This document shows, piece by piece, positions 1 through 64,000 of a stretch of 64,000 nucleotides of DNA. Source of the stretch: Minisyncoccota bacterium (GTDB taxonomy: Bacteria; Patescibacteriota; Minisyncoccia; Phycocordibacterales; UBA9973). Positions within the stretch are counted from its first letter, which is position 1. The number at the start of each line of letters is the position of its first letter. Position numbers and translations under genes: made by a program. The stretch spans positions 740 to 64,739 of the forward strand of contig JBAZRK010000002.1 of NCBI GenBank assembly GCA_041663005.1, given 5' to 3'. The notes under the pieces were generated by a model. It had not been told where the DNA came from and did not search any database. It saw nothing but the letters and a program-made list of their open reading frames with translations.

Positions 1-715
<715 letters not shown>

Positions 716-913
716 AATTTAGAAATCACATTTTCAATTTATAGCCTGCGGTTCCCGACCGCTCGGTATGTACAGGCTCTCTGTCTAGGACTCGAAAAGA
801 CCTCTATCTTGCAGGTCCTGACAGATTTCTGTTTTCAAAGATACGCGATATGGATTTCCAATCCCGACGCCTTCAGTAAACTTCAGGGTCGGGATGCCGA
901 CTTTGCGTCGGCA

Positions 914-935
914 TAAAAAAACCGCCTTTCGGCGG
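914..935 (-). terminator. Hairpin CCGCCTTTCGGCGG plus U-run (minus strand), upstream of the 23S leader
   Basis: GC stem with a TTTC loop followed by an A7 run on plus, which is a U-run on minus. A 23S leader stem (ATCCCGAC...GTCGGGAT, 861..895) lies adjacent. Confidence 0.35.
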
Positions 936-1020
936 CACAATTAAAACCGGATGGTCTTAAGGCCGCCTTGTTTTGCTGTTTTTAATGGTAATCATACCGA
1001 TTAGGAGAGTATAATCTAAA

Positions 1021-1076
1021 CCAAAAAAGATGTCAACCAGACCCGTAACGGGATAACCTGGGGACATCTTTTTTAC
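1021..1076 (-). terminator. Branched terminator-like repeat, copy 1 (AAAAGATGTC...GACATCTTTT outer stem)
   Basis: 10-bp outer stem enclosing the inner hairpin CCCGTAACGGG, with T-runs on both sides. Near-identical copy at 2222..2274 with compensatory changes. Confidence 0.5.
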
Positions 1077-1115
1077 TAAAAACTTCAGTATAAGCCAATT
1101 ATTCTTTAAGGAAAA

Positions 1116-2189
1116 TTAACGTTTTGGTATACCAATAAACATTAACTCTCCAAGCATATATGTGTTAATTTTGACCACGGTTGGTGAAATCATATCGAAA
1201 TCAAGTTGACTAGACGACCAAATTGGTCCAAATGTGTCAGTAGCACCTTCGGTATAAGCATATAAAGTAATGCGGTCAAAAGAACCCCCCGCTGGAAGAA
1301 TTTTTGTGTTTATATTAAACGAAATTGCATCACTTTCTGTGCTTTCAAGGGGTGTGGTTCTAAAAAAGTCAGTGAGCCGTAGTATGTGTGACGGAACTGG
1401 TGGCGCTTGAGTTATATCAACTGATGAAATTTTTACATCCTTTGGTACGATTGGCGTTCTTACTATTGTTAGACCACCGGAAGATGTAACCATTTTACTC
1501 GGAAGATTTATTGTAAGACCGTTTAGACTACCAGGTTCAGTAATAGTAATCTTGGAGCCATTGATGGTTGTCATTATGGGTTTACTAGTAGCTATAGGAA
1601 GTTTAAAAGTAATATCTCCAAAAGCTTCTCCGTCTGTCGCTGAAATATGTACGTTGGGAGATGTCCCCTCGGCAGACTTAGGAGGTATCCACGTAAGTCC
1701 GCCAGTCGTGAAATCAATAGTCATACCTGAAGGTCCTTCGAGTAGCGCAAAACGCACAGCAAGAGTGCCTGTATATGTCCATTGTGGATTAATTGTATGT
1801 GATATTTGAGAAGTTAGTGGTGCCGTTAAAGTTGGGGCTGAAATAGTAATTTTAGCTGTGCTGTTGGGAGTACGTTCACCTGTATATATTGATACTGCGT
1901 GGGTATTAAAAAATACTCTGGATTTCGGTCCCACAATTCCATCTCCCGTTAGTTTGTTTGAAATTTGAAATTGAATAACAGCTGCCTTAGTTTTTGGACC
2001 AAACTTCCCGTCGGCAGACAACCCAAGTTGTTTTTGAACGCAAGCAACTTCATCCCCTTTTGAACCTAGTCGCAGAGTATTATTAATTGTGCAATTTGGT
2101 GTAGGGGTTGTAGCTGCGTTTGCGTAATTTAAGTTAAGTAAAGAAAAAATGAAAATAAAGCTAAACAAAACTAATTTATATTTTTTCAT
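1116..2189 (-). CDS. Secreted protein with N-terminal peptidoglycan-binding (PG_binding_1-like) domain
   Basis: Signal peptide MKKYKLVLFSFIFIFSLLNLNYANA, then LRLGSKGDEVACVQKQLGLSADGKFGPKTKAAVIQFQ, which resembles PG-binding domains. The rest is Thr/Ser-rich with beta structure. Confidence 0.7.
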   Translation of the reverse strand: MKKYKLVLFSFIFIFSLLNLNYANAATTPTPNCTINNTLRLGSKGDEVACVQKQLGLSADGKFGPKTKAAVIQFQISNKLTGDGIVGPKSRVFFNTHAVSIYTGERTPNSTAKITISAPTLTAPLTSQISHTINPQWTYTGTLAVRFALLEGPSGMTIDFTTGGLTWIPPKSAEGTSPNVHISATDGEAFGDITFKLPIATSKPIMTTINGSKITITEPGSLNGLTINLPSKMVTSSGGLTIVRTPIVPKDVKISSVDITQAPPVPSHILRLTDFFRTTPLESTESDAISFNINTKILPAGGSFDRITLYAYTEGATDTFGPIWSSSQLDFDMISPTVVKINTYMLGELMFIGIPKR

Positions 2190-2221
2190 AATATAATCAT
2201 TATACTATATAAAATTACAAA

Positions 2222-2274
2222 CCAAAAAAGATGTCAACCGGGGCCCTATCGGGATAACTCGGGGACATCTTTTA
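2222..2274 (-). terminator. Branched terminator-like repeat, copy 2
   Basis: Same outer stem AAAAGATGTC/GACATCTTTT and conserved GGGATAAC loop as copy 1. Lies immediately 3' of CDS 2303..3175. Confidence 0.5.
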
Positions 2275-2302
2275 GGCGAAAAAGAACGTTATAATTAACA
2301 AT

Positions 2303-3175
2303 CTAAGGATACCATCCCTTGCCCTCAACGTAAGGACACGTAGCTCCTGTTACGTCTGTACAAGGGGTCACCCAGCCTACAAATTTAAATGTTTTAAGCA
2401 TATTTTTAAACTGTTCAAATTCTACAGGGGCTTCACCAAATGCATGAAATTCATACCCTACATTCCCCTGCTTAAACCAATAAAACGCTGACTCACCATA
2501 CCCATACACTTTAAAAGTAGTTTCGCCAATTTTCTCATCATAAAAATATTTATAGTCAGGAAGAACATGTTTTTCCCACCAGGAAGCATCTGTAACATAA
2601 GAGAGTCCCCACACAGGCAAAGAAATACTAATAGATGGACCTGCCTCTGATTCATTTTCGGTCGGCACAAAACCTTTCGGAAGCTCAATAGTAAATCCGT
2701 GGTTTTTGTAAGTGTAAGTAGAACTAATTTTTGATTGACCTATAACAACGGGAATATAAATAAATTTATCTAACTCGCGCATATCGGAGGGATTATCTTT
2801 GGCGATTTCTATGAAGCCCGAACCGGACGGAAGACCAGTGAGATCAATGCTACCGGAAAAAGAAACTGCCTCGGTCGTCATCCAATCTGTTGTAGACATT
2901 GCATAGCCCTGCTTCAAGACTTTTTTGTTTGCGTCGAGAATGTTGATACCGATGTTGCCTTCAAAAAAGTACGCGCCTTTTACAACACCCTCGAAATTAA
3001 AGACCCCGGAAACAATATCCCCCGGCTTCACCGAAAAAGAGACCAAATCCTGCGCATTGCCTTCAATCTTTGTGTCGCTGGTTATTCCTAATTCGGTATT
3101 TTTATTCTGCATCCCGAGATTGTATGCTCCACCTACGAGTACTAGTAATATCAAAATCAAAATTATCTTTTTCAT
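2303..3175 (-). CDS. Secreted hypothetical protein (signal peptide; Ig-like/GerMN-like N-terminal region)
   Basis: 290-aa ORF with an N-terminal hydrophobic signal. No recognisable catalytic motif. Confidence 0.55.
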   Translation of the reverse strand: MKKIILILILLVLVGGAYNLGMQNKNTELGITSDTKIEGNAQDLVSFSVKPGDIVSGVFNFEGVVKGAYFFEGNIGINILDANKKVLKQGYAMSTTDWMTTEAVSFSGSIDLTGLPSGSGFIEIAKDNPSDMRELDKFIYIPVVIGQSKISSTYTYKNHGFTIELPKGFVPTENESEAGPSISISLPVWGLSYVTDASWWEKHVLPDYKYFYDEKIGETTFKVYGYGESAFYWFKQGNVGYEFHAFGEAPVEFEQFKNMLKTFKFVGWVTPCTDVTGATCPYVEGKGWYP

Positions 3176-3241
3176 ATTTTATATTATACAACAAAAAATG
3201 CCCATCAGGGCATTTTTTGAAAGCTCTTTTTAGGGCTTAAG

Positions 3242-3934
3242 TTAGTCGTTGTGAACTTCTTCACCGAGCTTAGAAAGCAATCGGGAAGCATGCTCTTTGC
3301 CACCTAGGCCGAAGGCCAAAGCACCAGCTAGAGCAATCATGTACACCAAGCCCTGGAACAAAACACCCATAAAGTCAGCAAGGCCCAATTTGCCAAGTGC
3401 GATTATGAAAGCGAAAACCCAAACCGCATATTTAGCAATACTTGCCAGCATATGTGCTGCCTTCAAGTTTACCGATTTAGACGCTGCGAGCACCGCGCCA
3501 CTTAAAGCCTCAGACACAACTGCCGCGATGATAAGTACAAATGCCGCGATAATAACTTGTGGCAAGTATCCGAGGACGTCCTGCTGCAAGAAAGCGGCAA
3601 CATCATCTAGCCCTACCAAACTAAGCGACGGCAGAAGGAAAATGATTATAACGAACCATCTTACAACTTCCCCCACGAAGTGTCCGCTGTTTAGGTTCAA
3701 GCCAGCTCGTCTTAGGAAAGAGTCTGCGCCAATTGAGGCAAACAAACTATCAATCTTTAAGCTATGGAAAACCTGCTCGATAGCCTTAGATATAAGGGCT
3801 CCTAAAAACCAACCAACAATGAAGAACACAATAGCCAACACTAGATTTGGGGCAAATTGCACAAAGCTTCCAAAAAGACTCTGGAAGGACTCTCTAAATA
3901 CAACGCTCCAGGCAGTCAAAATATTTTGTTGCAT
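3242..3934 (-). CDS. Membrane protein with three MscS-type 'conserved TM helix' repeats
   Basis: Repeated motif (F/Y)xPxLxxAxxxxxxGWxxxxxxSK, e.g. FAPNLVLAIVFFIVGWFLGALISKAIEQ. Multi-TM. Confidence 0.55.
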   Translation of the reverse strand: MQQNILTAWSVVFRESFQSLFGSFVQFAPNLVLAIVFFIVGWFLGALISKAIEQVFHSLKIDSLFASIGADSFLRRAGLNLNSGHFVGEVVRWFVIIIFLLPSLSLVGLDDVAAFLQQDVLGYLPQVIIAAFVLIIAAVVSEALSGAVLAASKSVNLKAAHMLASIAKYAVWVFAFIIALGKLGLADFMGVLFQGLVYMIALAGALAFGLGGKEHASRLLSKLGEEVHND

Positions 3935-4049
3935 AATTTATAATTAATAATAATTAATACTTTTGATTAAGTCCCGATGTTATATCGGGATCCCGACTTC
4001 AGTCAGGATTTCGACCTTATAAAAGTTATAACCTTAATTATACCAACTT

Positions 4050-4631
4050 TTAGACTTTTTTGAGGAGCTGTGTGGATAACTCTTTTGCCTGCAAAATGAC
4101 TTCGTGTGGAAAATCAAGGATATCACGCACTAGTTTATCGTACATATCGAGACGATACAGAAATTCTTTTGTGTCGAATACCACATATAAAAGCTCGCCC
4201 CCTAGCTCAGCTTCTATCTTTCGGATAGCCTCTTCTATTTTGCCCCGCTTTAATCTGTCGCCAACGATAAGCAAGTCTGCGCGACTATCGCGATTTTTGA
4301 TAAAAACTCCAGAAAGTATGAACAATTTAATCCTTCCCACTTTCTTAAAATTTTCCAAAATAGCCTCGTGGCTCATAGTATCTGACCCGAGTAAAAGGTC
4401 TTCGAATTCGGCACCGTACTTAAAGAAAGGATTGAAGGACAACACCTGTCCCCTCTTTTTAATAAACCCAACACTAGCTAAGAGGTTAAGCTCTCTGCGG
4501 CCTACATCTTGAGTTATCCGGCAACGCTTCAAAACCTCTTTATTTTCAAAGCTTTTACCGCGATTAAAAAGAAAGAGTCGCATCACCTTCACCCGCGCCG
4601 AACTTCCAAAAATTTTTCCGAGAATTTCCAT
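4050..4631 (-). CDS. Hypothetical protein, possible winged-helix regulator
   Basis: 193-aa ORF in the coding-dense minus-strand series. Basic N-terminal helix region. Weak family assignment. Confidence 0.45.
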   Translation of the reverse strand: MEILGKIFGSSARVKVMRLFLFNRGKSFENKEVLKRCRITQDVGRRELNLLASVGFIKKRGQVLSFNPFFKYGAEFEDLLLGSDTMSHEAILENFKKVGRIKLFILSGVFIKNRDSRADLLIVGDRLKRGKIEEAIRKIEAELGGELLYVVFDTKEFLYRLDMYDKLVRDILDFPHEVILQAKELSTQLLKKV

Positions 4632-4792
4632 TTACCTATTGTAACGCTTTCCCCTACAAAAACAAGGCTCTTGTAGCTACAATGCCATTATTTCTCAAGT
4701 TTTAGGTCCTGCTACTCCATACCGTCAAAACTACCTGAAATCAAGACGAAAAGGAGCGTATATGTATAACTTTACCGTGGGCTTTGCATACT

Positions 4793-7210
4793 CTAGTAGA
4801 CCAATGCCTGGATTTTTTCTTTAGTTTTCGGACCCACAATTCCATCTGAAACTAAACCATTTCCTATTTGCCATTTTTCTACTTCTGCTTCAGTTTTAGG
4901 GCCAAATTTACCATCAACTGACAAAGTCGCATGGACAGTATCGTTTAGATAATTTTGCAAATCTTCAACTGCCGGACCTAGGCTACCTCGCCTTAAGGTT
5001 CTCGATCCTAAATTATAAGTTTTCTGGTTTTGGGATACTATTGTGTCAGCTGTCACGCTGGCGTTGTCGGCGGCAGCTTTCGCGACGTCAGGTTGGTCGG
5101 AATTATCAAACCCACCTGCTGGTTTAGCCCCGACTGTCACAGTAGCTTGTGCCGAGCAAGCCTCTACTCCCCCAATCTTACCATAGACTCGGCAAGTGGT
5201 TGTCTTGGTCAAATTAGGAATTGTGTAAGGCGTTGTAGGTTCAGCTGAAATTTGAGTTTCTCCCGCACCACAATCGCCGTAAGTTTGCCCTAGGTCTGCG
5301 CCGACTACTTTCCAGGTTTCAGTGACTGAGCCACCATAAGGAATGGCCGTGGTGTTGAAAGTGAGGAAAGCGCTACAACTACCGGGCGGTGGCGTAGGAG
5401 TGTAGTTGAACAAAGGATTAGTGTTTGCTCCACCCGCTAAGCTTAAGTCTAGTTTGTATACTAGGAATCTTTGTTCCCGCTGCATGCCCAATATCAAGTA
5501 GCCCCCTTGGGTTACCGTAATACTATTAAGTGAATCATTGGTCGAATATGGTAAAGCAAGCTCATCTATTTTCTGCCCATCTTTCCATAATATTATACTG
5601 GAACTATATGTCGTAATAATTGCTCCTCCGGAACTCTTATAAGAGCCATTCGGTACTTGGCCTACAAATAAGACATAGTCCCCCCAGACCGCAAAATACC
5701 TGGCTTGTTTACGAAATGTCGGTCCAGCAACTTCTTTCTTTGTTCCCTCAGGTATATTAATAGTTTTATCCAGAACAATATCGTTTGTTGTCGCTCGAAA
5801 TATATTCACCTTAGCTGGACCCTTGCCACCAAATGAATCTGTCGTAAATTCCCAGGAAGCCAAACGCGGTGGCCAAACAGAATTATCAAATGTATATACT
5901 GCGCTACCTTTTACTGGTAAATTTTTTAGAAGAGTCCTAGAACCACCTGCAGAAACCTTGTATGCGCTCCAAGTTTCTCCTTTGGCACTAATCCAGAAAT
6001 CGCCGAAACCAAAATTGTTTAAATTCTCTCCATTTACATTTCCTTCAACCTTGTCCCAGCCACCTACGGTTCCAAGCTTGTTCCAGTCAGGCAAGCCTAA
6101 TAACCTCCCTTCTCGAGTTATCAGTCGATCTTTAAGTACCACATTTGTAAAGTCAGAGCCGTTTCCGAGTGTGGATATTGAAGATACGCTCAATTCACCA
6201 GCATCGTCTATATCGTAATATACCGAGTAGTTGATACCTCCAGGATAATATTCTGCGCAATCTCCCGGTTCTCCACTGGGGCCAGGATTTGAGCACGCCA
6301 TACCAGCAGCTTCATCTACTGATCTTATGGGATGAACAAAAGATCCCAAATCACTAGCCCAATTAATCAAAATCTCCGATGCAATTAATCCCCCCATGTG
6401 ACCCATGCTCCATGCTCCACTACTAGAATCATCACAACCATCTCTTGAAGAAAGAATAGCTGAACCATCTTCTTTCATTACCCACAGATTGGGCGAGAGA
6501 ATACAATTACCACCTATCACCATCTTGTCTTTCATACCTGCAACACTGGTAATATAAAAAGAGGAGTGATCTTTTGGATTTGCCTTTAGTCCTTCTTTGA
6601 TAAATTTAATTTTTCCGTTAGTGGAAGAAGGAGTTGCGGAAGTTATTGGCGGAGGAACATAAGCAGCGGGCTTTGTTTTAACTTTAAAATTAACGTAGCC
6701 ATCTTCGGTGCAAGCTGTGCCTTTATATGTGTAGTTGGCCTTTATTCTGACTTTCGTTTCGCCCACAGAGCTCGGTGTTCCTGCTGCATATACACGCAAC
6801 CATGGTCCTTTTGAAGAAACTCCTGGCGCAGCATAGCTAGTAATTTCTCTACCGTAAGTCAATTCTTTAGTCTTAAATGCGCTTATGCCGGCGGGAAGCG
6901 GATCAACTGCGGAAACCGTAATGGTTCCAAAAACTGAAACTGGCAAAAGTCCGCCCGGATCCGTAAGGTTAGAATCCGAATCCCAGCTACTGCCATAACT
7001 TTGGCCAGCGTATAGAGAAAGGCTATGGGTATTGGTATAAGCCAATGTGCCTGGTGCTTCGTCCGAAAAATAGCCCAGCACGCTAGAACAATCCGAAGAA
7101 CCAATGTCGCGAACTGCTCTGCCTTTAGCTGAGACATTACTAAAACTAGCCGACAAGAGGAGCAGTGCTAAGAGGCTCCATCCTGCGACCTTAAAGAATA
7201 TTTTTTTCAT
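4793..7210 (-). CDS. Large secreted surface protein with C-terminal peptidoglycan-binding domain
   Basis: Signal peptide. C-terminal ...LQNYLNDTVHATLSVDGKFGPKTEAEVEKWQIGNGLVSDGIVGPKTKEKI. 805 aa. Confidence 0.7.
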   Translation of the reverse strand: MKKIFFKVAGWSLLALLLLSASFSNVSAKGRAVRDIGSSDCSSVLGYFSDEAPGTLAYTNTHSLSLYAGQSYGSSWDSDSNLTDPGGLLPVSVFGTITVSAVDPLPAGISAFKTKELTYGREITSYAAPGVSSKGPWLRVYAAGTPSSVGETKVRIKANYTYKGTACTEDGYVNFKVKTKPAAYVPPPITSATPSSTNGKIKFIKEGLKANPKDHSSFYITSVAGMKDKMVIGGNCILSPNLWVMKEDGSAILSSRDGCDDSSSGAWSMGHMGGLIASEILINWASDLGSFVHPIRSVDEAAGMACSNPGPSGEPGDCAEYYPGGINYSVYYDIDDAGELSVSSISTLGNGSDFTNVVLKDRLITREGRLLGLPDWNKLGTVGGWDKVEGNVNGENLNNFGFGDFWISAKGETWSAYKVSAGGSRTLLKNLPVKGSAVYTFDNSVWPPRLASWEFTTDSFGGKGPAKVNIFRATTNDIVLDKTINIPEGTKKEVAGPTFRKQARYFAVWGDYVLFVGQVPNGSYKSSGGAIITTYSSSIILWKDGQKIDELALPYSTNDSLNSITVTQGGYLILGMQREQRFLVYKLDLSLAGGANTNPLFNYTPTPPPGSCSAFLTFNTTAIPYGGSVTETWKVVGADLGQTYGDCGAGETQISAEPTTPYTIPNLTKTTTCRVYGKIGGVEACSAQATVTVGAKPAGGFDNSDQPDVAKAAADNASVTADTIVSQNQKTYNLGSRTLRRGSLGPAVEDLQNYLNDTVHATLSVDGKFGPKTEAEVEKWQIGNGLVSDGIVGPKTKEKIQALVY

Positions 7211-7285
7211 AGGTAAATTATACTACCTCTCCGGTATTTCGCAATCCGTAAGTATTAATATTTACCTTCACTAAATATGCTTATT

Positions 7286-10171
7286 TTACTTATTATTTAG
7301 CAAAGCCCGAACTTCTACCCCCACTACTCCATCAGCTTTGAGGTTATTTGCTTTTTGGTAGTTTATCAGAGATTTATATGTATTTAGTCCAAACTTGCCA
7401 TCAGCTACTCCGTTGTAATATCCGAGCTCGGTTAAGAATTTCTGTAATTCTACTACCTCATTGCCAGTTGAACCAAGTTCGAGTTTTTGAGTGAACACAA
7501 AGGATTGCGCGCCCTGAACAACAGGCCCGGGATCTTCCGTGGGCATCACAAGTACGACATTAAGTTGGTTTCCACTCACTGGCAAGCCGCTCAAGGACAT
7601 GATGGTTTGTCCATTGGATAGATCCATCGCTTGAATTCCAATGAGGTTAATGTACATCCAGGATGAAATGGCCTCAGACGAACCGCTAACATCGCCCTTT
7701 AGGCTTATTTCTACAGTATCATCCTTTTCAATATCTATATCTGTACCAACACCGGCGCGATAAAACCAAGAAGATGTGTTGGTGAGCCCAGCTAAATCTC
7801 CTATAAATTCGCCATCCATATAAGCTTTTATGTTTTTTGCGTACGGTACAGCGGTGCCCACTAATTCAAAATTCAAGTTGTTGATCTTGGCATCGTTGCC
7901 TTTGGCAGTGACATTAAACCGTAGGAGTTCTGTATTAGTTCGTCCGAGATAGATATTCCCTGCTGGGCTATTAGAGTTTCTTTCGGCGGTAATGGTAGCG
8001 TTTGCTCCGGCAACAATACTAAACGCATCACTATAATCAATACCGTTTGAACAAAGATTTGAGTCACCCATTAATTGAGCACACACAAAAATTTCAAACC
8101 GGCCTCCTGTCGTAAATAACGGGGAGCGAGAGCTAAACTTGGCTGGATCATCAATAACATAATTATAAGAGCCTGTATTGGAAATTCCTGAAACAAGAAG
8201 ATAATTCTTGGATAAATCTCCAGCTGGAACTATATAAATCGATATTTTATCATTAGGGCTAGATATATTCTTAGTCTGCCAAGAAATTTGGCGGGTTTCT
8301 CCGATTTTCCACACATCTTGACCATTTGGCGAAAGAACAGTAATGGAAGGGGTTGAAACTGCGGAGGAAATAATTTTAAATGGCCTGTCGCTGAAATCAT
8401 AAGCAGTGCCGGTACCATCCTCGTTGGTCCAAATATTGAGCATATAGTAAGTGCCGACATCGAAGCTGCTATTTAATTGAATTGAGCCACTAGTTATTTT
8501 ATCTTTTCCTTCAGTTGCAGCATATCCGTATCCGCAACCCACATAGTAATATCTGCTTCTGGTCCAATCCTGAAAATTATTGCTTGTGGCAATGTACTTA
8601 CATATTGAACCTTTCTTGGGAGACGAGTAAGAGGTTTCGAATTTCAAAAAATCTCCCGTATTTCCTGAAGAGCCCTTGGTAAATGTTTCTCCCCCGTTTG
8701 GTGAAAGAACAGTAATAGAGGGGGTTGAAACTGTAGAGGAAGTAATTTTGAAGTAACTATCACTGGTATCACAATATGAACCATCAGAACGACATACTCT
8801 TATTTTGCCTACTCCTGCGGGTATGCCACTAATATTCCATCTATAAGAAAATCCTTTGACGTCGTTGGCAACTTCATAAGCAACAGAATTAGAATCGAAG
8901 GAGACGTCGTAAACAAAAGGATCAACACAAGGTAAACCTTCTAGACAAGGCGGTATCGGGGAATTATCTTCCCATTTTATGGTCTGGGTCGTCCCAGTTT
9001 TCCAAGTCTCTCCCCCGTTTGGAGAAAGGATGGTAAGGCTAGATGCGAGAGAATTGGTAACAATTTGGAAAGAGTTGTCGCTACCATCAACATACAAGCC
9101 TCCGTTTGGCTTTGTAGCATTAATATATAATTTATATTTGCCTGTAGGAATATTATTTGGAACCAGCCAGGCATATACGCCATCATTTAATGTGGAATTG
9201 GTAATGACAAAGTTAACCCTTGGCACATCCCCAGCCTCACCACCAGCCCAGTATGTTTCTTCAGAATTAATTATGAGTCTAACATCCTTTGCATCGGCGG
9301 GTGCAATCCAGGTTATATTATATTTTTGACCGTGGTTCCAAGTTTCTCCCCCATTTGGCGAAAGAACTGTAATTTTAGATACCGGCGTTTCTATTGGGTC
9401 GCCTACTTTCACACTTAAACTTGTCTTTGCACTTCCTCCATTACCCGGACACGGGGCTTGGATACATTGAATTGTGCTTGGGCTTGTGACTGTGAAAGTT
9501 GGTGTATAAGTTCCGGTTTGGGAATACTTATGAGTAAACGTGGCTGTTTGCGAAGGTCGAAGAATTTGAGCACTTGCGGCCGAGACATGAAATCCGACTT
9601 CTTCATCGCCCCAAGTTACATAATAGTTAAGATTGTTATTATTTTTGGAATAAGCGGATACTTTCCAAGTACCTGTTTCATTTACCTTGAGACTCTGAGG
9701 ACCGCTTACGCCAGAGATAACTACTGAAGAAGATGTAGTGGGGCAAGGAAAGAAACTGCGGTAGTTAGATACAGCTGCCGAAGTTTTAGGGCCATATTTG
9801 CCGTCAATTTTTCCAGCATAATAACCCTTCTCTTGAAGTGTCTGCTGAAGTTGCACTACTGCGGTTCCTTGTGTGCCTACAGGCAAAACCTGAATACATA
9901 TTGGCGGCTCAGGTACAGGAGTCGGCACCGGCTCTTCAATAACCCTAGAAGGGCAGAGCTTGCCGGTTATAGGGTTAAAGTTATACCCCGCCTGACAAGC
10001 ACTGGCATCCTCAACAACCGGACACTTATTGCCTGTGGTCGGACTAAAAATAAAACCCGGCTGGCAGTCGGCTGTGCCTTCCGTGTCCCACGCCTGAACA
10101 TTATTAACATTAGTTATAAAAAGCCCAAAAACAAAGATAAACGCGACCAAAAACAAGCTGATTTTTTTCAT
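7286..10171 (-). CDS. Very large secreted protein with N- and C-terminal PG-binding domains and internal VLSPNGGE(T)W repeats
   Basis: Signal peptide. Two PG-binding-like segments (VVQLQQTLQEKGYYAGKIDGKYGPKT and VVELQKFLTELGYYNGVADGKFGLNT). Three copies of ITVLSPNGGETW/ITVLSPNGQDVW. 961 aa. Confidence 0.7.
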   Translation of the reverse strand: MKKISLFLVAFIFVFGLFITNVNNVQAWDTEGTADCQPGFIFSPTTGNKCPVVEDASACQAGYNFNPITGKLCPSRVIEEPVPTPVPEPPICIQVLPVGTQGTAVVQLQQTLQEKGYYAGKIDGKYGPKTSAAVSNYRSFFPCPTTSSSVVISGVSGPQSLKVNETGTWKVSAYSKNNNNLNYYVTWGDEEVGFHVSAASAQILRPSQTATFTHKYSQTGTYTPTFTVTSPSTIQCIQAPCPGNGGSAKTSLSVKVGDPIETPVSKITVLSPNGGETWNHGQKYNITWIAPADAKDVRLIINSEETYWAGGEAGDVPRVNFVITNSTLNDGVYAWLVPNNIPTGKYKLYINATKPNGGLYVDGSDNSFQIVTNSLASSLTILSPNGGETWKTGTTQTIKWEDNSPIPPCLEGLPCVDPFVYDVSFDSNSVAYEVANDVKGFSYRWNISGIPAGVGKIRVCRSDGSYCDTSDSYFKITSSTVSTPSITVLSPNGGETFTKGSSGNTGDFLKFETSYSSPKKGSICKYIATSNNFQDWTRSRYYYVGCGYGYAATEGKDKITSGSIQLNSSFDVGTYYMLNIWTNEDGTGTAYDFSDRPFKIISSAVSTPSITVLSPNGQDVWKIGETRQISWQTKNISSPNDKISIYIVPAGDLSKNYLLVSGISNTGSYNYVIDDPAKFSSRSPLFTTGGRFEIFVCAQLMGDSNLCSNGIDYSDAFSIVAGANATITAERNSNSPAGNIYLGRTNTELLRFNVTAKGNDAKINNLNFELVGTAVPYAKNIKAYMDGEFIGDLAGLTNTSSWFYRAGVGTDIDIEKDDTVEISLKGDVSGSSEAISSWMYINLIGIQAMDLSNGQTIMSLSGLPVSGNQLNVVLVMPTEDPGPVVQGAQSFVFTQKLELGSTGNEVVELQKFLTELGYYNGVADGKFGLNTYKSLINYQKANNLKADGVVGVEVRALLNNK

Positions 10172-10177
10172 ACTGCA

Positions 10178-10206
10178 ATTATACCCCCATAGCGCAAGCC
10201 TGTTAA
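10178..10206 (-). promoter_or_regulatory. Sigma70-like promoter TTAACA-17-TATAAT for CDS 7286..10171, with a very short leader
   Basis: Minus-strand -35 TTAACA (10201..10206) and -10 TATAAT (10178..10183) with a 17-nt spacer. The ATG follows 7 nt after the -10. Confidence 0.4.
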
Positions 10207-10259
10207 CTTAAGTTATGCACACTCCTTCGCTAAGGCTTCGGCGGTACAGGCAGCAGAGC

Positions 10260-11897
10260 TTAGTGCTGGTAGAAGCCTCGGGCCTCGGTGTCTGGTAGGA
10301 GGATTAAATTAACGCCGCGAGATTTGCAAAGCTCAATAACTTTTTCGTCGTTGACGGAGCCACTCGTCGAGAAAATTGTTTTAATTCCGCGATTTATGAG
10401 TACCTCTGGCGCATCCGGGAATGGGAAGAAGCTATCACTATAAGCTACGGCATTTTCTAAATCTGCCGGAAATTCGGACGTTGGACGTCCGAATTCTTGA
10501 CGTCCAACGTCCGAATTCTGGGAAAATCTCGCCGCATCATCGGCGCGAAGCAAGGCAAGCTTAGCTGCACCTACCCTGTCTTGCTGGCCAACGCCATTGC
10601 CATACAGTCGGCCATCTTTCACTATAGTTATAGTATTACTATTAGAAGTACTACCAACAGCCCAGGCTAAAATAACATCCTTTTCTTTTACCTCAGGCAC
10701 AAATGTATAGTTGGGTTGAACCATAAATCCTCCACGCACATATCGGAATCGCTTCGCTCCGTCGAGTGCCGACATCCCCGCTTTAGCTATCGCCCTGTTT
10801 TGTAAGAGTCTGCATTTACCTTTTTTGCGGGAAAGAATTTCTATTGCCTCAGGGGAGAATTCTGGTGCAGCAACGATGTCGAGCAAACGTCGCACACCTT
10901 CAGGCGAAAATTTATGAATTAGTTCGTCGGCAATTTTTTCATCCACAGGAAAATTAAGCATCACTGACCCGCCAAAAATTGCGCGCAGGTCCCCCTGAAG
11001 CATTCCATCGATAGCTTCTATATCGCTTGACCCCGTAGCCACACCGCAGGCGTTCCCGTGCTTGGCGCCGATGGCAACGAACGGAACTTCTCCCAGATTT
11101 TTCTCGAACCCCGCGCCGATGTGTGTCATTGTCTGCATCATTCTATCTACGTCACAAATGTTGTTGTAGCTCATCGGGCTTCCAGCCACGAGTTGCCAGT
11201 TCGCAATTGCAAGTTCGTCCACATTTTTAGTATCTAAATTTTTATACAAACTCGCTGGCTTCTGGTAGGCGTTCTCTCCGTACGCGCATTCGATATTCTT
11301 CTGCCCGAAAATTCCCTTGTACCCTTCCGCACTATGATACTCGCCGGAAATCGCGCCGTATCGCGCAATTATCATTTCCGCTTTTGCTGCTAAATTATTT
11401 AGAAATTCTTCACGATTTTCTTCACCGTCCTTGAGCCACTTTACCACCAGCGCCCGGTCCGAAACATCGCACACAGTTATGCGCCTGCCCTTGGCGCTGG
11501 CTCGGAGCATTGTGGGTCCGCCGATGTCGGTTTTCTCAATAACAGACTCGCGCGTAGCGTTCGGGTTTTTCGTTTCTTCCTCAAGCGGATACAAATCCAC
11601 GCACACAAGGTCAATCCAAGGAATTCCATATTTCTCAAGTTCGACGCGGTGCTCGGGAGTATCGAGTGCGAGCAATCCGCCGTGAATTTTCGGATTAAGA
11701 GTGAGGACTCGGTGCGAGAGAATCGGCGGCATTCCGGTAATTTCTGCGACGTCTGTCACCGGCAGGCCCGCCTCTGACAAGTGCTTCGCAGTGCCTCCGG
11801 AGGAAATTATTTTCCACCCCAGGCCCACCAACTCTTTGGCGAAATCGGCAATACCGTCTTTGTTATATACAGAAATTAATGCAGTTTTTTGGTTCAT
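10260..11897 (-). CDS. purH: Bifunctional AICAR formyltransferase / IMP cyclohydrolase PurH, carrying an in-frame repeat insertion
   Basis: N-terminal MGS-like/IMPCH domain and C-terminal AICARFT motifs (GIGAKHGNACG..., YSDSFFPFPD, C-terminal ...GFYQH). A 16-aa insert NSDVGRQEFGRPTSEF is encoded by 1.5 tandem REP copies. Confidence 0.93.
   Translation of the reverse strand: MNQKTALISVYNKDGIADFAKELVGLGWKIISSGGTAKHLSEAGLPVTDVAEITGMPPILSHRVLTLNPKIHGGLLALDTPEHRVELEKYGIPWIDLVCVDLYPLEEETKNPNATRESVIEKTDIGGPTMLRASAKGRRITVCDVSDRALVVKWLKDGEENREEFLNNLAAKAEMIIARYGAISGEYHSAEGYKGIFGQKNIECAYGENAYQKPASLYKNLDTKNVDELAIANWQLVAGSPMSYNNICDVDRMMQTMTHIGAGFEKNLGEVPFVAIGAKHGNACGVATGSSDIEAIDGMLQGDLRAIFGGSVMLNFPVDEKIADELIHKFSPEGVRRLLDIVAAPEFSPEAIEILSRKKGKCRLLQNRAIAKAGMSALDGAKRFRYVRGGFMVQPNYTFVPEVKEKDVILAWAVGSTSNSNTITIVKDGRLYGNGVGQQDRVGAAKLALLRADDAARFSQNSDVGRQEFGRPTSEFPADLENAVAYSDSFFPFPDAPEVLINRGIKTIFSTSGSVNDEKVIELCKSRGVNLILLPDTEARGFYQH
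10471..10518. repeat. REP-like palindromic repeat, 1.5 tandem copies, in frame inside purH
   Basis: AATTCGGACGTTGGACGTCCGAATTCTTGACGTCCAACGTCCGAATT. Core is 9-bp inverted arms TTCGGACGT/ACGTCCGAA. Confidence 0.85.
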
Positions 11898-11903
11898 AAT
11901 TAA

Positions 11904-11942
11904 AAATTAAAACACCTCTTAAGAGGTGTTTTAATTTTATGC
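11904..11942 (-). terminator. Intrinsic terminator AAAACACCTCTTAAGAGGTGTTTT downstream of rplL
   Basis: Perfect hairpin with T-runs on both strands. Confidence 0.6.
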
Positions 11943-11966
11943 TTTTTAGCTTACAAAAGCAATTTG

Positions 11967-12335
11967 TTATTTTAGCTCTATCTTACCACCAGCATCTTCG
12001 ATTTTCTTTTTCATCTCTTCAGCTTCTGCCTTCTTCATTCCCTCTTTTAGGGTGCTAGGAGCGGCGTCAACTAAATCTTTAGCTTCTTTCAAGCCCAAAC
12101 CGAGAGCTTCCTTCACAACTTTCATCACCGCGATTTTCTGTTCGCCGGCTGAAGCGAGGACAACGGTGAACGCATCCTTCTCTTCTGCTGCTTCGGCACC
12201 TGCTGCGCCACCTGCTGGAGCGGCAGCTACGGCTGCTGCAGAAACTCCGAACTTTTCTTCAATAGCCTTCACAACTTCATTCAATTCAAGAGTTGTAGCT
12301 TTGTCTAACCATTCCAATAATGTATCTTTGTTCAT
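11967..12335 (-). CDS. rplL: 50S ribosomal protein L7/L12
   Basis: Ala-rich hinge, then C-terminal ...[22 protein letters not shown]...KIELK. Confidence 0.95.
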
Positions 12336-12385
12336 AATTTTATCTTTTAATAATTAATAAATTTACCTGAAGCGAGCCTGTCGAA

Positions 12386-12865
12386 CTATTTCTTCTTCGA
12401 CACTTCGCTCAAAGCCAAAGCAAAACGTTGCATTGGGCTCTTCATCAAGAACGCCAACTTCGAAAGCAATACTTCCTTCGAAGGGATGGTTGCAATCTCA
12501 GTCATATACACTGCATCCACAAATTTTCCATTGAAAATTCCTCCAAGGATATTGAGCAATCCTTTGTTGGTTTTCTGAAAATTGTAAACTTCTCGTGGAG
12601 ATGATGTAGCGTCCTTAGAATACGCGATAGCTACCTCGCCACCAAGTTCTGGCAGTTCTCCTTCCGCCTTGCCTTCAAGGGCACGCTTCAAGAGAGTCTT
12701 TCGAGAAACTCGGTAGTTCACTCCTTTTTCTCGGAGCGCTGTTCGAAGTTTCGTTTCGTCGGCTACTTTAAGACCATGGAAATTAACAAAGACCAAAGAT
12801 TCGGAGTTTTTAATTGCTCCTTCCAAGTCCTTTATCATTTCCGCTTTTCGTGATTTTTGTAACAT
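12386..12865 (-). CDS. rplJ: 50S ribosomal protein L10
   Basis: Lies directly upstream of rplL. Typical L10 N-terminal region (KAEMIKDLEGAIKNSESLVFVNFHGLKVADETKLR). Confidence 0.88.
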   Translation of the reverse strand: MLQKSRKAEMIKDLEGAIKNSESLVFVNFHGLKVADETKLRTALREKGVNYRVSRKTLLKRALEGKAEGELPELGGEVAIAYSKDATSSPREVYNFQKTNKGLLNILGGIFNGKFVDAVYMTEIATIPSKEVLLSKLAFLMKSPMQRFALALSEVSKKK

Positions 12866-12890
12866 GTTTTGCGTCGAGTACTTTTCAAAT

Positions 12891-12973
12891 AACTTTTCGC
12901 AGGGGTTTCGAGACTGTCGAGTCGAGAATTTCAGGATTTTTTAAGCTTCAAAAAATCCGTACCGAAGAAAAGT
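12891..12973. repeat. ~85-nt hairpin-rich repeat, copy 1 (inverted relative to copy 2)
   Basis: Contains GGATTTTTTAAGCTTCAAAAAATCC and AGGGGTTTCGAG...CGAGAA. About 85% identical to the reverse complement of 29200..29298. Confidence 0.6.
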
Positions 12974-13154
12974 TTATGTTGGAAAGTAACCTAATAATAA
13001 AAAAACGGCTTTAGCCGTCAGAAAATCGACCCACTAAATAGGATTTACAAGCCTTTTCTCTGGCCTACCTATCTTCTCTGCGGTTTACCCGAACACTTAT
13101 ATTTAAGTGTGGGAGTGTCTTCAATATATCACTTATTTAGATTTTTGCAACCCT

Positions 13155-13306
13155 ACTCCCCGACCTCAACAGTCGCTTCTGCGGTCGGAGTTTCTGTCCC
13201 TGCCCGGGTACCTTCATCCTTGCCATACATATTAACCAAATATATGCCCACCATCCCGAGCGCAATCATCGCGGTGAACGTCGCTAAAATTTTTACGAAA
13301 TGTTTC
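13155..13306 (-). CDS. Possible small membrane/secreted peptide, ~50 aa (below the ORF-track cutoff)
   Basis: My own translation of the minus strand: MKHFVKILATFTAMIALGMVGIYLVNMYGKDEGTRAGTETPTAEATVEVGE. One TM segment. Speculative. Confidence 0.2.
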
Positions 13307-13337
13307 ATAATTGTGCCTTTAGTATAGCAAATTTATC

Positions 13338-13705
13338 CTAAATCCTAACAGTTGACTGTTCCCTGAAATAGTTGTACCTTAAGGTCGGAGGTACCGCATA
13401 ATGCGGACAAAAAGCAAAGTAGTCCCGAGTTCGAGCTCTCACGAGAAAAGAGTTCTCCTTCGCAAGGGGGAGAAAACCGATGCGCGCCACGAGCGGCGTG
13501 CAGGGGCGATCGAGAACCGCGACGCCGCCGAGTGGGAAAACCACCTCGAGCGCGAACGGCGAAAGCTCTACGCGAGCTGACGCCAAGCTGGGCGGGACGC
13601 AAGTCCCGCCTGGCCACAACTTAACATCCACGAATCTCCACTTAGCGAGGTTCGTCACGCCTCGCATAGAAAACGCGAGGCGTTTTCTTTTTCTCTTCTC
13701 CTCTT
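13338..13705 (+). ncRNA. GC-rich noncoding island, candidate structured RNA of unknown class
   Basis: About 62% GC against the ~42% background. No protein-like ORF. Promoter-like TTGACT at 13351. GNRA-capped hairpin GGGCGGGAC-GCAA-GTCCCGCC. Terminal hairpin AAAACGCGAGGCGTTTT plus T-run at 13669..13694. Confidence 0.3.
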
Positions 13706-13790
13706 TTCTTCCGCTTATTCTCAAATTCCTTAACCTATCATATATAATATATTAAGAAAAAACTCAGTGCTAAACTTATGAATTAAATGT

Positions 13791-14177
13791 TTACTTGTGA
13801 CTTTTTCGGCTCTTGAAAAATTGAACAGAAAAGAAGATGATAGAAAATATTGACGACAGTATCAGGGCAGACTGTCCACTACTTAGACACATTACCAAGG
13901 AGCATTCTGAACTAATACCTAAAGAAACTAAAAATATCACTATCGAAGCAATAGAAAGCGAAGTCAGGTAAAATTTAAAATAAACGTTTTTTAAAAACAG
14001 AAAAAATAAGGATAAAACAGTAATAGGAATTAGTAAGCCAATCGCTGGATTCGTAAATCTAGTAGATAGCTGGAAAATACAATTATCGTCTAGTTGGCTA
14101 CATAAAAAATTGGGTAGAAAATTTAGAAAGACAACACAGATAAGTAGTGCTATAAATAAAATGGTTTTTTCTTTCAT
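13791..14177 (-). CDS. Small polytopic membrane protein
   Basis: 128 aa with three or four hydrophobic segments. Start abuts the stop of the upstream large gene. Confidence 0.5.
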   Translation of the reverse strand: MKEKTILFIALLICVVFLNFLPNFLCSQLDDNCIFQLSTRFTNPAIGLLIPITVLSLFFLFLKNVYFKFYLTSLSIASIVIFLVSLGISSECSLVMCLSSGQSALILSSIFSIIFFSVQFFKSRKSHK

Positions 14178-14178
14178 C

Positions 14179-17100
14179 TTAATTCAAATTATCTAATAAT
14201 TTATTAAACATATCAAGCAAGAGCTGGGCGTCGGTTTTAGAAATTTGTTTAGGTCTAGGTTTTTTGGAATCTGGTTTTGAAATTATCTTCTCCATCTTTA
14301 CCCTGAATTTTTCTGCCTTAAGTTTAGCTTTGTCGATTTTCCCTTGCGCTATCTTTTTGAGAATACTATCAATTTTGTTGTTGAATGCTTTGATTTTAGC
14401 GGGTGGTAGTTCTAAAGAATTGATAGTCGCCTTTACAATCTGCAGGTATAAAACAGGGTCGAACTGTTGTTTTGGTAAAATAGTAAAATCAGTTACGCCG
14501 TCACCGGTAACGTCAAGCTTTAGTTCAGGTACTTTCGTAGTATTATTTAGAGTAATTTCGGCCTGAGTTTGAGTTGTAACTGGTATGTCTAGAAAATAAG
14601 AAGTTGTACTAGTCTCGTTCGGCATAACTTGTTCTGATTCATAAGTGAAAGTTCCTACTCCTGTCCCCAAGAGTTTTACTTTATTAAATTCTTCTTCCGG
14701 CAAACTTATATATTTACCTTCGCCGAATTCCATATACGAACTGTTAACTATGTTTTCCTCGACATAACAAAAGTCGCTGTCTGCGGAACACACTTTACCA
14801 GTATGGTTACCCTCTGCATCATAAGCATCTAAGGTTATGGGGGAATGTATCGATAAACGAATTAAGTTAGAGGTATCAACTGGTTTTGAGTCTTTCAATA
14901 TATCATCTGTAACTATGCCCTCATTTTTTATTACAGATTTAAGCAGATTATTTAATTTATCAATTTCCAATATATTCTTATGTTCGTTTCTTGTATCGAA
15001 ATCCTTGTTTAGCTTTAAAAGATTCACCCAATATTTCTCCGCATTTTCATCAGTACTCATATAAAGCGCGCTGGGTTCAACTACTGTGCCATCGCCATCT
15101 TTGGTAAATCTTGGCCTTTGGTCCATAGTAAATGCGCAAACAAGCCCAGCACACGAAGATTGAGGATAATATTCAAAGCTCGCAATAGTATCGAGCCCCC
15201 AGCCCGCGACTTCGATGATGCGCAATGTTTCCGGTGGAACCCAAGCATCTATATCATTATGCAAATTCTCGGACTGAGCAAACAAATTTTCCGATAAAAC
15301 TATTGGTAGGTTAATTTGGTTAGCTGCCGGGTTTACTCTCCCCTCTTTGCCGAAAAGAAAATCTTTATACTCTTCGTAGGAGCTAATGGCGCTACCAAAT
15401 TTTTGAACCATCTTCGTGGTAACGTTTGATGGGATAGCGGTGTCGACAAAGGTGGCTGGTGAAGCGTTGAGCCTGTTTATATATTCTCGACTCGGCAGAA
15501 GGCTGAAGGCACTTCTCATATTTCGCCCGAGCTCTCGGGCATGCATTTCGTTCATCGACAATCCACCCAGTATGCGCTGATCGTAGCCGTGAAGCACAGC
15601 GGGCACGGCGCTCGCCGTACCTATCTGCGGAGACGCAACCAAGATTAACACATCGACACTGTCAATGAGGTTGTTTAGGCCCGCTTCTTTGTCCGCCTGT
15701 AATTTTTTTAGAAGTGCCTTGGCTAAAAGTCCGCCGTTGCTATGCGCGACGATTGTCACCTTTCCACTCCTAGAAGACTCAGCCAGTGATTGCAGAGTGT
15801 CCACAAGAGACTTATTTCCGTCTTCATATTGAGTCCCCTCATTTACGATTTCATCCACAGGTTGCCGCCAATCATATGCAAACAACAAATATTTTGTAAT
15901 TGTAATATCATCTACCAGGTTTCTCAGCATATCTACAAAACTTTTATAAATATTTTGTACCCCCAGACCTTTTTGTATTACATCACGGGTATAAACACCT
16001 GAATTTTTACTACTTCCATCGGAGTTTAGATATAATTTTTCTACATCTAAATTACGATTTGGTTCCCAAAGCTGATTTTCATTACCCCCGTCTGACAGGT
16101 ACAATCGACTCGCCTCAATCCCCGGTAAAAACAACACACTGGAACAACAAGAAACTGGTGGATAACTCTCAAGCCACGGCGTAAAAGAAACATTTCCGTA
16201 AATCGCTTCTCCTGCGCCCTCGGGGTTAAGCTCTTCGTGGTACGGCCCAGAGGCATCGCCCCACCAGTTCCCCCGAGCATCTACTTGGCTCGAGGGATAA
16301 TTTTCAACCGCAAAGACTAAAATTTCTGTAAAACTGCTTTCGGAAACAGCAACCTCTCCACCATAAACACTGACCCCGTAATTCGTATTTTCTATCTCCA
16401 CCTGCTTCAGATTCGCGCTCCCGCCATAAGCAGCAAAATCGCCCGAAGGGAATCCGGACAGAAGTGAATTCTCCAAACTAAGCGTCCCGCCATAAACTTC
16501 CACACCAGCATCAGAACCATTTTCAAACACCGCATCTGTGATAATGGCATCCCCGTCATAAATTCCTAGCGCTGAGCCGAAGCCAATATTGCCGACATCA
16601 ATGCCTGTAGCCTGAAGCAACCCGCCATACAGACCCAGGGCATCGCGAGAAATATTGCTCAAGATTACATTCTCCAGAACCAACTCCCCAAAGTATGCGG
16701 AGGCGCCTTCTTCCAAATTTTCAAAAGTCCCGCCAGTAATTTTGATATAGCTGTCACTATAGGCAGCTACCCCGTAGCCACCATCACTGATATTCAAATT
16801 TAGAAAACTGATGCTACTCTCTCCTGACGCTTGGATAGAACCGTTCGCATATTTTATAAAAATATTTTCTAGAGAGGATTCTGATCCTTCAAAATAAATC
16901 CCATCCCAATCCCCCACAAGCGGATCGCCCCAGTCAAAACTTTCGCATGTTTCCGGCAAGTCATTGCCCTCGTCATCAAAATCGCAAAAAGTTTCATTGT
17001 CCGTATCCATCACTTCGTCGTCATAAAAAGAAGTGAAATAAATAGGCTCGCTCTCGCTACCTTCGGCTTCAATCCTCCCCTCTGTAAAGATTTTTGCTCC

Positions 17101-17337
17101 CAAGTCAAACTTTACGACAACCCCAGGCTCAATGGTTAGAGTCACCTCTGGTGGAATATAAATGGCTGACCTAACTACATACGGACTTTCGGCTTTAGTC
17201 CAAATAGTGTTCTCTGAAATGTTTTCGGTAATTTCCGTAAATGGCTCCGCCGCCTGAGCAGACAAAACAATAAAGCCGCTTCCGAAAATTGCGACAAAAA
17301 TTATTGCTATGCATCTAAGCCACCCTGGCCAACGCAT
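14179..17337 (-). CDS. Secreted multidomain protein: parallel beta-helix repeats plus lipase-type alpha/beta hydrolase (GHSxG-like AHSNGG)
   Basis: Signal peptide. Gly/Ser-rich beta-helix repeats (GG..E.....S.Y.G...L.N). VTIVAHSNGGLLAKALL resembles the class-2 lipase nucleophile elbow. K-rich C-terminal coiled tail. 1052 aa. Confidence 0.75.
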   Translation of the reverse strand: MRWPGWLRCIAIIFVAIFGSGFIVLSAQAAEPFTEITENISENTIWTKAESPYVVRSAIYIPPEVTLTIEPGVVVKFDLGAKIFTEGRIEAEGSESEPIYFTSFYDDEVMDTDNETFCDFDDEGNDLPETCESFDWGDPLVGDWDGIYFEGSESSLENIFIKYANGSIQASGESSISFLNLNISDGGYGVAAYSDSYIKITGGTFENLEEGASAYFGELVLENVILSNISRDALGLYGGLLQATGIDVGNIGFGSALGIYDGDAIITDAVFENGSDAGVEVYGGTLSLENSLLSGFPSGDFAAYGGSANLKQVEIENTNYGVSVYGGEVAVSESSFTEILVFAVENYPSSQVDARGNWWGDASGPYHEELNPEGAGEAIYGNVSFTPWLESYPPVSCCSSVLFLPGIEASRLYLSDGGNENQLWEPNRNLDVEKLYLNSDGSSKNSGVYTRDVIQKGLGVQNIYKSFVDMLRNLVDDITITKYLLFAYDWRQPVDEIVNEGTQYEDGNKSLVDTLQSLAESSRSGKVTIVAHSNGGLLAKALLKKLQADKEAGLNNLIDSVDVLILVASPQIGTASAVPAVLHGYDQRILGGLSMNEMHARELGRNMRSAFSLLPSREYINRLNASPATFVDTAIPSNVTTKMVQKFGSAISSYEEYKDFLFGKEGRVNPAANQINLPIVLSENLFAQSENLHNDIDAWVPPETLRIIEVAGWGLDTIASFEYYPQSSCAGLVCAFTMDQRPRFTKDGDGTVVEPSALYMSTDENAEKYWVNLLKLNKDFDTRNEHKNILEIDKLNNLLKSVIKNEGIVTDDILKDSKPVDTSNLIRLSIHSPITLDAYDAEGNHTGKVCSADSDFCYVEENIVNSSYMEFGEGKYISLPEEEFNKVKLLGTGVGTFTYESEQVMPNETSTTSYFLDIPVTTQTQAEITLNNTTKVPELKLDVTGDGVTDFTILPKQQFDPVLYLQIVKATINSLELPPAKIKAFNNKIDSILKKIAQGKIDKAKLKAEKFRVKMEKIISKPDSKKPRPKQISKTDAQLLLDMFNKLLDNLN

Positions 17338-17402
17338 AATTAATTATTGCATCCAGGCGCTAGTAAATAAAGTCTTGTATCCTCGAACCTGTGGAAAACT
17401 CA

Positions 17403-18101
17403 TCATTCGGACGTTGGACGTCCGAATGTGGGCGATGGGTCATCCTCGATATTTTCAAGGCCCCTCTCTGCGCGAACAAACGAAACAACGTTTAAACATT
17501 CTTTTTTATAATTTTCATTGCCTCCATAAAACTCGAGGACCTCTCCTGCTTCTTTCTCGCTAACTAGTATGAAATTTTTAGTATCGTATTCTTTTTCGCT
17601 AGACAAGACCAGGTGCATTCTTTCCTTTGGTATATTGTGAACCATATAATTAACATGCACGTAAGGACGAATTTTTAAAAAATAGGGCTCGTCGTCTATT
17701 AACTGTGATTTAAATCGCCCCTGGAACAAAGCACCGGTCCTGCTGTGTACCAGATTGAAGTATTTTGTATAACCTCCGAGCAAACGTTTGAAAAACTCGG
17801 AGATTCCGCCATCCACCTCCTGCTTTAAAATAAAATGAAAGTGGTTGGGGTTAAAGCAGTATGCAACAATAGACACCAGCGGATTCGGACGTCCAACGTC
17901 CGAATCCGCTGGTTTTTTGTGTTTTTTATCTTTAATGCTCCCTATCGGCACAACTGAGTTGAACTCTTTTGCGCTTAGGGCAAAACGGTCTAAGTCTTTC
18001 TTGCTGGAAAAAATATCCCGCTTATCCACACCCCTGTTGTAGATATGATAATACTCCCTGGTTACGAGAGGGTCTTTCCTCATATCTATATTATAAAGCA
18101 A
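17403..18101 (-). CDS. IS200-like HuH Y1 transposase, probable REP-associated tyrosine transposase (RAYT)
   Basis: YYHIYNRGVDKRDIF (COG1943/RayT-type N-terminus), HuH motif HFHFIL, GALFQGRF, and a C-terminal Tyr-bearing segment RPYVHVNYMVHNIPKE. Flanked by inverted REP copies. One REP is in frame internally (ADSDVGRPNP) and another forms the C-terminus and stop (FGRPTSE*). Confidence 0.7.
   Translation of the reverse strand: MLYNIDMRKDPLVTREYYHIYNRGVDKRDIFSSKKDLDRFALSAKEFNSVVPIGSIKDKKHKKPADSDVGRPNPLVSIVAYCFNPNHFHFILKQEVDGGISEFFKRLLGGYTKYFNLVHSRTGALFQGRFKSQLIDDEPYFLKIRPYVHVNYMVHNIPKERMHLVLSSEKEYDTKNFILVSEKEAGEVLEFYGGNENYKKECLNVVSFVRAERGLENIEDDPSPTFGRPTSE
17405..17427. repeat. REP copy (loop TTGGA) at the 3' end of the RAYT gene
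   Basis: ATTCGGACGTTGGACGTCCGAAT. Confidence 0.85.
17881..17907. repeat. REP copy inside the RAYT coding sequence
   Basis: GGATTCGGACGTCCAACGTCCGAATCC, a 27-nt perfect palindrome. Confidence 0.85.
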
Positions 18102-18119
18102 TTCGGACGTCCAACGTCC

Positions 18120-18144
18120 GAATTAAGCAACTTGGGTGTGGAAA
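18120..18144. repeat. REP copy immediately upstream of the RAYT start
   Basis: AATTCGGACGTCCAACGTCCGAATT. Confidence 0.85.
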
Positions 18145-18166
18145 ACTCCCCATTCGGACGTTGGAC

Positions 18167-18196
18167 GTCCGAATGTTAGCGGGAGCGACGAGAGTC
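18167..18196. repeat. REP copy (extended CCCCATTCGG...CCGAATG)
   Basis: Opposite loop orientation (TTGGA). Overlaps the 3' end of CDS 18176..18517. Confidence 0.85.
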
Positions 18197-18517
18197 GCGG
18201 CTGCGATGAGAACTTCGGGGTTGATAATCGTAATAGTTATAACTATCGTAACGGAAGTATTCGAAGCTACTGTCTTCCCAGACGTAAGGATTGTAGCCAG
18301 TGACGCGAGCTACAGGATAACGGTCGTAATTGTTACGACCATAATAGTCATAAGAATACCCAGTAACGTAAGCGTCGTTCCTGTAATAATTATTTCTACT
18401 ATAAGTATAGTAACTGTCCTCATAGTATGCCACGGCAGAGCTCGCCCCAGTTGCCACAAGCAATAACATAATAAGCACTAGTGTAAAAATTTTCCTCATA
18501 GTATATCTGCCTTGCAA
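18176..18517 (-). CDS. Small secreted Tyr/Asn/Arg-rich low-complexity protein
   Basis: Signal peptide MRKIFTLVLIMLLLVATGASSAVA, then YY..Y..NNYYRN... low complexity. Flanked by REPs. Confidence 0.4.
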   Translation of the reverse strand: MQGRYTMRKIFTLVLIMLLLVATGASSAVAYYEDSYYTYSRNNYYRNDAYVTGYSYDYYGRNNYDRYPVARVTGYNPYVWEDSSFEYFRYDSYNYYDYQPRSSHRSRDSRRSR

Positions 18518-18554
18518 GTCTAGAAAAAATTACAAAGTCGGTTTAGAAAATGCT

Positions 18555-18579
18555 CATTCGGACGTCCAACGTCCGAATG
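18555..18579. repeat. REP copy
   Basis: CATTCGGACGTCCAACGTCCGAATG. Confidence 0.85.
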
Positions 18580-18583
18580 GGAA

Positions 18584-18778
18584 CTACGGGCGGTAGCCGT
18601 TTAGGAGGAGGATGACGAGGAGAATAACGAGAAAAAGGAGGGTCATATCGAACCAGTCGATCATAATCCCGTGCTTGGCCAGATGCTTCTTGAGCAACTT
18701 GTAGCCTTCGTTTATGACGAGGCCGGGAAAAATTATGATGGCAAACCATATTTTCATTACTATCTCCCACATATCCAC
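18584..18778 (-). CDS. Small two-TM membrane protein
   Basis: 64 aa with two hydrophobic helices. Sits between two REPs. Confidence 0.35.
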   Translation of the reverse strand: MDMWEIVMKIWFAIIIFPGLVINEGYKLLKKHLAKHGIMIDWFDMTLLFLVILLVILLLNGYRP

Positions 18779-18850
18779 ATTGTAGGGCTAAAGAGTTAAA
18801 AAAGCAAAACACAATCACCCAAACTCCCCTTCCATAAATAGCAACCTGGG

Positions 18851-18936
18851 CCCCATTCGGACGTCCAACGTCCGAATGGGGGTGATTTTTTGAGTTGAGG
18901 TAAAACAAAAAAACCACCCGTGAGGGGTGGTTTTTT
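18851..18936 (-). repeat. Composite ~90-bp repeat A: 31-nt perfect-palindrome REP (CCCCATTCGGACGTCCAACGTCCGAATGGGG) plus terminator CCACCCGTGAGGGGTGG-T6
   Basis: Direct repeat of 19576..19666 at about 85% identity. Acts as the terminator for the TA-like operon above it. Confidence 0.8.
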
Positions 18937-18940
18937 GAAG

Positions 18941-19177
18941 CTAGGCCATTAGAGGAGTACTGGAACTTATATTTATAGGAATCCCGTTTTTCAAATTTTC
19001 CTGAAGAGCGAGACCTTGCTTAGAAGAAGCATCTAAGAGCTCCATACCCACGACGTCTCCAGCAGAAGAAAGATCTACGACCAATCTGTCGTCTACCTTT
19101 ACTGATTTGGCAATTTTTTCACCATTTTTAATAGTGAAATAAATTGCATCTGCTACTGTATCATAATCTATTTTCAT
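18941..19177 (-). CDS. DUF2283-family small protein, antitoxin-like partner
   Basis: MKIDYDTVADAIYFTI...VDLSSAGDVVGMELLDAS matches the DUF2283 pattern (MKI.YD...D.LYI...G.ivGIEiL.AS). Confidence 0.75.
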   Translation of the reverse strand: MKIDYDTVADAIYFTIKNGEKIAKSVKVDDRLVVDLSSAGDVVGMELLDASSKQGLALQENLKNGIPINISSSTPLMA

Positions 19178-19182
19178 AATTT

Positions 19183-19416
19183 TTATTCTAAATAATAAGC
19201 GGTTATAATTAAATATTCATCTCCTTTGTCTTTAAACGCTTCTTTATAGTATATAACTTCTATCGTCTTCTCACCAACATTTTTCGAAACCTTGACTCTT
19301 TCTGCGAAAGTCTCTTCTTGCGTATCAGGATTTCGGAGAGTCTGCTTAATATGATCCAAGTTTATTCCTCGGCAAGAAATCATATCCTGCACATGTCGGG
19401 TGAGCTTAAGCTTCAT
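19183..19416 (-). CDS. DUF4258-family small protein, toxin-like partner
   Basis: MKLKLTRHVQDMISCRGINLDHIKQTL...EYLIITAYY matches DUF4258 (H...RM.ERGI....I....). 5-nt gap to the DUF2283 gene, so operonic. Confidence 0.75.
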   Translation of the reverse strand: MKLKLTRHVQDMISCRGINLDHIKQTLRNPDTQEETFAERVKVSKNVGEKTIEVIYYKEAFKDKGDEYLIITAYYLE

Positions 19417-19575
19417 TTAAGTAATTATACTACCTTTAGCTCCTAATCAATAGACGCTGTGCATACATATTCCTTACAGCTGATATCTGCTCATAATACT
19501 GATTTTGGATCTATTGTCAACCAGGGAAGAGAGCGCCCCCGGGCGGGTGAAGATGGAAAAAAAGGGGGTCAAAAA

Positions 19576-19666
19576 CCCCATTCGGACGTCCAACGTCCGA
19601 ATGGGGTGGTTTTGAGGGCTGGGGGGAGAAAACAAAAAGCCACCCGGTGAGGGGTGGCTTTTTTTA
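19576..19666 (-). repeat. Composite ~90-bp repeat B (REP plus terminator GCCACCCGGTGAGGGGTGGC-T7)
   Basis: Second copy of the composite module. Terminator for CDS 19711..21429. Confidence 0.8.
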
Positions 19667-19710
19667 CCTCGCCCACAAGTCCGACTTGTGGGAATGAGGA
19701 GTTAGCTGAT

Positions 19711-21429
19711 TTACTGCATCGCAGCTTTCGAACGAGACATTGGACCTAGGAACCCGTCGGCTACAAGACCCATAGAGCCCTGCCATTTCTTGGCAGCAGC
19801 AATAGTGAGCTTGCCACACCAACCGTCAGTAACTAGTCCAGCGTTTGACTTAGCATTCAAGAACATCTGCCAAGCTCGGCAAGCTTCGCCTTTCGTTCCC
19901 ATTTTTACTGTCAGGGTTCCGAAGGCATAGCCTTGTGCGTTTGGAGATGCTGGAGTTCCCGGTGCAACTGTCGGCACTGCAGGAGTAGCTGGAGTTGCTT
20001 TCTTAGTCCTGCTTCCGCCACCGCCACCGCCACCGCCAGAAACAGTTGTGATTTGGTAATTACTTGAGTCTGTGGTTCCCACTGGGGCGTTTGGTGAAAT
20101 TGCCCCATCAGTCCAGCCAGTCCCCACAGTAATTACATTCACTAAATCAGTTACATCCGCAGTGGGAGTAAAGGTAGCTGTTTGAGCTGTTGGAGTTGAA
20201 GCATCTATTGTCCCTAGTGTTCCATTTGGAACTGTCACATCGGCTGAAGTAAAGCCAGTTGGCGCTTCAGAGAAAGTAAACGTAATAAGAGCTGTTTCTC
20301 CTATGTCAATAGCATAATCTGAAAGCGTTACAGCTACAGTAGGTGCAACTGCGTCTGCAGCATCCACCGTAGAAGCATTGGCAAGCTCTCTACTTGCTAT
20401 GTCCATGGTGGTACCTGTGGCAGAAGCATAAGTGACAGCGGGAGTAGAAGAATATGAAGTTAATCCTGTTGTGGTAAGGGTCATCGTCGTTCCCGTATCT
20501 GCGGGATCTGTGTTTGCTGTGACTGTGGCACCAGCAACTGTCCAGCCCTCTCCTGCTGTTGTAGTCGTATCCATAGGCTCACTGAAGGTAAGCACGATGG
20601 TGTTCAATGCTGTTCGAGAAGCGCTTAACAATATTGGATTGATCCCGTCGGTCCAAATAAGTTGGTCCTGGTCTGCATTACCATCTTGATCTTGGCTATT
20701 ATTGCCGCTTGCGTCCAACAACGAAAAATCATTCTGGGCAGTTATGTCAAGCGTTCCTAGAGTGTCGTAAGTAGCCACAACAGAAGCTTCCGTACCTAGC
20801 GGAACCCAGGTAGCAGAAACGGTCCCTCCGATAAGGTCACTGGCATCTGCCCCAATTACCGCTCCTGTAAAACTACCAACAACATTTAAGAGCAAGTCAT
20901 TTGCCGACAAAAAAGAACCCACGGTAACTTGCTCAGTATAAATAACATCGAGTCTGTCCATCTTGCCATCATCATCTGCATCCTGATAGGTAATGCTTCT
21001 GATTTGAGGCTTGGCAAGGTCTGTAGGAGAACCAGATTTATCGGTCATATTTCCGCTAGTAAGAGTGACACTGTTGGCTGTCCCTGCAGCCTGAGTATAA
21101 GTAATCGTAGGAGCTACCGTACCTCCGGTAATTCCTGCACTTGCTGTGACAGTGATTGCGATTTCATTCAAAGTAGCACAGGTGACACCCGTTATGGCGG
21201 TGATGCCTATGTCGCCTGCTACTGTCACTGCCCAGTCCCCTGCTTCGTAAGGACAAAGAAGAGGGTCTTCATCCATAACCCACACAACTGTATCTACGGT
21301 ACCGTCCAAGTTCACATCTCTATATGTAGAGCTAGAAAGGGTGTTCGCAGCATCCACGTTTGCAGGTAGTAGAAAAACTACACCCGCAAGCACAAAAAGG
21401 AATCCTAATATTCTATTTAGTTTCTTCAT
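19711..21429 (-). CDS. Secreted Thr/Ala/Gly-rich surface protein with C-terminal PG-binding domain
   Basis: Signal peptide. GGGGGGGGS linker, encoded by the (CCGCCA)n run at 19990..20040. C-terminal ...GEACRAWQMFLNAKSNAGLVTDGWCGKLTIAAAKKWQGSMGLVADGFLGPMS. Confidence 0.7.
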   Translation of the reverse strand: MKKLNRILGFLFVLAGVVFLLPANVDAANTLSSSTYRDVNLDGTVDTVVWVMDEDPLLCPYEAGDWAVTVAGDIGITAITGVTCATLNEIAITVTASAGITGGTVAPTITYTQAAGTANSVTLTSGNMTDKSGSPTDLAKPQIRSITYQDADDDGKMDRLDVIYTEQVTVGSFLSANDLLLNVVGSFTGAVIGADASDLIGGTVSATWVPLGTEASVVATYDTLGTLDITAQNDFSLLDASGNNSQDQDGNADQDQLIWTDGINPILLSASRTALNTIVLTFSEPMDTTTTAGEGWTVAGATVTANTDPADTGTTMTLTTTGLTSYSSTPAVTYASATGTTMDIASRELANASTVDAADAVAPTVAVTLSDYAIDIGETALITFTFSEAPTGFTSADVTVPNGTLGTIDASTPTAQTATFTPTADVTDLVNVITVGTGWTDGAISPNAPVGTTDSSNYQITTVSGGGGGGGGSRTKKATPATPAVPTVAPGTPASPNAQGYAFGTLTVKMGTKGEACRAWQMFLNAKSNAGLVTDGWCGKLTIAAAKKWQGSMGLVADGFLGPMSRSKAAMQ

Positions 21430-21585
21430 AATAAAACAATAATAATTATTTATAATGTGATTATAATTTTTAATTACCTAATGATGCATCTATAGATAAT
21501 CAAAAAATACAGAGAGCGCTCGACACGCAGGGTGTATTGCTATTATTATACTCCTTTAAAATAATTAAATAACAGTAAGTGTGCA

Positions 21586-21726
21586 TAACCCCCACACCTT
21601 TCTTGGTATCGCTTTTTGTTCTGCTAAAGTAATTATTTACCGAAAAGTAGTTTTTAGATAGGTTGTAGTGATTGTGTAGATTGTATTAAAAAACAGAACA
21701 ATACAAAGAAAGGTGTGGGGGATAAC
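21586..21726. repeat. ~140-bp element with 20-bp terminal inverted repeats ATAACCCCCACACCTTTCTT / AAGAAAGGTGTGGGGGATAAC
   Basis: Nested inverted repeats (TTGTTCTG/CAGAACAA). Arms share the CCCCCACACC motif seen at 25296 and 31227. Confidence 0.5.
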
Positions 21727-21747
21727 TCAACATTAGAACATAGATAA

Positions 21748-21792
21748 AAAACAAAAAACCCCGGACTCTCGTAAGAGTCGGGGGTTGTTTTG
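21748..21792 (-). terminator. Intrinsic terminator CCCCGGACTCT-CGTAAG-AGAGTCGGGGG for CDS 21868..23883
   Basis: GC-rich hairpin flanked by A/T runs. Confidence 0.55.
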
Positions 21793-21867
21793 TAATACCT
21801 TTTAAGGCGTATTAACCAAGAGTTATGAATTCAAGAAGAATTCGCTAATCACTAGATCTAAATTATA

Positions 21868-23883
21868 TTAGTCAGCGATTGTAGCGTAAGGAGTCTTGAA
21901 GTCGTCTTGCAGGTTAGATGTGTAGACAAGAGTACCAGCTGTCGTAATAACGTTGGTACCACTACTGAAGGTTACTCCAGTCAAGATTGCACGAACTTGT
22001 GCTCCATCTAGATCACCGGCAGTAGCGATAGAGTTATCAACATTTACTTTAGCAGTAAAGGTTTCTGAACTTCCATCGTTAACTTTGAACAAGCTTGTGT
22101 AAGCATCGTCTGTAGCATCAGTACCTGTAGGTGTATAAGCTTCTTCATCAGCTGATGAAGTTAAGATAGCTATACCTTTGCCTACTGCTAACTGTGCATC
22201 AGAGCTTTGCAAGTGTAATCCAACTCCTTCTGCGGCAGTTGGGGCTGTACCTGCTGATCCAGTGCCAGCACTCTTAACTGTAATCACGCTAGGAATATAA
22301 GCATCCCCTCCGAAAGCTGTAACTTTGAAATTCATTACCAATTCGACACGGTCGTTATTGGTACCATCAACTGTAAATGGATCTGCATCTACAGAGACGA
22401 AGTCAACAGCGATTCCAGTAGAGTAGAATGTCTGAGCTTCGCCAGTCACTGAACCTGTTCGGTTTCCAGCAACTACAACGTCGCCATTTTCATCTTCTAC
22501 GTCCGTTTGATCAGTGCCAGTCACATCATCAAGATATGATGATGGGAAGGAAACAGCAAAGCTGTCGCCGTTGTCAAACACAGTTGCTCCCGTAGTAGCA
22601 GCAGTATCTCTAATTTTTGCTACGACTGTGAAAGTTACTGTATCTCCTTCTCCGATAGTCAAATCAAGATCATTGAAGAACAAGTCTCCAGCATCATCAT
22701 CTGTACCATCGTAGTAGGCAGAGACTGAATCAAGTTCGTCTCCATCCATTTCCAACGAAACATCAGAAACCATATCAGCCCATGTATCATCTACGCCTGT
22801 TGCTGTTGCAGACAAGAGCAAAGAATCGATAAGCATTTCTGAACCTTCTGCCTTCAGCTTGAATTCAAGCATAGTAACATCGGTGTCAGTGGTATCATCA
22901 ACTTCTACGACTTGTGCGTCAGGATTTTCTGAACCTTCTGTAAGTTTAAGTTCGAGGTCTCCTGAAGTCGAAAGATCGTCAAAGTCAAATGTCCTGTCAA
23001 GGGTGTCGCCGTCTGTGTCTTCAGTAGTTACGACGCCGTCTGCATCTTCAAAGCGAACGTTTAGAACGTCAACTCCGAAAGCATCGTCATCGATATCTCC
23101 TGAATCAAGATTACTTGCAGCTGTAATAGCTACAGAAAATACTTCTGTCTCTCCAGCGCGAACGATCGCGTTGTCAACAGAAATAGTCTTTGTGTAGATA
23201 TCGTTATTCTCTGTGAAGTCTTCAGCATCAGCTTCTCCAATCTTGTCAGAGCCCATGAAGATGGATACTGAATCCATGTAATCTTCAACTCTGTCAGAAT
23301 TGCCAGCAGCAGTTTGAGCAAGCTCAACTTTTACTGAAGTAACCTCTACGTCTGAATCATCATCAGCTTCAACTTCAAATGCTAACACTTTAGCATCTTC
23401 GTCTCCAGCGACAACATCTTCATTGGTATAAGTTGATTTAGCGGAAACTGTGATTGAACCAGCTCCACCTTCGAGTGCTCCGTTAGATGGTGCGTCAGGT
23501 GTTCCTGCAACACAAGATGCGCCAGTAGCTGGGTTAAACATCCAACCTACTTGACATCCTGCTGGCAATTGGCCAACCGGTGCGGAACCCATCAAAGCTG
23601 CTCGTGTCATAGCACCTACAACTCCGTCAGCTGCCAAACCTTTTGAAGTTTGGAAAGCCTTAACAGCAGCTGCAGTCATAGGACCGAATTTACCGTCAGC
23701 AGAAGCACCTACTAGGGACTGCAAGCACATAACTTCTGCGCCTGTAGAACCGACCCTTAGAGTCATTGTGATTGAGCAAGCTGCTGCGGATGCGGAAGAA
23801 GGAGCTACTGCTACCCCTACTGCAAAGAGAGCTGCGACAATCATAACTCCCATAAGGAATTTTGATTTTAATAAATTACTCAT
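21868..23883 (-). CDS. Secreted acidic (D/E/T-rich) surface protein with N-terminal PG-binding domain
   Basis: Signal peptide, then LRVGSTGAEVMCLQSLVGASADGKFGPMTAAAVKAFQTSKGLAADGVVGAMT. 671 aa. Confidence 0.7.
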   Translation of the reverse strand: MSNLLKSKFLMGVMIVAALFAVGVAVAPSSASAAACSITMTLRVGSTGAEVMCLQSLVGASADGKFGPMTAAAVKAFQTSKGLAADGVVGAMTRAALMGSAPVGQLPAGCQVGWMFNPATGASCVAGTPDAPSNGALEGGAGSITVSAKSTYTNEDVVAGDEDAKVLAFEVEADDDSDVEVTSVKVELAQTAAGNSDRVEDYMDSVSIFMGSDKIGEADAEDFTENNDIYTKTISVDNAIVRAGETEVFSVAITAASNLDSGDIDDDAFGVDVLNVRFEDADGVVTTEDTDGDTLDRTFDFDDLSTSGDLELKLTEGSENPDAQVVEVDDTTDTDVTMLEFKLKAEGSEMLIDSLLLSATATGVDDTWADMVSDVSLEMDGDELDSVSAYYDGTDDDAGDLFFNDLDLTIGEGDTVTFTVVAKIRDTAATTGATVFDNGDSFAVSFPSSYLDDVTGTDQTDVEDENGDVVVAGNRTGSVTGEAQTFYSTGIAVDFVSVDADPFTVDGTNNDRVELVMNFKVTAFGGDAYIPSVITVKSAGTGSAGTAPTAAEGVGLHLQSSDAQLAVGKGIAILTSSADEEAYTPTGTDATDDAYTSLFKVNDGSSETFTAKVNVDNSIATAGDLDGAQVRAILTGVTFSSGTNVITTAGTLVYTSNLQDDFKTPYATIAD

Positions 23884-24437
23884 AATTTTTTTCTAATTTG
23901 CTACGCCATTAATTAGTTTCGACAAAACTAAAAGCGTATATTTCACTATCATCATTTCCTCTTCCGCTAATAACTTATAATTGTTAATAATGAAGCGGAT
24001 TAAAAAATAATGAACAGAGATAAACTAACATTGAGAACAAAACACTTTACTATTCTGTTTTCAATGGGCTTTATTTTCTAACAAGATTTTTTCGACGAAA
24101 TCCGGAAAGAAAATAAATAACTTGCGCATACAGGACACACAATAAAGCGCGGCCTGTAAACACAACAACATTATAATATACCGCTTCAAAACTAAGCAAT
24201 ATACTATGTGGATAACTTGCTCTTTTAGCAGTCTCCTGAAAGTTAAGACGTAACTACGCCCGAAAAATTTCAGTGTCGAGCCATCTAGCAGAGCATATCC
24301 GACTCATATATATTCGCATATTTAGGGTTAAAATGCAACCCACCCGGACAGTGGATAGGGTGGATATGCTGTCGGGTTAGGCGAGGAAATAGCGACTCCC
24401 CGCCTACGCCAAGGCTTCGGACGGGCAGGCACCGTTT

Positions 24438-25262
24438 CTAGGGACTTATTTTTATAGAATACTTACTCCAGCGTTTTTCGCCTATCTTATTAAGGACACC
24501 GTCGTGCACCATAGCAATGAGCTCACGCTGGAGGGTCTTCTCGCCTAGGGTACTGAGTGTATTATTTTTGTCCGTGAGATGAGAAGCTCTGTCCTTTATG
24601 TCCTTTATGGTAGCGCTACCGCCTGAGCTTTTAATTATATTCAGGATGTCTGCTCGTCGCTGTCCTTTTGAAACTTCAAAAGCGGCTCCGTGCATATGGG
24701 ACACGAGGGTGTGAGCCCCTGCTCCTCGAGCTCTCGGAATTTTGTCCGATATCTGGTGGATGGACTTCAGGAGAGTGCTCGCCTTCTGGACACCGAGACT
24801 CGTGGACCGACGGTCAACCTCGTAACCGCCGCGAGGCGAAGGAAGTTCGTTGCGGAAAAATTCGGACAAGTCTATTTGTTTATTTAAAATTTGGGGTTCG
24901 TTCAGAGACTCACGTATCGCTTGATCAAGCTCGTAAAATTCTTTCCTGAGGATATTGCAATTCATCGCGGACACGATATTCACGGCGGAAGCTATGTCTA
25001 AAAAGGACATTATTTCGGCAATCTTCCGGCAGGCCTTGGCTGGCTCTAAATTGATGTCCGATACAACTCCAGCGCCCAGTGTCCTTAATTTATTGCGTAG
25101 CGGTTCGTCACGGTCAATGATGTCCGTGACCATATACAAAGCAGTAATGAGCTTATTGGTCTTCTGGTATGAGATAGGAAAAGGGCTGTCCTTAAGGGCT
25201 ATGTCCGTATTGGATAGAGGGTCCTTTTGAGAGTCCGTGAGATTTTTTCCATCTCTTAACAT
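24438..25262 (-). CDS. Hypothetical protein with C-terminal winged-helix DNA-binding-like domain
   Basis: The ORF-track start at 25313 would overlap the 25296..25326 hairpin, so the Met at 25262 (MLRDGK...) is the more likely start. The C-terminal end ...TIKDIKDRASHLTDKNNTLSTLGEKTLQRELIAMVHDGVLNKIGEKRWSKY resembles a wHTH. Confidence 0.5.
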   Translation of the reverse strand: MLRDGKNLTDSQKDPLSNTDIALKDSPFPISYQKTNKLITALYMVTDIIDRDEPLRNKLRTLGAGVVSDINLEPAKACRKIAEIMSFLDIASAVNIVSAMNCNILRKEFYELDQAIRESLNEPQILNKQIDLSEFFRNELPSPRGGYEVDRRSTSLGVQKASTLLKSIHQISDKIPRARGAGAHTLVSHMHGAAFEVSKGQRRADILNIIKSSGGSATIKDIKDRASHLTDKNNTLSTLGEKTLQRELIAMVHDGVLNKIGEKRWSKYSIKISP

Positions 25263-25295
25263 TTGTCCATTATATATAGGACGTGGAAAAAGGCA

Positions 25296-25326
25296 AGCCC
25301 CCACACCAAACATTTTGGTGTGGGGG
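25296..25326. repeat. Perfect hairpin GCCCCCACACCAAA-CAT-TTTGGTGTGGGGGC (CCCCCACACC family) in the divergent promoter region
   Basis: 14-bp stem. A half-site GTGTGGGGG recurs at 25366. Confidence 0.55.
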
Positions 25327-25551
25327 CAAGGTCCTTTATGGTTAATAAGTGTGGGGGTATAGGACAGCGAAATTTAATGTCAGTGTGGCTATACTTAAAT
25401 ACGGACTACGGAGCGCGACTGGCGCGAGTCTTGAGAAATTTCTTAGCAAAGAAATATTCGTGCCGTATTTAAGTATGGGCTCGCTGTAAAACAATAAAAA
25501 AATATTATCCGTGGATTTAATAGCAACTCATGTTTGTGGTAGAATATGTAA

Positions 25552-27762
25552 ATGGCAAAAAACGGAAAGGCAAAGAGAGATGATAAGTATGAAAGGAAAA
25601 ATTCGCGAGGTCTCCAAACTCACACCAAGCACGGCATCATCGCGGTAATTCTTTTCGTGGTGGCATTATTCTTCCTGATGTCCGCGTTTGACGCGGCGGG
25701 AGTGGCGGGGGCATTCGTTTACGAGAAACTTTATTATTTACTCGGCGTGGGCTACGTGCTCCTGCCTCTCCTCCTCGTACTCTTGGGCACCTCATTTCTG
25801 AAATCCGAAACGCCGGAGTTTGGAGTGGCTCGCTTCTTGAGCGGACTTATGTTCCTCTTCTCCGGTCTCGGCATCATAGACGTCATCTCTCCCGAGCACT
25901 CGGGCGGGTTCTTCGGAGAGCTCCTAGCGGCGCCCTTCGTTAAACTCTTCGATGTGTACGCCACCGTAGCTTTCCTCTTCGCGATTTTAATAATTTCACT
26001 TTTGATAATGTTTGATGCGCGGCTCGCCTTCCCTGATTTCCTGAAAAGAGTCTGGGCATTTTTCTCCACTAAGAAAGAGACCTCCGAAGCAGGAGACCTG
26101 AGCGAGGATGAGATAGATGAAATAGAAAAATCTATGCCTGAAGAAGAGGAAGAAACCGCGGGGGAAAAAGTCCGCTCGGCACTCCGAATGAAAAAGAAAG
26201 AAAAGGAGCAGCCACCCGAAGAAGAAGAGATGCCTATAAGGAAAGTGAAGACCGGTCTAGTGTCCACCTACACCCCTCCCCCGCTCGATCTCCTAGAAGA
26301 AGATAAAGGCAAACCTAACACCGGCGACATTAAGGCCAACGCTAACATAATAAAAAGAACTCTCGCGAACTTCGGCATCGAAGTCGAGATGGATGAAATC
26401 ACTATCGGGCCCACGGTCACTCGCTACGCGCTCAAGCCCGCCGAGGGCGTGAAACTCTCGCGCATTGTCGGGCTACAGAACGACCTCGCGCTCTCCCTCG
26501 CTGCTCACCCAATACGTATCGAAGCTCCCATCCCCGGCAAGTCGCTCGTCGGCATAGAGATTCCAAACAAGTCGAAGTCGATCGTCGGACTCGCCACTCT
26601 TCTCTCTGATGAGAAATTTACCCATTCCCACAAACCGCTAATGACCGCGCTCGGTCGCTCTATCGCCGGCAAGGCAGTATTCGGCAACTTGGCGAAAATG
26701 CCTCACGTGCTAGTGGCCGGAACCACTGGTTCGGGTAAATCCGTAACCATTCACTCAATGATTACTTCCCTCCTATACAGAAACGGCCCTGATGATTTGA
26801 AATTTATATTGATTGACCCTAAGCGCGTCGAACTCACTCTATACAACAACATCCCCCACCTCCTTACACCGGTAATTACAGAGGCAAAGAAGACAATCCT
26901 CGCGCTCAAGTGGGCAGCGAAGGAAATGGACCGCCGGTACGATATCCTCGAAGCAGAGTCGGTGCGAGACATAGAGTCCTACCACAACAATGTCTGGAGT
27001 AAAAATCCGAAAAAGATGAAAGAGAACAGCGATGGCACTCAAGAAGAAATAAACGCCGACCGCTTGCCATACATTGTCATTATAATAGACGAACTTGCGG
27101 ATATAATGAGCACCTACCCGAGGGAGCTCGAAGCGGCCATAGTCCGCCTAGCACAGATGTCCCGCGCCGTGGGTATCCACTTGATTCTCTCTACGCAAAG
27201 ACCTGAAGTAAACGTCATCACCGGTCTCATCAAGGCTAACATCCCGGCTCGCGTGGCGCTCAAAGTGTCTTCGCAGATTGACTCGCGCACCATTCTTGAC
27301 GCCGGGGGCGCCGAGAAACTCCTAGGAGCCGGCGATATGCTGTATTCTTCGGGCGAAGCTCAGCCGGAACGTCTTCAGAGCGCCTTCATCTCGGAATTGG
27401 AAGTTAAGAAGGTTGTGAAGTACCTGGCTGATGCATATAAAGATGAGATTAGCGAAGAGATTTCTCTTACGTCTGGATCTATCTCCGCAGACAAGAGCGT
27501 ATTCGAAGCTTCTCTCGGAGATGATGGTGATATGGAAGACGATGACGAAATGTACGAAGAAGCTCGCGCTTGCGTGGTAGAAGCAGGAAAAGCATCGACC
27601 TCTTACTTGCAAAGAAAACTCAAACTGGGTTATGCTCGCGCCGCAAGACTGATGGATAAACTCGAAGAGCGTGGAGTAATAGGCCCCGGCGAGGGCGCCA
27701 AGCCTCGAGAAGTACTTGAGAAAATAACTCGAGATGAAAACGGCGACAACGTAATAGGATGA
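25552..27762 (+). CDS. ftsK: DNA translocase FtsK/SpoIIIE
   Basis: N-terminal TM segments, acidic linker, Walker A VLVAGTTGSGKSV, and C-terminal gamma wHTH (...SYLQRKLKLGYARAARLMDKLEERGVIG). Confidence 0.9.
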   Translation: MAKNGKAKRDDKYERKNSRGLQTHTKHGIIAVILFVVALFFLMSAFDAAGVAGAFVYEKLYYLLGVGYVLLPLLLVLLGTSFLKSETPEFGVARFLSGLMFLFSGLGIIDVISPEHSGGFFGELLAAPFVKLFDVYATVAFLFAILIISLLIMFDARLAFPDFLKRVWAFFSTKKETSEAGDLSEDEIDEIEKSMPEEEEETAGEKVRSALRMKKKEKEQPPEEEEMPIRKVKTGLVSTYTPPPLDLLEEDKGKPNTGDIKANANIIKRTLANFGIEVEMDEITIGPTVTRYALKPAEGVKLSRIVGLQNDLALSLAAHPIRIEAPIPGKSLVGIEIPNKSKSIVGLATLLSDEKFTHSHKPLMTALGRSIAGKAVFGNLAKMPHVLVAGTTGSGKSVTIHSMITSLLYRNGPDDLKFILIDPKRVELTLYNNIPHLLTPVITEAKKTILALKWAAKEMDRRYDILEAESVRDIESYHNNVWSKNPKKMKENSDGTQEEINADRLPYIVIIIDELADIMSTYPRELEAAIVRLAQMSRAVGIHLILSTQRPEVNVITGLIKANIPARVALKVSSQIDSRTILDAGGAEKLLGAGDMLYSSGEAQPERLQSAFISELEVKKVVKYLADAYKDEISEEISLTSGSISADKSVFEASLGDDGDMEDDDEMYEEARACVVEAGKASTSYLQRKLKLGYARAARLMDKLEERGVIGPGEGAKPREVLEKITRDENGDNVIG

Positions 27763-28133
27763 GAGACGACGCCAAGAAAATCAAAATCATAATAGTCGGA
27801 GCATTTTTCCTTTTTATCGTGGTTTATGGGTTTGCCCGCTCGACCGACCTCATCTTCGGCGTGAAAATAAAAAATGTGAAGATCGCAGGAGAACCCGCAG
27901 AAACTCTTGTGGTCCGAAATGAAAGCGTGACGAAAATCTCCGGCAACGCCAGGAACGCCATCAACCTCAGCTTAAATGGACGCGAAATTTCTATTGACCT
28001 TAAGGGTAACTTCGAAGAAACTATCGCTCTCCTCCCCGGTTATAATATAATAAACATCCAGGCGACCGATAAATTCGGGTACGTGGACGAGAAAAATTAT
28101 CAATTAATATTAACCCAGGCACTAGGCAACTAG
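27759..28133 (+). CDS. Hypothetical membrane-anchored protein
   Basis: ATGA overlap with the ftsK stop. N-terminal TM segment. Confidence 0.5.
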   Translation: MRDDAKKIKIIIVGAFFLFIVVYGFARSTDLIFGVKIKNVKIAGEPAETLVVRNESVTKISGNARNAINLSLNGREISIDLKGNFEETIALLPGYNIINIQATDKFGYVDEKNYQLILTQALGN

Positions 28134-28157
28134 GCTTCAGGCGTTAGCCAAAAAAAA

Positions 28158-29192
28158 ATGCAAAAGAAAAAGGAGAAAAAAGAAGATAAAACTGTCGGAG
28201 AATCCCAACTTAACGACACCCTAAAAGCAATCCAAACCAAATTCGGCGAAGGGGCTATTATGAAATTCGGCGATTCACCAAAGGTGGACATCAACGTCAT
28301 TCCTACCGGCTCAATAGGTCTCGATATGGCCCTAGGCGTCGGCGGTATCCCCCGAGGGAGGATTATCGAGATATTTGGACCGGAATCTTCAGGTAAGACT
28401 ACTCTGTCTCTCCATATCGTAGCTGAAGCTCAGAAGCTCGGCGGAGTCTGCGCTTACATCGATGCTGAACACGCGATGGATCCGGAATACACCAAGAAGC
28501 TCGGGGTAAACATAAACGACCTCTTGATATCGCAGCCTGACAATGGAGAGCAGGCACTGGAAATAGTTGAAAGCCTCGTTCGAACTGGGAAAATCGATGT
28601 GGTGGTGGTGGACTCTGTCGCTGCCCTCACTCCCCGCGATGAAATCGAGGGTGATATGGGTGCTTACCACGTCGGCAAGCAGGCCAGACTTATGTCCCAG
28701 GCTCTACGTAAACTTACCGCCATCGTTGCCCGGTCAAAAACTTGCGTAATTTTCATTAACCAAATCAGAATGCAAATCGGCGTAATGTTCGGCAATCCGG
28801 AAACTACCCCAGGAGGTAAGGCGCTTAAATTCTATACTTCTATTCGCCTAGATATTAGGAAAATTGCCCAGATTAAAAAAGGAGAAGAAGTTGTCGGCTC
28901 CCGCACTCGAGTAAAGATAGTGAAAAACAAAGTCGCCGCACCATTCAAGCAGACGGAGTTCGACATCATCTACAATGAAGGTATTTCTAGGGAGGGAGAA
29001 GTAATGGCCTTGGGTGAGAAATTTAAAATTATTGAGAAAAGTGGGAATTCATATTTCTATACCCCTGAAGGAGCGGAGAAGATAAAGTTGGGCGTGGGCT
29101 ATGATGCCACTCGAAAATTTCTAAAGGAAGACAAGAAGGTCGCAGGGCAAATCCTGAAAGAAATTAAGAAGAAATTTAAAGACGAGGTGTAA
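28158..29192 (+). CDS. recA: Recombinase RecA
   Basis: [14 protein letters not shown] (Walker A), ...VVVDSVAAL..., and a conserved L2 loop region. Confidence 0.97.
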
Positions 29193-29199
29193 TAAAACA

Positions 29200-29298
29200 A
29201 AAAAATATCTTTTTGCCGGTACGGATTTTTTGAAGCTTAAAAAATCCTGAAGTTTTCGCTCCGTCGAGCTCAAAACCCCTTAAAAAGATATTTTTTGT
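29200..29298. repeat. ~85-nt hairpin-rich repeat, copy 2, enclosed by perfect 15-bp inverted repeats AAAAAATATCTTTTT / AAAAAGATATTTTTT
   Basis: Downstream of recA. Matches the reverse complement of 12891..12973. Confidence 0.6.
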
Positions 29299-29335
29299 TA
29301 ACTGTGTTGATTTTATCATTTATTCTGGTAGTATA

Positions 29336-29923
29336 TTGCCTATGTCACAATTAGAATACAGCGAAATTCGAGAGAAGAAAATAATAATCCACGATGACGA
29401 GCCATGCGAAGTGGTAGAGTCTCACGTCGCCCGCACCCAGCAAAGGAAGCCCCAGAACCAGGTGAAACTCAAGAGTTTGATTTCCGGCAAGGTCTTCCCT
29501 GCCACATTTCACGTGTCTGACTCCGCAGATGAGGCGGATATCTCGAAGCGCGAGGTTACGTTCCTCTATCATAATAAAGACGAGTACTGGTTCTGTGAGC
29601 CGGACGACAAAAGCAAGAGATTTAAGCTGGATGAAATTTTGCTCGGCAATGCAGTAAAATTCCTGAAAGAAAACTCAAATGTCACTGCACTAGTCTGGAC
29701 CAATGATGATGACGAAGAGAAGATAATAAAACTTTCCATGCCAATCAAGATGGAACTCAAGGTCAAAGAAGCGCCCCCCGCTGTCCGTGGTGATACTTCC
29801 AAGGGCGGCAACAAGATTATCACACTCGAAAATGGAGCTACCCTAAACGCTCCGATGTTCATAAGTGAAGGCGATACTATCCGAGTCAACACCGAAACTG
29901 GAGAATACGTCGAGCGCGTTTAA
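29336..29923 (+). CDS. efp: Elongation factor P
   Basis: KOW-like N-terminal domain and OB domains. 195 aa. Typical EF-P length and sequence pattern. Confidence 0.9.
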   Translation: MPMSQLEYSEIREKKIIIHDDEPCEVVESHVARTQQRKPQNQVKLKSLISGKVFPATFHVSDSADEADISKREVTFLYHNKDEYWFCEPDDKSKRFKLDEILLGNAVKFLKENSNVTALVWTNDDDEEKIIKLSMPIKMELKVKEAPPAVRGDTSKGGNKIITLENGATLNAPMFISEGDTIRVNTETGEYVERV

Positions 29924-29926
29924 AAA

Positions 29927-29996
29927 AGACGTCGGACAACAGGAATTCTAGTTGTCCGACGTCTCTTCGTTTTTCACGGACGTCCAACGTCCGAAA
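29927..29996. terminator. efp terminator hairpin AGACGTCGGACAAC...GTTGTCCGACGTCT followed by a partial REP (CGGACGTCCAACGTCCGAAA)
   Basis: Perfect 14-bp stem. REP-related arms (GACGTCGGAC). Lies between the convergent efp and rpsR genes. Confidence 0.6.
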
Positions 29997-30001
29997 TTTA
30001 T

Positions 30002-30202
30002 CTATTTAACTACGAAAGGTAGAAGGCACATAAAGCGAGCATGCTTAACTGCGGCGGCCAGGGCGCGCTGATTCTTGGAAGTAACTCCAGAACGCTTGTG
30101 GCTCACTATCTTGCCGGAAGGATTTAGAAACTTTTTCAAAATTTCTACGTCCTTGTAGTCGATGTATTTTATATTGTTGGCTGAAAAGTAATCTTGTTTC
30201 AT
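30002..30202 (-). CDS. rpsR: 30S ribosomal protein S18
   Basis: ...YIDYKDVEILKKFLNPSGKIVSHKRSGVTSKNQRALAAAVKHARFMCLLPF. Confidence 0.9.
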   Translation of the reverse strand: MKQDYFSANNIKYIDYKDVEILKKFLNPSGKIVSHKRSGVTSKNQRALAAAVKHARFMCLLPFVVK

Positions 30203-30223
30203 ATTCTCTAGTTATCCTTGTTG

Positions 30224-30667
30224 TTAAAATGGTATATCTTCGGGGTTAATGTCTTCTTCGGGGTACTCTATGGTGTCAGCTTCCTGCTCTGTTCCCTTCG
30301 GTGCTTGGGCTGCTGGGGCTCCCCCAGTACTACCTCCCGCTCGTGGTCCGAACTGAGTGCGATCGGCAACTATCTCGGTGCGATATTTCTTCTCACCGCT
30401 GGTTTTGTCATCCCAGCTCCTCGTCTGCATCCGGCCTTCTACGAGTATTGAGCTACCTTTCTTCATATACTGAGCTACCGTCTCCGCTTGTCGGCCGAAG
30501 ACCACAACGTTGTGATAGTCGGTGGATTCTTGTCGGGCGCCGTTCTTATCTTTCCAGACACGATTGGTGGCAAGTGAGAAACTGCATACCTTAATCCCGG
30601 AAGGCAGAGAACGAATCTCCGGATCGCGGGTAAGGTTGCCTATTAGCATTGCTTTGTTTAAGTACAT
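30224..30667 (-). CDS. ssb: Single-stranded DNA-binding protein
   Basis: MYLNKAMLIGNLTRDPEIR... OB fold, Gly-rich tail, and acidic C-terminal ...DIPF. Confidence 0.93.
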   Translation of the reverse strand: MYLNKAMLIGNLTRDPEIRSLPSGIKVCSFSLATNRVWKDKNGARQESTDYHNVVVFGRQAETVAQYMKKGSSILVEGRMQTRSWDDKTSGEKKYRTEIVADRTQFGPRAGGSTGGAPAAQAPKGTEQEADTIEYPEEDINPEDIPF

Positions 30668-30692
30668 AAAAATTTAAAAGCTTACTAATAAT

Positions 30693-31199
30693 CTACACTG
30701 CTACCATCGCATCAATTTCTTTATCTATTTCTTCTTTATTTATCGGAGTTGCTGTTTCTACACCTTCTTCTTTCTGAGCTTTCGGCTTTCTCCCCATATC
30801 AGGGCGAATAAATCTCTTGGAAGCGATTGTATTTTCTTTAACTGTCTTTAGGAGCAAGAAACGGATGAGGGTTGGGTCGAGATCAAGCTTCTTCTTCATA
30901 TCTAGGACTTTTGCTGTATCCATTGTAAATTTGAACCAACCGAAATAAGCCACGTCGAATTTGTGACGGATATTCTGAATGACCTTCGTCATAGTATAAG
31001 CAAGAGGTATCTGCTTCGGCATTTCTTCCGACACCATAACTCCACCCATAGTGCTTATGAGCTCCTTAAGGTTGCCAAAGGCGACCGGCATATCTTCTTC
31101 CGACAGAGTTGGAACTAAAAGATACCCAAGCTCATATATCCGCTCGGTCGTATCGAGTTCATCTTTCTCGTTAAATTCTTCATTCTGCATAAATCCCAT
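30693..31199 (-). CDS. rpsF: 30S ribosomal protein S6, with a C-terminal extension
   Basis: YELGYLLVP... S6 core. Conserved rpsF-ssb-rpsR gene order. Confidence 0.8.
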   Translation of the reverse strand: MGFMQNEEFNEKDELDTTERIYELGYLLVPTLSEEDMPVAFGNLKELISTMGGVMVSEEMPKQIPLAYTMTKVIQNIRHKFDVAYFGWFKFTMDTAKVLDMKKKLDLDPTLIRFLLLKTVKENTIASKRFIRPDMGRKPKAQKEEGVETATPINKEEIDKEIDAMVAV

Positions 31200-31226
31200 A
31201 CTAGCAAAAAGGCCTTAAAATGTAAA

Positions 31227-31265
31227 CCCCCACACCTATTTTTTAGCTGAAATAGGTGTGGGGGT
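31227..31265 (-). terminator. Hairpin CCCCCACACCTATTT...AAATAGGTGTGGGGG (CCCCCACACC family), likely the tatD terminator
   Basis: 13-bp stem followed by a T-run on minus. Confidence 0.5.
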
Positions 31266-31281
31266 GAACCCCTCGGCTTAA

Positions 31282-32136
31282 TTAAATCCTGAATACCCTT
31301 TTCGCATTTTGAAATACAGCCGCGGCAACCTCTTCCTCTGGCAAACCTTTGATTTCGGCGATCTTTCTGACTACTTCGCATACGTGCCAGGGCTCATTGC
31401 GCTCGCCACGGTAAGGCACAGGGGTAACGTACGGTGAATCCGTCTCAGTCATTATCATATCTAGAGGAGTGGCTCGGATTACTTTGTCGTAATCCTTAGT
31501 AAAGGTGAGCACACCAGTAAAGGAGAGGGTAAATCCAAAATCAAGGAAGGCTTGTGCTTCGGCCATACCTCCCGCGAAAAAGTGCACGTCTCCCTTCACT
31601 TTCGAATGTTGTTTCAAAATTTCTAGTACGTCGAAATATGCATTTCTGCCAGGGATTGCCTGTGGTGAGCTTGTCGAACCATTCCTTATGTGAAGCATAA
31701 GCGGCTTGTTGAATTCATTGGCGAGTTCTATCTGAGCGATGAAAGCCTCTTTCTGCTTGGCAATGGAATCATCATCGCAACGATAATAATCGAGCCCGCA
31801 CTCCCCTATACCCAAGGTCTTCGGATCTTTCAAAAGTTCACGATAAGAATCCTTGTTGAAAACTTCCCCGCGCGAAGTAAATTCTTTACCGCCCTCGCCC
31901 AACTCTTTCGTATCGTGATACGAAGCTCCGGTGTGAATAGGATGAAGGCCCACGATGGCGTACGTATTTTTGTACGTATGGGTCATCTCGACCGCCTTCC
32001 TTGAGGTATCTATTTGCGTACCGACACTTATGACCAAAGTGTCGTTTTGCATTGCACGCTTGATAACGTCATCCCTATCAGCGTCGAAAGCTGAAAAATT
32101 AACGTGTCCGTGAATGTCTATGTATTTAGGAGTCAT
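31282..32136 (-). CDS. tatD: TatD-family metal-dependent deoxyribonuclease/hydrolase
   Basis: IDIHGH at the start, GECGLDYY, and conserved His/Asp/Glu positions. Confidence 0.88.
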   Translation of the reverse strand: MTPKYIDIHGHVNFSAFDADRDDVIKRAMQNDTLVISVGTQIDTSRKAVEMTHTYKNTYAIVGLHPIHTGASYHDTKELGEGGKEFTSRGEVFNKDSYRELLKDPKTLGIGECGLDYYRCDDDSIAKQKEAFIAQIELANEFNKPLMLHIRNGSTSSPQAIPGRNAYFDVLEILKQHSKVKGDVHFFAGGMAEAQAFLDFGFTLSFTGVLTFTKDYDKVIRATPLDMIMTETDSPYVTPVPYRGERNEPWHVCEVVRKIAEIKGLPEEEVAAAVFQNAKRVFRI

Positions 32137-32139
32137 AAA

Positions 32140-33588
32140 TTAATCTTTACGTAAAAATAGTGGCTGTTCGGGCTTTTTGTTTTCTTTGATAAGTTTTTTA
32201 AGTTTAGAATTGGTCTCGGGCATAAGTGGGCTTAACATTCGCGCTATGCGGTATAACTTTACAACCATCCCTGAAATTAATTCTTTCCCCTTTTCTTCAT
32301 CTATTTTTACAACTTTGAAGGGCGCTGTTTCTTGAATGGATTTATCGAGTTCAGAAATCTCGTTCCACACATTGTCTGCGGTCGCTTTAATATCAAATGT
32401 GCCTAAAAGTTCGAAATATTCTGTGAAATCATCTTGTTCGGGAATTTCGGGACACTTCTCCAAATACTTTTCTGACAAAGTCAAAATACGAGAAGCGAGA
32501 TTGCCTAATCCGTTCGCCAGACCAGAGTTATAAGCATCTTTAAATCTTTCGACGGTAAAGGGGCTATCTTCAAAATTTGAAATTTCTTTCGCCAAGAAAA
32601 AGCGCAGAGCGTCTGTACCGTATTCTGCAACTATCTCTTTCGGATTCACAACGTTCCCAAGAGATTTAGACATTTTTATCCCTTCCCCCGCCGTAATAAA
32701 TCCATCGATGATAATCTGGTAAGAATTTTTCACCCCCGCGGCCATAAGCATCGCCTGCCACATTGCGGACTGAAAACGGAGATTGTCCTTGCCGCAGTAT
32801 TGCGTCGGATTGCCATTGACCCAGTACTTTTCAAAATTTTCTAAATCATCGGGCCACCCAAGCGTCGAAATGTAATTCGTCAGGGCGTCAAACCAAACAT
32901 ACATCACATGCTCGGAGTCTCCCGGCACCGGAATCCCCCACGGCATCTTAGACTTCAGTCGCGAGATGGAAAAGTCCTGAAGCCCACGCCCGACAAAAGC
33001 TTTTATCTCGTTAAATCGAAAGTCCGGAATTACAAACGACGGATTTTCTTCATAAAATTTTAGAAGCTTGTCCTGAAATTCACTATATTTGAAAAAGTAG
33101 TTTTCCTCTTTTATCGTTTCTAATTGCTTCCCCGGATGGATTGGGCATTCGCCGTTTACAAGCTCGGTTTCGCTTTTATTTTCTTCACAGCCGACACAGT
33201 ACTTGGATTCGTAATTCTTTTTATAGATGTAGCCGTTGTCGGAAACTTTCTTCCAAAATTCCTGCGCTGCCTGTATATGGTGGGCGTCAGTGGTACGTAC
33301 AAAATGCATAATTTCTTCGTCCATACCGAATATCTGCACCGCATTCTTAAAGCTTACAAAACTCTCGTCCACAAATTGCTCCGGGGTCTTCCCCAAGGAT
33401 AGCGCCTTCTCGTAAATCTTCATCCCGTGTTCGTCTGTGCCGGTATTGAAAAACACTTCGAAGCCTTGCAACTTTTTCGCGCGGGCAATAATGTCCGCAC
33501 GCACAAATTCGAGCGCATGCCCCATATGCAAGTCTGCATTTACATAAGGCAAGGTTGTAGTAATGTAAAAACTATTTTTCTTGGTCAT
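32140..33588 (-). CDS. metG: Methionine--tRNA ligase (short form)
   Basis: LPYVNADLHMGHA (HIGH motif) and KMSKSLGNVV. Confidence 0.95.
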   Translation of the reverse strand: MTKKNSFYITTTLPYVNADLHMGHALEFVRADIIARAKKLQGFEVFFNTGTDEHGMKIYEKALSLGKTPEQFVDESFVSFKNAVQIFGMDEEIMHFVRTTDAHHIQAAQEFWKKVSDNGYIYKKNYESKYCVGCEENKSETELVNGECPIHPGKQLETIKEENYFFKYSEFQDKLLKFYEENPSFVIPDFRFNEIKAFVGRGLQDFSISRLKSKMPWGIPVPGDSEHVMYVWFDALTNYISTLGWPDDLENFEKYWVNGNPTQYCGKDNLRFQSAMWQAMLMAAGVKNSYQIIIDGFITAGEGIKMSKSLGNVVNPKEIVAEYGTDALRFFLAKEISNFEDSPFTVERFKDAYNSGLANGLGNLASRILTLSEKYLEKCPEIPEQDDFTEYFELLGTFDIKATADNVWNEISELDKSIQETAPFKVVKIDEEKGKELISGMVVKLYRIARMLSPLMPETNSKLKKLIKENKKPEQPLFLRKD

Positions 33589-34680
33589 TTAGGTGTTGAC
33601 GGATCGGGCCAAAATTTTATCTTTTTCAAGATCCGAAAGGTATTCCATAACCACAACCGCGACCGGGATGGCCAGCAGTACGCCCCAGAATCCGCCCAGC
33701 TCGTAGCCTATCAAGGCGGACAAAATGATAACTACCGGGGAAAGGCCGACGACGTGCTTGATGATAAGCGGAGTAAATAGGAAAATTTCAAATTGATGGA
33801 TAATGATGTAAGCTCCAGAGACCATAAAGGCACTCGCAAGACCACCCGAAATATAAGAAAACGAAAATGCCGGAATAAGCGCCACTAGAATTCCATAAGG
33901 CACTATCTCCATTACTCCAGCGATAATAGAAAGGAGGAGCGCATACTGGATGCCCAAGAGCGACAACACAAGGTAAATCAAAACACCAACCACCACCCCG
34001 AGCACTACTTGCCCCTTAATCCAGAAACCGATTTTGCGGCTGGAGCGGTTCCAGAGGTCGACAGCATATGCTTCATACTTTATCGGAACTATAATGCGAA
34101 GGAAATTTTCAATCCCCCGTTCCTGAATTGAAAGATAGAACGAAATTATGATTATCAAAACGAAATTGAATATGCCTCCGAAGGCAACTGAAAGAGTTGA
34201 GAAGAACCCGCCGGAGAGATTGGAGACGAAAGCTTTCGAAACAGAGAGCAGCGAGCCGACGGAGAGATTGTCGGAAATGGCACTGACTATGTCTTTTGCC
34301 CCCGAGAAGGCTTCATTCTGGAAGTAATTCAAGAAAGATACTCCTGGAATATAGGAAGAAAGGAAAGCTGAGAAATTGTAAATTTCGGTGATTAGGAGCG
34401 GGGCGAAAAGATAAAACAGTCCGGCAAGAAAGAGGAGGGACGTCGCATATAAAATAACGACACCGAGAATTCTCCCGATACCCACTTTTTTAAAATGTGG
34501 AATAGCCGACTCGACGAAAGATGCGAGTACTATCGAGGTCAGCACCACCATCAGCAAATCGCGCAAATACCACAGCAGGAAAACAATAATAAGCACTACG
34601 AGAGCGCGAATCATCGTACCTGTTGAGATTGAGAGAGTGGTAGTTTTGCCATTTTCCATCATAGGCACATCATACCACAT
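33589..34680 (-). CDS. AI-2E family (UPF0118) transporter
   Basis: About 8 TM segments and the typical AI-2E architecture. Confidence 0.75.
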   Translation of the reverse strand: MWYDVPMMENGKTTTLSISTGTMIRALVVLIIVFLLWYLRDLLMVVLTSIVLASFVESAIPHFKKVGIGRILGVVILYATSLLFLAGLFYLFAPLLITEIYNFSAFLSSYIPGVSFLNYFQNEAFSGAKDIVSAISDNLSVGSLLSVSKAFVSNLSGGFFSTLSVAFGGIFNFVLIIIISFYLSIQERGIENFLRIIVPIKYEAYAVDLWNRSSRKIGFWIKGQVVLGVVVGVLIYLVLSLLGIQYALLLSIIAGVMEIVPYGILVALIPAFSFSYISGGLASAFMVSGAYIIIHQFEIFLFTPLIIKHVVGLSPVVIILSALIGYELGGFWGVLLAIPVAVVVMEYLSDLEKDKILARSVNT

Positions 34681-34724
34681 TTTATAAAAATGGCTAAAAC
34701 TGGCTGAACTTTAGTTGGAAGATA

Positions 34725-35180
34725 TTAGCTATTGGAACTCTTCTTCTGCTCCATAAAAAGTATCTTGTCTTTTTTAAGAAGTTTAGAGCTCGTTTGATCG
34801 TGGAATGCTGCATCAGGCTGCCTTTTGTAGACACCTTCCTCTTTCTTGAAGAAAACTCTAGTATATTCTCCTGGTTTGTCGGGGTCTTGAATTACTAAAT
34901 AAACTTCCTCTCGATCTTCCCCCTCCATGATTTTCTTAATATCCTCTGGCCTTTTAGATATATCATCTACAAATGACTTATCTGGCAGACCGTAACCTTG
35001 GACAGAATAATCATTCCCTAAGTGCTCCAGAGCCGTCTGTATTGACTGTCCTTCACCTCCACCCTCTTGCGGCATTAAATGAGAAATCTTTTCTAGTGTG
35101 TTTAATTTAATTTTCCTTTCTCTTAGTTCTATCTGCTCGGGGATTTTTTTACCTTCTGGACCACGTTCTCCTGGATTCAT
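34725..35180 (-). CDS. Hypothetical charged protein
   Basis: 151-aa ORF lying in the operonic minus-strand run. Confidence 0.45.
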   Translation of the reverse strand: MNPGERGPEGKKIPEQIELRERKIKLNTLEKISHLMPQEGGGEGQSIQTALEHLGNDYSVQGYGLPDKSFVDDISKRPEDIKKIMEGEDREEVYLVIQDPDKPGEYTRVFFKKEEGVYKRQPDAAFHDQTSSKLLKKDKILFMEQKKSSNS

Positions 35181-35242
35181 AATAATTTTTATAATTAATT
35201 ATCTATTAATTGCGACCTTATAATTATACCACAAGCTCGAGC

Positions 35243-36514
35243 TTAGCGAAGTTTTAAGAGTTTCAAGAGCTTACTATTGTTCTTAAAAGGCCCAATAATG
35301 GCAAGGTTTAATTTGCTTTCTTGGAAAATCTCTTTAGCTAAAGCACAGACTTGCTCAGAGGTAACTGCCCGAATCTCTTGAGCCTTCTGTTCGGGGGTTT
35401 TTATTGCCCGCTTCAACAACTCTTCCCCGCCGTAGAAATTCGCAATATCATCACTCGACTCAAGAGAGAGCTTCATATTGCCTATCAAGTATTCTTTAAC
35501 TTTATTTAATTCTTCGGTAGATACTTTTTCTGTTTTTAATTTGGCACATTCTGAAATAACCGCGCGGATGACTTCTTCTATCCGCTTGTTGTCGACGCCA
35601 GCGGAAATTTGAAAAAAGCCGTGGTCAGTGTATGCATCGTTGTACGCTCGCACATAGTAGCCCACGCCCATCTCCTCTCTTAGCTTCTGGAAAAGACGAG
35701 AACTCATACCGCCGCCAAGAATTGCACCCAAGACTTCGAGTGCGGCGCTTTTCTTGCTGAAGAAATCGTGACTCCGCATTGCCAATACGAAATGCGTCTG
35801 ATCAGTCTTTTTGAATTTCACGAGTGTCGCCGGGCGGCCTTGCTTGTCTCCGGTCTTAATTTTGCCTTGTTTCAAGCGTCGCGGAGCCGCACCGAAAACC
35901 CTTTTCGCTTCCTTTACTACCTCTGCTTCAGGTACGTTCCCCGCCACTACCAACACTGTCGAATTGGGCATATAGTGTAGATGCTTGTAATCAACAAAAT
36001 CATTCCGCTTCATTTTTAAAATATTTTTCTTCTCCCCCGCAATGTTCCAACCGGCCGGCTGATTGCCATACAAGAGCTTCATAGCCAAGTCCTGGACGTG
36101 CCTGTTCGGCATATCTTCGTACATATTTATCTCCTCAATTATAACTCCCTTTTCTTTTTCCATTTCTGTTTCAGGAAAAGTTGAATTAAGATAAATATCC
36201 GACACGACATCGAAAATTTTTCTGAAATGCTTCGCTCCCGACTTCGCATAGTATCCGGTATATTCTTGGGCGGTGAAAGCGTTGTACTGGCTACCAAGCG
36301 CATCTAATTCGCGAGAAATATCAATTGCCTTGGGGCGCTTCGTCGTTCCCTTGAAGCACATATGTTCCAAGAAATGCGAGATCCCGTTATTCTTTTTGTT
36401 CTCGTATTTTGAGCCTGCCTCCACTAAGACTAGCACCGTAACAGTAGGGTTGTCTTGCATTGGCACTGTTACAATTCGGAGTCCATTAGGAAGGGTCTTT
36501 TTTGAAAACTTCAT
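35243..36514 (-). CDS. M16-family (pitrilysin/insulinase-like) zinc peptidase
   Basis: Inverted zinc motif HFLEHM (HxxEH). Confidence 0.85.
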   Translation of the reverse strand: MKFSKKTLPNGLRIVTVPMQDNPTVTVLVLVEAGSKYENKKNNGISHFLEHMCFKGTTKRPKAIDISRELDALGSQYNAFTAQEYTGYYAKSGAKHFRKIFDVVSDIYLNSTFPETEMEKEKGVIIEEINMYEDMPNRHVQDLAMKLLYGNQPAGWNIAGEKKNILKMKRNDFVDYKHLHYMPNSTVLVVAGNVPEAEVVKEAKRVFGAAPRRLKQGKIKTGDKQGRPATLVKFKKTDQTHFVLAMRSHDFFSKKSAALEVLGAILGGGMSSRLFQKLREEMGVGYYVRAYNDAYTDHGFFQISAGVDNKRIEEVIRAVISECAKLKTEKVSTEELNKVKEYLIGNMKLSLESSDDIANFYGGEELLKRAIKTPEQKAQEIRAVTSEQVCALAKEIFQESKLNLAIIGPFKNNSKLLKLLKLR

Positions 36515-36939
36515 ATTTTATCTTTGTATAATTTTATAAAATTCGGAAATTGAGAATGAAGGGGTGAAGGCAATGTATCTAGGTTAAACCACTCCACCGC
36601 GTCGAGCTTGTGCGGCTCGCCATTTTTAACTTCTGTTCGGTCCACTAAAACCTTAAAATCAAACACAAGCCAATGGGTTTTCTGTCCGGACTGCTCTCGG
36701 AAAACTTCGCGATAACCGAGAAATTCATATTTCAAGATTTCGGCAGAATATTCTTCCTTAATTTCTCTGTTTAGCGTCTCGAGGAGAGTGTCTCCGAATT
36801 CCACCCCTCCCCCTCCAGGGTCCCAACTACCGTGTTCATCGCGAGAATTTTTGCCGCGTTTGCTTAACACGAAGTTTCCTTTTCCGTCGTGGCAGAAATA
36901 ACAAACCGCTACACCTGGATAATCAACTCCTTGTTTCAT
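36511..36939 (-). CDS. NUDIX hydrolase
   Basis: NUDIX box GGGVEFGDTLLETLNREIKEE. Confidence 0.85.
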   Translation of the reverse strand: MKQGVDYPGVAVCYFCHDGKGNFVLSKRGKNSRDEHGSWDPGGGGVEFGDTLLETLNREIKEEYSAEILKYEFLGYREVFREQSGQKTHWLVFDFKVLVDRTEVKNGEPHKLDAVEWFNLDTLPSPLHSQFPNFIKLYKDKI

Positions 36940-38151
36940 TTATATCTTCTCTTTTAAGTACGAGGTGAGTTCAGATACTTTGACTCTTTCTTGCTCGCCG
37001 GTATCGCGGTCTCGGACAGTAACGGTATCGTTCTCTAGGGTGTCGAAATCAACCACGATACAGAAGGGCGTACCTATCTCGTCTTGGCGGCGATACCTTT
37101 TCCCAATGTTGCCGTTGTCGTCCCACGCCACCCTGCCGAACTCGGCTTTCAGTGGGGCAAAGACTTTCGTATTGGCATATTCTACGAGCTCAGGCTTGTT
37201 CTTGAGTAGTGGCGATACGGCGCAAATAACTGGCGCAATGCTTGGCTTAAATTTCAAAAAGCTGCGTGTTTCGCCATCCTTCTCTTCTTCTTCATAAACC
37301 GAAACCAAGAGCGCGAGGACGGCTCGGTCTACGCCCATTGATGGCTCTATTACGTGCGGCACCATCTTTTCCGCATTCTCTTCGTCTATATACTCCAATT
37401 CGTGTGTGCTTAAATCAAAATCGGTGCGATAGGCCAATCCGAAAAGTTCTTTTTTTCCGAAAGGAAAATCGAATTCAAAATCTATCGTCTTCTTGGAATA
37501 GTGCGCTCGGTCAGCATCGGGTACATCGAGTTCGTGGACACGAGCCATATCTAAGCCCACTTCTTCCATCCATTCAAGCATTTCGCCGCGCCAGTATTCA
37601 AAATATTTTTCCCAGTCGGCAGGACGAATAAAATACTCAATCTCCATCTGCTCAAATTCGCGCTGGCGAAAAAGAAAATCGCGTGGAGCAATTTCATTTC
37701 TAAATGCTTTACCTATTTGCGCCATCCCGAAAGGAAGCTTCGGGTGAAAAGCGTCCACCGTATTCTTGAAATTCACGAACATTCCTTGTGCTGTCTCAGG
37801 GCGCAGGTATGACGTCGCGGCTTCTTCCCCGGCACCAACCTGAGTTTTAAGCATTGTATTAAATTGTTTGCCATCCAGCGGATCGGCAAAATTTGCCACG
37901 TGTCCGGTAGCCTCCCACACTTTCCCGTTCATAAGTATAGCGGCATCCACTCCGTACATATCGCGCCTGTTGTCTACGAATTTCTTCCACCAATTTTGCT
38001 TGATATTATTTTTCAGCGCCACACCGAAATGTCCCCAGTCGTAGGTGCCCGCCAAACCTCCGTAAATTTCCGAGCCGGGGAAAATAAAACCGCGCCTTTT
38101 ACAAAGCGAGACAACTTTTTCCATTAAATTATTTTTTTCTGTGTTTGCCAT
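36940..38151 (-). CDS. glyQS: Glycine--tRNA ligase (alpha2 type)
   Basis: MEKVVSLCKRRGFIFPGSEIYGGLAGTYDWG... matches the GlyQS N-terminus. Confidence 0.8.
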   Translation of the reverse strand: MANTEKNNLMEKVVSLCKRRGFIFPGSEIYGGLAGTYDWGHFGVALKNNIKQNWWKKFVDNRRDMYGVDAAILMNGKVWEATGHVANFADPLDGKQFNTMLKTQVGAGEEAATSYLRPETAQGMFVNFKNTVDAFHPKLPFGMAQIGKAFRNEIAPRDFLFRQREFEQMEIEYFIRPADWEKYFEYWRGEMLEWMEEVGLDMARVHELDVPDADRAHYSKKTIDFEFDFPFGKKELFGLAYRTDFDLSTHELEYIDEENAEKMVPHVIEPSMGVDRAVLALLVSVYEEEEKDGETRSFLKFKPSIAPVICAVSPLLKNKPELVEYANTKVFAPLKAEFGRVAWDDNGNIGKRYRRQDEIGTPFCIVVDFDTLENDTVTVRDRDTGEQERVKVSELTSYLKEKI

Positions 38152-38159
38152 TTTTTTAT

Positions 38160-40088
38160 TTATTCTACTACTACACTTCCGGTCCCTGGAAAGGCTGGGT
38201 CGCTATCTAGCCGGGTATTGAGGCCGCCTTTGGTTGCCTTCACATCCACATTAGCAAAATCGTCGTGTCCGGTCAAAATAGCATCATTTAATATAAGTGG
38301 CGTAGACCCGACTTGCGACAATGACGGCTCAAGGGAGACCTGAAATGAAACTGAACGTGAAGCGCCTGTAATACCTGAACCTTTCGGAATACGATCTATG
38401 TTCCATAAAATACCCCTCGTGGAAGCGTTATAGGAAAGGTCTTCGCCCGCTGGCGAAATAGTGCCGACAAACTTCACCCAAGATGGTAGAGATGATGAAA
38501 GTTGCGCACGGGAAATAGCGTTCGAGGTATTGGAAAGAGTCCAAACTATAGTGTAGGTTGTGGCCACCTCAGCCTTAGGAGGAATAGGTCCGGTATTTGG
38601 AAACGGCCCAGAATAATAAAGCGCCTTCGACGAAAAACCAAGATCGGAAATTATTCTCACTGTCGTTGATGCTGAATTTTCTAATTCATTGACTGAAGCA
38701 TCCTCTGCGGATTGCCTACCCAAAATGCTTACCGAAATGTTAATAGTCGGATCAGCGAGCAGGGCGCCGGAGGAAGAAAAGAGAGATAGCGGCGTTACAT
38801 AAAAACTGACCGAACCGGAATCCCCCGGGTTAACTTCAGCCAGATTACGGGTAGTACTTTTATCCCAGACAACCACGTCTCGAGATGATTCATAGTGCCC
38901 TTGTGCGGCGCGTATGCTTGTACGGTTCCAGGCATTCCCGGAAATCTTGGCTTCAATTCTGACATCGTCTACTCGTGTACTAAGGTTGTTGGCATAGCGC
39001 ACCTCAACGTTAAGCGGCGTATCAGAGTCAACCGCAAATTCTCTGTTGCTAACTGCGTTGATTACAATATTCGCCTCCACAAAGGGCCTCTTCACCGCTA
39101 TGGTGTGCCGAATGGAGTTAAATGCAACGTCAATGGAGGATTTATCGGATATAGATTGCGAACCGCTTGAAATATTAAAAGTTTTTTCTTCTCCCTCAAA
39201 AACATCAATCATTTTGCCAGCAATCGCAATGCCGTGCTCTGCCCCCGGAGCTAAGTCGCCTAGATACCACACGTTGTTGCCGTAAGAAGGCGCCGGAACA
39301 GCTTTGACGAACTGAAATCCAAGCGGATAATCCACTTTGACCAAAATATCCTCCGCCGCGCGGGTGGCGTTAAGACTGGTCTTTATATTGAGATTAACGT
39401 CTTGATTCGGGCTCACGCTCAAAGGACCATCGACGGATAAATTTATCGGTGTGGAGTTTATGTTAACGTTATAAGTTTTATCTTTAACGAAAATGGCATT
39501 CGAGCCGACAACGCGATACTCAATTGAAATTTTAATGGGTACAACACTCCCCTGCTCGCCGAACAATACTAGCTTTAAATTTTCGTTCTTAACAGCCCCT
39601 GCGGGAATTGTGCCCAAGGACTGACGCAAGCGCTCTATCCCTCCTACCAGGTTTCCTCCGGTACCTTTTGGATATTCAACAACCAAGTCTACCAGGTCTA
39701 AAGAAGTGCTGTTTCGGTTCTCAATACCAATTACCAGGTCGAGGTCTTCCCCGCCTGCAATAAAATTATTACCCGTGACAGTGATTTCTATGTTGTCGTT
39801 CGAGACAGTATTGCTGCCAGCTAAAATAACGTAAGCCGCATAACCCACACTTAATGCGAAAAATGCCACCGAGACAATAAATATTTTCTTAAACATAGAA
39901 GTTTTAACCAAGAGTTTGTCTTCCCAGTTCGCTTCATCGTTTCTCCCCTGCCAGGATGTATCAATTTCCCGATGAGACGCGGAAGAAAACTCGTCGTGTC
40001 GTCCAGGCTTCGGGTGATAGCTTTTACTGAAAAGCTTGCTCTTTAGGTCTTCAAGTTTGTGCAGCTTATTTTCATCTCCTGGCTCCAT
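38160..40088 (-). CDS. Membrane-anchored extracellular hypothetical protein
   Basis: N-terminal cytoplasmic tail, one TM segment (IFIVSVAFFALSVGYAAYVIL), then a large beta-rich ectodomain. Confidence 0.55.
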   Translation of the reverse strand: MEPGDENKLHKLEDLKSKLFSKSYHPKPGRHDEFSSASHREIDTSWQGRNDEANWEDKLLVKTSMFKKIFIVSVAFFALSVGYAAYVILAGSNTVSNDNIEITVTGNNFIAGGEDLDLVIGIENRNSTSLDLVDLVVEYPKGTGGNLVGGIERLRQSLGTIPAGAVKNENLKLVLFGEQGSVVPIKISIEYRVVGSNAIFVKDKTYNVNINSTPINLSVDGPLSVSPNQDVNLNIKTSLNATRAAEDILVKVDYPLGFQFVKAVPAPSYGNNVWYLGDLAPGAEHGIAIAGKMIDVFEGEEKTFNISSGSQSISDKSSIDVAFNSIRHTIAVKRPFVEANIVINAVSNREFAVDSDTPLNVEVRYANNLSTRVDDVRIEAKISGNAWNRTSIRAAQGHYESSRDVVVWDKSTTRNLAEVNPGDSGSVSFYVTPLSLFSSSGALLADPTINISVSILGRQSAEDASVNELENSASTTVRIISDLGFSSKALYYSGPFPNTGPIPPKAEVATTYTIVWTLSNTSNAISRAQLSSSLPSWVKFVGTISPAGEDLSYNASTRGILWNIDRIPKGSGITGASRSVSFQVSLEPSLSQVGSTPLILNDAILTGHDDFANVDVKATKGGLNTRLDSDPAFPGTGSVVVE

Positions 40089-40133
40089 AGGAATAATTGT
40101 AGCATTTCAAGGGCGATTTAGAAAATTGCAAAC

Positions 40134-40715
40134 TTATAAGTTCGAGGCTTTCAGCGCTTGGTTGATATGGCGCAAAACTTCACTGCGAGACTTTGAAATT
40201 TTATACACCAACTCTTCCTCGAGCGGCGATTTAACGAAGTTTTCAAGCATATCTCCTCCGCCGATATAACCCAAGTCGGCAAGAGCTCGCAAGACTATTA
40301 TAACTTCGACGTTGCGTCTGTCTTCCGCGGTTTTAGAATTTTCGAGTATGAGAAGCCCCTGAAGCAAGTCCGCAAAAAGTTTCTCATTCGGCTCAGCGGC
40401 GGCTAAAAGGCGGATGAGAAGCTTGGCGATGTTGCCGAAAACCTGAAGCTTGTCGCGATTTTTAGACAGAAGCTCCAGCTTGTTGGTCTTCGAAGCGCTG
40501 GTAATCCTCCAAAAATTTTTCCCCTGGACCAGGTCCACCTTAACACAAGAAAAATCTTGCAGAACAAAGCGCAGCTTGGAAGGCATCTTGCGCACACCGG
40601 TTGCCCGAGCATAAATCATCCCCAGGTTGCGGGTAAATATGGCATAGCGCTTCCCCGCTTCGCCGAAGTCAGAGCTTGAAAGTATCAATCCTTCCGTATG
40701 ATAAATGTGATGCAT
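40134..40715 (-). CDS. recO: DNA repair protein RecO (short)
   Basis: N-terminal OB fold with the EGLILS...GE pattern. Confidence 0.65.
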   Translation of the reverse strand: MHHIYHTEGLILSSSDFGEAGKRYAIFTRNLGMIYARATGVRKMPSKLRFVLQDFSCVKVDLVQGKNFWRITSASKTNKLELLSKNRDKLQVFGNIAKLLIRLLAAAEPNEKLFADLLQGLLILENSKTAEDRRNVEVIIVLRALADLGYIGGGDMLENFVKSPLEEELVYKISKSRSEVLRHINQALKASNL

Positions 40716-40775
40716 AAAATTATTCTACCAATTTTTTTTAGTTTTCGTTGCGGTTGATAAGTTTACCAATAACAC

Positions 40776-40803
40776 TATTTCGCAGCTGAGAATTTTCGTT
40801 ATG
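40776..40803. repeat. Direct repeat, left copy (CTATTTCGCAGCTGAGAATTTTCGTTATGG), flanking the Cas2-like gene
   Basis: About 23 of 28 positions identical to 41291..41320, in the same orientation. Confidence 0.7.
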
Positions 40804-40804
40804 G

Positions 40805-41275
40805 TCATGGGGATTTTACTATCCTAAAAATCCTAACATTTTTTTCAATGCGGAGGTTTTTCAGTCTGTTATAGAATTCCTTGGGTAATGGTCCGTAGCC
40901 CAACCATAAACTCTGGTGGATCATTTCAAAGTCCCAAAACTTTATTTGATTACGTAGCCAATCTCGAGTTTTGCTTTTAATCTGTGGTATATCAAAGGAA
41001 ACCAAAAGCTTGTATCGCCTGAGTGGCTCAACATTTTTTATGACAAAACGCGAGTTAATTGCCACCAGTCTGGTCTTTTTTGCCTGAAGATAAATACCGT
41101 GATTAATTACCGCCCTTTTTTTATATAAACGATAGAGGTATTGATTGAACGCGGTTTTACGCAAATTACTTTTTCTAGCCTTGGCCTTCTCCCACAAAAT
41201 ATTTCGATAGATTTTTTGAGATCTAGCGGATAATAAAAAGGCTATAAGGTCATCGCTCCAAGTATTTTCCTGCAT
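40805..41275 (-). CDS. Hypothetical protein with a Cas2-like C-terminal region (orphan)
   Basis: LLVSFDIPQIKSKTRDWLRNQIKFWDFEMIHQSLW...EKNVRIFRI loosely follows the Cas2 pattern (lVlV.YDi....r.r.kv.k.l..yG.rvQ.SVfec...d.vRiy.l). Weak. Confidence 0.35.
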   Translation of the reverse strand: MQENTWSDDLIAFLLSARSQKIYRNILWEKAKARKSNLRKTAFNQYLYRLYKKRAVINHGIYLQAKKTRLVAINSRFVIKNVEPLRRYKLLVSFDIPQIKSKTRDWLRNQIKFWDFEMIHQSLWLGYGPLPKEFYNRLKNLRIEKNVRIFRIVKSP

Positions 41276-41290
41276 AGGTTTATTATAACA

Positions 41291-41320
41291 TTCTATCGCA
41301 GCTGAGAAAATACGTTATCA
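41291..41320. repeat. Direct repeat, right copy (TCTATCGCAGCTGAGAAAATACGTTATCA)
   Basis: Matches 40776..40803. Confidence 0.7.
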
Positions 41321-41330
41321 ACCATACCCA

Positions 41331-44300
41331 CTATTCAATAATCACTTCTTTTTCCACTTTTGCGCGGAAAATTAAATTGTTGATTTTTATTTCTTCGCCG
41401 TCATTATGAGCAAATTTTATTTCCGAGGCCAAAACGGTTTTCTTCAAATCCGTTTCGAATTTACCCACGAGCTCCTGCCCGGCAGTGTTTGTATCGATTA
41501 TGAGCTTCACTGTGTCGCTCGGAGTGAGGCCTGTTTTCTTGCGTAGCTCCTGAAGCGCACGCACTAACTCGCGGTAATTTCCTTCTTCTTTAAGCTCCGC
41601 AGTCAGCTCTGTATCGAGCTCTAGGTCGGGTGCCATATTTTTATCCTCTTCAACTTTTTTGATATTGAGTTCCTCGGCAATTATGTGCTGGAATTTCTGC
41701 GGCAGCGTAATTTTTATTTTTATTTTTGTAAGCGGCTGCTTTACTGGCAGGTTCTCAAGCTGTCTCGCTTTCAGTCCGGCTGAAACGATGTTCCTTACAG
41801 TCTTCATATCTAGGATTATTTTCCTGACTTTACCTTTTTCAAAAACCACCTTGATTTGCCCGATTATATTTTTCGTCGGCCAGCTTTCTAGGTGTACGCT
41901 TTCCTTGTCGCCCGCTATGCGAAGCCTCTGCCAGATATCCTCCGCGGCGAAAGGTGCAAAAGGCGCAAGCAACTTGGAAAGGGTCTTCAGTACGTAGTAG
42001 AGCGTTCGTTTCGCATCATTATCTCCGTCTTTTATTCTTTCGCGGGAACGTCGCAAATACCACGTCGACAGGTCGCCAATGAAATCCCTAATCGCGCGAA
42101 CAGGTTCAAGGAGTTTGTAACTATCCATACTTTTAGTCATCAAATCTATGAGCTCATCCATTCGGCCTAAAATCCAGATATCCAAAACGTTTTGAGTTTG
42201 GGGGCGTACATTAGTCTCGAGGGCTTCGTCGCGATACAATTCATAGAAGAAAAGTACATTGTAAAGCAGACCGAATACCTGGCCCTGGAGAAGGGCAACA
42301 GTTTTCTCGTCGAAATTTTTAGACTCGCCCGGCTGGTTCACAGAATACATCCAAAGCCTAAGAGTATCTACACCATATTTATCCATAGCTTCCCAAGGGT
42401 CTACAATGTTCCCGAGAGATTTAGACATTTTTTTGCCCCTGGAATCCATTAAGTGTCCTAAGCAAATCACGTTTTTAAATGCTTTACCTTTACCCATTAG
42501 TACACCAATAGCGTGCAGAGTGTAAAACCATCCCCGGGTTTGATCTATAGCTTCGGCGATGAAGTCCGCAGGGTAACCCTTGCCTTCCACCCACTTTTGA
42601 TTTTCAAAAGGGTAGTGATCCTGGGCAAAAGGCATCGCTCCAGAGTCAAACCAAACATCCATAACTTCTTTCGTGCGGACAAGTTTCCCGCCACAATCGC
42701 AGACAAGATTAATTTCATCAATGTATGGACGGTGTAAATCAAGTTCATAAGTTTCGTTGTGAGGAAGTGGTACAAAAGCAAGCTCAGAAATTTGAGCATT
42801 ATCCACACTTGGAAGATGATTAAGCCCCACCGTCAATTCGCTGTATGACAAATTCTTAACAATAAAATTTAACGAGCGGATTACCCCGTCATGGCTACTA
42901 ATAAAAATATTTTTATTCGAATATTTCTGTTCCAGCTCATAAATAAATTGCCCCACACGCTTTACTAGTTCGACAAAGCTCTCCCCTCCAGGTAAAGCTT
43001 CTCTGGGGTTGTAAAAGAATCCCTGGCGATAATAATCCAAAAATTCAGCCGGGTCCTTACCATCGAAAACGGTACTAGTTTCCCACTCCTGGATGCGTTT
43101 GTCGTAGATAACTTGCTCCAAAGGAAAGTTTAACTCTTCACAAAGAATTTTCGTAGTTTCTCGCGCCCTATTGTAAGGAGAAGAGATAACAATATCAATT
43201 TTTTCCTTGAAATTTTTAGCACTTCCTAGCACCTGAGATTGGCCCACGTCAGTCAAATGTGCGATCTCTTGCAGCTTCTTTGTATGTATGTTTTCTCGAA
43301 GATTATTCCCAGCTTGTCCGTGGCGCATTACGAAATATTTGTTGCCGGATTTCTTGGTTCGAGCCTCAAGGTCTGCGACACTGCCTAAGACTTCAATTTT
43401 TTTACATTTCTCGCAGTGCCAGACAGGAAGCGGCGTACCCCAGTAGCGCTCGCGTGAGATAGCCCAATCTTTAATTTCCCGCAGCCACTCGCCGAAACGC
43501 CCTTCGCGGATGTGCGACGGTTCCCAATTTATGTCCTTGTTCTCAGTAATCAGCGCGGATTTTATTTTCGGATCCGACATTTTTATATACCAAGAATCTC
43601 GCGCATAATAAATAAGCGCGGTGTGACAACGCCAGCAATGCGGATACGAGTGCTCATATTTTTCTTTCTTATATAGAAGCCCGCGGTGCGCTAAATCCTT
43701 GATTATATCCACGGCAACTTCTTCGTCTTTAACAAATCTGCCCTCAAAGATTCCGGTGCCTGGTAAAAATTTCCCATCAAGCCCCACCAAGTGGTGCTTC
43801 GGCAAGCCTACTTCAACCCCGAGGAGAAAGTCGTCTTGCCCGTACATCACAGCGGTGTGCACCACGCCCGTACCATCGTCGGTGGTGACGAAGTTCGCCT
43901 TGTGTACCTTGTAAGCTTTTTCCAATTTTGGTTTTTCACTCTCGGGAATTGTGTTTAAGAAATATGGGAACAGGGGTTCGTACTCTAGGCCCACTAAACC
44001 CTCCCCTTTTATCTCCTCTACAATCTCGTATGGGTCGGCAATGATGGAGAGTTGTGCTTTCGCTAGGAAATAAAATTCATTTGTAGCGTCTTTAGCAACT
44101 TTAATTTTTACATAATCGATATCCTGCCCCACTGCCAGCGCCACGTTCCCTGGCAAGGTCCATGGTGTCGTGGTCCAAGCAAGGATGTATGTGTTGTCAG
44201 CGCCTTTAATCTTAAATTTAGCAGTGACCGATAAATCTTTCACATCCTCGTAACCCTGAGCAAGCTCATGTGAAGACAGCACCGTACCGCACCTTGGACA

Positions 44301-44849
44301 CCAAGGCACAACTTTATAATCTTTATAAAGAAGTTTCTCCGCGTTTACTTTCTGGACGATATTCCAAACTGATTCTATGAAATTATTGTGATAGGTAACG
44401 TACGGATTTTCTTGATCCACCCAGAAACCGATACGGCGAGTAAACTTGTTCCAAATATCCAAATATTCCCAGACACTTTCTTTGCATTCTTGGTTGAATT
44501 TAGCGATACCGTATTCTTCAATAGCTTTCTTGGAATTAAGTCCGAGCTTTTTCTCCACTTGAAGCTCCACGGGTAGGCCGTGCGTATCCCATCCTCCTTT
44601 CCGGCGGACATGATACCCCCGCATTGTTTTATAGCGAGGTATCGCGTCCTTGAACGCACGTGCTTCCAGGTGGTGAATGCCTGGCTTGCCGTTCGCCGTC
44701 GGCGGACCTTCGTAAAAAACAAATTCTTTTCGCCCCTTCGACTGATTCAGGCTTTTCGCGAAAATTTTATTCTCTTTCCAGAATTCCAAAATACGCTCTT
44801 CACGCAGTGCCGTCTCACTTTTTTTATTTAAATCTTTTTCTTCTTGCAT
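41331..44849 (-). CDS. ileS: Isoleucine--tRNA ligase carrying an inserted histidine-phosphatase (PGAM-like) domain
   Basis: HIGH (PGIHH) and KMSKS motifs and a CP1 editing region. About 200 aa inserted between ...VLGSVADLEARTKK and DLHRPYIDEI, containing FVMRHGQAGNN and ISSHDGVIRSL (the RHG...H catalytic signature). 1172 aa. Confidence 0.93.
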   Translation of the reverse strand: MQEEKDLNKKSETALREERILEFWKENKIFAKSLNQSKGRKEFVFYEGPPTANGKPGIHHLEARAFKDAIPRYKTMRGYHVRRKGGWDTHGLPVELQVEKKLGLNSKKAIEEYGIAKFNQECKESVWEYLDIWNKFTRRIGFWVDQENPYVTYHNNFIESVWNIVQKVNAEKLLYKDYKVVPWCPRCGTVLSSHELAQGYEDVKDLSVTAKFKIKGADNTYILAWTTTPWTLPGNVALAVGQDIDYVKIKVAKDATNEFYFLAKAQLSIIADPYEIVEEIKGEGLVGLEYEPLFPYFLNTIPESEKPKLEKAYKVHKANFVTTDDGTGVVHTAVMYGQDDFLLGVEVGLPKHHLVGLDGKFLPGTGIFEGRFVKDEEVAVDIIKDLAHRGLLYKKEKYEHSYPHCWRCHTALIYYARDSWYIKMSDPKIKSALITENKDINWEPSHIREGRFGEWLREIKDWAISRERYWGTPLPVWHCEKCKKIEVLGSVADLEARTKKSGNKYFVMRHGQAGNNLRENIHTKKLQEIAHLTDVGQSQVLGSAKNFKEKIDIVISSPYNRARETTKILCEELNFPLEQVIYDKRIQEWETSTVFDGKDPAEFLDYYRQGFFYNPREALPGGESFVELVKRVGQFIYELEQKYSNKNIFISSHDGVIRSLNFIVKNLSYSELTVGLNHLPSVDNAQISELAFVPLPHNETYELDLHRPYIDEINLVCDCGGKLVRTKEVMDVWFDSGAMPFAQDHYPFENQKWVEGKGYPADFIAEAIDQTRGWFYTLHAIGVLMGKGKAFKNVICLGHLMDSRGKKMSKSLGNIVDPWEAMDKYGVDTLRLWMYSVNQPGESKNFDEKTVALLQGQVFGLLYNVLFFYELYRDEALETNVRPQTQNVLDIWILGRMDELIDLMTKSMDSYKLLEPVRAIRDFIGDLSTWYLRRSRERIKDGDNDAKRTLYYVLKTLSKLLAPFAPFAAEDIWQRLRIAGDKESVHLESWPTKNIIGQIKVVFEKGKVRKIILDMKTVRNIVSAGLKARQLENLPVKQPLTKIKIKITLPQKFQHIIAEELNIKKVEEDKNMAPDLELDTELTAELKEEGNYRELVRALQELRKKTGLTPSDTVKLIIDTNTAGQELVGKFETDLKKTVLASEIKFAHNDGEEIKINNLIFRAKVEKEVIIE

Positions 44850-45066
44850 AATATTTTATAAAACAAAAAACCCGTCCCCGTGCAACTAATAATAATTGCA
44901 CAAGGACGAGTTTTCTCGTGGTACCACCTTGTTTGCTTCTCATAACACCGGGTTCTACTAACCTTGCGGTTTTCTTCCCCAGGCTCCAGGGTGATCCTTG
45001 CCCGCCTCTGGCGGGGCCCCTTCAATGCCTATACATAAAGTATAACACGTTTATATATTTTTTCAA
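44850..45066 (-). promoter_or_regulatory. T-box riboswitch-like leader for ileS (Ile AUC specifier), with promoter and intrinsic terminator
   Basis: Promoter -35 TTGAAA (45061..66), 16-nt spacer, -10 TATACT (45039..44). T-box sequence AAGGUGGUACCACG (44916..44929), against the AGGGUGGUACCGCG consensus. Candidate specifier GGAUCACC (AUC at 44992..94). Terminator CGUCCUUGUGCAA...UUGCACGGGGACG-U6 at 44864..44908. Confidence 0.6.
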
Positions 45067-45095
45067 TGTACGTAATACTTTACGTAATATATTCC

Positions 45096-46808
45096 CTACA
45101 TCTTCGCCGGGGCGCGGATACCGAGCAGGTTAAGCCCAGATTTCATTACGAAAGTGAAGGCGAAGGTAAGGGCCACTTTGTACGAAGAAGACTTGTCCTC
45201 TGGGTTTACGATAACATTGTTGCCATAGAAACTATTGAAGGCACGAGCAAGCTCTATGAGGTAGCTCGTGATGTGGTGCGGCTCGTATGCACCCGCGGAG
45301 CGGAGCACAATTTCCGGGAAACGGTAAATTAATTTCTCCACTTCCCAGGCGCTCTCCGGTGCCACGTGAGGGTCTGGCAATACGTTTTCCTTTTTAGCTT
45401 TCTCAAGGACTGAGTTTGCGCGGGCGTAGGAGTAACAGAGATAGGGCCCAGAGTCGCCGTCGAAGGAAATGGACTTTTCAAAATCATAAACGATGTCGCC
45501 CCCGATGGATTGCTTTAAGATTGAATATTTTAAGGCGGACACAGCCACGTCAGTAGCAATTTTTTCTTTCTCTTTGTCGGTAAAGTCCCGAGCCTGCATT
45601 TTCTGCCAGACCAATTCCTTTACATCACGGAGAAGTGACTCACCGGTAATGACGTTGCCGGTACGTGAGCCCATTTTCCCTGAAGCGAAGCGCATCATTC
45701 CGTGGGTAATATGCCGCATTTTATTTTCATACTCAGGATGAATGAGCGAGAGAGCTTTCGTCACCACACGCATATAGTCAGCTTGCTCGTTGGCAGTAAT
45801 GGTGATAGAGAGGTCCATATTGGGCTCAGTTTTAAATTTCTCGAGTGCCAACCCGAGCTCCTTGGTTTCATAAGTAGGTAAGCCCTGCGATGTAATGAAA
45901 ACTCTGGTATGGAGTTTCGGGTCATAATCCTCAGCCCTGAAAACTACGGCATTGTCGCTCTCAGTAAATACTTTGCCTTTATTTTCAAGCACTATCTCTT
46001 CCCCAATTCCGGCCATCACGCTTTCTAGGAAATAATAATCGAATTCTGTACCTAAAATTTCATACAAATCTTCAAAGGCCTTCATCGTAGCATCGAAACC
46101 CCAGTCATACAGAGTGTTGAGTTTTTCGTCGCTCCGTTTGTAAATCTTTTTATTGATTTCATCAATTTCTTTTTTAGCTTCACTGTCCTTCTCGTAAGCC
46201 GTAGCACCCAGCACGTAAGCACTGCCGATATTAGCTGCTTCGGCTTTATGAGAACCAAGCTTTTCGGCTAGAGTAGGGTCTTTTGTAAGTCCGTAAATTG
46301 CTTTGGCTACGTGAAGCCCGATATCTCCCTGATAGTTGGCACGAGCTACTTGAGCTCCGGAATGCTCGAGCACACGAGCTATAGATTCTCCAATGGCATT
46401 GGTCATTAAATGCCCGATATGGAAAGGTTTGAAAGGATTGGGATCGGTATATTCCACCATTATTTTCTTCCCGGTAAGTGTCGCATTTTTCCCTGTGTCT
46501 TCACCGTCGTTTAAAATTTCTTCAACGTTCTCTGAGAAAAATTCTCGGGAGAGATAGAAATTTATAAATCCCGGCCCTGCAAGCTCCATTCTTGCAATTT
46601 TTTGCGGCAGATTTTTCTCAATTTCTAATATTATTTTTTGCGCCAACTCTTGCGGCTTCATTTTTGCTTCTTTGCCGGCCACTAGCGCCACGTTCGTGAA
46701 ATAGTCGCCGTTTTTCAAATCTTCAGGGTGCTCCACCGCAAAATCGCATTCGGCAATGCCCAAATTTTTCAAAACATCTTTTATTATTCTCTCTATTTTT
46801 TCTTGCAT
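45096..46808 (-). CDS. argS: Arginine--tRNA ligase
   Basis: N-terminal Arg_tRNA_synt_N-like region, HIGH-like PFHIGHL, and a DALR-type C-terminus. Confidence 0.92.
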   Translation of the reverse strand: MQEKIERIIKDVLKNLGIAECDFAVEHPEDLKNGDYFTNVALVAGKEAKMKPQELAQKIILEIEKNLPQKIARMELAGPGFINFYLSREFFSENVEEILNDGEDTGKNATLTGKKIMVEYTDPNPFKPFHIGHLMTNAIGESIARVLEHSGAQVARANYQGDIGLHVAKAIYGLTKDPTLAEKLGSHKAEAANIGSAYVLGATAYEKDSEAKKEIDEINKKIYKRSDEKLNTLYDWGFDATMKAFEDLYEILGTEFDYYFLESVMAGIGEEIVLENKGKVFTESDNAVVFRAEDYDPKLHTRVFITSQGLPTYETKELGLALEKFKTEPNMDLSITITANEQADYMRVVTKALSLIHPEYENKMRHITHGMMRFASGKMGSRTGNVITGESLLRDVKELVWQKMQARDFTDKEKEKIATDVAVSALKYSILKQSIGGDIVYDFEKSISFDGDSGPYLCYSYARANSVLEKAKKENVLPDPHVAPESAWEVEKLIYRFPEIVLRSAGAYEPHHITSYLIELARAFNSFYGNNVIVNPEDKSSSYKVALTFAFTFVMKSGLNLLGIRAPAKM

Positions 46809-46812
46809 AAAA

Positions 46813-47145
46813 TTACCTCGTGTCTCCGTCCCCTTTTATCGCCCCACGCTCTTTGCGTGATTTCAATTTCTCTACATTGCCTCGAGCAATAGCGTCTAGG
46901 TCAAGGCCTAAGTCGTCGGCAAGAACAGCGATATACCAGAGAACATCCCCCAATTCGTCCTTGATGGCACTTTTGCGTTCCGGGCTCATTTCACCTTCGC
47001 CGTCGTCTCCTCGTATCCATTTCTTAATTTTACCTAAAACTTCGCCCGCCTCATTGCCAAGCCCAAGAGCCGGATAAATAATTTTGTATTTTTCTCCGTG
47101 AGTAGCTGTCTCGAGGGCTTTTTTCTGGTACTCGTTAAGTTCCAT
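46813..47145 (-). CDS. MazG-like nucleotide pyrophosphohydrolase
   Basis: EAGEVLGKIKK...ELGDVLWYIAVLA, the EExxE/D motif of the MazG family. Confidence 0.8.
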   Translation of the reverse strand: MELNEYQKKALETATHGEKYKIIYPALGLGNEAGEVLGKIKKWIRGDDGEGEMSPERKSAIKDELGDVLWYIAVLADDLGLDLDAIARGNVEKLKSRKERGAIKGDGDTR

Positions 47146-47158
47146 ACTTTTATTATAA

Positions 47159-47851
47159 TTAATTCTTTAAAATTTTTCTAACTTGCTTGTAAATCTCATC
47201 GTGTATCGCTTCACGACTTTTAAGTTTGCCGGCTTCCATACATTCTATCTTGGTCCAACCTTTTTGGGTCTTGGCAAGCCAGAGCGCGCTCTTACGGGAA
47301 TGCTCTAGGAATTTCACATCTTTCTCGTGAACGTCTTTTTTACCTTTTAGATATTTTCGGCCGGCGCTTTTGTTCCTTTCTTTAATTAATTTTAGCACTA
47401 CGGGAATGGGCACACTTAAGTAGAAAACTTTATCCGGCTGAGGAATTTTAAACACGTCATACTCCATCTCCGCTAACCATTTTAGAAAATTTTCACGCTT
47501 TTTAGTGTTAGCAATTTTGCCCCCTTGGTGAATCTGGTTGGCGCTCGCGTACCTGTTCGCCAAGACGATGCTCCCCGCTGCCAGCCACTTCTCGATTTTA
47601 TTTTTTGACTCGAAGCGATCTGCGGCATATAGAACTGAAGCAATTTTCGGGTGCACTTTTACGAAATTATAATACTGTTCGGACAAGCAGTGTCCGACAA
47701 AAGCGCCGAAAAAGTTGGAGTAATATTCGGGAAAATCCACAACCTTGACGGTGTGGCCGTCTTTCTTCAACTGCTTAATGAGAAGTGCAACTTGGGTTGC
47801 TTTACCGGAACCATCGGTACCGTCTATAACTATGAGCTTGCCTCGTGCCAT
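47159..47851 (-). CDS. tmk: Thymidylate kinase
   Basis: LIVIDGTDGSGKAT P-loop. Confidence 0.85.
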   Translation of the reverse strand: MARGKLIVIDGTDGSGKATQVALLIKQLKKDGHTVKVVDFPEYYSNFFGAFVGHCLSEQYYNFVKVHPKIASVLYAADRFESKNKIEKWLAAGSIVLANRYASANQIHQGGKIANTKKRENFLKWLAEMEYDVFKIPQPDKVFYLSVPIPVVLKLIKERNKSAGRKYLKGKKDVHEKDVKFLEHSRKSALWLAKTQKGWTKIECMEAGKLKSREAIHDEIYKQVRKILKN

Positions 47852-47895
47852 CTAGAAAATATAGCAGAAAAAGGCCCAAAAGAGAACCTGCCGAG

Positions 47896-48459
47896 TTATT
47901 GATAGAACTCTTTATAAAAATCCGGTTTCATCACTCGAAAGTATTCTTTCAGCTTGGATGGGAGTTTCGTAAGCGAGAAACCGAATTCTTGGGCTAGGGT
48001 CATAATATTAGTGCTCGCTTCTTCTGCTTCGGAAGAGTTCTCCACCATAACCTCAATTTCGCAAACATTGTAGCCGAAACTTGTTTCGTCTACGTCAATA
48101 TTGAATTGTCCTTTTTTATATTTCTTTCGTTTTGTCTCCCAGCTTGCCAAAATGTTCATTTCTCTCGACACTATTTCTGCTAAGTTGCTGTCTTTACCAA
48201 AACCTAATTTCTCTAAGATTCCCGTCTCGTCCTCTATTTCTTCCGCACTGGAAGTGCCACCCTCGAAATCAGGTCGTAAAATTTTTAATTCAAAATTTCC
48301 ATTCCTATTTCTTAAGCGAAAACCTTGCTTGAAAAGCCGGCGGTCCGGATAATCATATAAAAAATCGCTATAAAATTTCTCTCCCACGAATTCTGCTTCC
48401 ACCAAGAGCGCTTGAAGTTGTGTTTCCGTCGGCTGAAACTTTTTTTCCACTTCTATCAT
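47896..48459 (-). CDS. CYTH-domain protein (triphosphate tunnel metalloenzyme)
   Basis: N-terminal IEVEKKF, the EIERKF-like CYTH signature. Confidence 0.65.
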   Translation of the reverse strand: MIEVEKKFQPTETQLQALLVEAEFVGEKFYSDFLYDYPDRRLFKQGFRLRNRNGNFELKILRPDFEGGTSSAEEIEDETGILEKLGFGKDSNLAEIVSREMNILASWETKRKKYKKGQFNIDVDETSFGYNVCEIEVMVENSSEAEEASTNIMTLAQEFGFSLTKLPSKLKEYFRVMKPDFYKEFYQ

Positions 48460-48486
48460 ATAAATTTTTACGAGAAAACTTCCAGA

Positions 48487-49220
48487 TTATTTGCCAATAA
48501 CATATCCACCGTCGAAGAGAAAGTCTTGCCCCGTGGCGTAGCTTGCCTTATCACTTAAGAAGAAGCAGATTGCTTCGGCTATTTCCTTCGGTTCCGCAAT
48601 TCGACCCAGAAGAACGTCTGAGTTTCGTTTGCGAACTTCCTCTCCCCAATCTTTTGCCATATTGGTATTAACTCCGCCGGGAGAAATTGAATTTATATTG
48701 ATACCATCCTTAGCATATTCTTTCGCCAAAGCCGCAGTTAAATTTATTACCGAGGCTTTGGCTACGCCGTAGGGCAATCGTGTGGCAAGTGTGCCTTGGG
48801 CATACCCCCTGATAGAGCTTACGTTCACAATGCGACCATACTTGCGAGACTGCATTTGAGGAATAACCGCCTGACACATATGCACTACGCCTAAAACATT
48901 GGTTCGAAATGAAGCTAGCCAATCTTCGTCGTTGGTCTCGAGAAAATCTTTCGTCTCACGCATACCGGCAACATTTGCCAAGCAATCTATATGTATTCCT
49001 TTTTGGGTAAGCTTCTTAATCTCTGTCATCACCGCCTCTCTGTCTCCCACATCGCAAATAACTTTTTCAGCTTGTAGCTCCACTGCTAAATTTTCAAGTT
49101 CTGGGGAGTCTATTTCGGAGTGGACTATAACCTTGGCACCGTATTCCTTGGCGAGTTTTGCGGTAGCCGCACCTATCCCCCGTGACGAGCCGGTTATGAA
49201 AATGGTTTTCCCTTTTAGCA
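48487..49220 (-). CDS. SDR-family oxidoreductase
   Basis: TGSSRGIG Rossmann motif. Start taken at MLKGK (49220), not the track start (49308), to avoid an 82-nt overlap with glyA. Confidence 0.8.
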
Positions 49221-49225
49221 TAAAT

Positions 49226-50470
49226 TTATATGTGCTTCTTTGGTATCGGAAACTTCTTTGCCAGTTTTTTAATTTCTTTGTGAACAGCTTCTTTAACTTT
49301 CTTATCATCCTTATTCTTTAAGACCTTTAACATAAGCTCGGCCACAAGTTTACAGTCTTTTTCTTTAAAGCCGCGCGTAGTTATGGCCGGCGTACCGAAA
49401 CGAATACCAGAAGGGTCCAGTGGTTTCCTGGTGTCCCCGGCAATAGAATTCATATTGAGCGTTATTCCCACTTCGTCAAGTACCGTTTGCGCTTCCTTGC
49501 CAGTAACTCCGAGCGAGCTATAGACATCAGCAAGAATTAGGTGGTTATCCGTACCCCCGCCAATCATTCGAATTTTATTTTTGTGAAAAACTGCTTCCAT
49601 TGCTTTCGCATTTTTTAAAATCTGCTTGGCGTACCTCTTGTATTGCGGAGTCATAGCTTCACCGAAGGCTACAGCTTTCGCGGCAATGGTATGCATATGG
49701 GGGCCCCCCTGAATACCAGGGAAAATAGCTTTATCAATCTTCTTGGCAATCTCTTCGCTCTCACGGGTTAAAATTATGCCACCACGAGGACCGCGGAGGG
49801 TTTTGTGCGTTGTGGACGTAATGATATCGAAACCATCATCAAACGGATTTCTTAGAACCCCAGCAGCGATTAACCCGGCAATGTGCGCCATGTCAGCCAT
49901 GGTGATAGCACCTACTTCCTTAGCAACTTCTACAAATTTTTTGTAATCAAGAGTGCGGGAGTAAGCAGAAAATCCAGCTAGAATTATTTTCGGTTTATGC
50001 TCTATGGCCAAACGTCGAAGTTCGCCATAATCAATTTCGCCAGTATCGGGATCTTTCATTTTGTAATTCACGAATTTGTAAATCTTAGCCGGGAGTGTTA
50101 GCGGGTGTCCGTGGGTCAAGTGCCCGCCGTGAGAAAGGTCCATTCCAAGCACTGTGTCACCGGGTTCTAGGAGTGCTGCGTAAACAGCGAGGTTGGCCGG
50201 AGCACCGGAATGCGACTGCACGTTTGCATATTTGCATTTAAATAGTTTACAGATTCTTTCTATCGCCAGCCTCTCCACGGCATCGGTAAAATCCTGCCCT
50301 CCGTAATATCGCCTGCCAGGATATCCTTCCGAGTATTTATTGGTAAAAACCGAACCGTTAGCTTTTAAAACATCTTCGGAAACATAGTTTTCGGAAGGTA
50401 TAAGTTCGAGGCCCTCCCTTTGCCTCTTTTCCTCCGCTTTTATTAATTTTTCTATTAGTTTATCTTTCAT
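49226..50470 (-). CDS. glyA: Serine hydroxymethyltransferase
   Basis: LELIPSENYVS..., SHSGAPAN, and the PLP-binding region HKTLRGPRGG. Confidence 0.95.
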   Translation of the reverse strand: MKDKLIEKLIKAEEKRQREGLELIPSENYVSEDVLKANGSVFTNKYSEGYPGRRYYGGQDFTDAVERLAIERICKLFKCKYANVQSHSGAPANLAVYAALLEPGDTVLGMDLSHGGHLTHGHPLTLPAKIYKFVNYKMKDPDTGEIDYGELRRLAIEHKPKIILAGFSAYSRTLDYKKFVEVAKEVGAITMADMAHIAGLIAAGVLRNPFDDGFDIITSTTHKTLRGPRGGIILTRESEEIAKKIDKAIFPGIQGGPHMHTIAAKAVAFGEAMTPQYKRYAKQILKNAKAMEAVFHKNKIRMIGGGTDNHLILADVYSSLGVTGKEAQTVLDEVGITLNMNSIAGDTRKPLDPSGIRFGTPAITTRGFKEKDCKLVAELMLKVLKNKDDKKVKEAVHKEIKKLAKKFPIPKKHI

Positions 50471-51329
50471 ACTGCCATCTTAACATAGACCCATCGGATT
50501 TAACAATGATAGTTCCCCGCTGGTCGGTTCGTAGTATTTTTACTCTTGCGGACTCGAGGGTTTTAAGGACCTCCTGATGTGGATGCCCGTATGTATTGCC
50601 TTTTCCACTAGAAATGAGGGCATAGACAGGGCCTACCGCCTTCACAAAAGGATATGAAGTGGAAGACCGCGACCCGTGGTGGCCCACTTTTAAAATAGTA
50701 CTGCGGATCTCGGAAGCTTGCGTGTCGGCGAGAATTATTTTTTCAGTTTTCGAAGTCGCATCCCCGGTAAGCATTATGGATGTCTCCCCATAAGAGAGCC
50801 GCGCCACGACAGACCCATCGTTCGTCGACCAAGAAGATACATCTTGATCAGGAAATAATATATCGATAACTGCTCCGCCGCCCAAGTTGATCCGCATCCC
50901 CTTTCGGACAAGAATGTCTGGGATTTTTTTATTTTGAATTTCGCTTTTCAGATTCCTAAAAGTTTTAGAACTATTTTGTGTCCCCGACTCGAAAACAAAA
51001 TTCACATCGTAATTTTTCAAAATATCCATCCCGCCACCTATGTGGTCCGCGTCAGGGTTCGTGATGACCAGGGCGTCGATAGTACGGTCAAATGGTGACA
51101 TCACCCTTGAAAGCGGAGCGAGGACCTTCCGCGCTGGTCCCATATCGAACATTATCTGAGCACCGGATGGAGCTTCGATAAACAACGCGTCGCCTTGACC
51201 TACATCGAGCACAGCGAAGGTAAGCAAATTCTCTGAATGTTTGATGTCCAGACGAACCAGGAAAATATCTACACTAAGCAGGAGAATTAAAACACACAGT
51301 AGCGCATAAAGTTTAGAATTTTTTTTCAT
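50460..51329 (-). CDS. Metallo-beta-lactamase-fold protein (ComEC C-terminal-domain-like), encoded separately
   Basis: DVGQGDA...ITNPDADHIGG MBL motifs. Own N-terminal TM segment. Overlaps the upstream comEC gene by 17 nt. Confidence 0.75.
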   Translation of the reverse strand: MKKNSKLYALLCVLILLLSVDIFLVRLDIKHSENLLTFAVLDVGQGDALFIEAPSGAQIMFDMGPARKVLAPLSRVMSPFDRTIDALVITNPDADHIGGGMDILKNYDVNFVFESGTQNSSKTFRNLKSEIQNKKIPDILVRKGMRINLGGGAVIDILFPDQDVSSWSTNDGSVVARLSYGETSIMLTGDATSKTEKIILADTQASEIRSTILKVGHHGSRSSTSYPFVKAVGPVYALISSGKGNTYGHPHQEVLKTLESARVKILRTDQRGTIIVKSDGSMLRWQYER

Positions 51330-52809
51330 ATGGTCTTGCCTGCATAGCGAAAAGGTTTTTTAAGCTGCGACCAAAAAGATGATAAATGAAGGCTGCGTAT
51401 ATAACTATCGTTAGGGCTAAGGGGAAATATGGAATAGCCATTGAGGCGAACGGTAAGCTTGCGAGAAAACGAATAACAGCAAGCTCGTAGTGGAGCAACA
51501 TATAAGCGATGAATCCAGGTGGCACGGAGAGCCCGTACCAAATGAGGCCCGCTGCTCCGCTCACAAATCCGACGCCCATTGTAAAAGGAATAAACGGAAG
51601 AACTAAAACATTCGCTGGCAGGGCCACAAGAGAAAAGTTACCCATTTTGTATAAAATAAACGGGAAAACAAAAACATAAGCGGCAGTGGTTACGGAAATT
51701 ATATCCCGCAAGCCAAACTTTTGCGGTACCCACATGAAGTACTTTTCAACTCTCGGGGCGAAGAAAATAACAGCAATCGTGGCTAAAAAGGAAAGTTGGA
51801 AAGAAACGTCGTAGACCAAGAGGAACGGGTTTATTAGAATCATAGCAAGTCCTGCAAGGGCGAGAGCTCGGGCTACATCGTAGTCCCGGCCGGTCGCTCG
51901 AGCGACAAGCGCCAGAGACGCCATCAATCCCGCCCGTACCGCGGTAGAATTCGCTCCGGTCATTAAAACAAAAAGGAAAATAACAAAAATCCCCGCGCCG
52001 AAGGCAAAACTTCTCGGTAAAAATACCAAAAATTTCATAAACCATTCTGAGACTATTGTGACGTTGTAGCCGGAAAGCGCGACGATGTGAATGGTCCCCG
52101 TATCAACAAAGTCCTGACGCAATTCTTCGCTAAATGCAGCTCGCTCCCCTAAAATAAGCCCGCCCATAAGCAGGCTCTCAGGCGAGGAGATTGCAAAATT
52201 TATTTTTTCTAGAAATTTTTCTTTCACCAAAAATAATGCGTGCTTCACGGAGTTGCCATTACCGCGAGATAAAATTTCTACTTCCGGGTAAATCATAACG
52301 TACAATATGCCCTCCTTCCTGAGATAATTAACATAATCGAACATTTTACCCTGGTCGGTGATAAAGTTCTCCGGTTTCTTCAAAATCCCAATAAACTTAA
52401 TCCTGTCACCATACTTATAGGTCTCGTCGAAGCCCACAGAAAGTAGTATTTTAGTTTCCGCTTGTGCGCTTCGTACTTCAACCACAAGTTTCTGATTGTT
52501 ACTCGAAAGAGTGGGTTCATCAACAATATCCCCAGTTATTGCTACCCTACTGCCTACCTCCGATTCAAAGACGGACGGAGGAGGCTGGTCGGCAACATCA
52601 AATCTCAAAATTCCCAGTGAAAATGAAAAAATTAAGATTGCAAAAAGTATGCCAGAGACTTTGCCTGAGGTGAGGATAAATAATAGAAAAATCGCAAACG
52701 AAACCAGGGCGCCCACAGCCGCGAAATAAAAATTAACAAAAATAAAAGAGCGCAAAAACACTCCCATCAAAAATCCCAAACAAATTGAATAAAAAAATTT
52801 ATCCTGCAT
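51313..52809 (-). CDS. comEC: ComEC/Rec2 competence DNA-uptake channel (DUF4131 plus competence domains)
   Basis: HIVALSGYNV, resembling the ComEC HxxAISGLH motif. Polytopic membrane protein with an OB-fold DUF4131 N-terminus. Confidence 0.8.
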   Translation of the reverse strand: MQDKFFYSICLGFLMGVFLRSFIFVNFYFAAVGALVSFAIFLLFILTSGKVSGILFAILIFSFSLGILRFDVADQPPPSVFESEVGSRVAITGDIVDEPTLSSNNQKLVVEVRSAQAETKILLSVGFDETYKYGDRIKFIGILKKPENFITDQGKMFDYVNYLRKEGILYVMIYPEVEILSRGNGNSVKHALFLVKEKFLEKINFAISSPESLLMGGLILGERAAFSEELRQDFVDTGTIHIVALSGYNVTIVSEWFMKFLVFLPRSFAFGAGIFVIFLFVLMTGANSTAVRAGLMASLALVARATGRDYDVARALALAGLAMILINPFLLVYDVSFQLSFLATIAVIFFAPRVEKYFMWVPQKFGLRDIISVTTAAYVFVFPFILYKMGNFSLVALPANVLVLPFIPFTMGVGFVSGAAGLIWYGLSVPPGFIAYMLLHYELAVIRFLASLPFASMAIPYFPLALTIVIYAAFIYHLFGRSLKNLFAMQARPYEKKF

Positions 52810-52819
52810 TCAAAATGCA

Positions 52820-53308
52820 TTATTTTTTTAACTCTACCGGCTCGTTGTCCGCAAAAGTGGTCGCAATTTCATCTACCCGATCGTTCCATTTGTGCCCGCT
52901 GTGACCAGCTACATAATGCCACTTAAGTTTAAATTCTTGCGTGAGCTCAAATAATTCTTCCCAAAGTTCTCGGTTCATCACCGGTTTTTTGGTCGCATTG
53001 CGCCAATTATTTTTCTGCCAATTGAAAACCCATTCGGTAATGCCTAAGATTACATATTTAGAATCCGCGTAAATTTCTACGAGCGAATCACTAGTGGCTT
53101 CCCTAGTGATATCCTTAGTGATTTTTTGCAAATGCCTTAGCGCCTCTATCGCCGCAGTAAGCTCCATTTGATTATTGGTGGCGTGATCGCTGCGCCCCCC
53201 AAGCTCAAAAAATACTTTGTTTTCTCGGAGGAAAACCACTCCCCACCCTGCAGGCCCGGGGTTCCCTCTTGCGGCACCGTCGGTATAAATTTTAATCGTC
53301 TCTGTCAT
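52820..53308 (-). CDS. rnhA: Ribonuclease HI
   Basis: IYTDGAARGNPGPAGWG...ELTAAIEAL...HSGHKWNDRVDEIA (the DEDD residues). Confidence 0.9.
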   Translation of the reverse strand: MTETIKIYTDGAARGNPGPAGWGVVFLRENKVFFELGGRSDHATNNQMELTAAIEALRHLQKITKDITREATSDSLVEIYADSKYVILGITEWVFNWQKNNWRNATKKPVMNRELWEELFELTQEFKLKWHYVAGHSGHKWNDRVDEIATTFADNEPVELKK

Positions 53309-53310
53309 AG

Positions 53311-54996
53311 CTATAGTATATCAGTAATTCTTAATCGTAACTCTTCCCGCCCACGAAAACGCGACAGGTCGAAAGTAGCCAGTAACTTTACCGCCTTGCC
53401 TTCCTCGAGCGGCACAGAAAAAGAATCGTGCCCAGAGAAAAAGGCGATTGCGGGAACTTTCTTAGAGCTCGAGTCGGAAAAAGTAATTTCTAAATGCTCG
53501 CCTGAACCGTTCTTGCCAAATTTTTTGATAGCTTCAATTTTCGCACCCTGAAATAGAAACGCAGGTTTGTGGTTACCGAGTCCGAATGGTGACATCTTTT
53601 CAATCTCGCGCCAATTTTTCATATTCACCACACTTAAATCGGTATTTAAATCATGATCTTTATTCCCACTTTCTTTATTCCGCTTAACTTTCAAATATGA
53701 TTCCGAGAGTGTCTTCTCTAGAAAATGAATCTTGCCGCTTTCGACAGTAAAGCCGCCAGCAAGTTCGTGTCCACCGAATTCCACAAATGATTCGCGCGCC
53801 ACGGTCATAAGCTCCACCACCGACACCGAACCGTCACTACGACAAGAACCTTTAATGCAGTCGTTCTCATCCTTACCCCAGACGAAAACCGGACGCATAT
53901 GTTCATCACATATTTTCCCCGCTACAAGACCTAGGACCCCCACTCGCCATTCTGGATTTCCAATTACGATAACCTCACCCATCTCTTCCTTTTTTTCAAA
54001 TTTTTTATGCACCTCGCGCATTATACCCGTGACAATACTTTTCCTTTCGTCATTTATTTTGGACAGGTGGTCCGCCAGTACTCCAGCTTGCACGGCGTCT
54101 TCCGTAGACAGGAGCTCGTAGGCACGCATAGGGTTGTCCATTCGCGACGCTGCATTAAGACGCGGAGTGAGCATAAATCCAACATCGTCTTCGGTTAAAT
54201 GTCGTTGGTCAATTTTCATTTTTGAAAGAAGTTTTTGGAGCCCGGCCCGCGGAGACTTTTTTAAAACTTTCATTCCGAAGTAGGCTATCGCCCTATTTTC
54301 CCCCGTGAGCGGAACCATATCAGAAAGCGTAGCAAGGCCTGCCATGTCAAGCATCCATTTTTCGGCCCCATTTTTTATCTTGTAGTACTCGCCATACTTT
54401 TTTATAAAGCCTTGCACAAACTTAAACATTACCCCGGCGCCACAGAGCATCTTCTCCGGATAATCATCCACTTTGGGATTTAAAATTGCATAAGCTTTCG
54501 GTAGAACAAAAGAGGCGAATCCGCCCTGACTCGCGTCAACGCGAGGCAGGTGGTGATCTGTGATAATCACATCAATGCCATCTATTTCTGCTTGGGCTAC
54601 TTCTTCTACTGCTGTAATACCTAAATCGATAGTTATCAAAAGTTTAACTTGGGATTTGGCAAAACTTTCAATAGCTTCCAAGTTAAGACCGTACCCTTCC
54701 GAATTGCGCATCGGAATATAGATTTCATAATTTTTATAGTCTAAAAGTTTAAATAAATCACTCAAAATAACCGCTCCAGGGATGCCATCGCAGTCGTAGT
54801 CCGCATAAATAATTATCTTTTCCTTATTTTCAATTGCTTCAAAAAGCCTGACGCACGCTCGCTCCATATCTCGCATAAGAAACGGGTCGTGAAAGTCCCG
54901 CTCATAGTCGGGGTTTAGAAAAATTTCCGCCTGCTTTTCGTCCCCTATCCCCCTTTTAATCAAAAGCTCCCGCAAGAGCTCGCCATAATGTTCCAT
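53311..54996 (-). CDS. recJ: Single-stranded-DNA-specific exonuclease RecJ
   Basis: DHH motifs: YADYDCDG, ITIDLGI, ITDHH. DHHA1 region. Start trimmed to MEHYGE to avoid overlapping the divergent HIT gene. Confidence 0.88.
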   Translation of the reverse strand: MEHYGELLRELLIKRGIGDEKQAEIFLNPDYERDFHDPFLMRDMERACVRLFEAIENKEKIIIYADYDCDGIPGAVILSDLFKLLDYKNYEIYIPMRNSEGYGLNLEAIESFAKSQVKLLITIDLGITAVEEVAQAEIDGIDVIITDHHLPRVDASQGGFASFVLPKAYAILNPKVDDYPEKMLCGAGVMFKFVQGFIKKYGEYYKIKNGAEKWMLDMAGLATLSDMVPLTGENRAIAYFGMKVLKKSPRAGLQKLLSKMKIDQRHLTEDDVGFMLTPRLNAASRMDNPMRAYELLSTEDAVQAGVLADHLSKINDERKSIVTGIMREVHKKFEKKEEMGEVIVIGNPEWRVGVLGLVAGKICDEHMRPVFVWGKDENDCIKGSCRSDGSVSVVELMTVARESFVEFGGHELAGGFTVESGKIHFLEKTLSESYLKVKRNKESGNKDHDLNTDLSVVNMKNWREIEKMSPFGLGNHKPAFLFQGAKIEAIKKFGKNGSGEHLEITFSDSSSKKVPAIAFFSGHDSFSVPLEEGKAVKLLATFDLSRFRGREELRLRITDIL

Positions 54997-55013
54997 TGTG
55001 GTAAAATTATAGC

Positions 55014-55376
55014 ATGGAACAAGAATGCATTTTTTGTAAGATTGTAAAAGGAGAAATCCCGGCAACCAAGGTCTATGAAGATACGAATTTTATCGCTTTT
55101 CTCGATATCCGCCCTATGGGTCCAGGACACACACAAGTAATACCGAAAAGTCATTACCGGTGGGTTTGGGAAGTACCTAACGTTGGCGAGTACTTCGAAG
55201 TTGTTAGAAAAATAGCGTTAGCACAAAAGAAAGCATTCAATGCTGATATTGTACGCTCACAAGTTTATGGAGAAGAAATTGCTCACGCTCATGTCTGGGT
55301 TTGGCCAGAAGCCATAGGCGATGAAAAAGATATAAAGGGAAACGCAGAGAAAATAATTACTTCCCTTTCTCAATAA
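55014..55376 (+). CDS. HIT-family protein
   Basis: CIFCKIV...HAHVWVWP, the histidine triad H.H.H.. Confidence 0.85.
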
Positions 55377-56574
55377 GTGGCAAAAGTGCAGGAAGCTCTT
55401 TACCCGCTAAGAAATCGAGAGTTGCTCCTCCGGCAAGAGAAATATGTGAAAAGTCTTTTAAGCTGCCGTACCGTTGCACCATATCTATCGAATCGCCGCC
55501 CGCAACAATTGTCTGCCCTTTAACTTGCTTCATAGCTAAGATTATTTCTTCCGAACCTTTGGCAAATTTTTCATCTTCAAATTTACCCATCGGACCTGCC
55601 AGAAAAACAGTTCCGGAACTTTTGATTATTTCTTCGAAATATTTCACCGTCTCGGGTCCAATATCTAGCGCCGAAAAATCATCCGGCATTTTCTCGGAAG
55701 AAAAGTTTAAGTTTCGGACTTCGGCGCCATTCGAAATAACAGCGTCTTTAGGGCAAACAATTTTCTCTTTATATTTTTCCAAAATTTCTTTCGCATATTC
55801 TACCCAGTCCCTTTTCTCGCGGCGCTTCGAGTCCACGAACACATCCTCGATGAAGGATTGTCCTAAGCTCCTACCTTGGGCTTTTAAGAAAACATTCGCC
55901 ACTGCTCCCCCAACTAAAACCTTATCCGCCATTTTTAATAAATTATTTACTGCATCTACTTTGTCCGATATTTTCGCCCCACCTATTATTACCGTGAACG
56001 GACGTACGGGATTTTCCAATAAATTCGAGAGCATACTCACCTCCTCTTCGAGGTATAACCCTGCCACTGCGGGAAGATGCCTCTCTATGCCAGTTGTAGA
56101 AGAGTGTATGCGCATCGCCTGCGGAAAACCATCGAAAACTATGACGTCCTTACCCTTGCATAATTTCTTAGCAAATTCGTCATCATCTTCGTTTTCTTCT
56201 TTATAAAATCTTACATTTTCAAGCATTAAAATCTCTCCTTCTTTCATTGCGGAAATTTTCTTCTCAACTTCTTCGCCAATACAATCATCTACCTTGAGTA
56301 CGGGCTGCCCCAATAGCTCGGCGAGCTTGTTTGCATGGGGAGTGGTACGCAATTTCTCTACGACTTGTCCATCCGGGCGCTTCACATAAGTTAAAATTAC
56401 AATTTTACATTTTTGTTCTACTAAATATCGGAGTGTCGGCAATGTGCCTCGTATTCTCAAATCGTCTTTCACCACTAAAACGCCATCCTTTTCCTCGACG
56501 CCTATATCATAGGGTGCTCTATAAAGAATTGTTTTCCCTTTTATATCGACATCTTTTAGTGTTCGAAGTTTCAT
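55357..56574 (-). CDS. pgk: Phosphoglycerate kinase
   Basis: N-terminal ...RGTLPTL..., hinge region, and C-terminal GGGA... motifs. Confidence 0.95.
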
Positions 56575-57332
56575 CGGATTCTTTCTGCGATTTTTATAAT
56601 GTTAACGAATTTCTCCGCCGTTAGACTTGCCCTACCGATTAAAAATCCATCCACTCCTCCGTGGAGGAGGAATTCTTCCGCATCGCGATCATTTACAGAG
56701 CCTCCATACAGTATTTTAACTTGCGCCGCATCTTTTCCGAATTTGTCAGTTAACACTTTCTTGATGAAAATAGACATTTCATTAGAATCTGCCGGAGTTG
56801 CGTCCTTGCGACCCGGAGTGCTCGATATCGCCCACACCGGTTCGTACGCTACAATTAATTTTCCGATTGAATTTTTAGAAACACCTTGTAGGCTCCCCTC
56901 TAGTGCTTCTTTAACAATATTGAAATACCCGTGCTCCTCATCGCGGATATTTTCTCCGACACACAGAATAGGCCGGAGGCCTGCCGACAGTGCGCTTTTT
57001 ACTTTTTTGTTAACATTTTCGTTGGTTTCACCCCGGGCGCGTCTCTCAGAATGGCCGAGAATCACGTAGCGTACGCCTAAGCCGTAAAGCATTTCGCTCG
57101 AAACTTCTCCGGTAAACGCTCCAATGTCACCCGGGAACGCATTCTGCGCCCCTAAGGATATTTTTCTAGATAATTTTTTAAGCCTTTCAAGATATATAAA
57201 TGGCGGACAAATAATAACGTCTGTTTTTTTGGTGCCGGTAATATTCTTCATCACTCCACTCCAAAGTTTTTCTGCATCCTTCAGAGTGAGCGGATTCATT
57301 TTCCAATTGGCAATTATTATTTTTTTAGACAT
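56571..57332 (-). CDS. tpiA: Triosephosphate isomerase
   Basis: IIANWKMN, ILGHSERR, and GGS... Confidence 0.93.
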   Translation of the reverse strand: MSKKIIIANWKMNPLTLKDAEKLWSGVMKNITGTKKTDVIICPPFIYLERLKKLSRKISLGAQNAFPGDIGAFTGEVSSEMLYGLGVRYVILGHSERRARGETNENVNKKVKSALSAGLRPILCVGENIRDEEHGYFNIVKEALEGSLQGVSKNSIGKLIVAYEPVWAISSTPGRKDATPADSNEMSIFIKKVLTDKFGKDAAQVKILYGGSVNDRDAEEFLLHGGVDGFLIGRASLTAEKFVNIIKIAERIR

Positions 57333-57406
57333 AAAAGAATTGTACCCCGTAGTGAAATTTTTTCAAAATTCTACTCCAGGGTTGTATCATATTTAGATTG
57401 GCGGTC

Positions 57407-59239
57407 TTATTGGCCTTCTCCCCAGCTGTCTACAACCCAGGCCCCCGAGGGGCCATTTTGAAAACTGGGACTTGCTAGCCCTTGATCATATGTAACCTCG
57501 GAGCCGCCGGTAATCCTAATGGTCTCGCCCACCGCAGCGTTAATGTGGATGCCCCCCAGCAGAGAAACCATTCCGGACTGGGCATTAACTGCAATAGTTC
57601 CAGAACCACCAGACACAATTATGGCAGCTCTATTGTCGTTGCTGTCTATTATCGGACAGCTAGCATAATCTGGGCATTCACTTGTTGAAACAACAAAGAG
57701 ATAGCTACCCGGTGCTCCTGAACCCGAGTAACTACCCCCGCCCAAGAGGACCTGTTTGTCGGAAATGAGCGTTGCGCTATTTTGAGAAAAGTTAGCTGGT
57801 AGTCTTATCTCTCCCCCACCAGTCACTGTAATTGTTCCTTGCACCCAAACAGTCCCAGTAAGAGTAAGTGTTCCACCCCCATCTACTAAAAGATTCCCGG
57901 TAATTTGACCGGGACCAAAAGTTCCGTCTGCCCAGTCCACGTGACAATCGCCGTTTGCATAACCACCATGGCATTTCGTAGCGCCGGTAATTATCCCCCC
58001 GGCAGCACCTTCGTCTTTCCAAGACTGAATATTCGCATCCGAATATGGTAGAGGCACTGGTGGAGGCGCACCCCTAGAAGTATCGCAGGTTTTATTGTTG
58101 AAATATCCAACCTGGCAATACAGTTGTCCAGCTACGCTGGCACCTTTTACTACGGTCGCCCAAGCATCACCAACACCTGAGTCTCCTATCTGCACCCCAC
58201 CCACGTAAGTCGCTCCTCCGATAAGAGAAGTTACTCCTTGCATTGTATACAGTCTGAAATATCCATCTAGGTTTGTTGCGGTCCAAGCTCCGGAATATTT
58301 ACCTACTTTTGCAGCTCCAGCGGAGTAGGTGTTGTTCGCACCAATTATGTAATAGTTGCTGGCGTTTTGAGTATTATTATCAATTATAATCCAATAGGTG
58401 GTGCCGGGTGTCAGAGAGGGTTGGGTCGGCAATATAACATCTAGCCAGCCGTAGTTCGAGGTGACTTGCCCGCCGCTTAATGACACCGTTCCAATGTTGA
58501 CTGGAGTGGTGCTAGGTGAGCCGCTATTGTTAGTCACCAAACGAACCGTCGCGTCTGACGGAGAACCTACTTTCTTTATGTAAAATTGTATTTTATAGAT
58601 AGGTGAACTTGAGGAGACTTGAAAACTTTGCGCAAAATCCTGCGAGGCGCTAAGGTTACGGAAATTTATCGAACTTGAAGGTGGTATGGGCGTTTCATTC
58701 CCCTGATCGAGGACTAAAGTAGCGTTACTTGCAGCCACGGCGGTACCGGTAATATCCACTCCTCCTGTAGCATTAATATTGCCGTTAGAATATATGTTGC
58801 CATTTACCTGAGATCCGCCATCCATAATTACGCCCCCGGTTCCAGACTGCAGTCCGTAGTTGAAGGCTACTCCGGCTCCTGTGGTTAAAGAAAGGTTAAT
58901 TTTGCGCTGGTAGTTTAAAACATCGCCCACGGTACTTATACTTTTTATATTCCCCCCGGTTGTGGCTATCTCAGTGGTTGCGGTGTTGGCTCCGAGAGTT
59001 AATACTTCACTACTTCCGATAGTTTTTCCTTTAATAATCCTAAACATTGCATCTTCAATTCCTGATTCCGCCAAGAAATACGATTGCTTGGAATCAAGAT
59101 TCACCCGAGCATTTTTAAATTCGCGGATAGTCGGAGAAACTAAACCAGTAATTATTGCCAGGATGATGAATAGGAAAAATACAACGACAATCAACATCGC
59201 AGCGCCTCCATTTTTCTTTTGTCTGAAATCTTTTTTCAT
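57407..59239 (-). CDS. PilX-like large minor-pilin/pilus-associated protein (Gly-rich beta body)
   Basis: N-terminus GGAAMLIVVVFFLFIILAIITGLV...YFLAESGIEDAMFRI matches the PilX_N pattern. 610 aa. Confidence 0.55.
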   Translation of the reverse strand: MKKDFRQKKNGGAAMLIVVVFFLFIILAIITGLVSPTIREFKNARVNLDSKQSYFLAESGIEDAMFRIIKGKTIGSSEVLTLGANTATTEIATTGGNIKSISTVGDVLNYQRKINLSLTTGAGVAFNYGLQSGTGGVIMDGGSQVNGNIYSNGNINATGGVDITGTAVAASNATLVLDQGNETPIPPSSSINFRNLSASQDFAQSFQVSSSSPIYKIQFYIKKVGSPSDATVRLVTNNSGSPSTTPVNIGTVSLSGGQVTSNYGWLDVILPTQPSLTPGTTYWIIIDNNTQNASNYYIIGANNTYSAGAAKVGKYSGAWTATNLDGYFRLYTMQGVTSLIGGATYVGGVQIGDSGVGDAWATVVKGASVAGQLYCQVGYFNNKTCDTSRGAPPPVPLPYSDANIQSWKDEGAAGGIITGATKCHGGYANGDCHVDWADGTFGPGQITGNLLVDGGGTLTLTGTVWVQGTITVTGGGEIRLPANFSQNSATLISDKQVLLGGGSYSGSGAPGSYLFVVSTSECPDYASCPIIDSNDNRAAIIVSGGSGTIAVNAQSGMVSLLGGIHINAAVGETIRITGGSEVTYDQGLASPSFQNGPSGAWVVDSWGEGQ

Positions 59240-59242
59240 ATT

Positions 59243-59755
59243 TTAATAGCTACCACGGAGCACCACCGTATTAGAAAAATCATAAGTTCTATTCTGGTTG
59301 TCATTTTGAGATTGTACGGTCATAGAAACCTGAATTGCTTTACCTTGAGCCGTAGTAATCTGAGTGAACGAAAGAGCATTCACTTGAACTCGCGGAGAAT
59401 TTAAGTTAGCAATGAAAATATCGTTTTCGAGAAGTCTAACATCGGTGCCCGATAACAGAAATTCTATTGTCATCAGCTGCCCAGCGTCATTAGTGGTGTT
59501 TAACTTCAGATCACCCACCGCGACCGCACTGACGTCGCTTGCTAACCTGATTTCTCTAACGATACGCTCCATTATGGTACTGCTTTGGGCAAGCTCGGTA
59601 TAAAGTGCTGTCTCCTTAAAAGACCCAGTCATAGTGAGCATTGAGCTCACGACCGCGAGCGACAAAGCTGCGAAAAATGAAACGTAAAACAAAAGTTCAA
59701 GTAGAGCATATCCTCCAGACTGATTTCTTAAAATTTTTATGCTTTTCTTTATCAT
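59243..59755 (-). CDS. Type IV pseudopilin (prepilin-type N-terminus)
   Basis: SGGYALLELLFYVSFFAAL, a G|(F/Y)xLxE class III signal-like N-terminus. Confidence 0.6.
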   Translation of the reverse strand: MIKKSIKILRNQSGGYALLELLFYVSFFAALSLAVVSSMLTMTGSFKETALYTELAQSSTIMERIVREIRLASDVSAVAVGDLKLNTTNDAGQLMTIEFLLSGTDVRLLENDIFIANLNSPRVQVNALSFTQITTAQGKAIQVSMTVQSQNDNQNRTYDFSNTVVLRGSY

Positions 59756-60237
59756 TAAAAAATATTCATTAGATAAAATTGCAAACTTTTTTCCACCGTC
59801 ATTCCGCCTTCTTGCCAGGAAACTGATACAGTCACGAGCTTGGTTTCAGGATCATCCGTCCCGCCAGAACTCGTTATGTCGCTGGTCGCATCGTCACGAT
59901 CAACTGCCTCGACAGAAACTGTACGGGTGAAAATTCCAACAATATTGAGTGCCGAAGACAGTGACCAAGTCCCGCCAGAGAATGTCGGATAATATTCCGT
60001 GCCTGCAGTCAATCCGGAGATGCTCGCCCAGCCATTGTCTCGAACAATTCTCACCGCTTCTGCCCCTTCTTCTAAGAGAAAAGTGGCCTGTGAGGTATGA
60101 AAGGCTTGTCTCGACACTTGCACTGACTTCTGGGTTACGGTCATTGCGGAGAGAACAGCCACGGCGATAATGGACGTCGCCACCAAAACCTCGACCATCA
60201 TAAATCCAGATTTAAATTTTCGAAAATTTCTTTTCAT
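59755..60237 (-). CDS. Type IV pseudopilin (PilV-like)
   Basis: KSGFMMVEVLVATSIIAV prepilin cleavage/methylation motif. Confidence 0.7.
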   Translation of the reverse strand: MKRNFRKFKSGFMMVEVLVATSIIAVAVLSAMTVTQKSVQVSRQAFHTSQATFLLEEGAEAVRIVRDNGWASISGLTAGTEYYPTFSGGTWSLSSALNIVGIFTRTVSVEAVDRDDATSDITSSGGTDDPETKLVTVSVSWQEGGMTVEKSLQFYLMNIF

Positions 60238-60242
60238 TTGTT

Positions 60243-60713
60243 TTACTGAGCACTTGCCGACCCCGTTGCCGTAATAGTAATTATTTTAGAAAACTCCGGT
60301 GATGATATCGTTACCGTCCCCGCCTTGTTTGGCTCTCCAGAAATGCGTTTAAAGTACAAATCTCCAGAACCCCCACTTGTCCCGCCAAGCGTTACATTCG
60401 AAATGTTCGCTGGTGCTAAAATTGAAATCTCTTCGTTGTCTCCTGCCCCAGCCGAATAGCTTGTGCCTTTGAAAATTATAACCGCGCCTGATTCAAAATG
60501 CACTCCGTAGGAAGAAGAGTCCTTAGACGCAAGCGTTTCTGCCCTCGCCTTGCTTAAGCTTGAGAGGGTGTCCCCTACAGCAGTATTAACTAACTGCTTC
60601 TCACGGCTTTTCGAAAAAGGCGGAGTTATAACGGCGAGGATAATCCCAAGTACCGCGAGCACTACTAAAATTTCTACTATCGTGAGCCCTCTTGTGTGGA
60701 AATTATTTTTCAT
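60243..60713 (-). CDS. Type IV pilin / pseudopilin
   Basis: TRGLTIVEILVVLAVLGIIL prepilin motif. Confidence 0.7.
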   Translation of the reverse strand: MKNNFHTRGLTIVEILVVLAVLGIILAVITPPFSKSREKQLVNTAVGDTLSSLSKARAETLASKDSSSYGVHFESGAVIIFKGTSYSAGAGDNEEISILAPANISNVTLGGTSGGSGDLYFKRISGEPNKAGTVTISSPEFSKIITITATGSASAQ

Positions 60714-60723
60714 ATATTCGTAA

Positions 60724-61941
60724 TTAAATTTGACCCAACACAGAGTAAAGTGGTGAAATCATAGATATAGCAAAGAATCCGACGGCAGCTCCAATAAATA
60801 TCATCAGGACCGGCTCGATGATAGTGGAAAGGTTTTTGGTTTTGTTTTCAATTTCTGCTTCGTAAAACAGCGCCACCTCATGAAGCATATCGGAGAGCTT
60901 GCCAGTCTCTTCTCCAACCTCCACCATTTCCGACATCATTATTGGATAAAGTTTGGAATTTTCCACGAAAATTTTTGAAAACGGAGCACCTTTTTCCACT
61001 TCTACTTTCACTTGGCTTAAAATTTCTTTATAGTACACATTCTGTACCACGTCTTCGGTAATCTCAACTGCCCTGGTAATAGAAACGCCCGAAGATAAGA
61101 GCGACGACATAGTGCGCGCCGTGCGGGCAGTATTGAGTTCGCGTGCCAAGTTCCCCACTACCGGCAATCGCAACACCAGGAAATCTATAGGTCGAGCCAT
61201 CATTTTCGCCCGAAAAATTGAAAATATGGCAAAAGCGGTGCCGATAATTATCACGAAGCTCAAGATCAAGTGCTCGGAGAAAAAGGTTCCCACTGCCACG
61301 AGCAACTGTGTCGACAAAGGCAGCGTAACGCCAAGCTCTTTGAAAGTTCCGGCTAGGGTCGGCACTACGAAAGCGAACATCAGGACTCCGATCACAACCA
61401 TCGCCGAAAGAATGACCCCTGGGTAAATTAACGCACCACGAATTTTCTTGGTCAACGAATTAGACTTTTCCAGGTTCTCTCCGATATCAAGCAGAGCTCC
61501 GGCCAGGTTGCCCGATTCTTCTCCAGCACGAATCATTGAGGTGAAAAGTTTAGAAAATACCTTGGGGTGCTTGGCGAGTGCCGCTGAAAAAGTTTCTCCC
61601 CCATCTATATCGTGTAGAAGATTCCCGATAATTTTATTTAATTCGGGGTTTTTGGTCTGCTTCTCCAAGACAGAGAGCCCGCGAGAAAGCGCCAGCCCGG
61701 CCTTAAGCATCCCACTTAAGTTTTTCGTAAAAATTATCTGCTCACTCAATTTCACTCGTGCAAAAATACTATTCATGGTTCCGAATTTTTCCAGAAATCC
61801 TACCCCCTTCTCGCTAATGGACACGGGAACAAATCCACGAGAGCGTAATTCGTGAGCCAAGGCGAAACGATCCAAGGCTTCTGCTTGCCCTTCTGTTAAC
61901 TCACCTGTATCTTTGACTTTTGCGGTGTAAGAAAATAACAT
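60724..61941 (-). CDS. pilC: Type IV pilus assembly platform protein PilC / GspF family
   Basis: Two T2SSF repeats (...MIRAGEESGNL... and ...EVGEETGKL...) and three TM segments. Confidence 0.9.
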   Translation of the reverse strand: MLFSYTAKVKDTGELTEGQAEALDRFALAHELRSRGFVPVSISEKGVGFLEKFGTMNSIFARVKLSEQIIFTKNLSGMLKAGLALSRGLSVLEKQTKNPELNKIIGNLLHDIDGGETFSAALAKHPKVFSKLFTSMIRAGEESGNLAGALLDIGENLEKSNSLTKKIRGALIYPGVILSAMVVIGVLMFAFVVPTLAGTFKELGVTLPLSTQLLVAVGTFFSEHLILSFVIIIGTAFAIFSIFRAKMMARPIDFLVLRLPVVGNLARELNTARTARTMSSLLSSGVSITRAVEITEDVVQNVYYKEILSQVKVEVEKGAPFSKIFVENSKLYPIMMSEMVEVGEETGKLSDMLHEVALFYEAEIENKTKNLSTIIEPVLMIFIGAAVGFFAISMISPLYSVLGQI

Positions 61942-61970
61942 CTATATAATCCTGCGAATAAGTGGATTTT

Positions 61971-63752
61971 TTATTCCGACACGACTCGGAATACTTCCTC
62001 AAGTGTAGTCACCCCAAGTACCGCCTGGAAAACTCCGTCCTCCACCATAGTCATCATTCCTTCTTTCTTTGCCTGCACTTCTATCTGGTCCTGGGAACCT
62101 CCGCCAACAATCAATTCTTTAATTGCCGTCGAAACTTTCAACACTTCGTGCATTCCGGTACGGCTGGAATACCCGTCTTCGAACTCACTCGTCGACACCG
62201 GTTTATAAAATGGCACCTTCTCCCAAGTATCTTCCGGCCCGATGATTTTTTCTTCTTTTAGAAATCCCAAAACACGGTCAAGGTCCACAACTTTACTTAA
62301 ATTTTTAAGTTCGGTCGGAGACAAGAAGTACTTTTCTTTGCTTGGAGTAAGCTTACGTACAAGTCTCTGGGCAATTATAGTCTTAACTGTCGCAGTGATC
62401 AGGAAGGGCTCCACGCCCATATCTATCATACGAGGAATGGCCCCCGCAGCGGAGTTCGTATGGATGGTAGAGAGCACCAAGTGACCAGTGAGCGAAGCGT
62501 TAACTGCAAGTCCGGCGGTTTCACCGTCGCGAATTTCTCCAACCATTATGATGTCCGGGTCCTGCCTCAACAGAGATCGGAGTCCATTGGCAAAAGTGAG
62601 TCCTATTTCCGGCTTCACTTGGGTTTGGTTTACTCGCGGCATTTGATATTCGATAGGGTCTTCCACGGTAGAAATATTTACTTCGGGTTTGTTTAAAATT
62701 TCGAGCATTGTGTAAAGTGTCGTGGTCTTACCGCTACCGGTCGGACCCGTCGCGAGGACCATCCCCGTTTTTTGTTTCAAAGAATTATAAATTCGCTCCA
62801 ATCCCTCGCCGTGAAAGCCCAAGCCCTCGAGCGAGAAGCCTTTCGCATTTTCTTTAAGTATTCGCATCACCGTCTTCTCGCCGAAGAAAGTCGGCAAGGT
62901 GGAAACACGAAAGGAAATTTTCTCCCCGTTTTGTTCTATTTTAAATCTGCCGTCCTGAGGCAAACGCTTCTCGTCGAGTTTCAAATTCGAAAGAACTTTA
63001 ATGCGAGCGGTTATCCCCGACCCGGCACCCTTCTCGAGCACCATCGCATCGTGGAGAAGTCCGTCGATGCGGTAACGCACTGTAAGCTCCTTCTCCCCCG
63101 GCTCAATGTGGATGTCGGAAGCATTCTGGAGAATAGCGTGGAAAATAAGCGAGTCGACAATTTTCACCACCGGCAAGTCTTCCGCCATTTTTTTCAACTC
63201 TGCTTCTGTCTTCTCGGGAACTTTCTCGCCCGGCTGGGTTCCCGCTTCACCCTTGTCATCTTCTGCTACTTTCAGCGTGCTGGCTTCCTTTTGAATAATG
63301 TCTTGAAATTCCGCCTTCAAACTCTGTCGATACTGGACTAATACTGACTTAATAGAATTCGCATCCGTAAGCCGTGGCAGAATTTTAAGCCCCGAGCGTT
63401 TCTTGATGAAATCAATCACGGGCAAATCATCCACATCAAGCATCGCAACTTCGAGAGAATCTTTTTCTTTCTTATAAGCAACAATGTTCGAGTTCCGGGC
63501 AATAGGCTCAGGGATGAGTGAGAGCACCGAGAAGTCTATTTTCACATTTGCGAGGTCGATAAAAGGGATACCTAAAACGAAGGCTTCCACTCGCTTCATA
63601 TCTACCTCTGTAATTTTCCCTTCCGAGAGCAGGATGTTACTTACTTTTTGCTTTTTCTCGTCGGCTTTTGTAAAAGCGTCTTCAAGGTCGGACTTAGAAA
63701 CCAGACCAGACTCTAAAATATATTTCTTGAGCTGCTCTTCGTTGATTTGCAT
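61971..63752 (-). CDS. pilB: Type IV pilus assembly ATPase PilB / GspE family
   Basis: Walker A GPTGSGKTTT, Asp box, and His box (LVLSTIHTN). Confidence 0.93.
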   Translation of the reverse strand: MQINEEQLKKYILESGLVSKSDLEDAFTKADEKKQKVSNILLSEGKITEVDMKRVEAFVLGIPFIDLANVKIDFSVLSLIPEPIARNSNIVAYKKEKDSLEVAMLDVDDLPVIDFIKKRSGLKILPRLTDANSIKSVLVQYRQSLKAEFQDIIQKEASTLKVAEDDKGEAGTQPGEKVPEKTEAELKKMAEDLPVVKIVDSLIFHAILQNASDIHIEPGEKELTVRYRIDGLLHDAMVLEKGAGSGITARIKVLSNLKLDEKRLPQDGRFKIEQNGEKISFRVSTLPTFFGEKTVMRILKENAKGFSLEGLGFHGEGLERIYNSLKQKTGMVLATGPTGSGKTTTLYTMLEILNKPEVNISTVEDPIEYQMPRVNQTQVKPEIGLTFANGLRSLLRQDPDIIMVGEIRDGETAGLAVNASLTGHLVLSTIHTNSAAGAIPRMIDMGVEPFLITATVKTIIAQRLVRKLTPSKEKYFLSPTELKNLSKVVDLDRVLGFLKEEKIIGPEDTWEKVPFYKPVSTSEFEDGYSSRTGMHEVLKVSTAIKELIVGGGSQDQIEVQAKKEGMMTMVEDGVFQAVLGVTTLEEVFRVVSE

Positions 63753-63805
63753 TACTTATATTATAACAAAAAAATCTTGCGGGGACTATATAAATAAAAA
63801 CAGCA

Positions 63806-63840
63806 CGTCGAATCCAAATGGACTGACGTGCTCTTCTCCT
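63806..63840 (-). terminator. Hairpin AGCACGTCAGTCC...GGATTCGACGTGCT plus U5 on minus, downstream of a partial gene at the window edge
   Basis: 8-bp stem followed by GTTTTT. Confidence 0.45.
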
Positions 63841-63900
63841 GAGAGGATTAAGGCTCCTCTCATGCCTCGCTTGCCTAAGGCGGTTTATAGGCTCAGCAAC

Positions 63901-64000
63901 TTATTTGACTTCTTCGCTGACAAAGGACGGAGCCGGCGTCGGAATGTCGATGATGCGTGTATACGACACGATGTCGGGATAACCTGAGCCGGCGGTTACC
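63901..64000 (-). CDS. C-terminal fragment of an unidentified gene (continues beyond the window end)
   Basis: Minus-strand frame reads ...VTAGSGYPDIVSYTRIIDIPTPAPSFVSEEVK*, followed by the terminator. Confidence 0.25.
   Translation of the reverse strand, partial: VTAGSGYPDIVSYTRIIDIPTPAPSFVSEEVK

What the first reader, a model, noticed from the sequence alone, without database searches (positions are those of the whole stretch)
10471..10518. In-frame REP insertion inside the essential gene purH
1.5 tandem copies of the palindrome sit inside purH. The 48-nt insert keeps the frame and encodes NSDVGRQEFGRPTSEF in the linker just before the conserved SDSFFPF segment. The repeat is translatable in both orientations without stops (SDVGRP / FGRPTSE), which explains how it can persist inside this essential gene, inside the RAYT ORF and inside spurious ORFs 18543..18917 and 19459..19650. 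REP-type elements are classically intergenic, so coding-sequence copies that preserve the frame are unusual.
Basis: seen in the sequence. Interest (0 to 1): 0.7.

Follow-up and report, generated by a model that had tools for sequence, protein, structure and literature searches.

The report
Translated REP hairpin inside purH
A 47-base DNA hairpin from a transposase-associated repeat family sits in frame in a loop of the purine enzyme PurH of a tiny uncultured (CPR) bacterium, and related bacteria carry the same hairpin, translated, in many other core genes.

Summary
Window 10471-10517 is a perfect 19+19-nt palindrome in purH (10260-11897, minus strand). It adds 15-16 codons (NSDVGRQEFGRPTSEF) in a low-confidence loop before the SDSFFPF motif. 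Three independent assemblies carry the identical gene, so it is not an assembly artefact. It is an inverted doublet (REPIN-like) of the 23-nt REP ATTCGGACGT-NNN-ACGTCCGAAT, not 1.5 tandem copies. That REP flanks and lies inside a RAYT-like gene 5.5 kb away and occurs 8 more times in the window. Most PurH orthologues lack the segment. Those that have it carry the same nucleotide palindrome, at three different loops. A metagenome scan found the doublet in 33 contexts, nearly all inside Paceibacteria core genes (purL, gatB, gatC, dnaG, topA, pyrF, mreC, parB, PBP2, ATP synthase, RNase J). It is read in one frame (xDVGRPxxGRPTSx) in 29 of 33. Third-codon positions are 87-100% identical in the element against about 40% elsewhere in purH, and outer stem pairs covary, so the constraint is on nucleic acid. 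The REP type in PurH matches the type embedded in the same contig's RAYT gene. Precedents are Rickettsia RPEs and intragenic REPs, so this is a new variant of a known kind. RAYT mobilisation is inferred and purH essentiality is untested.

The parts
10471..10517 (-). 47-nt REP doublet (REPIN-like hairpin) in frame in purH: AATTCGGACGTTGGACGTC-AAGAATTCG-GACGTCCAACGTCCGAATT on the coding strand. With base 10470 it encodes N461-F476, NSDVGRQEFGRPTSEF.
   Evidence: AF2 pLDDT is below 50 for residues 463-474, between helix 441-461 and strand 484-487.
10260..11897 (-). purH (bifunctional AICAR formyltransferase / IMP cyclohydrolase), 545 aa, intact
   Evidence: Pfam MGS 5.8e-16 and AICARFT_IMPCHas 1.6e-45. 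Foldseek top hits are PurH/ATIC structures 3ZZM, 1G8M, 4EHI, 1ZCZ. All columns invariant in 33 homologues are kept, including K279/H280 and SDSFFPF.
17403..18083 (-). RAYT-like Y1 (HUH) transposase gene, 226 aa from the ATG at 18083. The mechanical ORF runs to 18101.
   Evidence: Pfam Y1_Tnp 23.4 bits (cut-off 23). NCBIfam REP_Tyr_transpos 24 bits (cut-off 80, not reached). H81-F82-H83 and Y141 are invariant in 28 homologues. JGI names homologues 'REP element-mobilizing transposase RayT'.
17883..17905 (.). REP copy inside the RAYT coding sequence (encodes SDVGRPN). The extended hairpin is 17875-17913.
   Evidence: z -8.9. It is present at the same site in nearly all of the 120 best RAYT homologues, with compensatory changes in the outer stem in L012 and L016.
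17405..17427 (.). REP copy at the 3' end of the RAYT gene. It supplies the last codons, FGRPTSE.
18101..18123 (.). REP copy 17 nt upstream of the RAYT start codon, in inverted orientation relative to 17405-17427
18152..18174 (.). Intergenic REP copy, just downstream of the stop of ORF 18176..18517 (-)
18556..18578 (.). Intergenic REP copy
18855..18877 (.). Intergenic REP copy, part of a ~100-nt composite repeat with a terminator-like hairpin (18851-18948)
   Evidence: families D8, D12
19580..19602 (.). Intergenic REP copy, second copy of the composite repeat (19576-19675)
   Evidence: families D8, D12
29979..29997 (.). Partial REP (truncated left arm), intergenic between efp and ORF 30002..30202 (-)

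Best explanation
The purH segment is a REP doublet: two inverted copies of this genome's RAYT-associated 23-nt REP, forming one 45-47-nt hairpin (a miniature REPIN). It entered a permissive surface loop of PurH and is translated as a 15-16-residue Gly/Pro/Ser/Thr/Asp/Arg-rich loop extension.

Shown:
- the hairpin and its in-frame position in an intact, conserved purH;
- its identity with the REPs that flank and sit inside the neighbouring RAYT-like gene;
- its absence from most orthologues;
- the same doublet in frame in at least 17 other gene/site combinations in related Paceibacteria;
- conservation and base-pair covariation at the nucleotide level;
- agreement of the REP type in PurH with the type embedded in the RAYT gene of the same contig.

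Inferred:
- copies are spread by the RAYT acting on single-stranded hairpin DNA, as proposed for REPIN/RAYT systems;
- in genomes with very little intergenic DNA, the copies that survive have a length of 3n, lack stops, lie in loops and are read in the benign frame (xDVGRPxxGRPTSx);
- once fixed, they are inherited vertically and kept palindromic by a nucleic-acid-level process (RAYT recognition, arm-to-arm correction or gene conversion).
For: 1. REP family. There are 10 copies in 64 kb against 0 expected. The RAYT-like gene is flanked by inverted REPs and contains one. The same REP-RAYT(REP)-REP layout is seen in L012, L014, L016, L046 and L063.

2. It is an insertion. In alignments of 33 and 120 homologues the site varies from 0 to about 40 residues, and 108/120 lack this peptide family. 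An orthologue with an empty site (L067) has no palindrome there.

3. It is not an artefact. Three other assemblies carry the identical CDS.

4. It lies in a loop. AF2 pLDDT is below 50 for residues 463-474, between a helix and a strand.

5. It is general. There are 33 distinct doublet contexts (44 metagenome loci plus earlier loci). Host genes are PurL, GatB, GatC, PBP2, DnaG, PyrF, ATP synthase alpha/beta and gamma, RNase J, TrxB-like, MreC, TopA, ParB and Aminotran_5. A single REP lies in UvrB. In at least 10 cases a Pfam domain spans the insert.

6. Frame bias. 29/33 contexts use one frame, or about 17 of 20 independent gene/site combinations, P about 3e-6.

7. The constraint is on nucleic acid.
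- Third-codon identity is 87-100% in the element against 39-42% in the rest of purH.
- Stem pairs outside the searched core are Watson-Crick in 29, 25, 23 and 19 of 33 contexts, with several pair types, and fall to random at the sixth position.
- Peptide-selected variants (P0024, P0082) are also perfect palindromes.

8. Co-variation with the RAYT.
- Window: RAYT and PurH both carry CGGACGT-type REPs.
- Contig Ga0265292_1000088: the RAYT carries and is flanked by CGGGTGT-TGG-ACACCCG, and its PurH carries a GGTGTTGGACACC doublet.
- Peptide-level agreement holds in 4 of 4 same-contig pairs.
Against: - No transposition event, empty-site polymorphism or target-site signature was seen. RAYT activity on these REPs is untested.
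- The RAYT-like protein reaches Pfam's threshold only marginally, misses NCBIfam's RAYT cut-off, has no PDB sequence match and gave an unusable AF2 model.
- The palindrome is 47 nt, not 3n, so the exact inserted unit (45, 47+1 or 48 nt) is unresolved.
- The same element at the same site in divergent orthologues, with shared junctions, fits old vertical inheritance. A purely selfish, neutral relic should then have decayed at synonymous sites, and it has not.
- Metagenome hits were found with exact 14+14-nt arms, which biases towards conserved copies. Many hits are orthologous and so not independent.
- The PurH tree is star-like, so gains and losses cannot be counted reliably.
Confidence: 0.75

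Rival explanations
1. The hairpin, or its peptide, is a retained functional module rather than tolerated selfish DNA. It could be an intragenic RNA/DNA structure (RNase or RAYT binding site, translation pause) or a selected loop motif. That would explain its conservation.
For: - Synonymous positions are 87-100% identical in the element against about 40% in the rest of purH, across deeply diverged orthologues.
- The stem covaries.
- One reading frame is used in 29/33 contexts.
- The REP inside the RAYT gene is kept in nearly all of 120 homologues.
Against: - The element sits in unrelated proteins at unrelated loops.
- Most PurH orthologues do without it, or carry unrelated palindromic inserts at the same loop.
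- It can lose 15 nt in frame (L041).
- The peptide residues next to the core vary exactly as base pairing predicts, not as a protein motif would.
- There is no Rfam family.
Confidence: 0.15
2. The palindromes spread or are maintained without the RAYT. Possible routes are recombination or gene conversion between copies, template-switch (quasipalindrome) repair, or another transposase. The link to the RAYT would then be only positional.
For: - RAYT membership is weak on curated thresholds.
- Arm-to-arm correction would by itself produce the observed covariation.
- No exact match to either pattern in the viral-contig collection.
Against: - The REP-RAYT(REP)-REP layout recurs in six loci.
- The REP type in PurH matches the type in and around the RAYT on the same contig.
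- HUH and Tyr are invariant.
Confidence: 0.08
3. The segment is an assembly or sequencing artefact (hairpin chimera), or an ancestral linker that only looks like a repeat.
For: Palindromes can arise as library artefacts. The linker is length-variable in the family.
Against: - The CDS is identical in three other independent assemblies from different samples.
- The same nucleotide element occurs in orthologues and in unrelated genes.
- Chance expectation is 0.
Confidence: 0.01

Closest known systems
REPIN-RAYT systems (REP doublets forming hairpins with a single-copy REP-associated tyrosine transposase; Pseudomonas fluorescens, E. coli; PMC3116915, PMC5581495)
   Same: - A short palindromic REP.
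- An inverted doublet that folds into one hairpin, with compensatory changes.
- A Y1/HUH transposase-like gene flanked by inverted REPs.
- The transposase-like gene sits ~5.5-6 kb from purH on three contigs, consistent with vertical inheritance.
   Different: - The doublet is only 45-47 nt; the common inter-REP spacings in P. fluorescens SBW25 REPINs are 71 and 110 bp (PMC3116915).
- Doublets are found almost only inside coding sequences, whereas REPINs are by definition extragenic.
- The RAYT gene itself carries a cognate REP in its coding sequence.
- Only about 10 REP copies were seen in the 64-kb window; the genome-wide copy number is unknown.
- There is no terminal GTAG.
- The protein falls below NCBIfam's RAYT cut-off.
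Rickettsia palindromic elements (RPE), reviewed in PMC10969869
   Same: Palindromic repeats inserted in frame in many unrelated housekeeping genes. They are translated as extra peptide segments judged compatible with fold and function. The host is a reduced genome.
   Different: - RPEs are about 100-150 bp (30-50 aa) and come from an unrelated sequence family in Alphaproteobacteria.
- The CGTC-tagged families that include RPE-4 and RPE-6 apparently lack a dedicated transposase (PMC3733652).
- Here the element is 15-16 aa and tied to a RAYT-like gene.
Intragenic GTAG/CGTC REPs (Opitutus terrae, R. conorii, Thauera and others; PMC3733652)
   Same: Single REPs and REP dimers inside ORFs. They encode 20-30 aa and are often in replication and repair genes (uvrA/uvrB, dnaE). 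Here the hosts include uvrB, dnaG and topA. Those authors also suggested a loop or linker position.
   Different: - In those genomes intragenic copies are a small minority of a large extragenic family.
- Here the doublet form is predominantly intragenic, uses one frame, and belongs to CPR bacteria.
- No terminal GTAG or CGTC tag was seen; CGTC lies inside the stem.
In-frame bacterial MITE insertions (ERIC, BOX, Anabaena MITEs; PMC10969869)
   Same: Small non-autonomous elements that can create in-frame fusions with host ORFs.
   Different: - MITEs have terminal inverted repeats and target-site duplications and derive from DDE insertion sequences.
- Here the whole element is a hairpin and no target-site duplication was seen.

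Membership tests
REP / REPIN-RAYT system | Short (20-40 nt) imperfect palindrome repeated in the genome | tested here: met
   The 23-nt ATTCGGACGT-NNN-ACGTCCGAAT has 10 copies in 64 kb against 0 expected.
REP / REPIN-RAYT system | Doublet of two REPs in inverted orientation that folds into one hairpin (REPIN) | tested here: met
   10471-10517 has 19-nt arms at 100% complementarity, loops TGG/CCA inverted, z -7.7. There are 33 contexts elsewhere with covarying stems.
REP / REPIN-RAYT system | Associated Y1/HUH tyrosine transposase (RAYT) recognised by curated models | tested here: inconclusive
   Pfam Y1_Tnp 23.4 bits against cut-off 23. NCBIfam REP_Tyr_transpos 24 bits against cut-off 80. No PDB sequence hit. 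AF2 pLDDT 46.7.
REP / REPIN-RAYT system | HUH motif and catalytic tyrosine conserved | tested here: met
   H81-F82-H83 and Y141 are invariant in 28 homologues. The catalytic role is assumed from the family.
REP / REPIN-RAYT system | RAYT gene flanked by REPs in inverted orientation | tested here: met
   17405-17427 (TGG) and 18101-18123 (CCA) flank the gene. The same holds in L012, L014, L016, L046 and L063.
REP / REPIN-RAYT system | Copies lie in extragenic space | tested here: not met
   Window singles are mostly intergenic. The doublet is intragenic in purH and in about 32 of 33 contexts elsewhere.
REP / REPIN-RAYT system | Terminal GTAG (or CGTC) tetranucleotide tag | tested here: not met
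   There is no GTAG at either end. CGTC occurs only inside the stem (definition from PMC3733652).
REP / REPIN-RAYT system | RAYT single-copy and vertically inherited | tested here: inconclusive
   Homologues are 67-80% identical, like PurH. The RAYT-like gene lies ~5.5-6 kb from purH on three contigs (rplJ-rplL seen next to purH on two of them). Copy number per genome was not measured.
REP / REPIN-RAYT system | RAYT binds, cleaves and mobilises its REPs | not testable with these tools
   This needs biochemistry or population data on excision and insertion.
Rickettsia palindromic elements (RPE) | In-frame insertion of a palindromic repeat in many unrelated protein-coding genes | tested here: met
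   At least 17 gene/site combinations, with Pfam domains spanning the insert.
Rickettsia palindromic elements (RPE) | Element of about 100-150 bp from the RPE sequence families of Rickettsia | tested here: not met
   The element is 45-47 nt and the hosts are Paceibacteria (CPR). Sequence relatedness to RPEs was not compared.
PurH (AICARFT/IMPCHase) | MGS-like IMP cyclohydrolase domain plus AICARFT domain, with family-invariant residues intact | tested here: met
   Pfam, invariant columns, Foldseek to 3ZZM/1G8M at E about 1e-36.

The most novel reading that the evidence does not exclude
In Paceibacteria (CPR), which have almost no intergenic DNA, RAYT-associated REP doublets have become mainly coding-sequence residents.

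- They would be 15-codon hairpins, read in one benign frame, that colonise the surface loops of core enzymes.
- They would be inherited for long periods and kept palindromic at the DNA/RNA level.
- They would co-evolve with a 'master' REP embedded in the coding sequence of the RAYT gene itself.
- Together with other palindromic families seen in the same PurH loops, they would be a major source of the hypervariable loops and length variation of CPR proteins.
Probability: 0.45. Interest if true: 0.75.

Novelty: new variant of a known kind. Interest (0 to 1): 0.62.

Why it matters
REPs and REPINs are defined as extragenic. Translated palindromic inserts are known mainly from Rickettsia. Here a RAYT-linked REP family lives mostly inside core genes of an uncultured, genome-reduced phylum.

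- It carries clear signs of nucleic-acid-level constraint within coding sequence. The amino acids flanking the core covary as base pairs: S..E/D, P..G, A..A, T..V.
- It offers a testable account of how selfish hairpins persist when there is no non-coding space.
- It offers a testable account of why CPR orthologues differ by short loop insertions.
- The REP embedded in nearly every homologue of the RAYT gene raises a new question: how do transposase specificity and repeat sequence co-evolve?
- Practically, such inserts affect annotation, alignment and structure prediction of CPR proteins.

Tried and rejected
- Sequence search of the RAYT-like protein and of its 28-sequence profile against PDB gave no hit at E <= 1.
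- The AF2 model of the RAYT had mean pLDDT 46.7, too poor for a fold search, so I ran none.
- Rfam on the whole window found only a 23S fragment and nothing at the REPs. ARAGORN found no tRNA.
- Viral-contig scans for the single REP and for the doublet found 0 matches.
- Literature searches for CPR/Patescibacteria/Parcubacteria combined with palindromic or in-frame inserts or RAYT found nothing relevant.
- I tried to define the exact inserted unit and target site by comparing filled and empty orthologous sites. The loops are too diverged, and removal of 45 nt or 48 nt both restore a frame. No target-site duplication was seen.
- I tried to count independent gains with bootstrapped NJ trees. Carriers of the site-1 element need 5-7 state changes in every replicate, but the tree is star-like (all pairs 73-85% identical), so this is only suggestive.
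- The idea that complementary outer flanks are pre-existing palindromic targets or target-site duplications is rejected as a target-site duplication, because the flanks are inverted rather than direct. As a target preference it remains untested.
Full report
**What is at the coordinates**

The minus-strand ORF 10260..11897 encodes a 545-aa PurH with Pfam MGS and AICARFT_IMPCHas domains. The AF2 model's best PDB matches are PurH/ATIC structures.

On the coding strand, 10517..10471 reads AATTCGGACGTTGGACGTC-AAGAATTCG-GACGTCCAACGTCCGAATT. This is a hairpin with perfect 19-nt arms. As single-stranded DNA it folds at -23.6 kcal/mol, z -7.7. With base 10470 it encodes N461-F476, NSDVGRQEFGRPTSEF, just upstream of ADLENAVAYSDSFFPF.

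'1.5 tandem copies' is better described as two REP units in inverted orientation (loops TGG and CCA) whose inner arms are degenerate. The 23-nt unit ATTCGGACGT-NNN-ACGTCCGAAT is open in all six frames. The purH doublet has one antisense TGA.

**Is it more than chance, and is it real DNA?**

The unit occurs 10 times in the window against 0.00 expected. A looser core occurs 10 times against 0.06 expected. The complete purH CDS, insert included, is identical at all 1638 positions in contigs assembled independently from ERZ27249449, SRR18595301 and SRR6484324. An assembly chimera is excluded.

**The repeat family and its transposase-like gene**

Seven copies cluster at 17.4-19.7 kb around ORF 17403..18083 (-). 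One partial copy is intergenic at 29979.

The ORF gives marginal hits to Pfam Y1_Tnp (23.4 bits, cut-off 23) and to NCBIfam REP_Tyr_transpos (24 bits, cut-off 80). More than 3000 homologues passed E <= 0.001, and the 120 best listed are about 219 aa and 67-80% identical. JGI labels some as RayT. H81-F82-H83 and Y141 are invariant.

The gene is flanked by inverted REPs (17405-17427 and 18101-18123) and contains one at 17883-17905. The same REP-RAYT(REP)-REP layout is seen in L012, L014, L016, L046 and L063. PDB sequence searches found nothing and the AF2 model was unusable. Membership in the RAYT family therefore rests on motifs, context and weak profile hits.

**Is the purH segment an insertion?**

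Among the 120 closest PurH homologues (67-80% identity), the stretch between RADDAA.F and ADLENA varies from 0 to about 40 residues, and 108 lack the DVGR..GRPTS family. An orthologue with an empty site (P0010 = L067) has no palindrome there.

Carriers are patchy.
- The same element is at the same site in P0003/14/17 (L004, L054), P0066, L040 and P0082.
- In P0071 (L041), site 1 equals the window element minus 15 nt lying between two AATTCGG direct repeats.
- The same doublet also sits at two other PurH loops: after PASLY in P0109 (L005-7), L019 and L031, and before IEAVDK in L041 and L017.

In the model, the window insert lies between helix 441-461 and strand 484-487, with pLDDT below 50 for residues 463-474. 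The model has mean pLDDT 76.7 and pTM 0.58.

**Generality**

- An exact scan of species-representative genomes for the single REP gave 11 loci. These are in MAGs labelled Paceibacterota, Paceibacteria, Nomurabacteria, Campbellbacteria and Saccharibacteria.
- An exact scan of metagenomes for GGACGTTGGACGTC-N9-GACGTCCAACGTCC gave 44 loci. Together with earlier loci these make 33 distinct contexts.
- Almost all contexts lie in long ORFs.
- Pfam identifies the host genes as PurL, GatB, PBP2 transpeptidase, DnaG, PyrF, ATP synthase alpha/beta and gamma, RNase J, a TrxB-like reductase, MreC, TopA, ParB, GatC and class-V aminotransferase. UvrB and RAYT genes host single REPs. The domain alignment often spans the insert.
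- The doublet is read as xDVGRPxxGRPTSx in 29 of 33 contexts. That corresponds to about 17 of 20 independent gene/site combinations, P about 3e-6 against equal use of three frames.
- No exact match was found in viral contigs.

**The constraint is on nucleic acid, not peptide**

- Between the window and L004, L040 and L054, third-codon positions are 87-100% identical inside the element and 39-41% identical in the rest of purH. Amino-acid identity outside is 77-78%.
- Outside the searched core, the next four positions are Watson-Crick paired in 29, 25, 23 and 19 of 33 contexts, with several pair types. The position after that is random (7 of 33).
- As a result the residue before DVGR (S/P/A/T) covaries with the residue after GRPTS (E,D/G/A/V).
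- Variants chosen only by peptide (P0024 with two inserts, P0082) are also near-perfect palindromes, z -7.6 to -9.6.

Caveat: L040 and L054 were found with exact arms, which biases them. L004 and L005 were found through protein homology.

**Link between the PurH insert and the RAYT**

Nearly all of the 120 best RAYT homologues encode a REP-derived peptide at the same internal site. It is either SDV[GQ]RP (60 homologues) or SGV[GQ]HP (33). Compensatory changes keep the extended stem: CCAGCGG/CCGCTGG in the window, CCAGAGG/CCTCTGG in L012, ACAAGAGG/CCTCTTGT in L016.

On contig Ga0265292_1000088 the RAYT carries and is flanked by CGGGTGT-TGG-ACACCCG. The PurH 6 kb away carries a doublet of GGTGTTGGACACC (SGVGHLKRCPTPD). 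In 4 of 4 same-contig pairs the PurH insert type matches the RAYT type. With two common types this is suggestive, not decisive.

The RAYT-like gene lies 5.5-6 kb from purH in the window and on two other contigs. rplJ-rplL sits next to purH in the window and on Ga0265292_1000088.

**Mechanism**

Shown: the anatomy, distribution, conservation and co-variation described above.

Inferred from the REPIN/RAYT literature (PMC3116915, PMC5581495): the RAYT disperses the hairpins through single-stranded DNA.

Also inferred: the coding copies we see are the survivors of a filter (length 3n, no stop, loop position, benign frame). The palindrome is then maintained by RAYT recognition, arm-to-arm correction or gene conversion.

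The 47-nt palindrome is not 3n. Removal of 45 nt or of 48 nt both restore a frame, so the inserted unit is unresolved.

The deep conservation at synonymous sites is the main observation that a 'neutral relic' view does not explain. It keeps a functional-hairpin rival alive.

**Comparison with known systems**

In-frame intragenic REPs and REP dimers have been described in Opitutus terrae, Rickettsia conorii and others, often in repair genes (PMC3733652). RPEs are the classical case (PMC10969869).

This case differs in several ways:
- the host phylum is CPR;
- the doublet is very small;
- the doublet is predominantly intragenic;
- one reading frame is used;
- a cognate REP is embedded in the RAYT gene.

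No paper on this in CPR was found in the searchable library. That is not proof of absence.

**Verdict**

'Essential' is untested: purH is intact and strongly conserved (dN much lower than dS), but its essentiality in a CPR organism is unknown. I rate it a new variant of a known kind, interest about 0.6.

Noticed in passing
window 17875-17913 (inside RAYT-like CDS 17403-18083); L012 3848-3866; L014 2534-2552; L016 6231-6249; L063 2683-2710: The RAYT-like gene carries a copy of its own REP hairpin in its coding sequence. It is at the same site in nearly all of the 120 best homologues (SDV[GQ]RP or SGV[GQ]HP types). The outer stem shows compensatory changes, and the sequence type matches the REPs flanking the gene.
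   Followed up: partly
PurH homologues P0001-P0120 (alignment); L005 6243-6359 and 6525-6590: PurH of this clade has four hypervariable loops filled with many other recurrent peptide families (xRQDLx, SRTVLD/SKMPFDT, VGHL..CPTPD, NSAALLHPSGGTFRxENF, NFDSGRFRPEGGGKQQN, DAFVQSLGPSLRSATPS and others). The two tested in L005 are also strong DNA hairpins (z -5.7 and -5.8). Several palindromic element families therefore seem to colonise the same loops.
   Followed up: partly
window 17403-18083 versus 10260-12865; Ga0265292_1000088 (L063/L064); Ga0209542_10001884 (L046): The RAYT-like gene lies 5.5-6 kb from purH in the window and on two other contigs; rplJ-rplL adjoins purH in the window and on Ga0265292_1000088. 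PurH is by far the most frequently hit gene (3 sites, about 9 of 33 contexts). Local hopping from the RAYT locus is a possible but untested reason.
   Followed up: no
window 12901-12972 (-) and 29209-29280 (+): A 72-nt element, 82% identical, lies upstream of both rplJ and efp. It contains the hairpin GGATTTTTTGAAGCTTAAAAAATCC. There is no Rfam or tRNA hit. It may be a shared promoter/leader or another repeat.
   Followed up: partly
window 29927-29964: A 38-nt palindrome, AGACGTCGGACAAC-AGGAATTCT-AGTTGTCCGACGTCT, lies immediately after the efp stop (z -7.6). It is next to the partial REP at 29979 and has a GGAATTC centre like some doublets.
   Followed up: partly
window 11903-11938: A perfect 36-nt palindrome, AAAATTAAAACACCTCTT/AAGAGGTGTTTTAATTTT, lies in the 69-nt spacer between the rplL stop and the purH start.
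   Followed up: no
window 21586-21620, 21690-21724, 25297-25327, 31226-31265: A second palindromic family, CCCCCACACC...GGTGTGGGGG. Two sites are intergenic and one overlaps the 5' end of ORF 24438..25313 (-). These may be terminators or another REP-like family.
   Followed up: partly
window 18851-18948 and 19576-19675: A composite ~100-nt repeat (about 78% identity) made of a REP, a ~40-nt spacer and a terminator-like hairpin (AAAAACCACCC..GGGTGGTTTTT).
   Followed up: no
window 1018-1093 and 2219-2294: A 76-nt direct repeat (79% identity) containing a hairpin. It lies downstream of the 23S rRNA 5' fragment that occupies 1-711 (-).
   Followed up: no
L041 4049-4117: PurH site 1 of P0071 shows an in-frame 15-nt deletion of the doublet between two AATTCGG direct repeats. 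This leaves a single REP (NSEFGRPTSEL) and is an example of how doublets decay without breaking the frame.
   Followed up: yes

Follow-up and report, generated by a model that had tools for sequence, protein, structure and literature searches.

To our knowledge, the non-coding RNAs of CPR bacteria (Patescibacteria) are almost unstudied. In AT-rich genomes, long GC-rich intergenic regions are recognised as being enriched for structured RNAs (PMC8723152, PMC11109978). The candidates of the GC-IGR and DIMPL screens of the Breaker laboratory (PMC8723152, PMC11109978, PMC6429828) combine a GC-rich intergenic region in an AT-rich genome with a stable predicted fold, a promoter-terminator layout and no sign of coding; these pipelines name a motif only when several covarying homologues are at hand. 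Among the known families, RNase P RNA has diverged forms in CPR bacteria: in 10 of 35 complete CPR genomes, it needed thresholds below the noise cutoff (PMC8172020).

Here we describe a GC-rich, hairpin-rich island of about 370 bp at positions 13338–13705 of a 64,000-nt stretch of DNA from a Minisyncoccota bacterium, hereafter the window. The island resembles the screen candidates in its genomic setting, its stable predicted structure, its lack of a coding signal and its promoter-terminator layout. It differs from the named motifs in having no covarying homologue, which would leave it in the ‘unassigned’ bin of the screens. With RNase P RNA and its diverged CPR relatives (PMC8172020), it shares a length of about 300 nt, high GC content, multiple hairpins and GNRA loops, but its helices are local and perfect rather than long-range, and it has no P1, no P4 and no covariance-model signal. 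Its composition, the z-score of its fold, the lack of an Rfam family and its absence from relatives together define it as a candidate orphan structured RNA unit on the plus strand.

Composition, conservation and neighbourhood of the island

The island is sharply bounded. Its GC content is 0.62 in the interval 13400–13599 and 0.60 in 13500–13699, compared with 0.32–0.46 in the flanks. The 200-nt stretch that starts at 13451 reaches 0.64, the maximum across the window. The initial annotation had singled out this region as GC-rich, and the measured values of 0.60–0.64, against a window mean of 0.44, bear this out. The tetranucleotide CGAG occurs ten times in the island; its enrichment was discarded as a signal, because it derives from the CTCGAG-type stems and its phase is not significant.

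The closest L10 homologues of this genome belong to Candidatus Paceibacterota/Nomurabacteria, within Patescibacteria. Three assemblies that represent one strain carry the island at 100% identity, namely the window itself, contig k141_162974 of ENA ERZ27249449 and a Logan contig from run SRR18595301, with a separate sequencing run among them; the loci L007, L093 and L094 have this identical sequence. It is therefore a real feature of the genome and not an assembly artefact. As the copies, retrieved through exact-protein look-ups, are all 100% identical, they contain no SNPs and offer no variation to analyse.

We compared the locus with 90 rplJ loci from relatives, comprising the closest L10 relatives (identity 89% and below) and 80 GTDB species representatives. 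Using nhmmer, the island was found in none of the 90 loci, whereas the rplJ leader described below was found in 54. Neither blastn nor a single-sequence covariance model detected the island in the relatives' loci, and a covariance model of 13449–13612 matched only itself in 685 kb. The initial annotation had listed a lack of conservation in relatives among the findings that would speak against its reading, and this lack is what we observe. The block formed by the small ORF, the leader, rplJ and rplL is kept in relatives, and similarity ends at about 13335, which places the island exactly at a synteny breakpoint. Because no homologue was found, there is no covariation to assess.

In searches of larger collections, an exact 29-mer of the island had no match among genome contigs, and an exact 19-mer had one chance match among metagenome contigs. 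Back-translated searches returned nothing from viral contigs in three reading frames and nothing from metagenome contigs in one frame, the latter run being possibly saturated by a low-complexity peptide pattern. A blastn search against phages and plasmids gave chance fragments only. There is no second copy of the island in the window or in the relatives' loci. Terminal inverted repeats, tandem repeats and a target duplication are absent; the only flanking repeat is 8 nt long, which is at chance level. Two sites in other genomes were considered as possible relatives of the island and rejected. A GC-rich spot in L085 is a coding low-complexity linker. In L001, the closest other genome, a 420-bp uncalled stretch (3405–3835) separates the small ORF from the rplJ leader. 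This stretch is rather GC-richer than its surroundings, has a z-score of about −3 on both strands and contains a possible 79-aa Cys-rich ORF, but its sequence is unrelated to that of the island.

On the left side of the island, the minus strand encodes rplJ (12386–12865) and rplL (11967–12335), and then purH. Immediately upstream of rplJ is a conserved leader (12866–13110, minus strand) with an attenuator terminator at 13004–13019, identified by nhmmer, alignment and a terminator scan. Next is a 51-aa membrane ORF (13153–13308, minus strand) that has its own TATACT box just upstream; it was recognised from the ORF list, the relatives' loci and a box scan, and it is also conserved. On the right side, a 128-aa membrane ORF and a 1052-aa LCAT/beta-helix protein are both encoded on the minus strand. 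The island is thus not immediately upstream of rplJ but is separated from it by two conserved elements, the leader and the 51-aa ORF. Nor do the loci of relatives support the view of the initial annotation that rplK-rplA would be expected here. All inspected Nomurabacteria/Paceibacterota loci are without rplK-rplA upstream of rplJ, and they are also without the island. The missing rplK-rplA pair characterises the lineage as a whole and has no connection with the island.

The rplJ (L10) leader is comparable to the island in that it is a structured RNA adjoining rplJ. It is, however, a conserved and separate element on the minus strand, whereas the island, on the opposite strand and with a gene in between, lacks conservation. 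The leader has a promoter of the form TTGCAA-16-TATATT (13150–13123) and a core consisting of ACCGCAGAGAAGAUAG, a variable hairpin and UAAAUCCUAUUUAGUGGGUCGAU, followed by the attenuator terminator (13019–13004). It matched no Rfam family, L10_leader included, at E ≤ 1, and possibly represents a form of the L10 leader particular to CPR bacteria.

The window also contains REP-like palindromes of the form ATTCGGACGT-NNN-ACGTCCGAAT, located at 10471–10517, 17404, 17875, 18100, 18151, 18555, 18851 and 19575. They cluster around an IS200-like Y1 transposase ORF (17403–18101, minus strand), and one double copy is in frame within the purH ORF.

Predicted fold and transcription signals

The plus strand of the region 13375–13700 has a minimum free energy (MFE) of −143.2 kcal/mol, corresponding to a z-score of −6.4 against dinucleotide shuffles, and none of 100 shuffled sequences folded as well. 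The minus strand of the island folds at −139.8 kcal/mol with a z-score of −3.5. The two whole-region energies are near equal, which speaks against a small RNA on the plus strand. When energies are summed hairpin by hairpin, the plus strand amounts to −117.0 kcal/mol and the minus strand to −99.7 kcal/mol, a difference of 17 kcal/mol, and seven of the ten hairpins are more stable on the plus strand. This asymmetry arises because G·U pairs on the plus strand become A·C mismatches on the minus strand. The loops on the plus strand are A-rich, and two of them are GCAA.

The plus strand folds into about ten local hairpins arranged one after another. At the 5′ end, H1 (13375–13393) and H2 (13394–13406) enclose a GGAGG sequence (13388–13392) and an ATG (13401). 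They are followed by an A-rich segment (13407–13452, ACAAAAAGCAAAGUAGUCCCGAG...), which is the longest weakly paired stretch in both the MFE and the centroid structures and the only plausible accessible segment. The central hairpins, together spanning 13453–13584, are H3 (13453–13474), which has a GCAA loop, H4 (13481–13502), H5 (13505–13526), H6 (13527–13551) and H7 (13557–13584). H8 (13587–13614) consists of a 12-bp helix with a GCAA tetraloop and is worth −24.3 kcal/mol on the plus strand compared with −18.4 kcal/mol on the minus strand, the helix being unbroken on the plus strand alone, owing to two G·U pairs. The GCAA-capped hairpin that had been read earlier as GGGCGGGAC-GCAA-GTCCCGCC is indeed present, at 13590–13610. 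H9 (13631–13656) is a hairpin of 8–9 bp, whose 3′ arm GCGAGG (13645–13650) could pair alternatively with CCUCGC (13660–13665) in the terminator.

The bulk of the z signal traces to three perfect hairpins at the 3′ end. The 3′ 117 nt of the island, which contain these hairpins including the terminator, have a z-score of −6.7 and an MFE frequency of 0.38, and the remaining 180 nt, which coincide with a 59-aa ORF (13401–13580), reach only −2.3. When z-scores are computed in sliding segments along the window, the island falls within the top 1–2% of them, but ordinary terminators and REP palindromes have equally low or lower z-scores. Thermodynamics alone therefore does not single out the island. 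Perfect helices, moreover, occur more typically in terminators or young palindromes than in long-established structured RNAs. The local terminators and REP palindromes resemble the island in having perfect stems, strongly negative z-scores and intergenic positions. They differ from it in architecture: the terminators are single A-tract/T-tract hairpins and the REPs share one common sequence, whereas the island, which is unique and spans 370 bp, strings together ten GC-rich hairpins that are unrelated in sequence.

The terminator scan and the fold both identify an intrinsic terminator on the plus strand at 13657–13695, with a ACGCCUCGC / GCGAGGCGU stem followed by UUUUCUUUUUC. The stem (13657–13683) contains nine base pairs, of which seven are G-C, and is followed on the plus strand by TTTTCTTTTTC; the GC-rich stem-loop and the immediate U-run that characterise an intrinsic terminator are thus both present. 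This matches the terminal hairpin and T-run placed on the plus strand by the initial annotation. Nested within the region is a symmetric hairpin, AGAAAACGC-GAG-GCGTTTTCT (13668–13688), which reads the same on both strands and was reported by the scan. On the minus strand, no hairpin in the island is followed by a T-run. There is also no other gene on the plus strand upstream that would need the terminator of the island.

A putative weak promoter can be read at 13352–13380 on the plus strand, consisting of TTGACT (13352–13357), a 17-nt spacer and TACCTT (13375–13380). The −35-like box had been noted before, although one base off, at 13351. The box itself is there, but its only partner is the weak TACCTT, the pair was not accepted by the consensus promoter scan, and TTGACT is unlike the boxes ahead of most genes in this genome. 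Across 50 gene starts in the window, most genes have a TAnAAT box 5–12 nt ahead of the ATG, implying that mRNAs are largely leaderless, and a Shine-Dalgarno-like motif is found in only 3 of the 50.

Coding potential and known RNA families

Four ORFs are open across the island: 128 aa and 90 aa on the minus strand, and 59 aa and 91 aa on the plus strand. The earlier statement that the island has no protein-like ORF was loosely worded in view of these frames, but it stands in the sense that none of them has a credible homologue. Open frames on both strands are expected at 62% GC. None of the four ORFs matched Pfam, NCBIfam or PHROGs, the 90-aa and 91-aa frames having been compared with family libraries only. 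The 128-aa antisense ORF (13338–13724) is present in public annotations, in which gene calls place a ‘hypothetical protein’ of 109 to 128 aa over the island (13338–13724 of the window, minus strand; 2172–2501 in L007; 2585–2971 in L094). A search of 5.8 billion proteins returned only self matches for this ORF. An exhaustive HMMER search of 1.84 billion representatives added a single match, a T/S/G-rich repeat protein of 36% identity, which is compositional. Most likely the ORF is spurious, opened by the high GC content. The significant protein match to a pseudogene remnant that the initial annotation had named as contrary evidence was not found, and the absence of a credible ORF homologue in any library searched speaks against an origin as a piece of a gene from a GC-rich donor.

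On the plus strand, the ORF list includes a possible small protein of 59 aa (13401–13580, MRTKSKVV...RKLYAS) with GGAGG 9 nt upstream of its start. It had no homologue among the 5.8 billion proteins, and not even an entry for itself. The GC content at its three codon positions is 0.63, 0.48 and 0.70, with a chi-square of about 8 at 6 degrees of freedom for a sample of only 60 codons.

To compare the island with known RNA families, Rfam 15 was scanned at gathering thresholds over the window and in permissive local scans over the island. The gathering scan of the window returned only the 23S rRNA fragment at 1–711. In the permissive scans of the island, the best match had an E-value of 0.6, and only unrelated families appeared. 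Across the entire window, ARAGORN detected neither a tRNA nor a tmRNA gene. The initial annotation could not match the island by eye to known families, and the Rfam/Infernal scan that it proposed confirms this, with nothing below E = 0.6 in the island. A diverged T-box in the same window serves as a control: it was detected at 38.3 bits (gathering threshold 93) with E = 2.5e-7. Diverged known families are therefore visible in this genome, and the negative result for the island is meaningful.

Several families were also considered individually. Readings as SRP, 6S or tmRNA were rejected on inspection. Readings as a retron RNA, an omega/reRNA or a CRISPR-associated RNA were likewise rejected; the neighbourhood of the island contains no gene for a reverse transcriptase or for a Cas, IscB or TnpB protein, and no integrase gene. 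The island resembles a T-box leader (RF00230) in two respects: its GGAGGUACCGC (13388–13398) is similar to the T-box core GGUGGUACCGC, and its 3′ end has a terminator/alternative-pairing logic. A T-box leader, however, has an antiterminator that overlaps the terminator and an aminoacyl-tRNA-related gene downstream, and the island has neither. The AGGU of the island is unable to pair with the NCCA end of a tRNA, and the motif is located at the 5′ end of the island. As the T-box-like string lies 270 nt 5′ of the terminator, with no plus-strand gene downstream and no covariance-model match, the T-box reading was rejected.

Competing readings of the island

Based on these observations, we tentatively suggest, with somewhat less than even confidence, that the plus strand of the island encodes a structured small RNA about 300 nt long, which would be young and confined to the strain or species. 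Three elements of this reading are firm, namely the structure signal, the asymmetry between the strands and the terminator, and the stabler hairpins, the A-rich loops and the T-run confined to the plus strand favour an RNA on that strand. It is also in keeping with a small RNA that the island is the highest-GC stretch of an AT-rich, streamlined genome, as judged from the 64-kb window. The small RNA would form a stand-alone transcription unit extending roughly from 13387 to 13692. Transcription would start at the weak sigma-70-like promoter TTGACT-17-TACCTT, back-to-back with the divergent promoter of the 51-aa ORF, and the transcript would fold as a chain of about ten GC-rich hairpins, two of them capped by GCAA. 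It would end at the GC-stem and U-run terminator, whose region also faces the convergent LCAT/128-aa operon. Its likeliest action would be that of a stable trans-acting or protein-binding RNA, with the A-rich segment 13407–13452 as its sole accessible part. Speaking against a small RNA are the lack of a homologue, the weak and atypical promoter, the origin of most of the signal in three hairpins and the position at a breakpoint. The initial annotation had left the choice between an unclassified structured RNA and a degraded foreign fragment. Both readings survive; the structure is real and favours the plus strand, but it is not conserved.

The main rival to the small RNA is a functionless remnant. 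Under this reading, a rearrangement, or a piece of foreign or mobile DNA, would have left the island behind where the conserved rplJ block meets a variable AT-rich block. The hairpins would have come with the donor sequence, and the terminal one alone would be in use, as a terminator. We consider such a remnant possible, though on the doubtful side. It would fit with the absence of the island from all relatives, with the stop of synteny at about 13335, the island's left edge, and with a composition unlike both flanks, and the IS200-like Y1 transposase and the many REP-type palindromes 4–6 kb away show active DNA shuffling. The weak, atypical promoter, the ‘too perfect’ helices and z-scores resembling the values for terminators and REPs at other sites in the window point the same way. 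Yet neither DNA nor protein searches revealed a donor-like homologue, the island lacks terminal inverted repeats, a target duplication and a second copy in the window, and it is unlike the local REP family. The strand asymmetry, being based on G·U pairs, suggests pairing at the level of RNA rather than DNA, and a neutral 370-bp GC-rich insert would be expected to decay fast in a streamlined, AT-biased genome. Another possibility is that the island is an intergenic spacer acting on the minus strand, where it would separate the LCAT/128-aa operon from the 51-aa ORF/rplJ units as a terminator, an insulator or a site of RNA processing. We regard this as unlikely, since the individual hairpins are weaker on the minus strand, none of them carries a T-run there, and the loops would be U-rich UUGC instead of GNRA. 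Nearly all genes here are on the minus strand, which also beats its shuffles (z = −3.5); the symmetric hairpin at 13668–13688 lies about 100 nt past the stop of the 128-aa ORF, and promoter-like minus-strand sites at 13773–13744 are directed into the island. However, relatives do without such a spacer, and a single terminator would suffice, so that 370 bp exceeds the need.

A plus-strand transcript could alternatively be the mRNA of a highly charged 59-aa protein, with a GGAGG site and a structured 3′ UTR that includes the terminator. The GGAGG (13388–13392) and the ATG (13401) form one of just two GGAGG-N5-10-ATG sites on the plus strand of the window, the frame is open to 13580, its codon-position GC pattern is shaped like that of a GC-rich gene, and the ORF part is far less structured than the 3′ part. 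This reading is nevertheless quite unlikely. The protein has no homologue and no family match, its base usage by codon position does not reach significance (chi-square about 8, 6 df), and we estimate a chance of about 10% for a 59-codon open frame at the GC content of the island. Its GC is far from host codon usage, the Shine-Dalgarno sequence and the ATG are buried in H1 and H2, and such motifs precede only 3 of 50 genes in a genome whose mRNAs mostly look leaderless. Turning to known RNAs, an extremely diverged universal RNA, most plausibly RNase P RNA, is hardly credible. The P4 helix of RNase P RNA is formed by CR-I (GGAAAGUCC...) paired with CR-V (ACAGAA..GGCUUA). We take AAAGU/AGUCC (13416–13425) and UCCACGAAUCUCCACUUA (13627–13644) of the island to recall, loosely, the CR-I and P18-CR-V regions of E. 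coli M1 RNA. By inspection, however, P4 would be at most about 5 bp, between AAAGUAG (13416–13422) and CCACUU (13639–13644), and the CR-V-like string is tied up in H9, a perfect local hairpin, of which it makes up the loop and an arm. There is no terminal P1 pairing in the island, and RF00010, RF00011 and other RNase P models all score under about 11 bits in two permissive local scans. The size of about 300 nt and the GNRA-capped hairpins would suit RNase P RNA, and CPR members of this family are known below Rfam thresholds (PMC8172020). Taken more broadly, the proposal that the island is the first member of a new Paceibacterota structured RNA class, or a universal RNA of the RNase P type that has diverged too far to be recognised, is very unlikely; relatives would then have to exist elsewhere in related genomes, too diverged for exact-word and local searches.

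Should the island be transcribed, as the small-RNA reading has it, it would represent one more lineage-specific small RNA in a CPR bacterium and would illustrate young structured RNAs arising at rearrangement junctions. It is a single-genome orphan without comparative support and opens no long-standing question. Two lessons concern method. Gene callers put a protein of 109 to 128 aa, most likely spurious, over the island, and Rfam gathering thresholds miss diverged CPR RNAs, as seen for the T-box in this window (38 bits compared with 93).

Three further observations were made in the window. The T-box is a reduced leader of 136 nt (44899–45034, minus strand) with GGUGGUACCACG in its antiterminator and a terminator to about 44865; it sits upstream of a 1172-aa ORF (41331–44849), and since its 38.3 bits are below the Rfam gathering threshold of 93, standard annotation would miss it. 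A 555-bp intergenic region (23884–24437, minus strand) has no Rfam match and a GC-rich start, and its segment 24121–24240 folds at z = −7.6. Finally, the 5′ end of the 23S rRNA gene, at 1–711 on the minus strand, is preceded not by 16S rRNA but by a gene for a PG-binding-domain protein (1116–2189, minus strand). The rRNA genes are therefore unlinked, as reported for many CPR genomes (PMC8172020).

Follow-up and report, generated by a model that had tools for sequence, protein, structure and literature searches.

The 64-kb stretch of DNA analyzed here, referred to below as the window, carries a RAYT-like gene whose own palindrome is found upstream of its promoter, in frame within its coding region and at its stop codon. 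We consider it likely that this gene and its palindromes form a compact REPtron-like module belonging to a Paceibacteria-wide class-2 TnpA_Y1 (RAYT-type) group of HuH/tyrosine single-strand DNA endonucleases. The gene is single-copy and syntenic between species, which points to a RAYT-type module that has been domesticated, as opposed to an insertion sequence. The three-site layout, the stop codon placed in a hairpin loop and the spread of the system throughout Paceibacteria appear to be undescribed; in the literature on REPs or RAYTs in Parcubacteria/CPR we found no description of such a system. The source of the DNA is Ca. Paceibacterota, in agreement with the CPR-like genome that the original prediction had recognized.

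The RAYT-like Y1/HuH gene is located at 17403..18083 on the minus strand. The open reading frame cited in the original prediction, 17403..18101, is present in the program-made list on the minus strand and reaches up to a TTG at 18101, whereas the likely start is the ATG at 18083, which gives a protein of 226 aa identical to the database protein P0001. The HuH motif is formed by H81/H83, the putative catalytic residue is Y141, and a helical C-terminal domain covers residues ~150-210. The profile search against PF01797 that had been suggested as a check gave a score marginally above the curated threshold (23.4 bits vs a cut-off of 23, E 7e-5) and spanned only residues 76-149 of the 232-aa ORF; a precomputed match to the same profile exists for many homologs. 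By fold comparison, the protein has the ferredoxin-like HuH fold and a C-terminal helix bearing the Tyr. Fold comparison alone ties the family to RAYT; a PDB sequence search with two family profiles found no transposase. This result, together with a score of 24 bits for the RAYT equivalog NF047646 of NCBIfam (REP_Tyr_transpos), which is below its cut-off of 80, places the family remote from the characterized RAYTs.

Residues H81, H83, Y141 and N145 are invariant across 59 family sequences. The spacing of 58 residues between H81-F-H83 and Y141 is invariant in the same set and agrees with the Y1 HuH arrangement, in which the HuH motif and a single catalytic Tyr are 58-67 residues apart. Y141-V-H-V-N145 is followed by Y (or N) and not by P as in the class 2 motif Y---NP, whose Y and N are conserved. 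In class-2 TnpA_Y1 proteins an 'FQ' motif is normal, and the Y---N(P) helix that comes after it carries the catalytic Tyr (Quentin 2018, PMC6006769). The catalytic Tyr of the window's protein is expected from its sequence to be Y141 in PYVHVNY, one of the later YVHVNY tyrosines offered as an alternative in the original prediction. The fold and the conserved residues suggest a single-strand DNA endonuclease with hairpin-specific binding and cleavage/ligation.

The window contains one copy of the gene, and flanking genes are conserved among loci with 60-86% protein identity. The gene order RAYT - large surface protein - rplJ - rplL - purH is common to the window and the homologous locus L093. 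Two paralogs found in one genome are divergent and have different cores and different neighborhoods.

The repeat itself, ATTCGGACGTCCAACGTCCGAAT, is a 23-mer palindrome with 10-bp arms and a 3-nt loop (CCA/TGG). Exact copies, with the loop in either orientation, start at 10472, 17405, 17883, 18101, 18152, 18556, 18855 and 19580; none is expected by chance, as judged from 100 shuffles. The 17-nt core occurs additionally at 10497 (2 mismatches) and 29977, giving 10 sites vs 0.05 expected, seven of which fall within 17.4-19.6 kb. Both the number of copies previously claimed (at least nine) and their enrichment near the gene are thus confirmed. The arms, previously given as 9 bp, measure 10 bp in the 23-mer; pairing continues to 11-15 bp in the majority of copies, and the internal one reaches 18 bp. 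The stems are perfect and extend into the flanks, and the flanks of the 10 window copies have no GTAG/GTGG/CGTC tag in common.

Four of these hairpins, all given without strand, belong to the module, and the palindrome brackets the gene on both sides, as had been proposed. The proximal upstream hairpin (18100..18124; 23-mer at 18101-18123) is directly 5' of the -10 box and stands in place of a -35 element. The distal upstream hairpin (18151..18175; 23-mer at 18152-18174) shares orientation and flanks with the 3' copy and lies 2 nt past the stop of a small ORF, 18176..18517 on the minus strand. The existence of two upstream copies was correctly predicted, but their positions, given as 18120 and 18167, were not. 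A TATAAT -10-like box read from the sequence at 18090..18095 (minus strand) is 6 nt before the ATG at 18083, and therefore the mRNA would be leaderless or near-leaderless; the absence of a TTGACA-like -35 element explains why this box was missed by the promoter consensus scan. The internal in-frame hairpin (17875..17913; 23-mer at 17883-17905) has perfect 18-bp arms and a predicted stability of dG -24.2 kcal/mol (z -9.9). It codes residues 57-70 (KPADSDVGRPNPLV); this peptide separates helix A from strand 2 and is modelled as a disordered surface loop, with pLDDT<50 at residues 57-64. The 3' hairpin (17404..17428; 23-mer at 17405-17427) codes the final residues TFGRPTSE and ends on the T of the TGA stop. 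Both peptides of the original description, ADSDVGRPNP in frame and FGRPTSE at the C-terminus with TGA after it, are confirmed. The element TTTTCCACA at 17390..17398 (minus strand), 6 nt past the 3' hairpin, matches the DnaA-box consensus TTWTNCACA and is found again at 18137-18145, after the distal upstream hairpin; the resulting 45-nt direct repeats (hairpin plus this element) at 17390-17434 and 18137-18181 have 91% identity.

Further cognate copies are extragenic and likewise unstranded. They are located at 18555..18579, at 18851..18881 (14-bp arms with the CCCC/GGGG extension) and at 19575..19607 (15-bp arms, downstream of a Big_12 gene), while a core-only copy with 7-bp arms (29977..29993) is 54 nt downstream of efp. 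The copy at 18851..18881 and a terminator hairpin at 18908-18936 make up a composite repeat of ~100 nt, a second instance of which combines the copy at 19575..19607 with a hairpin at 19634-19663.

Comparison with more than 80 homologous loci from other Paceibacteria shows a fixed layout. In 66 of 78 loci a strong hairpin occupies this in-frame site ahead of the HuH motif, over 44-100% protein identity, the internal insertion being ~11-24 residues ahead of HuH. The cognate core is found 35-60 nt upstream of the start in 38 of 41 loci and at the 3' end/stop codon in 39 of 42, as compared with ~5% for non-cognate cores, and in 35 loci perfect hairpins of at least 8 bp are confined to -60..-20, +160..+200 and +660..+700 from the start. 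The upstream palindrome is just 5' of an extended -10 promoter, itself 6-9 nt before the ATG; the homologs have TGnTATACT in place of the window's TATAAT. In one clade, the hairpin loop TAA/TGA/TAG is the stop codon. Read-through into the 3' hairpin (FGRPTSE) is limited to the window's genome, with close homologs stopping 4-14 nt before the hairpin. The internal stems are often 16-20 bp, longer than those of the flanking copies. The loop flips freely at sites where sense codons result either way (DVGRP 39 vs DVQRP 25; GVGHP 15 vs GVQHP 21), and its orientation is random at non-coding copies, which rules out a uniform orientation of the three hairpins as at IS608 ends. The claim that the gene had been invaded by its own repeat is not upheld by these data: the in-frame hairpin is ancestral, fixed in position and kept by compensatory changes. 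One subclade has lost the internal hairpin and retained the flanking hairpins and an intact gene, hence the internal copy is not indispensable.

Among these loci 29 distinct cores were found, and all copies within one locus have one core. Since the cores differ between lineages, syntenic orthologs included, the copies evolve in concert. The covariation score is 0.651 vs 0.191 for shuffled alignments (0/500 reach it) and at most 0.141 for slid controls, for alignment rows picked for having hairpins and thus with an ascertainment bias. Watson-Crick pairing is ~100% at the inner positions, which use 2-4 pair types, and a single oriented G-C pair, the 5th from the loop, never varies; the outer stems are compensated within the coding sequence (CAGCGG/CCGCTG, CAGAGG/CCTCTG, CAAGAGG/CCTCTTG). 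The window has nine copies of its own CGGACGT core (up to one mismatch per arm) and none of CGGGTGT, whereas L093, which encodes the orthologous protein P0084 and has the differing core GTCGGGTGT, contains CGGGTGT eight times in 20.7 kb and lacks CGGACGT. Because the palindrome changes in step at all sites between lineages, co-evolution of protein and hairpin is directly testable. The concerted evolution could also be plain gene conversion, in which the protein plays no role.

Cognate copies are dispersed and genome-specific. Six copies are outside the module in the 64-kb window and five in the 20.7 kb of L093; the flanks of the other loci have only six non-module copies in ~300 kb, and the majority of lineages may thus amplify the 'REP' weakly. 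The window copies are mostly singletons. An inverted REPIN-like doublet is located within purH (10472..10519, unstranded), in frame at residues ~460-476 (QNSDVGRQEFGRPTSEF). It consists of two inverted REPs able to form one long hairpin, as in a REPIN, and folds as one 19-bp stem (dG -23.6 kcal/mol, z -7.6); similar doublets are present in loci L004 and L006. Among 120 orthologs, compared at the protein level and for one genome also at the DNA level, the purH site is empty in about half, and some others hold different palindromes. In-frame repeats were also observed within gatC-like and parB-like genes.

By analogy with E. coli RAYT and IS608 TnpA, the protein would bind the hairpin formed on single-stranded DNA and cut and rejoin beside it, with H81/H83 holding the metal and Y141 acting as the nucleophile. 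Its activity and/or gene conversion between copies would spread and homogenize the palindromes. The copy at the promoter probably insulates or auto-represses the gene, and the internal copy, presumably tolerated because it codes a surface loop, may attenuate expression or be a deletion-proof master copy. A bolder version of this model, which we regard as possible but not as probable, is that the gene carries an obligatory functional substrate copy in its reading frame, besides one at its promoter and one forming its stop, and that the embedded copy is a cis attenuator or a deletion-proof master copy re-seeding and homogenizing genome-specific palindromes, which in gene-dense CPR genomes would spread mainly into permissive protein loops, with purH as a hot spot. 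If this is true, gene and repeat are physically inseparable, making it a self-addressed nuclease gene.

The strongest competing interpretation leaves the rest of the REP-RAYT picture standing and concerns the internal hairpin, which may be a neutral passenger, namely an ancient REP insertion in a permissive loop that resembles the other copies by gene conversion or re-copying only and has no function of its own. We give this a substantial chance, although less than an even one. The predicted disorder of the coded residues, the subclade that dispenses with this hairpin, the freedom of the loop to flip between sense codons and the repeats sitting harmlessly in loops of the purH, gatC-like and parB-like products all fit such a passenger. 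Nevertheless, the hairpin is kept at one position over the whole range of protein identity given above, and its long stems are maintained by compensatory substitutions that alter amino acids, which is hard to explain without selection on structure.

The other interpretations affect the module as a whole. The 0.8-kb unit is compact, contains only a transposase gene with the Y1 fold and is enclosed by the 45-nt direct repeats of 91% identity, so it could be viewed as an autonomous IS200-like insertion sequence that transposes as a whole, with the distal upstream and 3' hairpins as its left and right ends. We find this unlikely, since the gene is not a member of IS200/IS605: it is single-copy and syntenic, its motif is Y---N and not Y---Q, and no tnpB-sized ORF is adjacent. 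It is very unlikely that the palindromes are common terminators of transcription or regulatory hairpins in RNA, with no tie to the protein and near its gene by accident. Several copies just downstream of genes do look like terminators in a consensus scan, and at 18851 and 19575 the extended stems are rich in G+C and precede T-rich tracts; however, the cores are genome- and locus-specific and covary with the gene over 29 core types, one copy is upstream of the promoter and thus outside the gene's own transcript, others are in frame inside coding regions, the window's other terminators have unrelated sequences, and a scan of 16.5-20.5 kb yielded no Rfam family at threshold, with sub-threshold matches to generic hairpins only. 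Finally, the original prediction, which pointed to the sequence QGRF, can be taken to mean that the gene is a decaying RAYT pseudogene into which its own repeat has recently inserted. The frame does run through the 3' hairpin in the window's genome and the internal copy does add residues, but the frame is intact, all family-invariant residues are present, the structure model is confident, QGRF is the normal class-2 'FQ' motif and the internal hairpin is ancestral, leaving this possibility extremely improbable.

Recognition and co-evolution of RAYTs and REPs have been argued mostly from Proteobacteria and a single co-crystal structure. The RAYT-like family comprises at least 7,882 protein clusters, and 80 of its loci yielded at least 29 hairpin cores, so that it offers thousands of natural protein-hairpin pairs. 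As each hairpin is present three times, beside or within its presumed reader gene, covariation could yield the rules of specificity, and short oligonucleotides could serve to test them. The domesticated module also implies that even the smallest bacterial genomes retain symbioses of repeat and transposase. Repeats survive there because they can be translated, lying in frame in the RAYT gene and in purH, gatC-like and parB-like genes, and a hairpin loop can even supply a stop codon. For genome annotation, peptides such as SDVGRP, GRPTSE and QIAPKALS would be footprints of DNA structure and not protein motifs.

Among known systems, the E. coli TnpA_REP/RAYT REPtron (subclass 2.2; PDB 4ER8) has ~13% sequence identity to the window's protein, which has an extra helical C-terminal domain of ~70 aa. 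In contrast to the E. coli system, the palindromes described here form perfect stems around a 3-nt loop and lack both the GT[AG]G tag and a bulge; the reading frame contains one of them, another is located at the stop codon, and copy numbers are low. With perfect, untagged stems, they fall outside the canonical REP definition of an unpaired 5' GT[AG]G or CGTC at the foot of an imperfect hairpin. IS200/IS608 (TnpA_IS200, subclass 1.1) is similar in its Y1/HuH fold and in the subterminal hairpins beside a small transposase gene, and the tnpA gene of IS200 has an upstream hairpin that limits expression; these elements, however, are mobile and multi-copy, their protein has ~150 aa and a Y---Q motif, and their hairpins are imperfect, with none in frame, whereas the present gene is syntenic and single-copy. 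The nearest motif pattern, a likeness by motifs alone, is that of TnpA_Y1 subclass 2.1/TIRYT (Bertels group 1), with NH[YF]H, FQ, Y[IV]HLNP, ~238 aa and conserved serines in the C-terminal tail, as compared with NHFH, FQ, YVHVNY, 219-226 aa and an S-S-E-x-E-Y tail here. Subclass 2.1 reportedly has terminal inverted repeats instead of REPs and an HTH tail like DnaA_C, to which profile search and fold comparison found no similarity in the window's protein.

Rickettsia palindromic elements (RPE) are comparable as short palindromic repeats that a reduced genome carries in frame within its housekeeping genes. REPs within coding regions have been noted, and RPEs linked to CGTC-tagged repeats (Di Nocera 2013, PMC3733652); kinship with the latter is ruled out, as CGTC is here in the paired arm by the loop and is not an unpaired tag. 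CGTC repeats and RPEs have no dedicated transposase, whereas here each repeat family has a cognate RAYT-like gene carrying the same repeat. The published precedent for cognate REPs inside a RAYT gene with an unbroken frame is TnpA_Y1 subclass 2.4 (Bertels group 4; Cyanobacteria/Bacteroidetes), in which a variable and peripheral part of tnpA_REP accommodates the REPs in frame (Quentin et al. 2018, PMC6006769). The family described here differs from that subclass: its motifs are FQ and YVHVNY vs WQ and YIxNNP, and its hairpin, ~11-24 residues before HuH between helix A and strand 2, has one fixed position within a constant three-site layout.

The 23-mer ATTCGGACGTCCAACGTCCGAAT, a palindrome with a CCA/TGG loop and arms of 10 bp rather than the 9 bp of the original prediction, occurs exactly, in either loop orientation, at 10472, 17405, 17883, 18101, 18152, 18556, 18855 and 19580 (none expected by chance), and its 17-nt core is additionally found at 10497 and 29977, giving 10 sites in total in the window vs 0.05 expected. 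Of these, seven fall in the 17.4-19.6 kb interval, near the RAYT gene (17403..18083, minus strand), which confirms the predicted clustering; the earlier description of the region was also borne out on reading the sequence, with the positions of two copies corrected by 15-19 nt. Arm extensions bring most copies to 11-15 bp and the internal one to 18 bp. Half of the perfect hairpins of at least 9 bp in the window are REP copies, the others being ordinary A-run/T-run terminators of unrelated sequence. Six copies lie outside the module, counting an inverted doublet at 10472-10519 as two: those at 18556, 18855 and 19580 are within 1.6 kb upstream, the one at 29977 is 54 nt past efp, and the doublet, foldable as one 19-bp REPIN-like hairpin, is in frame inside purH.

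A mechanical ORF at 18543-18917(-) and other short ORFs between 17.3 and 19.7 kb encode HSDVGRPN- or IRTLDVRM-type peptides; these are probably non-genes, the palindrome being read in other frames, and could mislead gene callers. Between REP copies sits a small ORF (18176-18517(-), 113 aa), with 2 nt separating its stop and the distal upstream hairpin; it has a signal-peptide-like N-terminus followed by low-complexity sequence rich in Tyr, Asn, Arg and Asp, and has no Pfam match. A DUF4258/DUF2283 gene pair (19416-18941), which we suggest may be a toxin-antitoxin-like cassette, is bracketed by ~100-nt composite direct repeats (18851-18948 and 19576-19675, 77-78% identical), each combining a REP copy with an A-run/T-run terminator hairpin CCACCC...GGGTGG. 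The ~1.35-kb stretch holding this pair looks inserted, because in L012, a syntenic locus from another genome, only ~275 nt separate the Big_12-like gene from the RAYT gene.

The mechanical ORF of the RAYT gene (17403..18101(-)) has a TTG start and 232 codons, whereas the database protein P0001, 100% identical to the window protein, has 226 aa from the ATG at 18083, from which residues are numbered here. NCBI calls P0001, which is encoded on a 307-kb contig, 'transposase [Candidatus Paceibacterota bacterium]'; its JGI name is 'REP element-mobilizing transposase RayT'. The predicted family assignment was marginally supported by Pfam Y1_Tnp (23.4 bits, cut-off 23, the match being confined to the HuH-to-Tyr part) but not by the NCBIfam RAYT equivalog model (24 bits, cut-off 80). 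PDB sequence searches with family profiles returned no transposase among their matches, and profile and fold searches of the protein revealed no DnaA-like domain. The AlphaFold2 model (59 homologs) is confident (pLDDT 83, pTM 0.79), with pLDDT below 50 only at residues 57-64 and in the last 14 residues. H81 and H83 (NPNHFHF), FQ at 120-121, and Y141 and N145 (PYVHVNY) are invariant in 59 of 59 sequences, and translated homologs with as little as 44% identity conserve these motifs just as well. Class-2 TnpA_Y1 proteins place their catalytic Y in a helix of the form Y---NP, after a W/F-Q motif and 58-67 residues past HuH, and subclass 2.1 has NH[YF]H, FQ and Y[IV]HLNP with a serine-containing tail (Quentin et al. 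2018, PMC6006769). Because FQ precedes the catalytic Y in these motifs, QGRF, previously read as an odd Tyr position in a protein that might be partly degenerate, is an ordinary motif in a non-degenerate protein; in the window family the P of the NP motif becomes Y or N. Motif and fold, rather than residue-level superposition, point to Y141 as the nucleophile. The family is large, with no fewer than 7,882 clusters at 90% identity, and all source names among the matches listed are Paceibacteria/Parcubacteria lineages.

The peptide ADSDVGRPNP is not a private insertion, as homologs carry an equivalent palindrome-coded peptide at the same place (SDVGRP, SDVQRP, SGVGHP or SGVQHP in the alignment of the closest homologs). 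In DNA terms the variants come from one palindrome, differing by a flip of the loop (G/Q) or by compensatory substitutions in the arms (D to G with R to H), and by sequence comparison the hairpin inside the RAYT gene is ancestral. Loci from metagenomes (80), from genomes (3) and from protein look-ups (6 more) were compared by scanning the codons 4-30 residues ahead of the HuH motif. In 54 loci the hairpin there is perfect over 7 bp or more, and the zone folds at -12 kcal/mol or below in 66 of 78, with a mean energy of -19.4 where the remaining windows in these genes average -9.0. These hairpins are diverse, including CGGACGT-tgg, CGGGTGT-cca, CCAGATAGCGCC-taa, GTGAGAGC-tttag, CTGTAGACGT-ccg, TTGGCGGT-tta and CACCAACTTGGAAAC-cag. 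Loop-centred alignment of 44 distinct internal hairpins gives a covariation score of 0.651, vs 0.191 +/- 0.015 for shuffled sets (0 of 500 as high) and at most 0.141 for slid partners. The nine inner pairs are ~100% Watson-Crick, a percentage that is partly by construction as the rows were picked for having a hairpin and centred on it, and they show 2-4 pair types apiece; the fifth pair from the loop is invariably G-C in one orientation. The number of pair types, the fixed protein position and the module results below are not created by this selection.

The internal copy might instead be a neutral passenger kept by gene conversion, which we consider possible but somewhat doubtful. The residues that it encodes form a low-confidence loop of the AlphaFold2 model, and in one subclade (L016, L017, L018, L020 and L021, with 61-67% identity to the window protein) the internal and promoter-proximal hairpins have disappeared, leaving strong cognate hairpins ~165 nt upstream and past the stop. 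The outer stem, for its part, covaries within the coding sequence of close relatives (CAGCGG/CCGCTG, CAGAGG/CCTCTG, CAAGAGG/CCTCTTG, AAGCCCCG/CGGGGCTT), by changes that alter the amino acid in one arm and are synonymous in the other. Two homologous loci (L068, L084) have a second in-frame copy directly past the catalytic-Tyr helix (…VHRFGRPTPK…, …VHQLGGLTAKL…), and another (L022) has two internal copies side by side.

In 35 loci, perfect hairpins of at least 8 bp are confined to -60..-20, +160..+200 and +660..+700 from the start. Of 41 loci, 38 repeat the core of their internal hairpin upstream, and 39 of 42 do so at the 3' end, while control cores from other loci (at least 3 differences) match in ~5% of cases; the distinct 8-nt cores number 29. 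The upstream copy adjoins a -10 box on its 5' side (TATAAT at 18090-18095 in the window, TGnTATACT in many homologs) and takes the -35 position; the mRNA is probably leaderless, since the box ends 6-9 nt before the ATG. The 3' copy overlaps the stop codon or directly follows it, and a clade of ~50% identity uses the hairpin loop, TAA/TGA/TAG, as its stop codon (CCA GAT AGC GCC TAA GGCGCTATCTGG), the internal copy using another frame (CAG ATA GCG CCT AAG GCG CTA TCT, QIAPKALS). At non-coding copies of the 19 loci whose internal loop would give a stop if flipped, loop orientation is random (18 same, 16 flipped), and internal loops that read as sense either way often show each orientation (DVGRP 39, DVQRP 25, GVGHP 15, GVQHP 21 among 200 proteins); therefore loops flip freely, with selection purging only frame-breaking flips. 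The clade of at least 71% identity, window included, has a second, distal upstream copy. TTWTNCACA, a match to the DnaA-box consensus and often exactly TTATCCACA, lies 8-20 nt past the distal upstream and 3' hairpins in gene orientation throughout that clade (17390-17398 and 18137-18145, minus strand, in the window; also L003, L005, L012, L013, L015 and L019), and in the window hairpin and 9-mer together form 45-nt direct repeats (18137-18181 and 17390-17434, 91% identical).

Loci with 60-86% identical proteins have flanking genes in common on the same side. The order RAYT - large surface protein - rplJ - rplL - purH is common to the window and L093, a locus on a 600-kb contig with a 72% identical RAYT protein. 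Cores differ between syntenic orthologs (CGGACGT, CGGGTGT, CCAGGTGT, CCCGACGT), and thus the copies within a locus change jointly, without moving. Two paralogs in one Nomurabacteria genome have different housekeeping neighbourhoods and different cores; such divergent low-copy paralogs resemble the class-2 TnpA_Y1 pattern, in contrast to the near-identical copies of IS200. Judged from gene context and sequence, the RAYT gene appears domesticated and not an insertion sequence.

Dispersed copies are likewise genome-specific: within 20.7 kb, L093 contains its own core eight times and the window core not once, and its core is absent from the window. In purH (10260-11897, minus strand) the in-frame doublet (QNSDVGRQEFGRPTSEF) stands directly ahead of the conserved ADLENAVAYSDSFFPF. 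Comparison at this orthologous site, as originally proposed, revealed presence/absence polymorphism of the repeat: in about half of 120 Paceibacteria orthologs (68-78% identical, 521 to 601 aa) the loop is empty, and the remainder carry SDVGRP..GRPTSE doublets, single GRPTSE, PKAL-type inserts, longer palindromes or GGLTAKS, the peptide of the TTGGCGGT-tta hairpin. At the same site purH of L093 (15449-17125) has an unrelated ~76-nt palindrome (GATCAGCAGGTAAATTTTG...CAAAATCTACCTGCTGATC), and a near-copy of the RAYT core of L093 lies elsewhere in that gene, at 16330. The purH loop thus looks like a palindrome insertion hot spot. In-frame doublets of the 23-mer family also occur in a gatC-like ORF of a Nomurabacteria locus (L004:909-950, …KEDSDVGRPNFGRPTSEIQ…) and a parB-like ORF of another Paceibacterota genome (L006:1972-2010, …PRQEFGRPTSELE…). 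Amplification seems modest and variable, because non-module copies are rare around most other loci (6 in ~300 kb of flanks).

To the observed anatomy, co-variation, synteny and dispersal of the module we add a mechanism by analogy with the biochemistry of IS608 and E. coli RAYT (structures 2VJV and 4ER8 were both among the matches of the fold comparison). The protein would bind the hairpin on single-stranded DNA, e.g. the lagging-strand template, and cleave and rejoin nearby, which would generate or replace copies and keep them uniform. At the invariant oriented G-C pair the protein may make a single base-specific contact, and the remaining stem positions would vary in step with it. For the promoter copy, a role as a barrier to read-through into the gene or in auto-repression is conceivable; the internal copy, read as functional rather than as a passenger, could reduce expression or serve as a protected master copy.

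REP-RAYT systems are already known, and our literature searches found no description of the Paceibacteria RAYT/palindrome system. What appears to be new is a Paceibacteria-wide lineage absent from surveys of REPs and TnpA_Y1, a hairpin at a single fixed in-frame position ahead of HuH, the constant promoter / internal / stop-codon layout, perfect untagged palindromes, stop codons encoded by hairpin loops, and the insertion hot spot in purH. REPs within coding regions (Di Nocera 2013, PMC3733652) and in-frame REPs within tnpA_REP genes of subclass 2.4 (Quentin et al. 2018, PMC6006769) were reported earlier. On its measured features the window module behaves as a RAYT/REPtron does, although its NCBIfam equivalog score and its lack of the GT[AG]G tag set it apart from canonical RAYT/REP.

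Follow-up and report, generated by a model that had tools for sequence, protein, structure and literature searches.

Genes and hairpins of the locus

The window, a 64-kb stretch of DNA, contains a gene pair encoding a DUF4258 and a DUF2283 protein, a RAYT gene, two further small open reading frames (ORFs), and a set of REP hairpins and terminators. In order of position, these features are:

17390–17428, no strand: motif TGTGGAAAACT and a REP overlapping the RAYT stop codon; a 91% direct repeat of 18137–18181
17403–18083, minus strand: RAYT-like Y1 (HUH) transposase, 226 aa (P0001; JGI name, REP element-mobilizing transposase RayT)
17875–17913, no strand: REP with a stem of 18 bp, lying in frame within the RAYT ORF (..ADSDVGRPNP..) and conserved in relatives
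18099–18175, no strand: inverted REP doublet upstream of RAYT (18101–18123 and 18152–18174, 28 nt apart), with TGTGGAAAACT at 18137–18147
18176–18499, minus strand: Tyr-rich ORF with a signal-peptide-like N-terminus
18555–18579, no strand: REP copy, 5 nt past the stop codon of the 2TM gene
18584–18778, minus strand: gene for a peptide with two transmembrane segments (2TM), 57–64 aa, kept next to RAYT in L005 and L028
18851–18881, no strand: REP_A, a 31-nt extended REP hairpin, followed by tail GTGATTTTTTGAG
18902–18936, no strand: T_A, AAAACAAAAAAACCACCCGTGAGGGGTGGTTTTTT, a predicted bidirectional terminator 4 nt past the DUF2283 stop codon
18941–19177, minus strand: DUF2283/YuzE-like protein, putative antitoxin, 78 aa
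19183–19416, minus strand: DUF4258 protein, putative BECR-fold RNase toxin, 77 aa
19493–19520, minus strand: predicted sigma70-like promoter of the toxin-antitoxin (TA) operon, TTGACA-16-TATTAT, 11/12 matches; its -35 box aligns with that of the L018 cassette
19576–19606, no strand: REP_B, a 31-nt extended REP hairpin (14-bp stem, CCA loop), followed by tail TGGTTTTGAG
19629–19666, no strand: T_B, AAAACAAAAAGCCACCCGGTGAGGGGTGGCTTTTTTT, a predicted bidirectional intrinsic terminator that ends the Big_12 surface-protein gene
19672–19692, minus strand: additional hairpin, CCCACAAGTCGGACTTGTGGG, which immediately follows the Big_12 stop codon and lies outside the repeat

A first-pass annotation had described a two-gene DUF4258/DUF2283 operon between two repeated modules, and this description holds: both genes lie on the minus strand, 5 nt apart, and have a promoter of their own. 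The promoter (19520–19493), just upstream of the pair, is the top sigma70-like site of the 20 kb scanned. The DUF2283 protein reaches 43.5 bits (gathering score 23). The DUF4258 protein, at 24.0 bits, falls just short of its gathering score of 25, and its homologues carry PF14076. The GC content of the pair is 36.1%, against 44.0 ± 3.9% for the window; the pair in L018, one of the loci fetched from other genomes, likewise stands at 38.8% against 49%.

The transposase shows an HFH motif (..NPNHFHFIL..) and the motif ..RPYVHVNY... Its scores are 23.4 bits for Pfam Y1_Tnp (cut-off 23) and 24.1 bits for NCBIfam REP_Tyr_transpos (cut-off 80), and it gave no match to solved RAYT structures. It has 3273 homologues and is widespread in Paceibacteria. 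Its gene precedes rplJ-rplL-purH in the window, L010 and L028, and follows efp in L016; a second Y1_Tnp gene is found ~10 kb beyond the window. The reality of the Tyr-rich ORF is uncertain, because no homologue occurs in relatives and the ENA gene caller picked an antisense ORF instead.

REP copies, terminators and the two modules

The 21-nt REP core occurs nine times in the window, against 0.00 expected from 100 shuffles. Seven of the nine copies fall within 17.4–19.6 kb, with one or two per intergenic gap, and none was found in the 9.7 kb beyond the window. REPs of the CATTCGG subtype all lie 0–12 nt past a stop codon or terminator. That the palindrome is the REP of the adjacent RAYT, as had been proposed from the window, is borne out by the relatives: in L003, L005, L010, L016, L024/25, L026, L027 and L028, the RAYT homologue has this core on both sides, as does the gene in the window (17404–17428 and 18099–18175). 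Species-representative genomes with the core hold 1–6 exact copies each. An abundance of tens to hundreds of extragenic copies is not seen in the 64-kb window and the 9.7 kb beyond it, which together have nine; several copies are intragenic. Within coding sequence, REP hairpins stand in frame in the RAYT ORF and, as doublets, in purH and other housekeeping genes.

Three other readings of these sequences were set aside. Firstly, the motif TGTGGAWAA was considered as a DnaA box or origin; since it lies 4–8 nt from the RAYT-flanking REPs in every relative, it more likely belongs to the RAYT end or recognition sequence. Secondly, loop orientation (CCA versus TGG) was rejected as a measure of REP polarity: it flips between orthologous positions, and the "direct orientation" of REPs is therefore weakly defined. 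Thirdly, constant spacing was dropped as a sign of REP targeting to terminators; in L010 the gap is 31 nt, but the spacer is non-homologous. The L010 REP lies on the opposite side of the terminator's AAAC-rich arm.

The interval had also been described as a repeat-mediated hotspot beside RAYT (17.3–19.7 kb); it is dense in REPs, and it does vary: the small genes upstream of RAYT differ among eight relatives. They include 2TM in L005, a 160-aa ORF in L026, 2TM plus a 61-aa ORF in L028, a gene for a TPR protein in L025 and a HicAB operon in L010, while L027 has nothing at this position. The L010 HicAB operon has a REP at one end and, at the other, a CCACC terminator and a REP, 31 nt apart. A metagenome scan with a 25-nt REP returned two loci only, L024 and L025, neither from the source species. 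Between the sister strains L024 and L025, a stretch of 611 nt is missing from the former, with its junction precisely at the foot of a REP; rearrangements do break at REP feet.

T_B consists of an A-run, a GCCACCC/GGGTGGC stem and a T-run. It aligns with T_A at 33 of 36 positions, with a local score of 48 (shuffle maximum 22). Each terminator was called terminator-like on both strands, as befits a bidirectional intrinsic terminator, and each folds as predicted (z -5.8 to -8.0), the predicted hairpins taking in the A/U extension. CCACC-type stems are present in six genomes, and scores between genomes can be as high as that within the window: T_A/L024 and T_B/L024 reach 53 each, T_A/T_B 48 and T_A/L018 44. 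Judged by sequence, T_A and T_B are members of a clade-wide terminator family. T_A is native to the cassette, because like terminators come after the pair in L018 and L037. The family was rejected as a DNA-uptake sequence (27 occurrences of CCACCC, ~21 expected).

The two modules, 18851–18936 and 19576–19666, each combine a 31-nt hairpin with an A-run/CCACCC-stem/T-run bidirectional terminator, at a distance of 32 and 33 nt, respectively. The hairpin CCCCATTCGGACGTCCAACGTCCGAATGGGG, at 18851–18881 and 19576–19606, is identical at 31 of 31 positions. It had been called a perfect palindrome; the element is there, although in the strict sense it is a hairpin whose stem of 14 bp encloses a CCA loop of 3 nt. 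Among REP copies, only REP_A and REP_B have the full CCCC...GGGG extension and are therefore each other's closest relatives; they also share orientation and a TTTTGAG tail. Over the whole module (86–91 nt), blastn gives 83% identity in a collinear alignment of 90 nt, both ends of the repeat being hairpin feet. The spacer alone shows no significant similarity (387 of 5000 shuffles reach its score), the middle 7–12 nt are unalignable, and the sequences flanking the modules on their outer sides are unrelated. The earlier description of near-identical modules is an overstatement. Nor is the pair specially bracketed, because a REP comes after every gene of the interval. No further copy of a REP-TA-REP unit was found in the window, in the 9.7-kb extension or in any fetched locus.

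The pair in other genomes and the origin of the arrangement

Members of the pair occur in five neighbourhoods—the window, L018, L019, L022 and, as DUF2283 alone beside a truncated toxin gene, L037—a patchy distribution. In the first four, two adjacent, co-oriented genes are kept as a pair, DUF4258 before DUF2283 and 5–11 nt apart; the TA-like pairing suggested by the first-pass annotation is thus found again in three or more further contexts that are unrelated. The cassettes of L018, L037, L019 and L022 have a promoter and/or a CCACC terminator, and no REP within reach. Homology between the window and L018 extends from the -35 box through the terminator, and ends there. Because homologous pairs elsewhere have a promoter and a CCACC-type terminator but no REP, the REPs lie outside the mobile unit.

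Eight of eight related Paceibacteria RAYT loci, all with the same REPs, are without DUF4258 and DUF2283; these syntenic relatives keep RAYT and its REPs while their upstream small genes differ. Because the region upstream of RAYT is variable and the pair is missing in the eight relatives, we take the pair to be a lineage-specific insertion. Exact-protein look-ups of DUF4258, RAYT and Big_12 matched the same genome only. Short-read contigs L017 and L036 end exactly inside REP_A or REP_B; with contigs breaking at the REP, neither a same-species empty site nor a circle could be observed.

The explanation that we put forward, with middling confidence, is a RAYT-centred REP cluster in Candidatus Paceibacterota, in which the TA pair is a separate cassette and the modules are 3'-end punctuation. 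A single RAYT, a Y1/HUH enzyme of the kind that acts on single-stranded DNA, would have copied a ~45-nt element (the REP hairpin plus a short AAAAC/GTTTT tail) to a position just past each transcription unit. The element would thereby have spread over 2.3 kb upstream of RAYT, punctuating Big_12, the TA pair, the 2TM peptide gene, the Tyr-rich ORF and RAYT itself. The DUF4258–DUF2283 pair would be a self-contained accessory cassette—AT-rich, equipped with a promoter and a CCACC-type bidirectional terminator of its own—gained by this lineage alone, in the gap separating the genes for the surface protein and the 2TM peptide. Each module would consist of a terminator of the clade-wide family and, 7–12 nt on, a REP element; the terminators would stop transcription both ways, and the REP hairpins may add RNA 3'-end stability and insulation.

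The step from modules to punctuation is taken because the terminator belongs to a clade-wide family and the REP is the RAYT's own repeat. Chances are about even, in our estimate, that the modules are the terminator-plus-REP 3' ends of two consecutive co-oriented units; their likeness to direct repeats would follow from the repeated nature of both components and from the shared orientation of the two genes. Against the REP-cluster explanation stand the marginal scores of the RAYT and a REP copy number that is very low for a REP/RAYT system. In addition, the kinship of REP_A and REP_B, their shared orientation, tail and distance, and the 83% module identity fit a single ~90-bp duplication equally well.

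Such a duplication may have taken place, but is not required. It would have copied the 86–91-nt REP-plus-terminator unit in one step as the TA cassette entered: a circular intermediate carrying the TA pair and a module would join a module already resident past Big_12, through either homologous or REP-directed recombination, in the manner of a Campbell insertion, leaving attL/attR-like direct repeats between which recombination could later loop the cassette out. The collinearity of the modules, the 31-nt extended palindrome exclusive to the two copies, the near-constant REP–terminator distance and the coincidence of the repeat ends with hairpin feet all speak for this route, as do the L024/L025 deletion at a REP foot and the similarly bounded HicAB operon of L010. 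The route demands, however, that the donor cassette and the 3' end of Big_12 already possessed the same composite module. The unalignable middle of the modules and their non-significant spacer similarity argue against it, and so do the REP-free homologous cassettes and the non-homologous spacer of L010. The likeness of T_A to T_B carries no weight here, because the terminators of other genomes are equally similar. We consider this route rather unlikely.

A RAYT-mobilisable cassette, that is, an IS200/IS605-like composite or an HUH analogue of integron cassettes, seems improbable. REP_B would be the left-end and REP_A the right-end hairpin, and the TA, 2TM and Tyr-rich units would move as single-stranded circles. 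Co-oriented small genes, each followed by a hairpin, do lie beside a transposase that acts on single-stranded DNA; the two REPs have the same orientation, a second TA family (HicAB) is REP-bounded beside RAYT in L010, and TA cassettes are typical cargo of such arrays. But none of the REP-bounded units turned up a second time, as a composite transposon or IS200/IS605 element would, and the homologues of the pair move without REPs. Nor does the interval have the make-up of an integron-like array: its enzyme is an HUH recombinase, the TA pair is served by a promoter of its own, and in L005 and L028 the 2TM gene lacks a REP on at least one side. The flipping REP loop further weakens any argument from orientation, and RAYTs are generally viewed as domesticated, single-copy genes that mobilise only REPs/REPINs (PMC5581495). 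The earlier suggestion that the cassette was mobilised with its terminator module finds no support: homologous cassettes are without REPs, and the terminator is of a clade-wide family. The boldest version, in which REP hairpins are attC-like single-strand sites and the TA pair, 2TM, Tyr-rich ORF and L010 HicAB are cassettes shuffled by the HUH transposase, is very unlikely; if true, it would amount to an HUH-based integron analogue in ultra-small genomes, with the REP-plus-terminator module as the cassette boundary.

Predicted function of the pair and relation to known systems

Two independent surveys place DUF4258 in the BECR RNase toxin superfamily (PMC11980606; bioRxiv 10.64898/2026.08.28.747851); toxicity data for DUF4258 do not exist (PMC11980606). 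DUF4258 modules are given as antitoxin-first by Gerdes 2025; in the window the putative toxin gene comes first and the putative antitoxin gene second. The AF2 model of the DUF4258 protein (pLDDT 90.5) has a beta-alpha-alpha-beta4 topology, which, together with invariant His, Arg, Lys, Tyr and Glu residues, is consistent with the BECR placement; a Foldseek search against the PDB gave no match at E ≤ 0.001. The DUF2283 model comprises five beta strands and one helix, and weakly matches chain C of the EF-Tu/CdiA/CdiI complex 7vmc (E 0.04, TM 0.54). No recognisable DNA-binding domain, HTH or RHH, was found in DUF2283.

The pair could instead not be a TA system at all, the small proteins having another function (for example, orphan immunity-type) and the repeats a purely transcriptional role. 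A DUF4258 score under the Pfam gathering score, no matches in PADLOC or NCBIfam, no significant solved structural relative, a partner without a recognisable DNA-binding domain, and the persistence of DUF2283 alone in L037 speak for this alternative. Against it stand a tight two-gene architecture conserved over unrelated loci with a patchy distribution, the placement by both surveys, and a predicted topology and invariant residues that agree with that placement. An orphan antitoxin next to a truncated toxin gene, as in L037, is a classic form of TA decay. We give the non-TA alternative little credence. A role as a defence system was dropped, PADLOC being without matches.

If DUF4258 is a BECR-fold RNase neutralised by DUF2283 binding, loss of this recombination-prone region would be costly; a stabilising role of the pair against repeat-mediated deletion, as in integron arrays, is plausible by analogy. 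The pair shares with type II BECR-fold, toxin-first TA systems (HigBA, BrnTA, HicAB-like) its small adjacent genes, own promoter, patchy distribution and low GC, as well as a toxin family (DUF4258/Ntox49) assigned to the BECR superfamily. It differs in that the partner of the putative toxin, DUF2283/YuzE-like, is without a recognisable HTH or RHH. Chromosomal integron arrays, such as Vibrio superintegrons, hold TA cassettes. As in those, the TA pair sits among co-oriented small cassettes with hairpin repeats between them and a single-stranded-DNA recombinase adjoining; unlike those, the enzyme is HUH rather than IntI, the cassettes are not promoterless, and the repeats are REPs rather than attC sites.

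With the REP/REPIN-RAYT systems of Proteobacteria (E. coli TnpA_REP, Pseudomonas REPINs), the locus has in common a putative Y1/HUH gene flanked by short GC-rich hairpins that also occur elsewhere in the genome, the synteny of that gene in some related genomes, and an inverted REP doublet beside it (18101–18174). It departs from them in having nine copies per 74 kb, seven within 2.2 kb of RAYT and mostly singlets, in carrying a REP in frame in the RAYT ORF and doublets in frame in housekeeping genes, and in a protein that is marginal to curated RAYT models (24 bits, cut-off 80). At the 3' ends of E. coli operons, REP/BIME elements act as mRNA 3' stabilisers, often beside terminators. The hairpins here likewise lie immediately downstream of the stop codons or terminators of co-oriented genes, but the REP stands at a fixed distance (~32 nt) from a particular CCACCC terminator family. 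Rickettsia palindromic elements are reportedly inserted in frame in protein-coding genes; the presence of palindromic repeats in frame in coding genes of a reduced genome (purH and others) is shared with them, while the sequence family differs, the repeats here are RAYT-linked, and the TA finding itself is intergenic.

To our knowledge, REP-RAYT systems have been studied almost wholly in Proteobacteria, where REPs are abundant and extragenic; a full-text literature search found nothing relevant on RAYT or REP elements in CPR/Patescibacteria. A small TA-like pair in a variable spot beside RAYT represents a variation on a known system rather than a novel type of mobile element. The Paceibacteria RAYT system is unlike that of Proteobacteria, with few REP copies, gathered around the transposase gene, one hairpin kept within the transposase ORF and others tolerated in frame in housekeeping genes. 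Accessory cassettes collect in the gap next to RAYT, among them members of two distinct TA families, found in two genomes. The locus may thus offer a small, tractable case in which to consider the role of RAYTs, the part that repeats play in shaping variable regions of reduced genomes, and stabilisation by TA pairs. It also holds a lesson: where a REP and a family-type terminator, each repeated independently of the other, stand together, the direct repeats that result can mimic cassette boundaries.

Anatomy of the interval and its two modules

Every gene between 14 and 24 kb of the window lies on the minus strand. Around the RAYT gene, which encodes a putative REP-associated Y1 (HUH) transposase, the features are as follows.

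Features of the RAYT interval, in order of transcription
19711-21429, minus: Big_12 surface-protein gene
19692-19672, minus: private hairpin after Big_12
19666-19629: terminator T_B, after the private hairpin
19606-19576: REP_B, after T_B
19520-19493, minus: sigma70-like promoter upstream of DUF4258
19416-19183, minus: DUF4258 gene (putative toxin)
19177-18941, minus: DUF2283 gene (putative antitoxin)
18936-18902: terminator T_A, after DUF2283
18881-18851: REP_A, after T_A
18778-18584, minus: gene for a two-transmembrane-segment (2TM) peptide
18579-18555: REP after the 2TM gene
18499-18176, minus: Tyr-rich ORF
18175-18099: inverted REP doublet upstream of RAYT
18083-17403, minus: RAYT
17913-17875: REP inside the RAYT ORF
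17428-17404: REP over the RAYT stop codon
Last, after RAYT, minus: LCAT-domain gene

The Tyr-rich ORF (18176-18499, minus strand) is an uncertain candidate gene: its N-terminus resembles a signal peptide, a homologue is absent from relatives, and the ENA gene caller chose an antisense Ile/Val-rich ORF (18173-18466, plus strand) over it.

The first-pass annotation described two near-identical modules (REP, spacer, terminator) bracketing the DUF4258-DUF2283 pair. This holds for the two hairpins: REP_A and REP_B are identical at 31 of 31 positions, and T_A and T_B align at 33 of 36 (local score 48, against a maximum of 22 among 2000 shuffles). It does not hold for the spacer, which alone shows no significant similarity between modules (387 of 5000 shuffles match its score); the whole modules are 83% identical over 90 nt, and their outer flanks are unrelated. 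Each module consists of (i) a ~45-nt REP element, comprising the hairpin and a GTTTT/AAAAC tail also carried by the RAYT-flanking REPs, (ii) 7-12 unalignable bases, and (iii) a terminator. The REP and terminator hairpins of both modules are predicted to fold on either strand.

T_A and T_B are members of a family of bidirectional terminators (A-run/CCACC(C)/loop/(G)GGTGG/T-run; AAAACAAAAAA-CCACCC-loop-GGGTGG-TTTTTTGTTTT) that follow unrelated genes in different Paceibacteria genomes. Besides the window copies (18902-18936 and 19629-19666), members were found in five loci of other genomes: L024 (163-198), L018 (2350-2385), L037 (~2385-2420), L010 (7150-7176) and L003 (~1033). Similarity across genomes is as high as within the genome: the L024 terminator scores 53 against both T_A and T_B, and the L018 terminator 44 against T_A. 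The L024 stem-loop, which follows an unrelated gene, differs from that of T_B at one of 18 positions. Otherwise the CCACCC motif shows no excess. Since the terminators form a family, half of the apparent duplication signal is removed.

Whether the modules arose by a single duplication or were assembled twice is evenly balanced. Duplication would account for the full CCCC...GGGG extension found only on REP_A and REP_B, their shared orientation and TTTTGAG tail, and the REP-to-terminator gaps of 32 and 33 nt; in its Campbell-type form, it requires that the composite module was already present at donor and recipient sites alike. Independent assembly, which is about as probable, fits the unalignable middle segment and terminators that, given the cross-genome scores, need not be paralogues. 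All five REPs of the CATTCGG subtype sit 0-12 nt past a stop codon or terminator, and this general placement rule would also explain the equal spacing.

The REP family and its RAYT

Nine copies of the 21-nt REP core occur in the window (0.00 expected), seven of them within the 2.2-kb RAYT stretch. The other REPs in the window are a doublet inside purH and a degenerate copy after efp; none was found in the 9.7 kb past the window's right end. The RAYT protein (226 aa) matches Y1_Tnp marginally and REP_Tyr_transpos below threshold, and its 3273 homologues, some named RayT by JGI, come nearly all from Paceibacterota/Nomurabacteria MAGs. Among species-representative genomes the exact core was found in 15 loci, all 15 from Patescibacteria, and the REP flanks a RAYT homologue wherever one is present (L003, L005, L010, L016, L024/25, L026, L027, L028). 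Each of these homologues also has a REP within its ORF, at one shared codon position. The REP of the modules belongs to the adjacent RAYT.

RAYT has a constant position in the window, L010 and L028, with rplJ-rplL-purH a few kb downstream. In L016 (5975-6696), RAYT and its REPs directly follow efp. The window has only the degenerate REP at the matching position (29975-29995; CACGGACGTCCAACGTCCGAA), which suggests that a RAYT unit was relocated or lost in the past.

Two further observations concern this gene family. Firstly, in every relative the outer REPs on either side of RAYT are accompanied, at a distance of 4-8 nt, by a motif resembling a DnaA box, TGTGGAWAAYT (reverse complement TTATCCACA or TTTTCCACA), which could be a RAYT end or guide sequence. 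Sites are at 17390-17400 and 18137-18147 in the window, ~3558 and ~4358 in L005, ~5737 and ~6553 in L010, ~5897 and ~6682 in L026, and also in L028 and L003. Secondly, the same genome has another Y1_Tnp-family gene (L031 1-169; 246 aa, weak Pfam match) next to the trigger factor gene, ~10 kb past window position 64000; no REP of this family is visible in the adjoining 9.7 kb.

REPs also occur inside coding sequences. The RAYT ORF (17403-18083) contains an 18-bp in-frame hairpin (17875-17913; ..ADSDVGRPNP.., in a loop before the HUH strand), found at the same codon position in all relatives examined with RAYT (L005 3838-3878; L010 6219-6259; L026 ~6171-6209; L027, L028 and L024/25). Across eight sequences, 92% of cells are paired, two pairs carry compensatory changes, and one of 500 shuffles reaches as high a covariation score. 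Compensatory changes maintain its stem extension (GCGG/CCGC, GAGG/CCTC or GGGG/CCCC), and the hairpin may serve in autoregulation or as an attenuator. The purH ORF (10260-11897) holds an in-frame REP doublet (10471-10517), and such doublets lie in at least seven other long ORFs of other Patescibacteria. The in-ORF REPs, of the window and of other loci (L002 404-451; L007 7534-7574; L008 909-952; L009 2216-2259; L011 252-294; L013 4825-4871; L014 1238; L015 1971-2012), are in-frame doublets or singlets of ~45-48 nt in housekeeping-type genes, and encode recurring peptides such as SDVGRPN-FGRPTSE. They resemble Rickettsia palindromic elements in being in-frame repeats within genes, here in reduced CPR genomes.

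Every part is of a kind already known: a REP-RAYT system, a type II toxin-antitoxin (TA)-like cassette and intrinsic terminators. What is unusual is that the REP is low-copy, concentrated around RAYT and juxtaposed with a conserved terminator family, that a hairpin is kept within the RAYT ORF, and that doublets lie in frame in purH and the other long ORFs. A full-text literature search on RAYT or REP elements in CPR/Patescibacteria found nothing relevant.

The TA-like cassette and the variable gap

Homologues of DUF4258 (n=16) and DUF2283 (n=59) show this pair, again with the putative toxin gene first, in unrelated surroundings: it follows the gene for a 585-aa membrane-type protein in L018 (74-76% identity), rplU in L019, and an ATP-cone gene in L022. 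In L037 (1669-2355), the tmRNA gene, a classical integration hotspot, is followed 51 nt after its 3' end by a DUF2283 gene (82% identical). Of DUF4258, no more than the final five codons (TAYYL*) survive there, and DUF2283 is an orphan putative antitoxin. None of these four loci contains a REP-like sequence, and mobilisation of the cassette by its flanking modules, as first proposed, is not established. At the DNA level, the window and L018 are homologous from the -35 box to the terminator and not outside. As the L018 and L037 cassettes also end in CCACC-type terminators, T_A is native to the cassette. The interval would be best explained by a REP array around RAYT, a TA cassette that is independently mobile and travels without REPs, and modules acting as 3'-end punctuation; these three are its robust part.

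In relatives, the gene upstream of RAYT encodes a surface protein that shares the C-terminal PG_binding domain of Big_12, and the gap between the two differs in content every time: a 2TM peptide (L005), a 160-aa ORF (L026), nothing (L027), a 2TM peptide and a 61-aa ORF (L028), a TPR protein (L025), or a HicA/HicB pair (L010). DUF4258 and DUF2283 are absent from all of these relatives. The GC content of the pair is 36.1%, against 44.0 +/- 3.9% for the window (lowest 3% of windows). In this lineage alone, the pair has been inserted into a gap whose content varies. The HicA/HicB operon adjoining RAYT in L010 (6569-7225), from another species, is a striking parallel, with a REP on one side (6569) and a CCACC terminator (7150-7176) and REP-like hairpin (7205) on the other, 31 nt apart (32 and 33 nt in the window). 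The L010 spacer is not homologous to those of the window modules, and the contig stops there.

Strain-level gene-content variation is also seen past window position 64000, where L032 (1-1618; a strain from another sample, SRR6484324, identical to the source genome up to that position) has a GIY-YIG gene and a 165-aa ORF replacing the 904-aa gene of L031.

Predicted action of the pair and stability of the region

DUF4258 has been listed among BECR-fold TA toxin families, with target unknown and no reference given (Gerdes 2025, PMC11980606), and placed in a colicin-like branch overlapping Ntox49 (2026 preprint, 10.64898/2026.08.28.747851). Its AF2 model is confident (pLDDT 90.5; beta-alpha-alpha-beta4 topology) and has no significant Foldseek match in the PDB. 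Among aligned homologues, R16, H22, K24, D31, K45, Y56, E59 and the TAYY C-terminus do not vary, and H8 is shared by 90% or more. The DUF2283 model (pLDDT 79; five strands, a helix and a disordered tail) has a weak best structural match, chain C of the EF-Tu/CdiA/CdiI complex 7vmc (E 0.04, TM 0.54), which gives no more than a hint of an immunity-type binder. The pair thus probably acts as a putative RNase toxin (DUF4258) that would be neutralised when DUF2283, encoded downstream, binds it directly.

The view of the interval as a repeat-mediated hotspot gains support from two sister strains, L024 (161-400) and L025 (690-1541), whose RAYT segments are 99.7% identical. A deletion of 611 nt, which took one REP and the greater part of a TPR gene, separates the two; its junction coincides exactly with the foot of the REP that is left. 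Breakpoints do therefore occur at REP feet. This provides a rationale for a region-stabilising cassette, and we infer that the TA pair may stabilise the RAYT/REP region.
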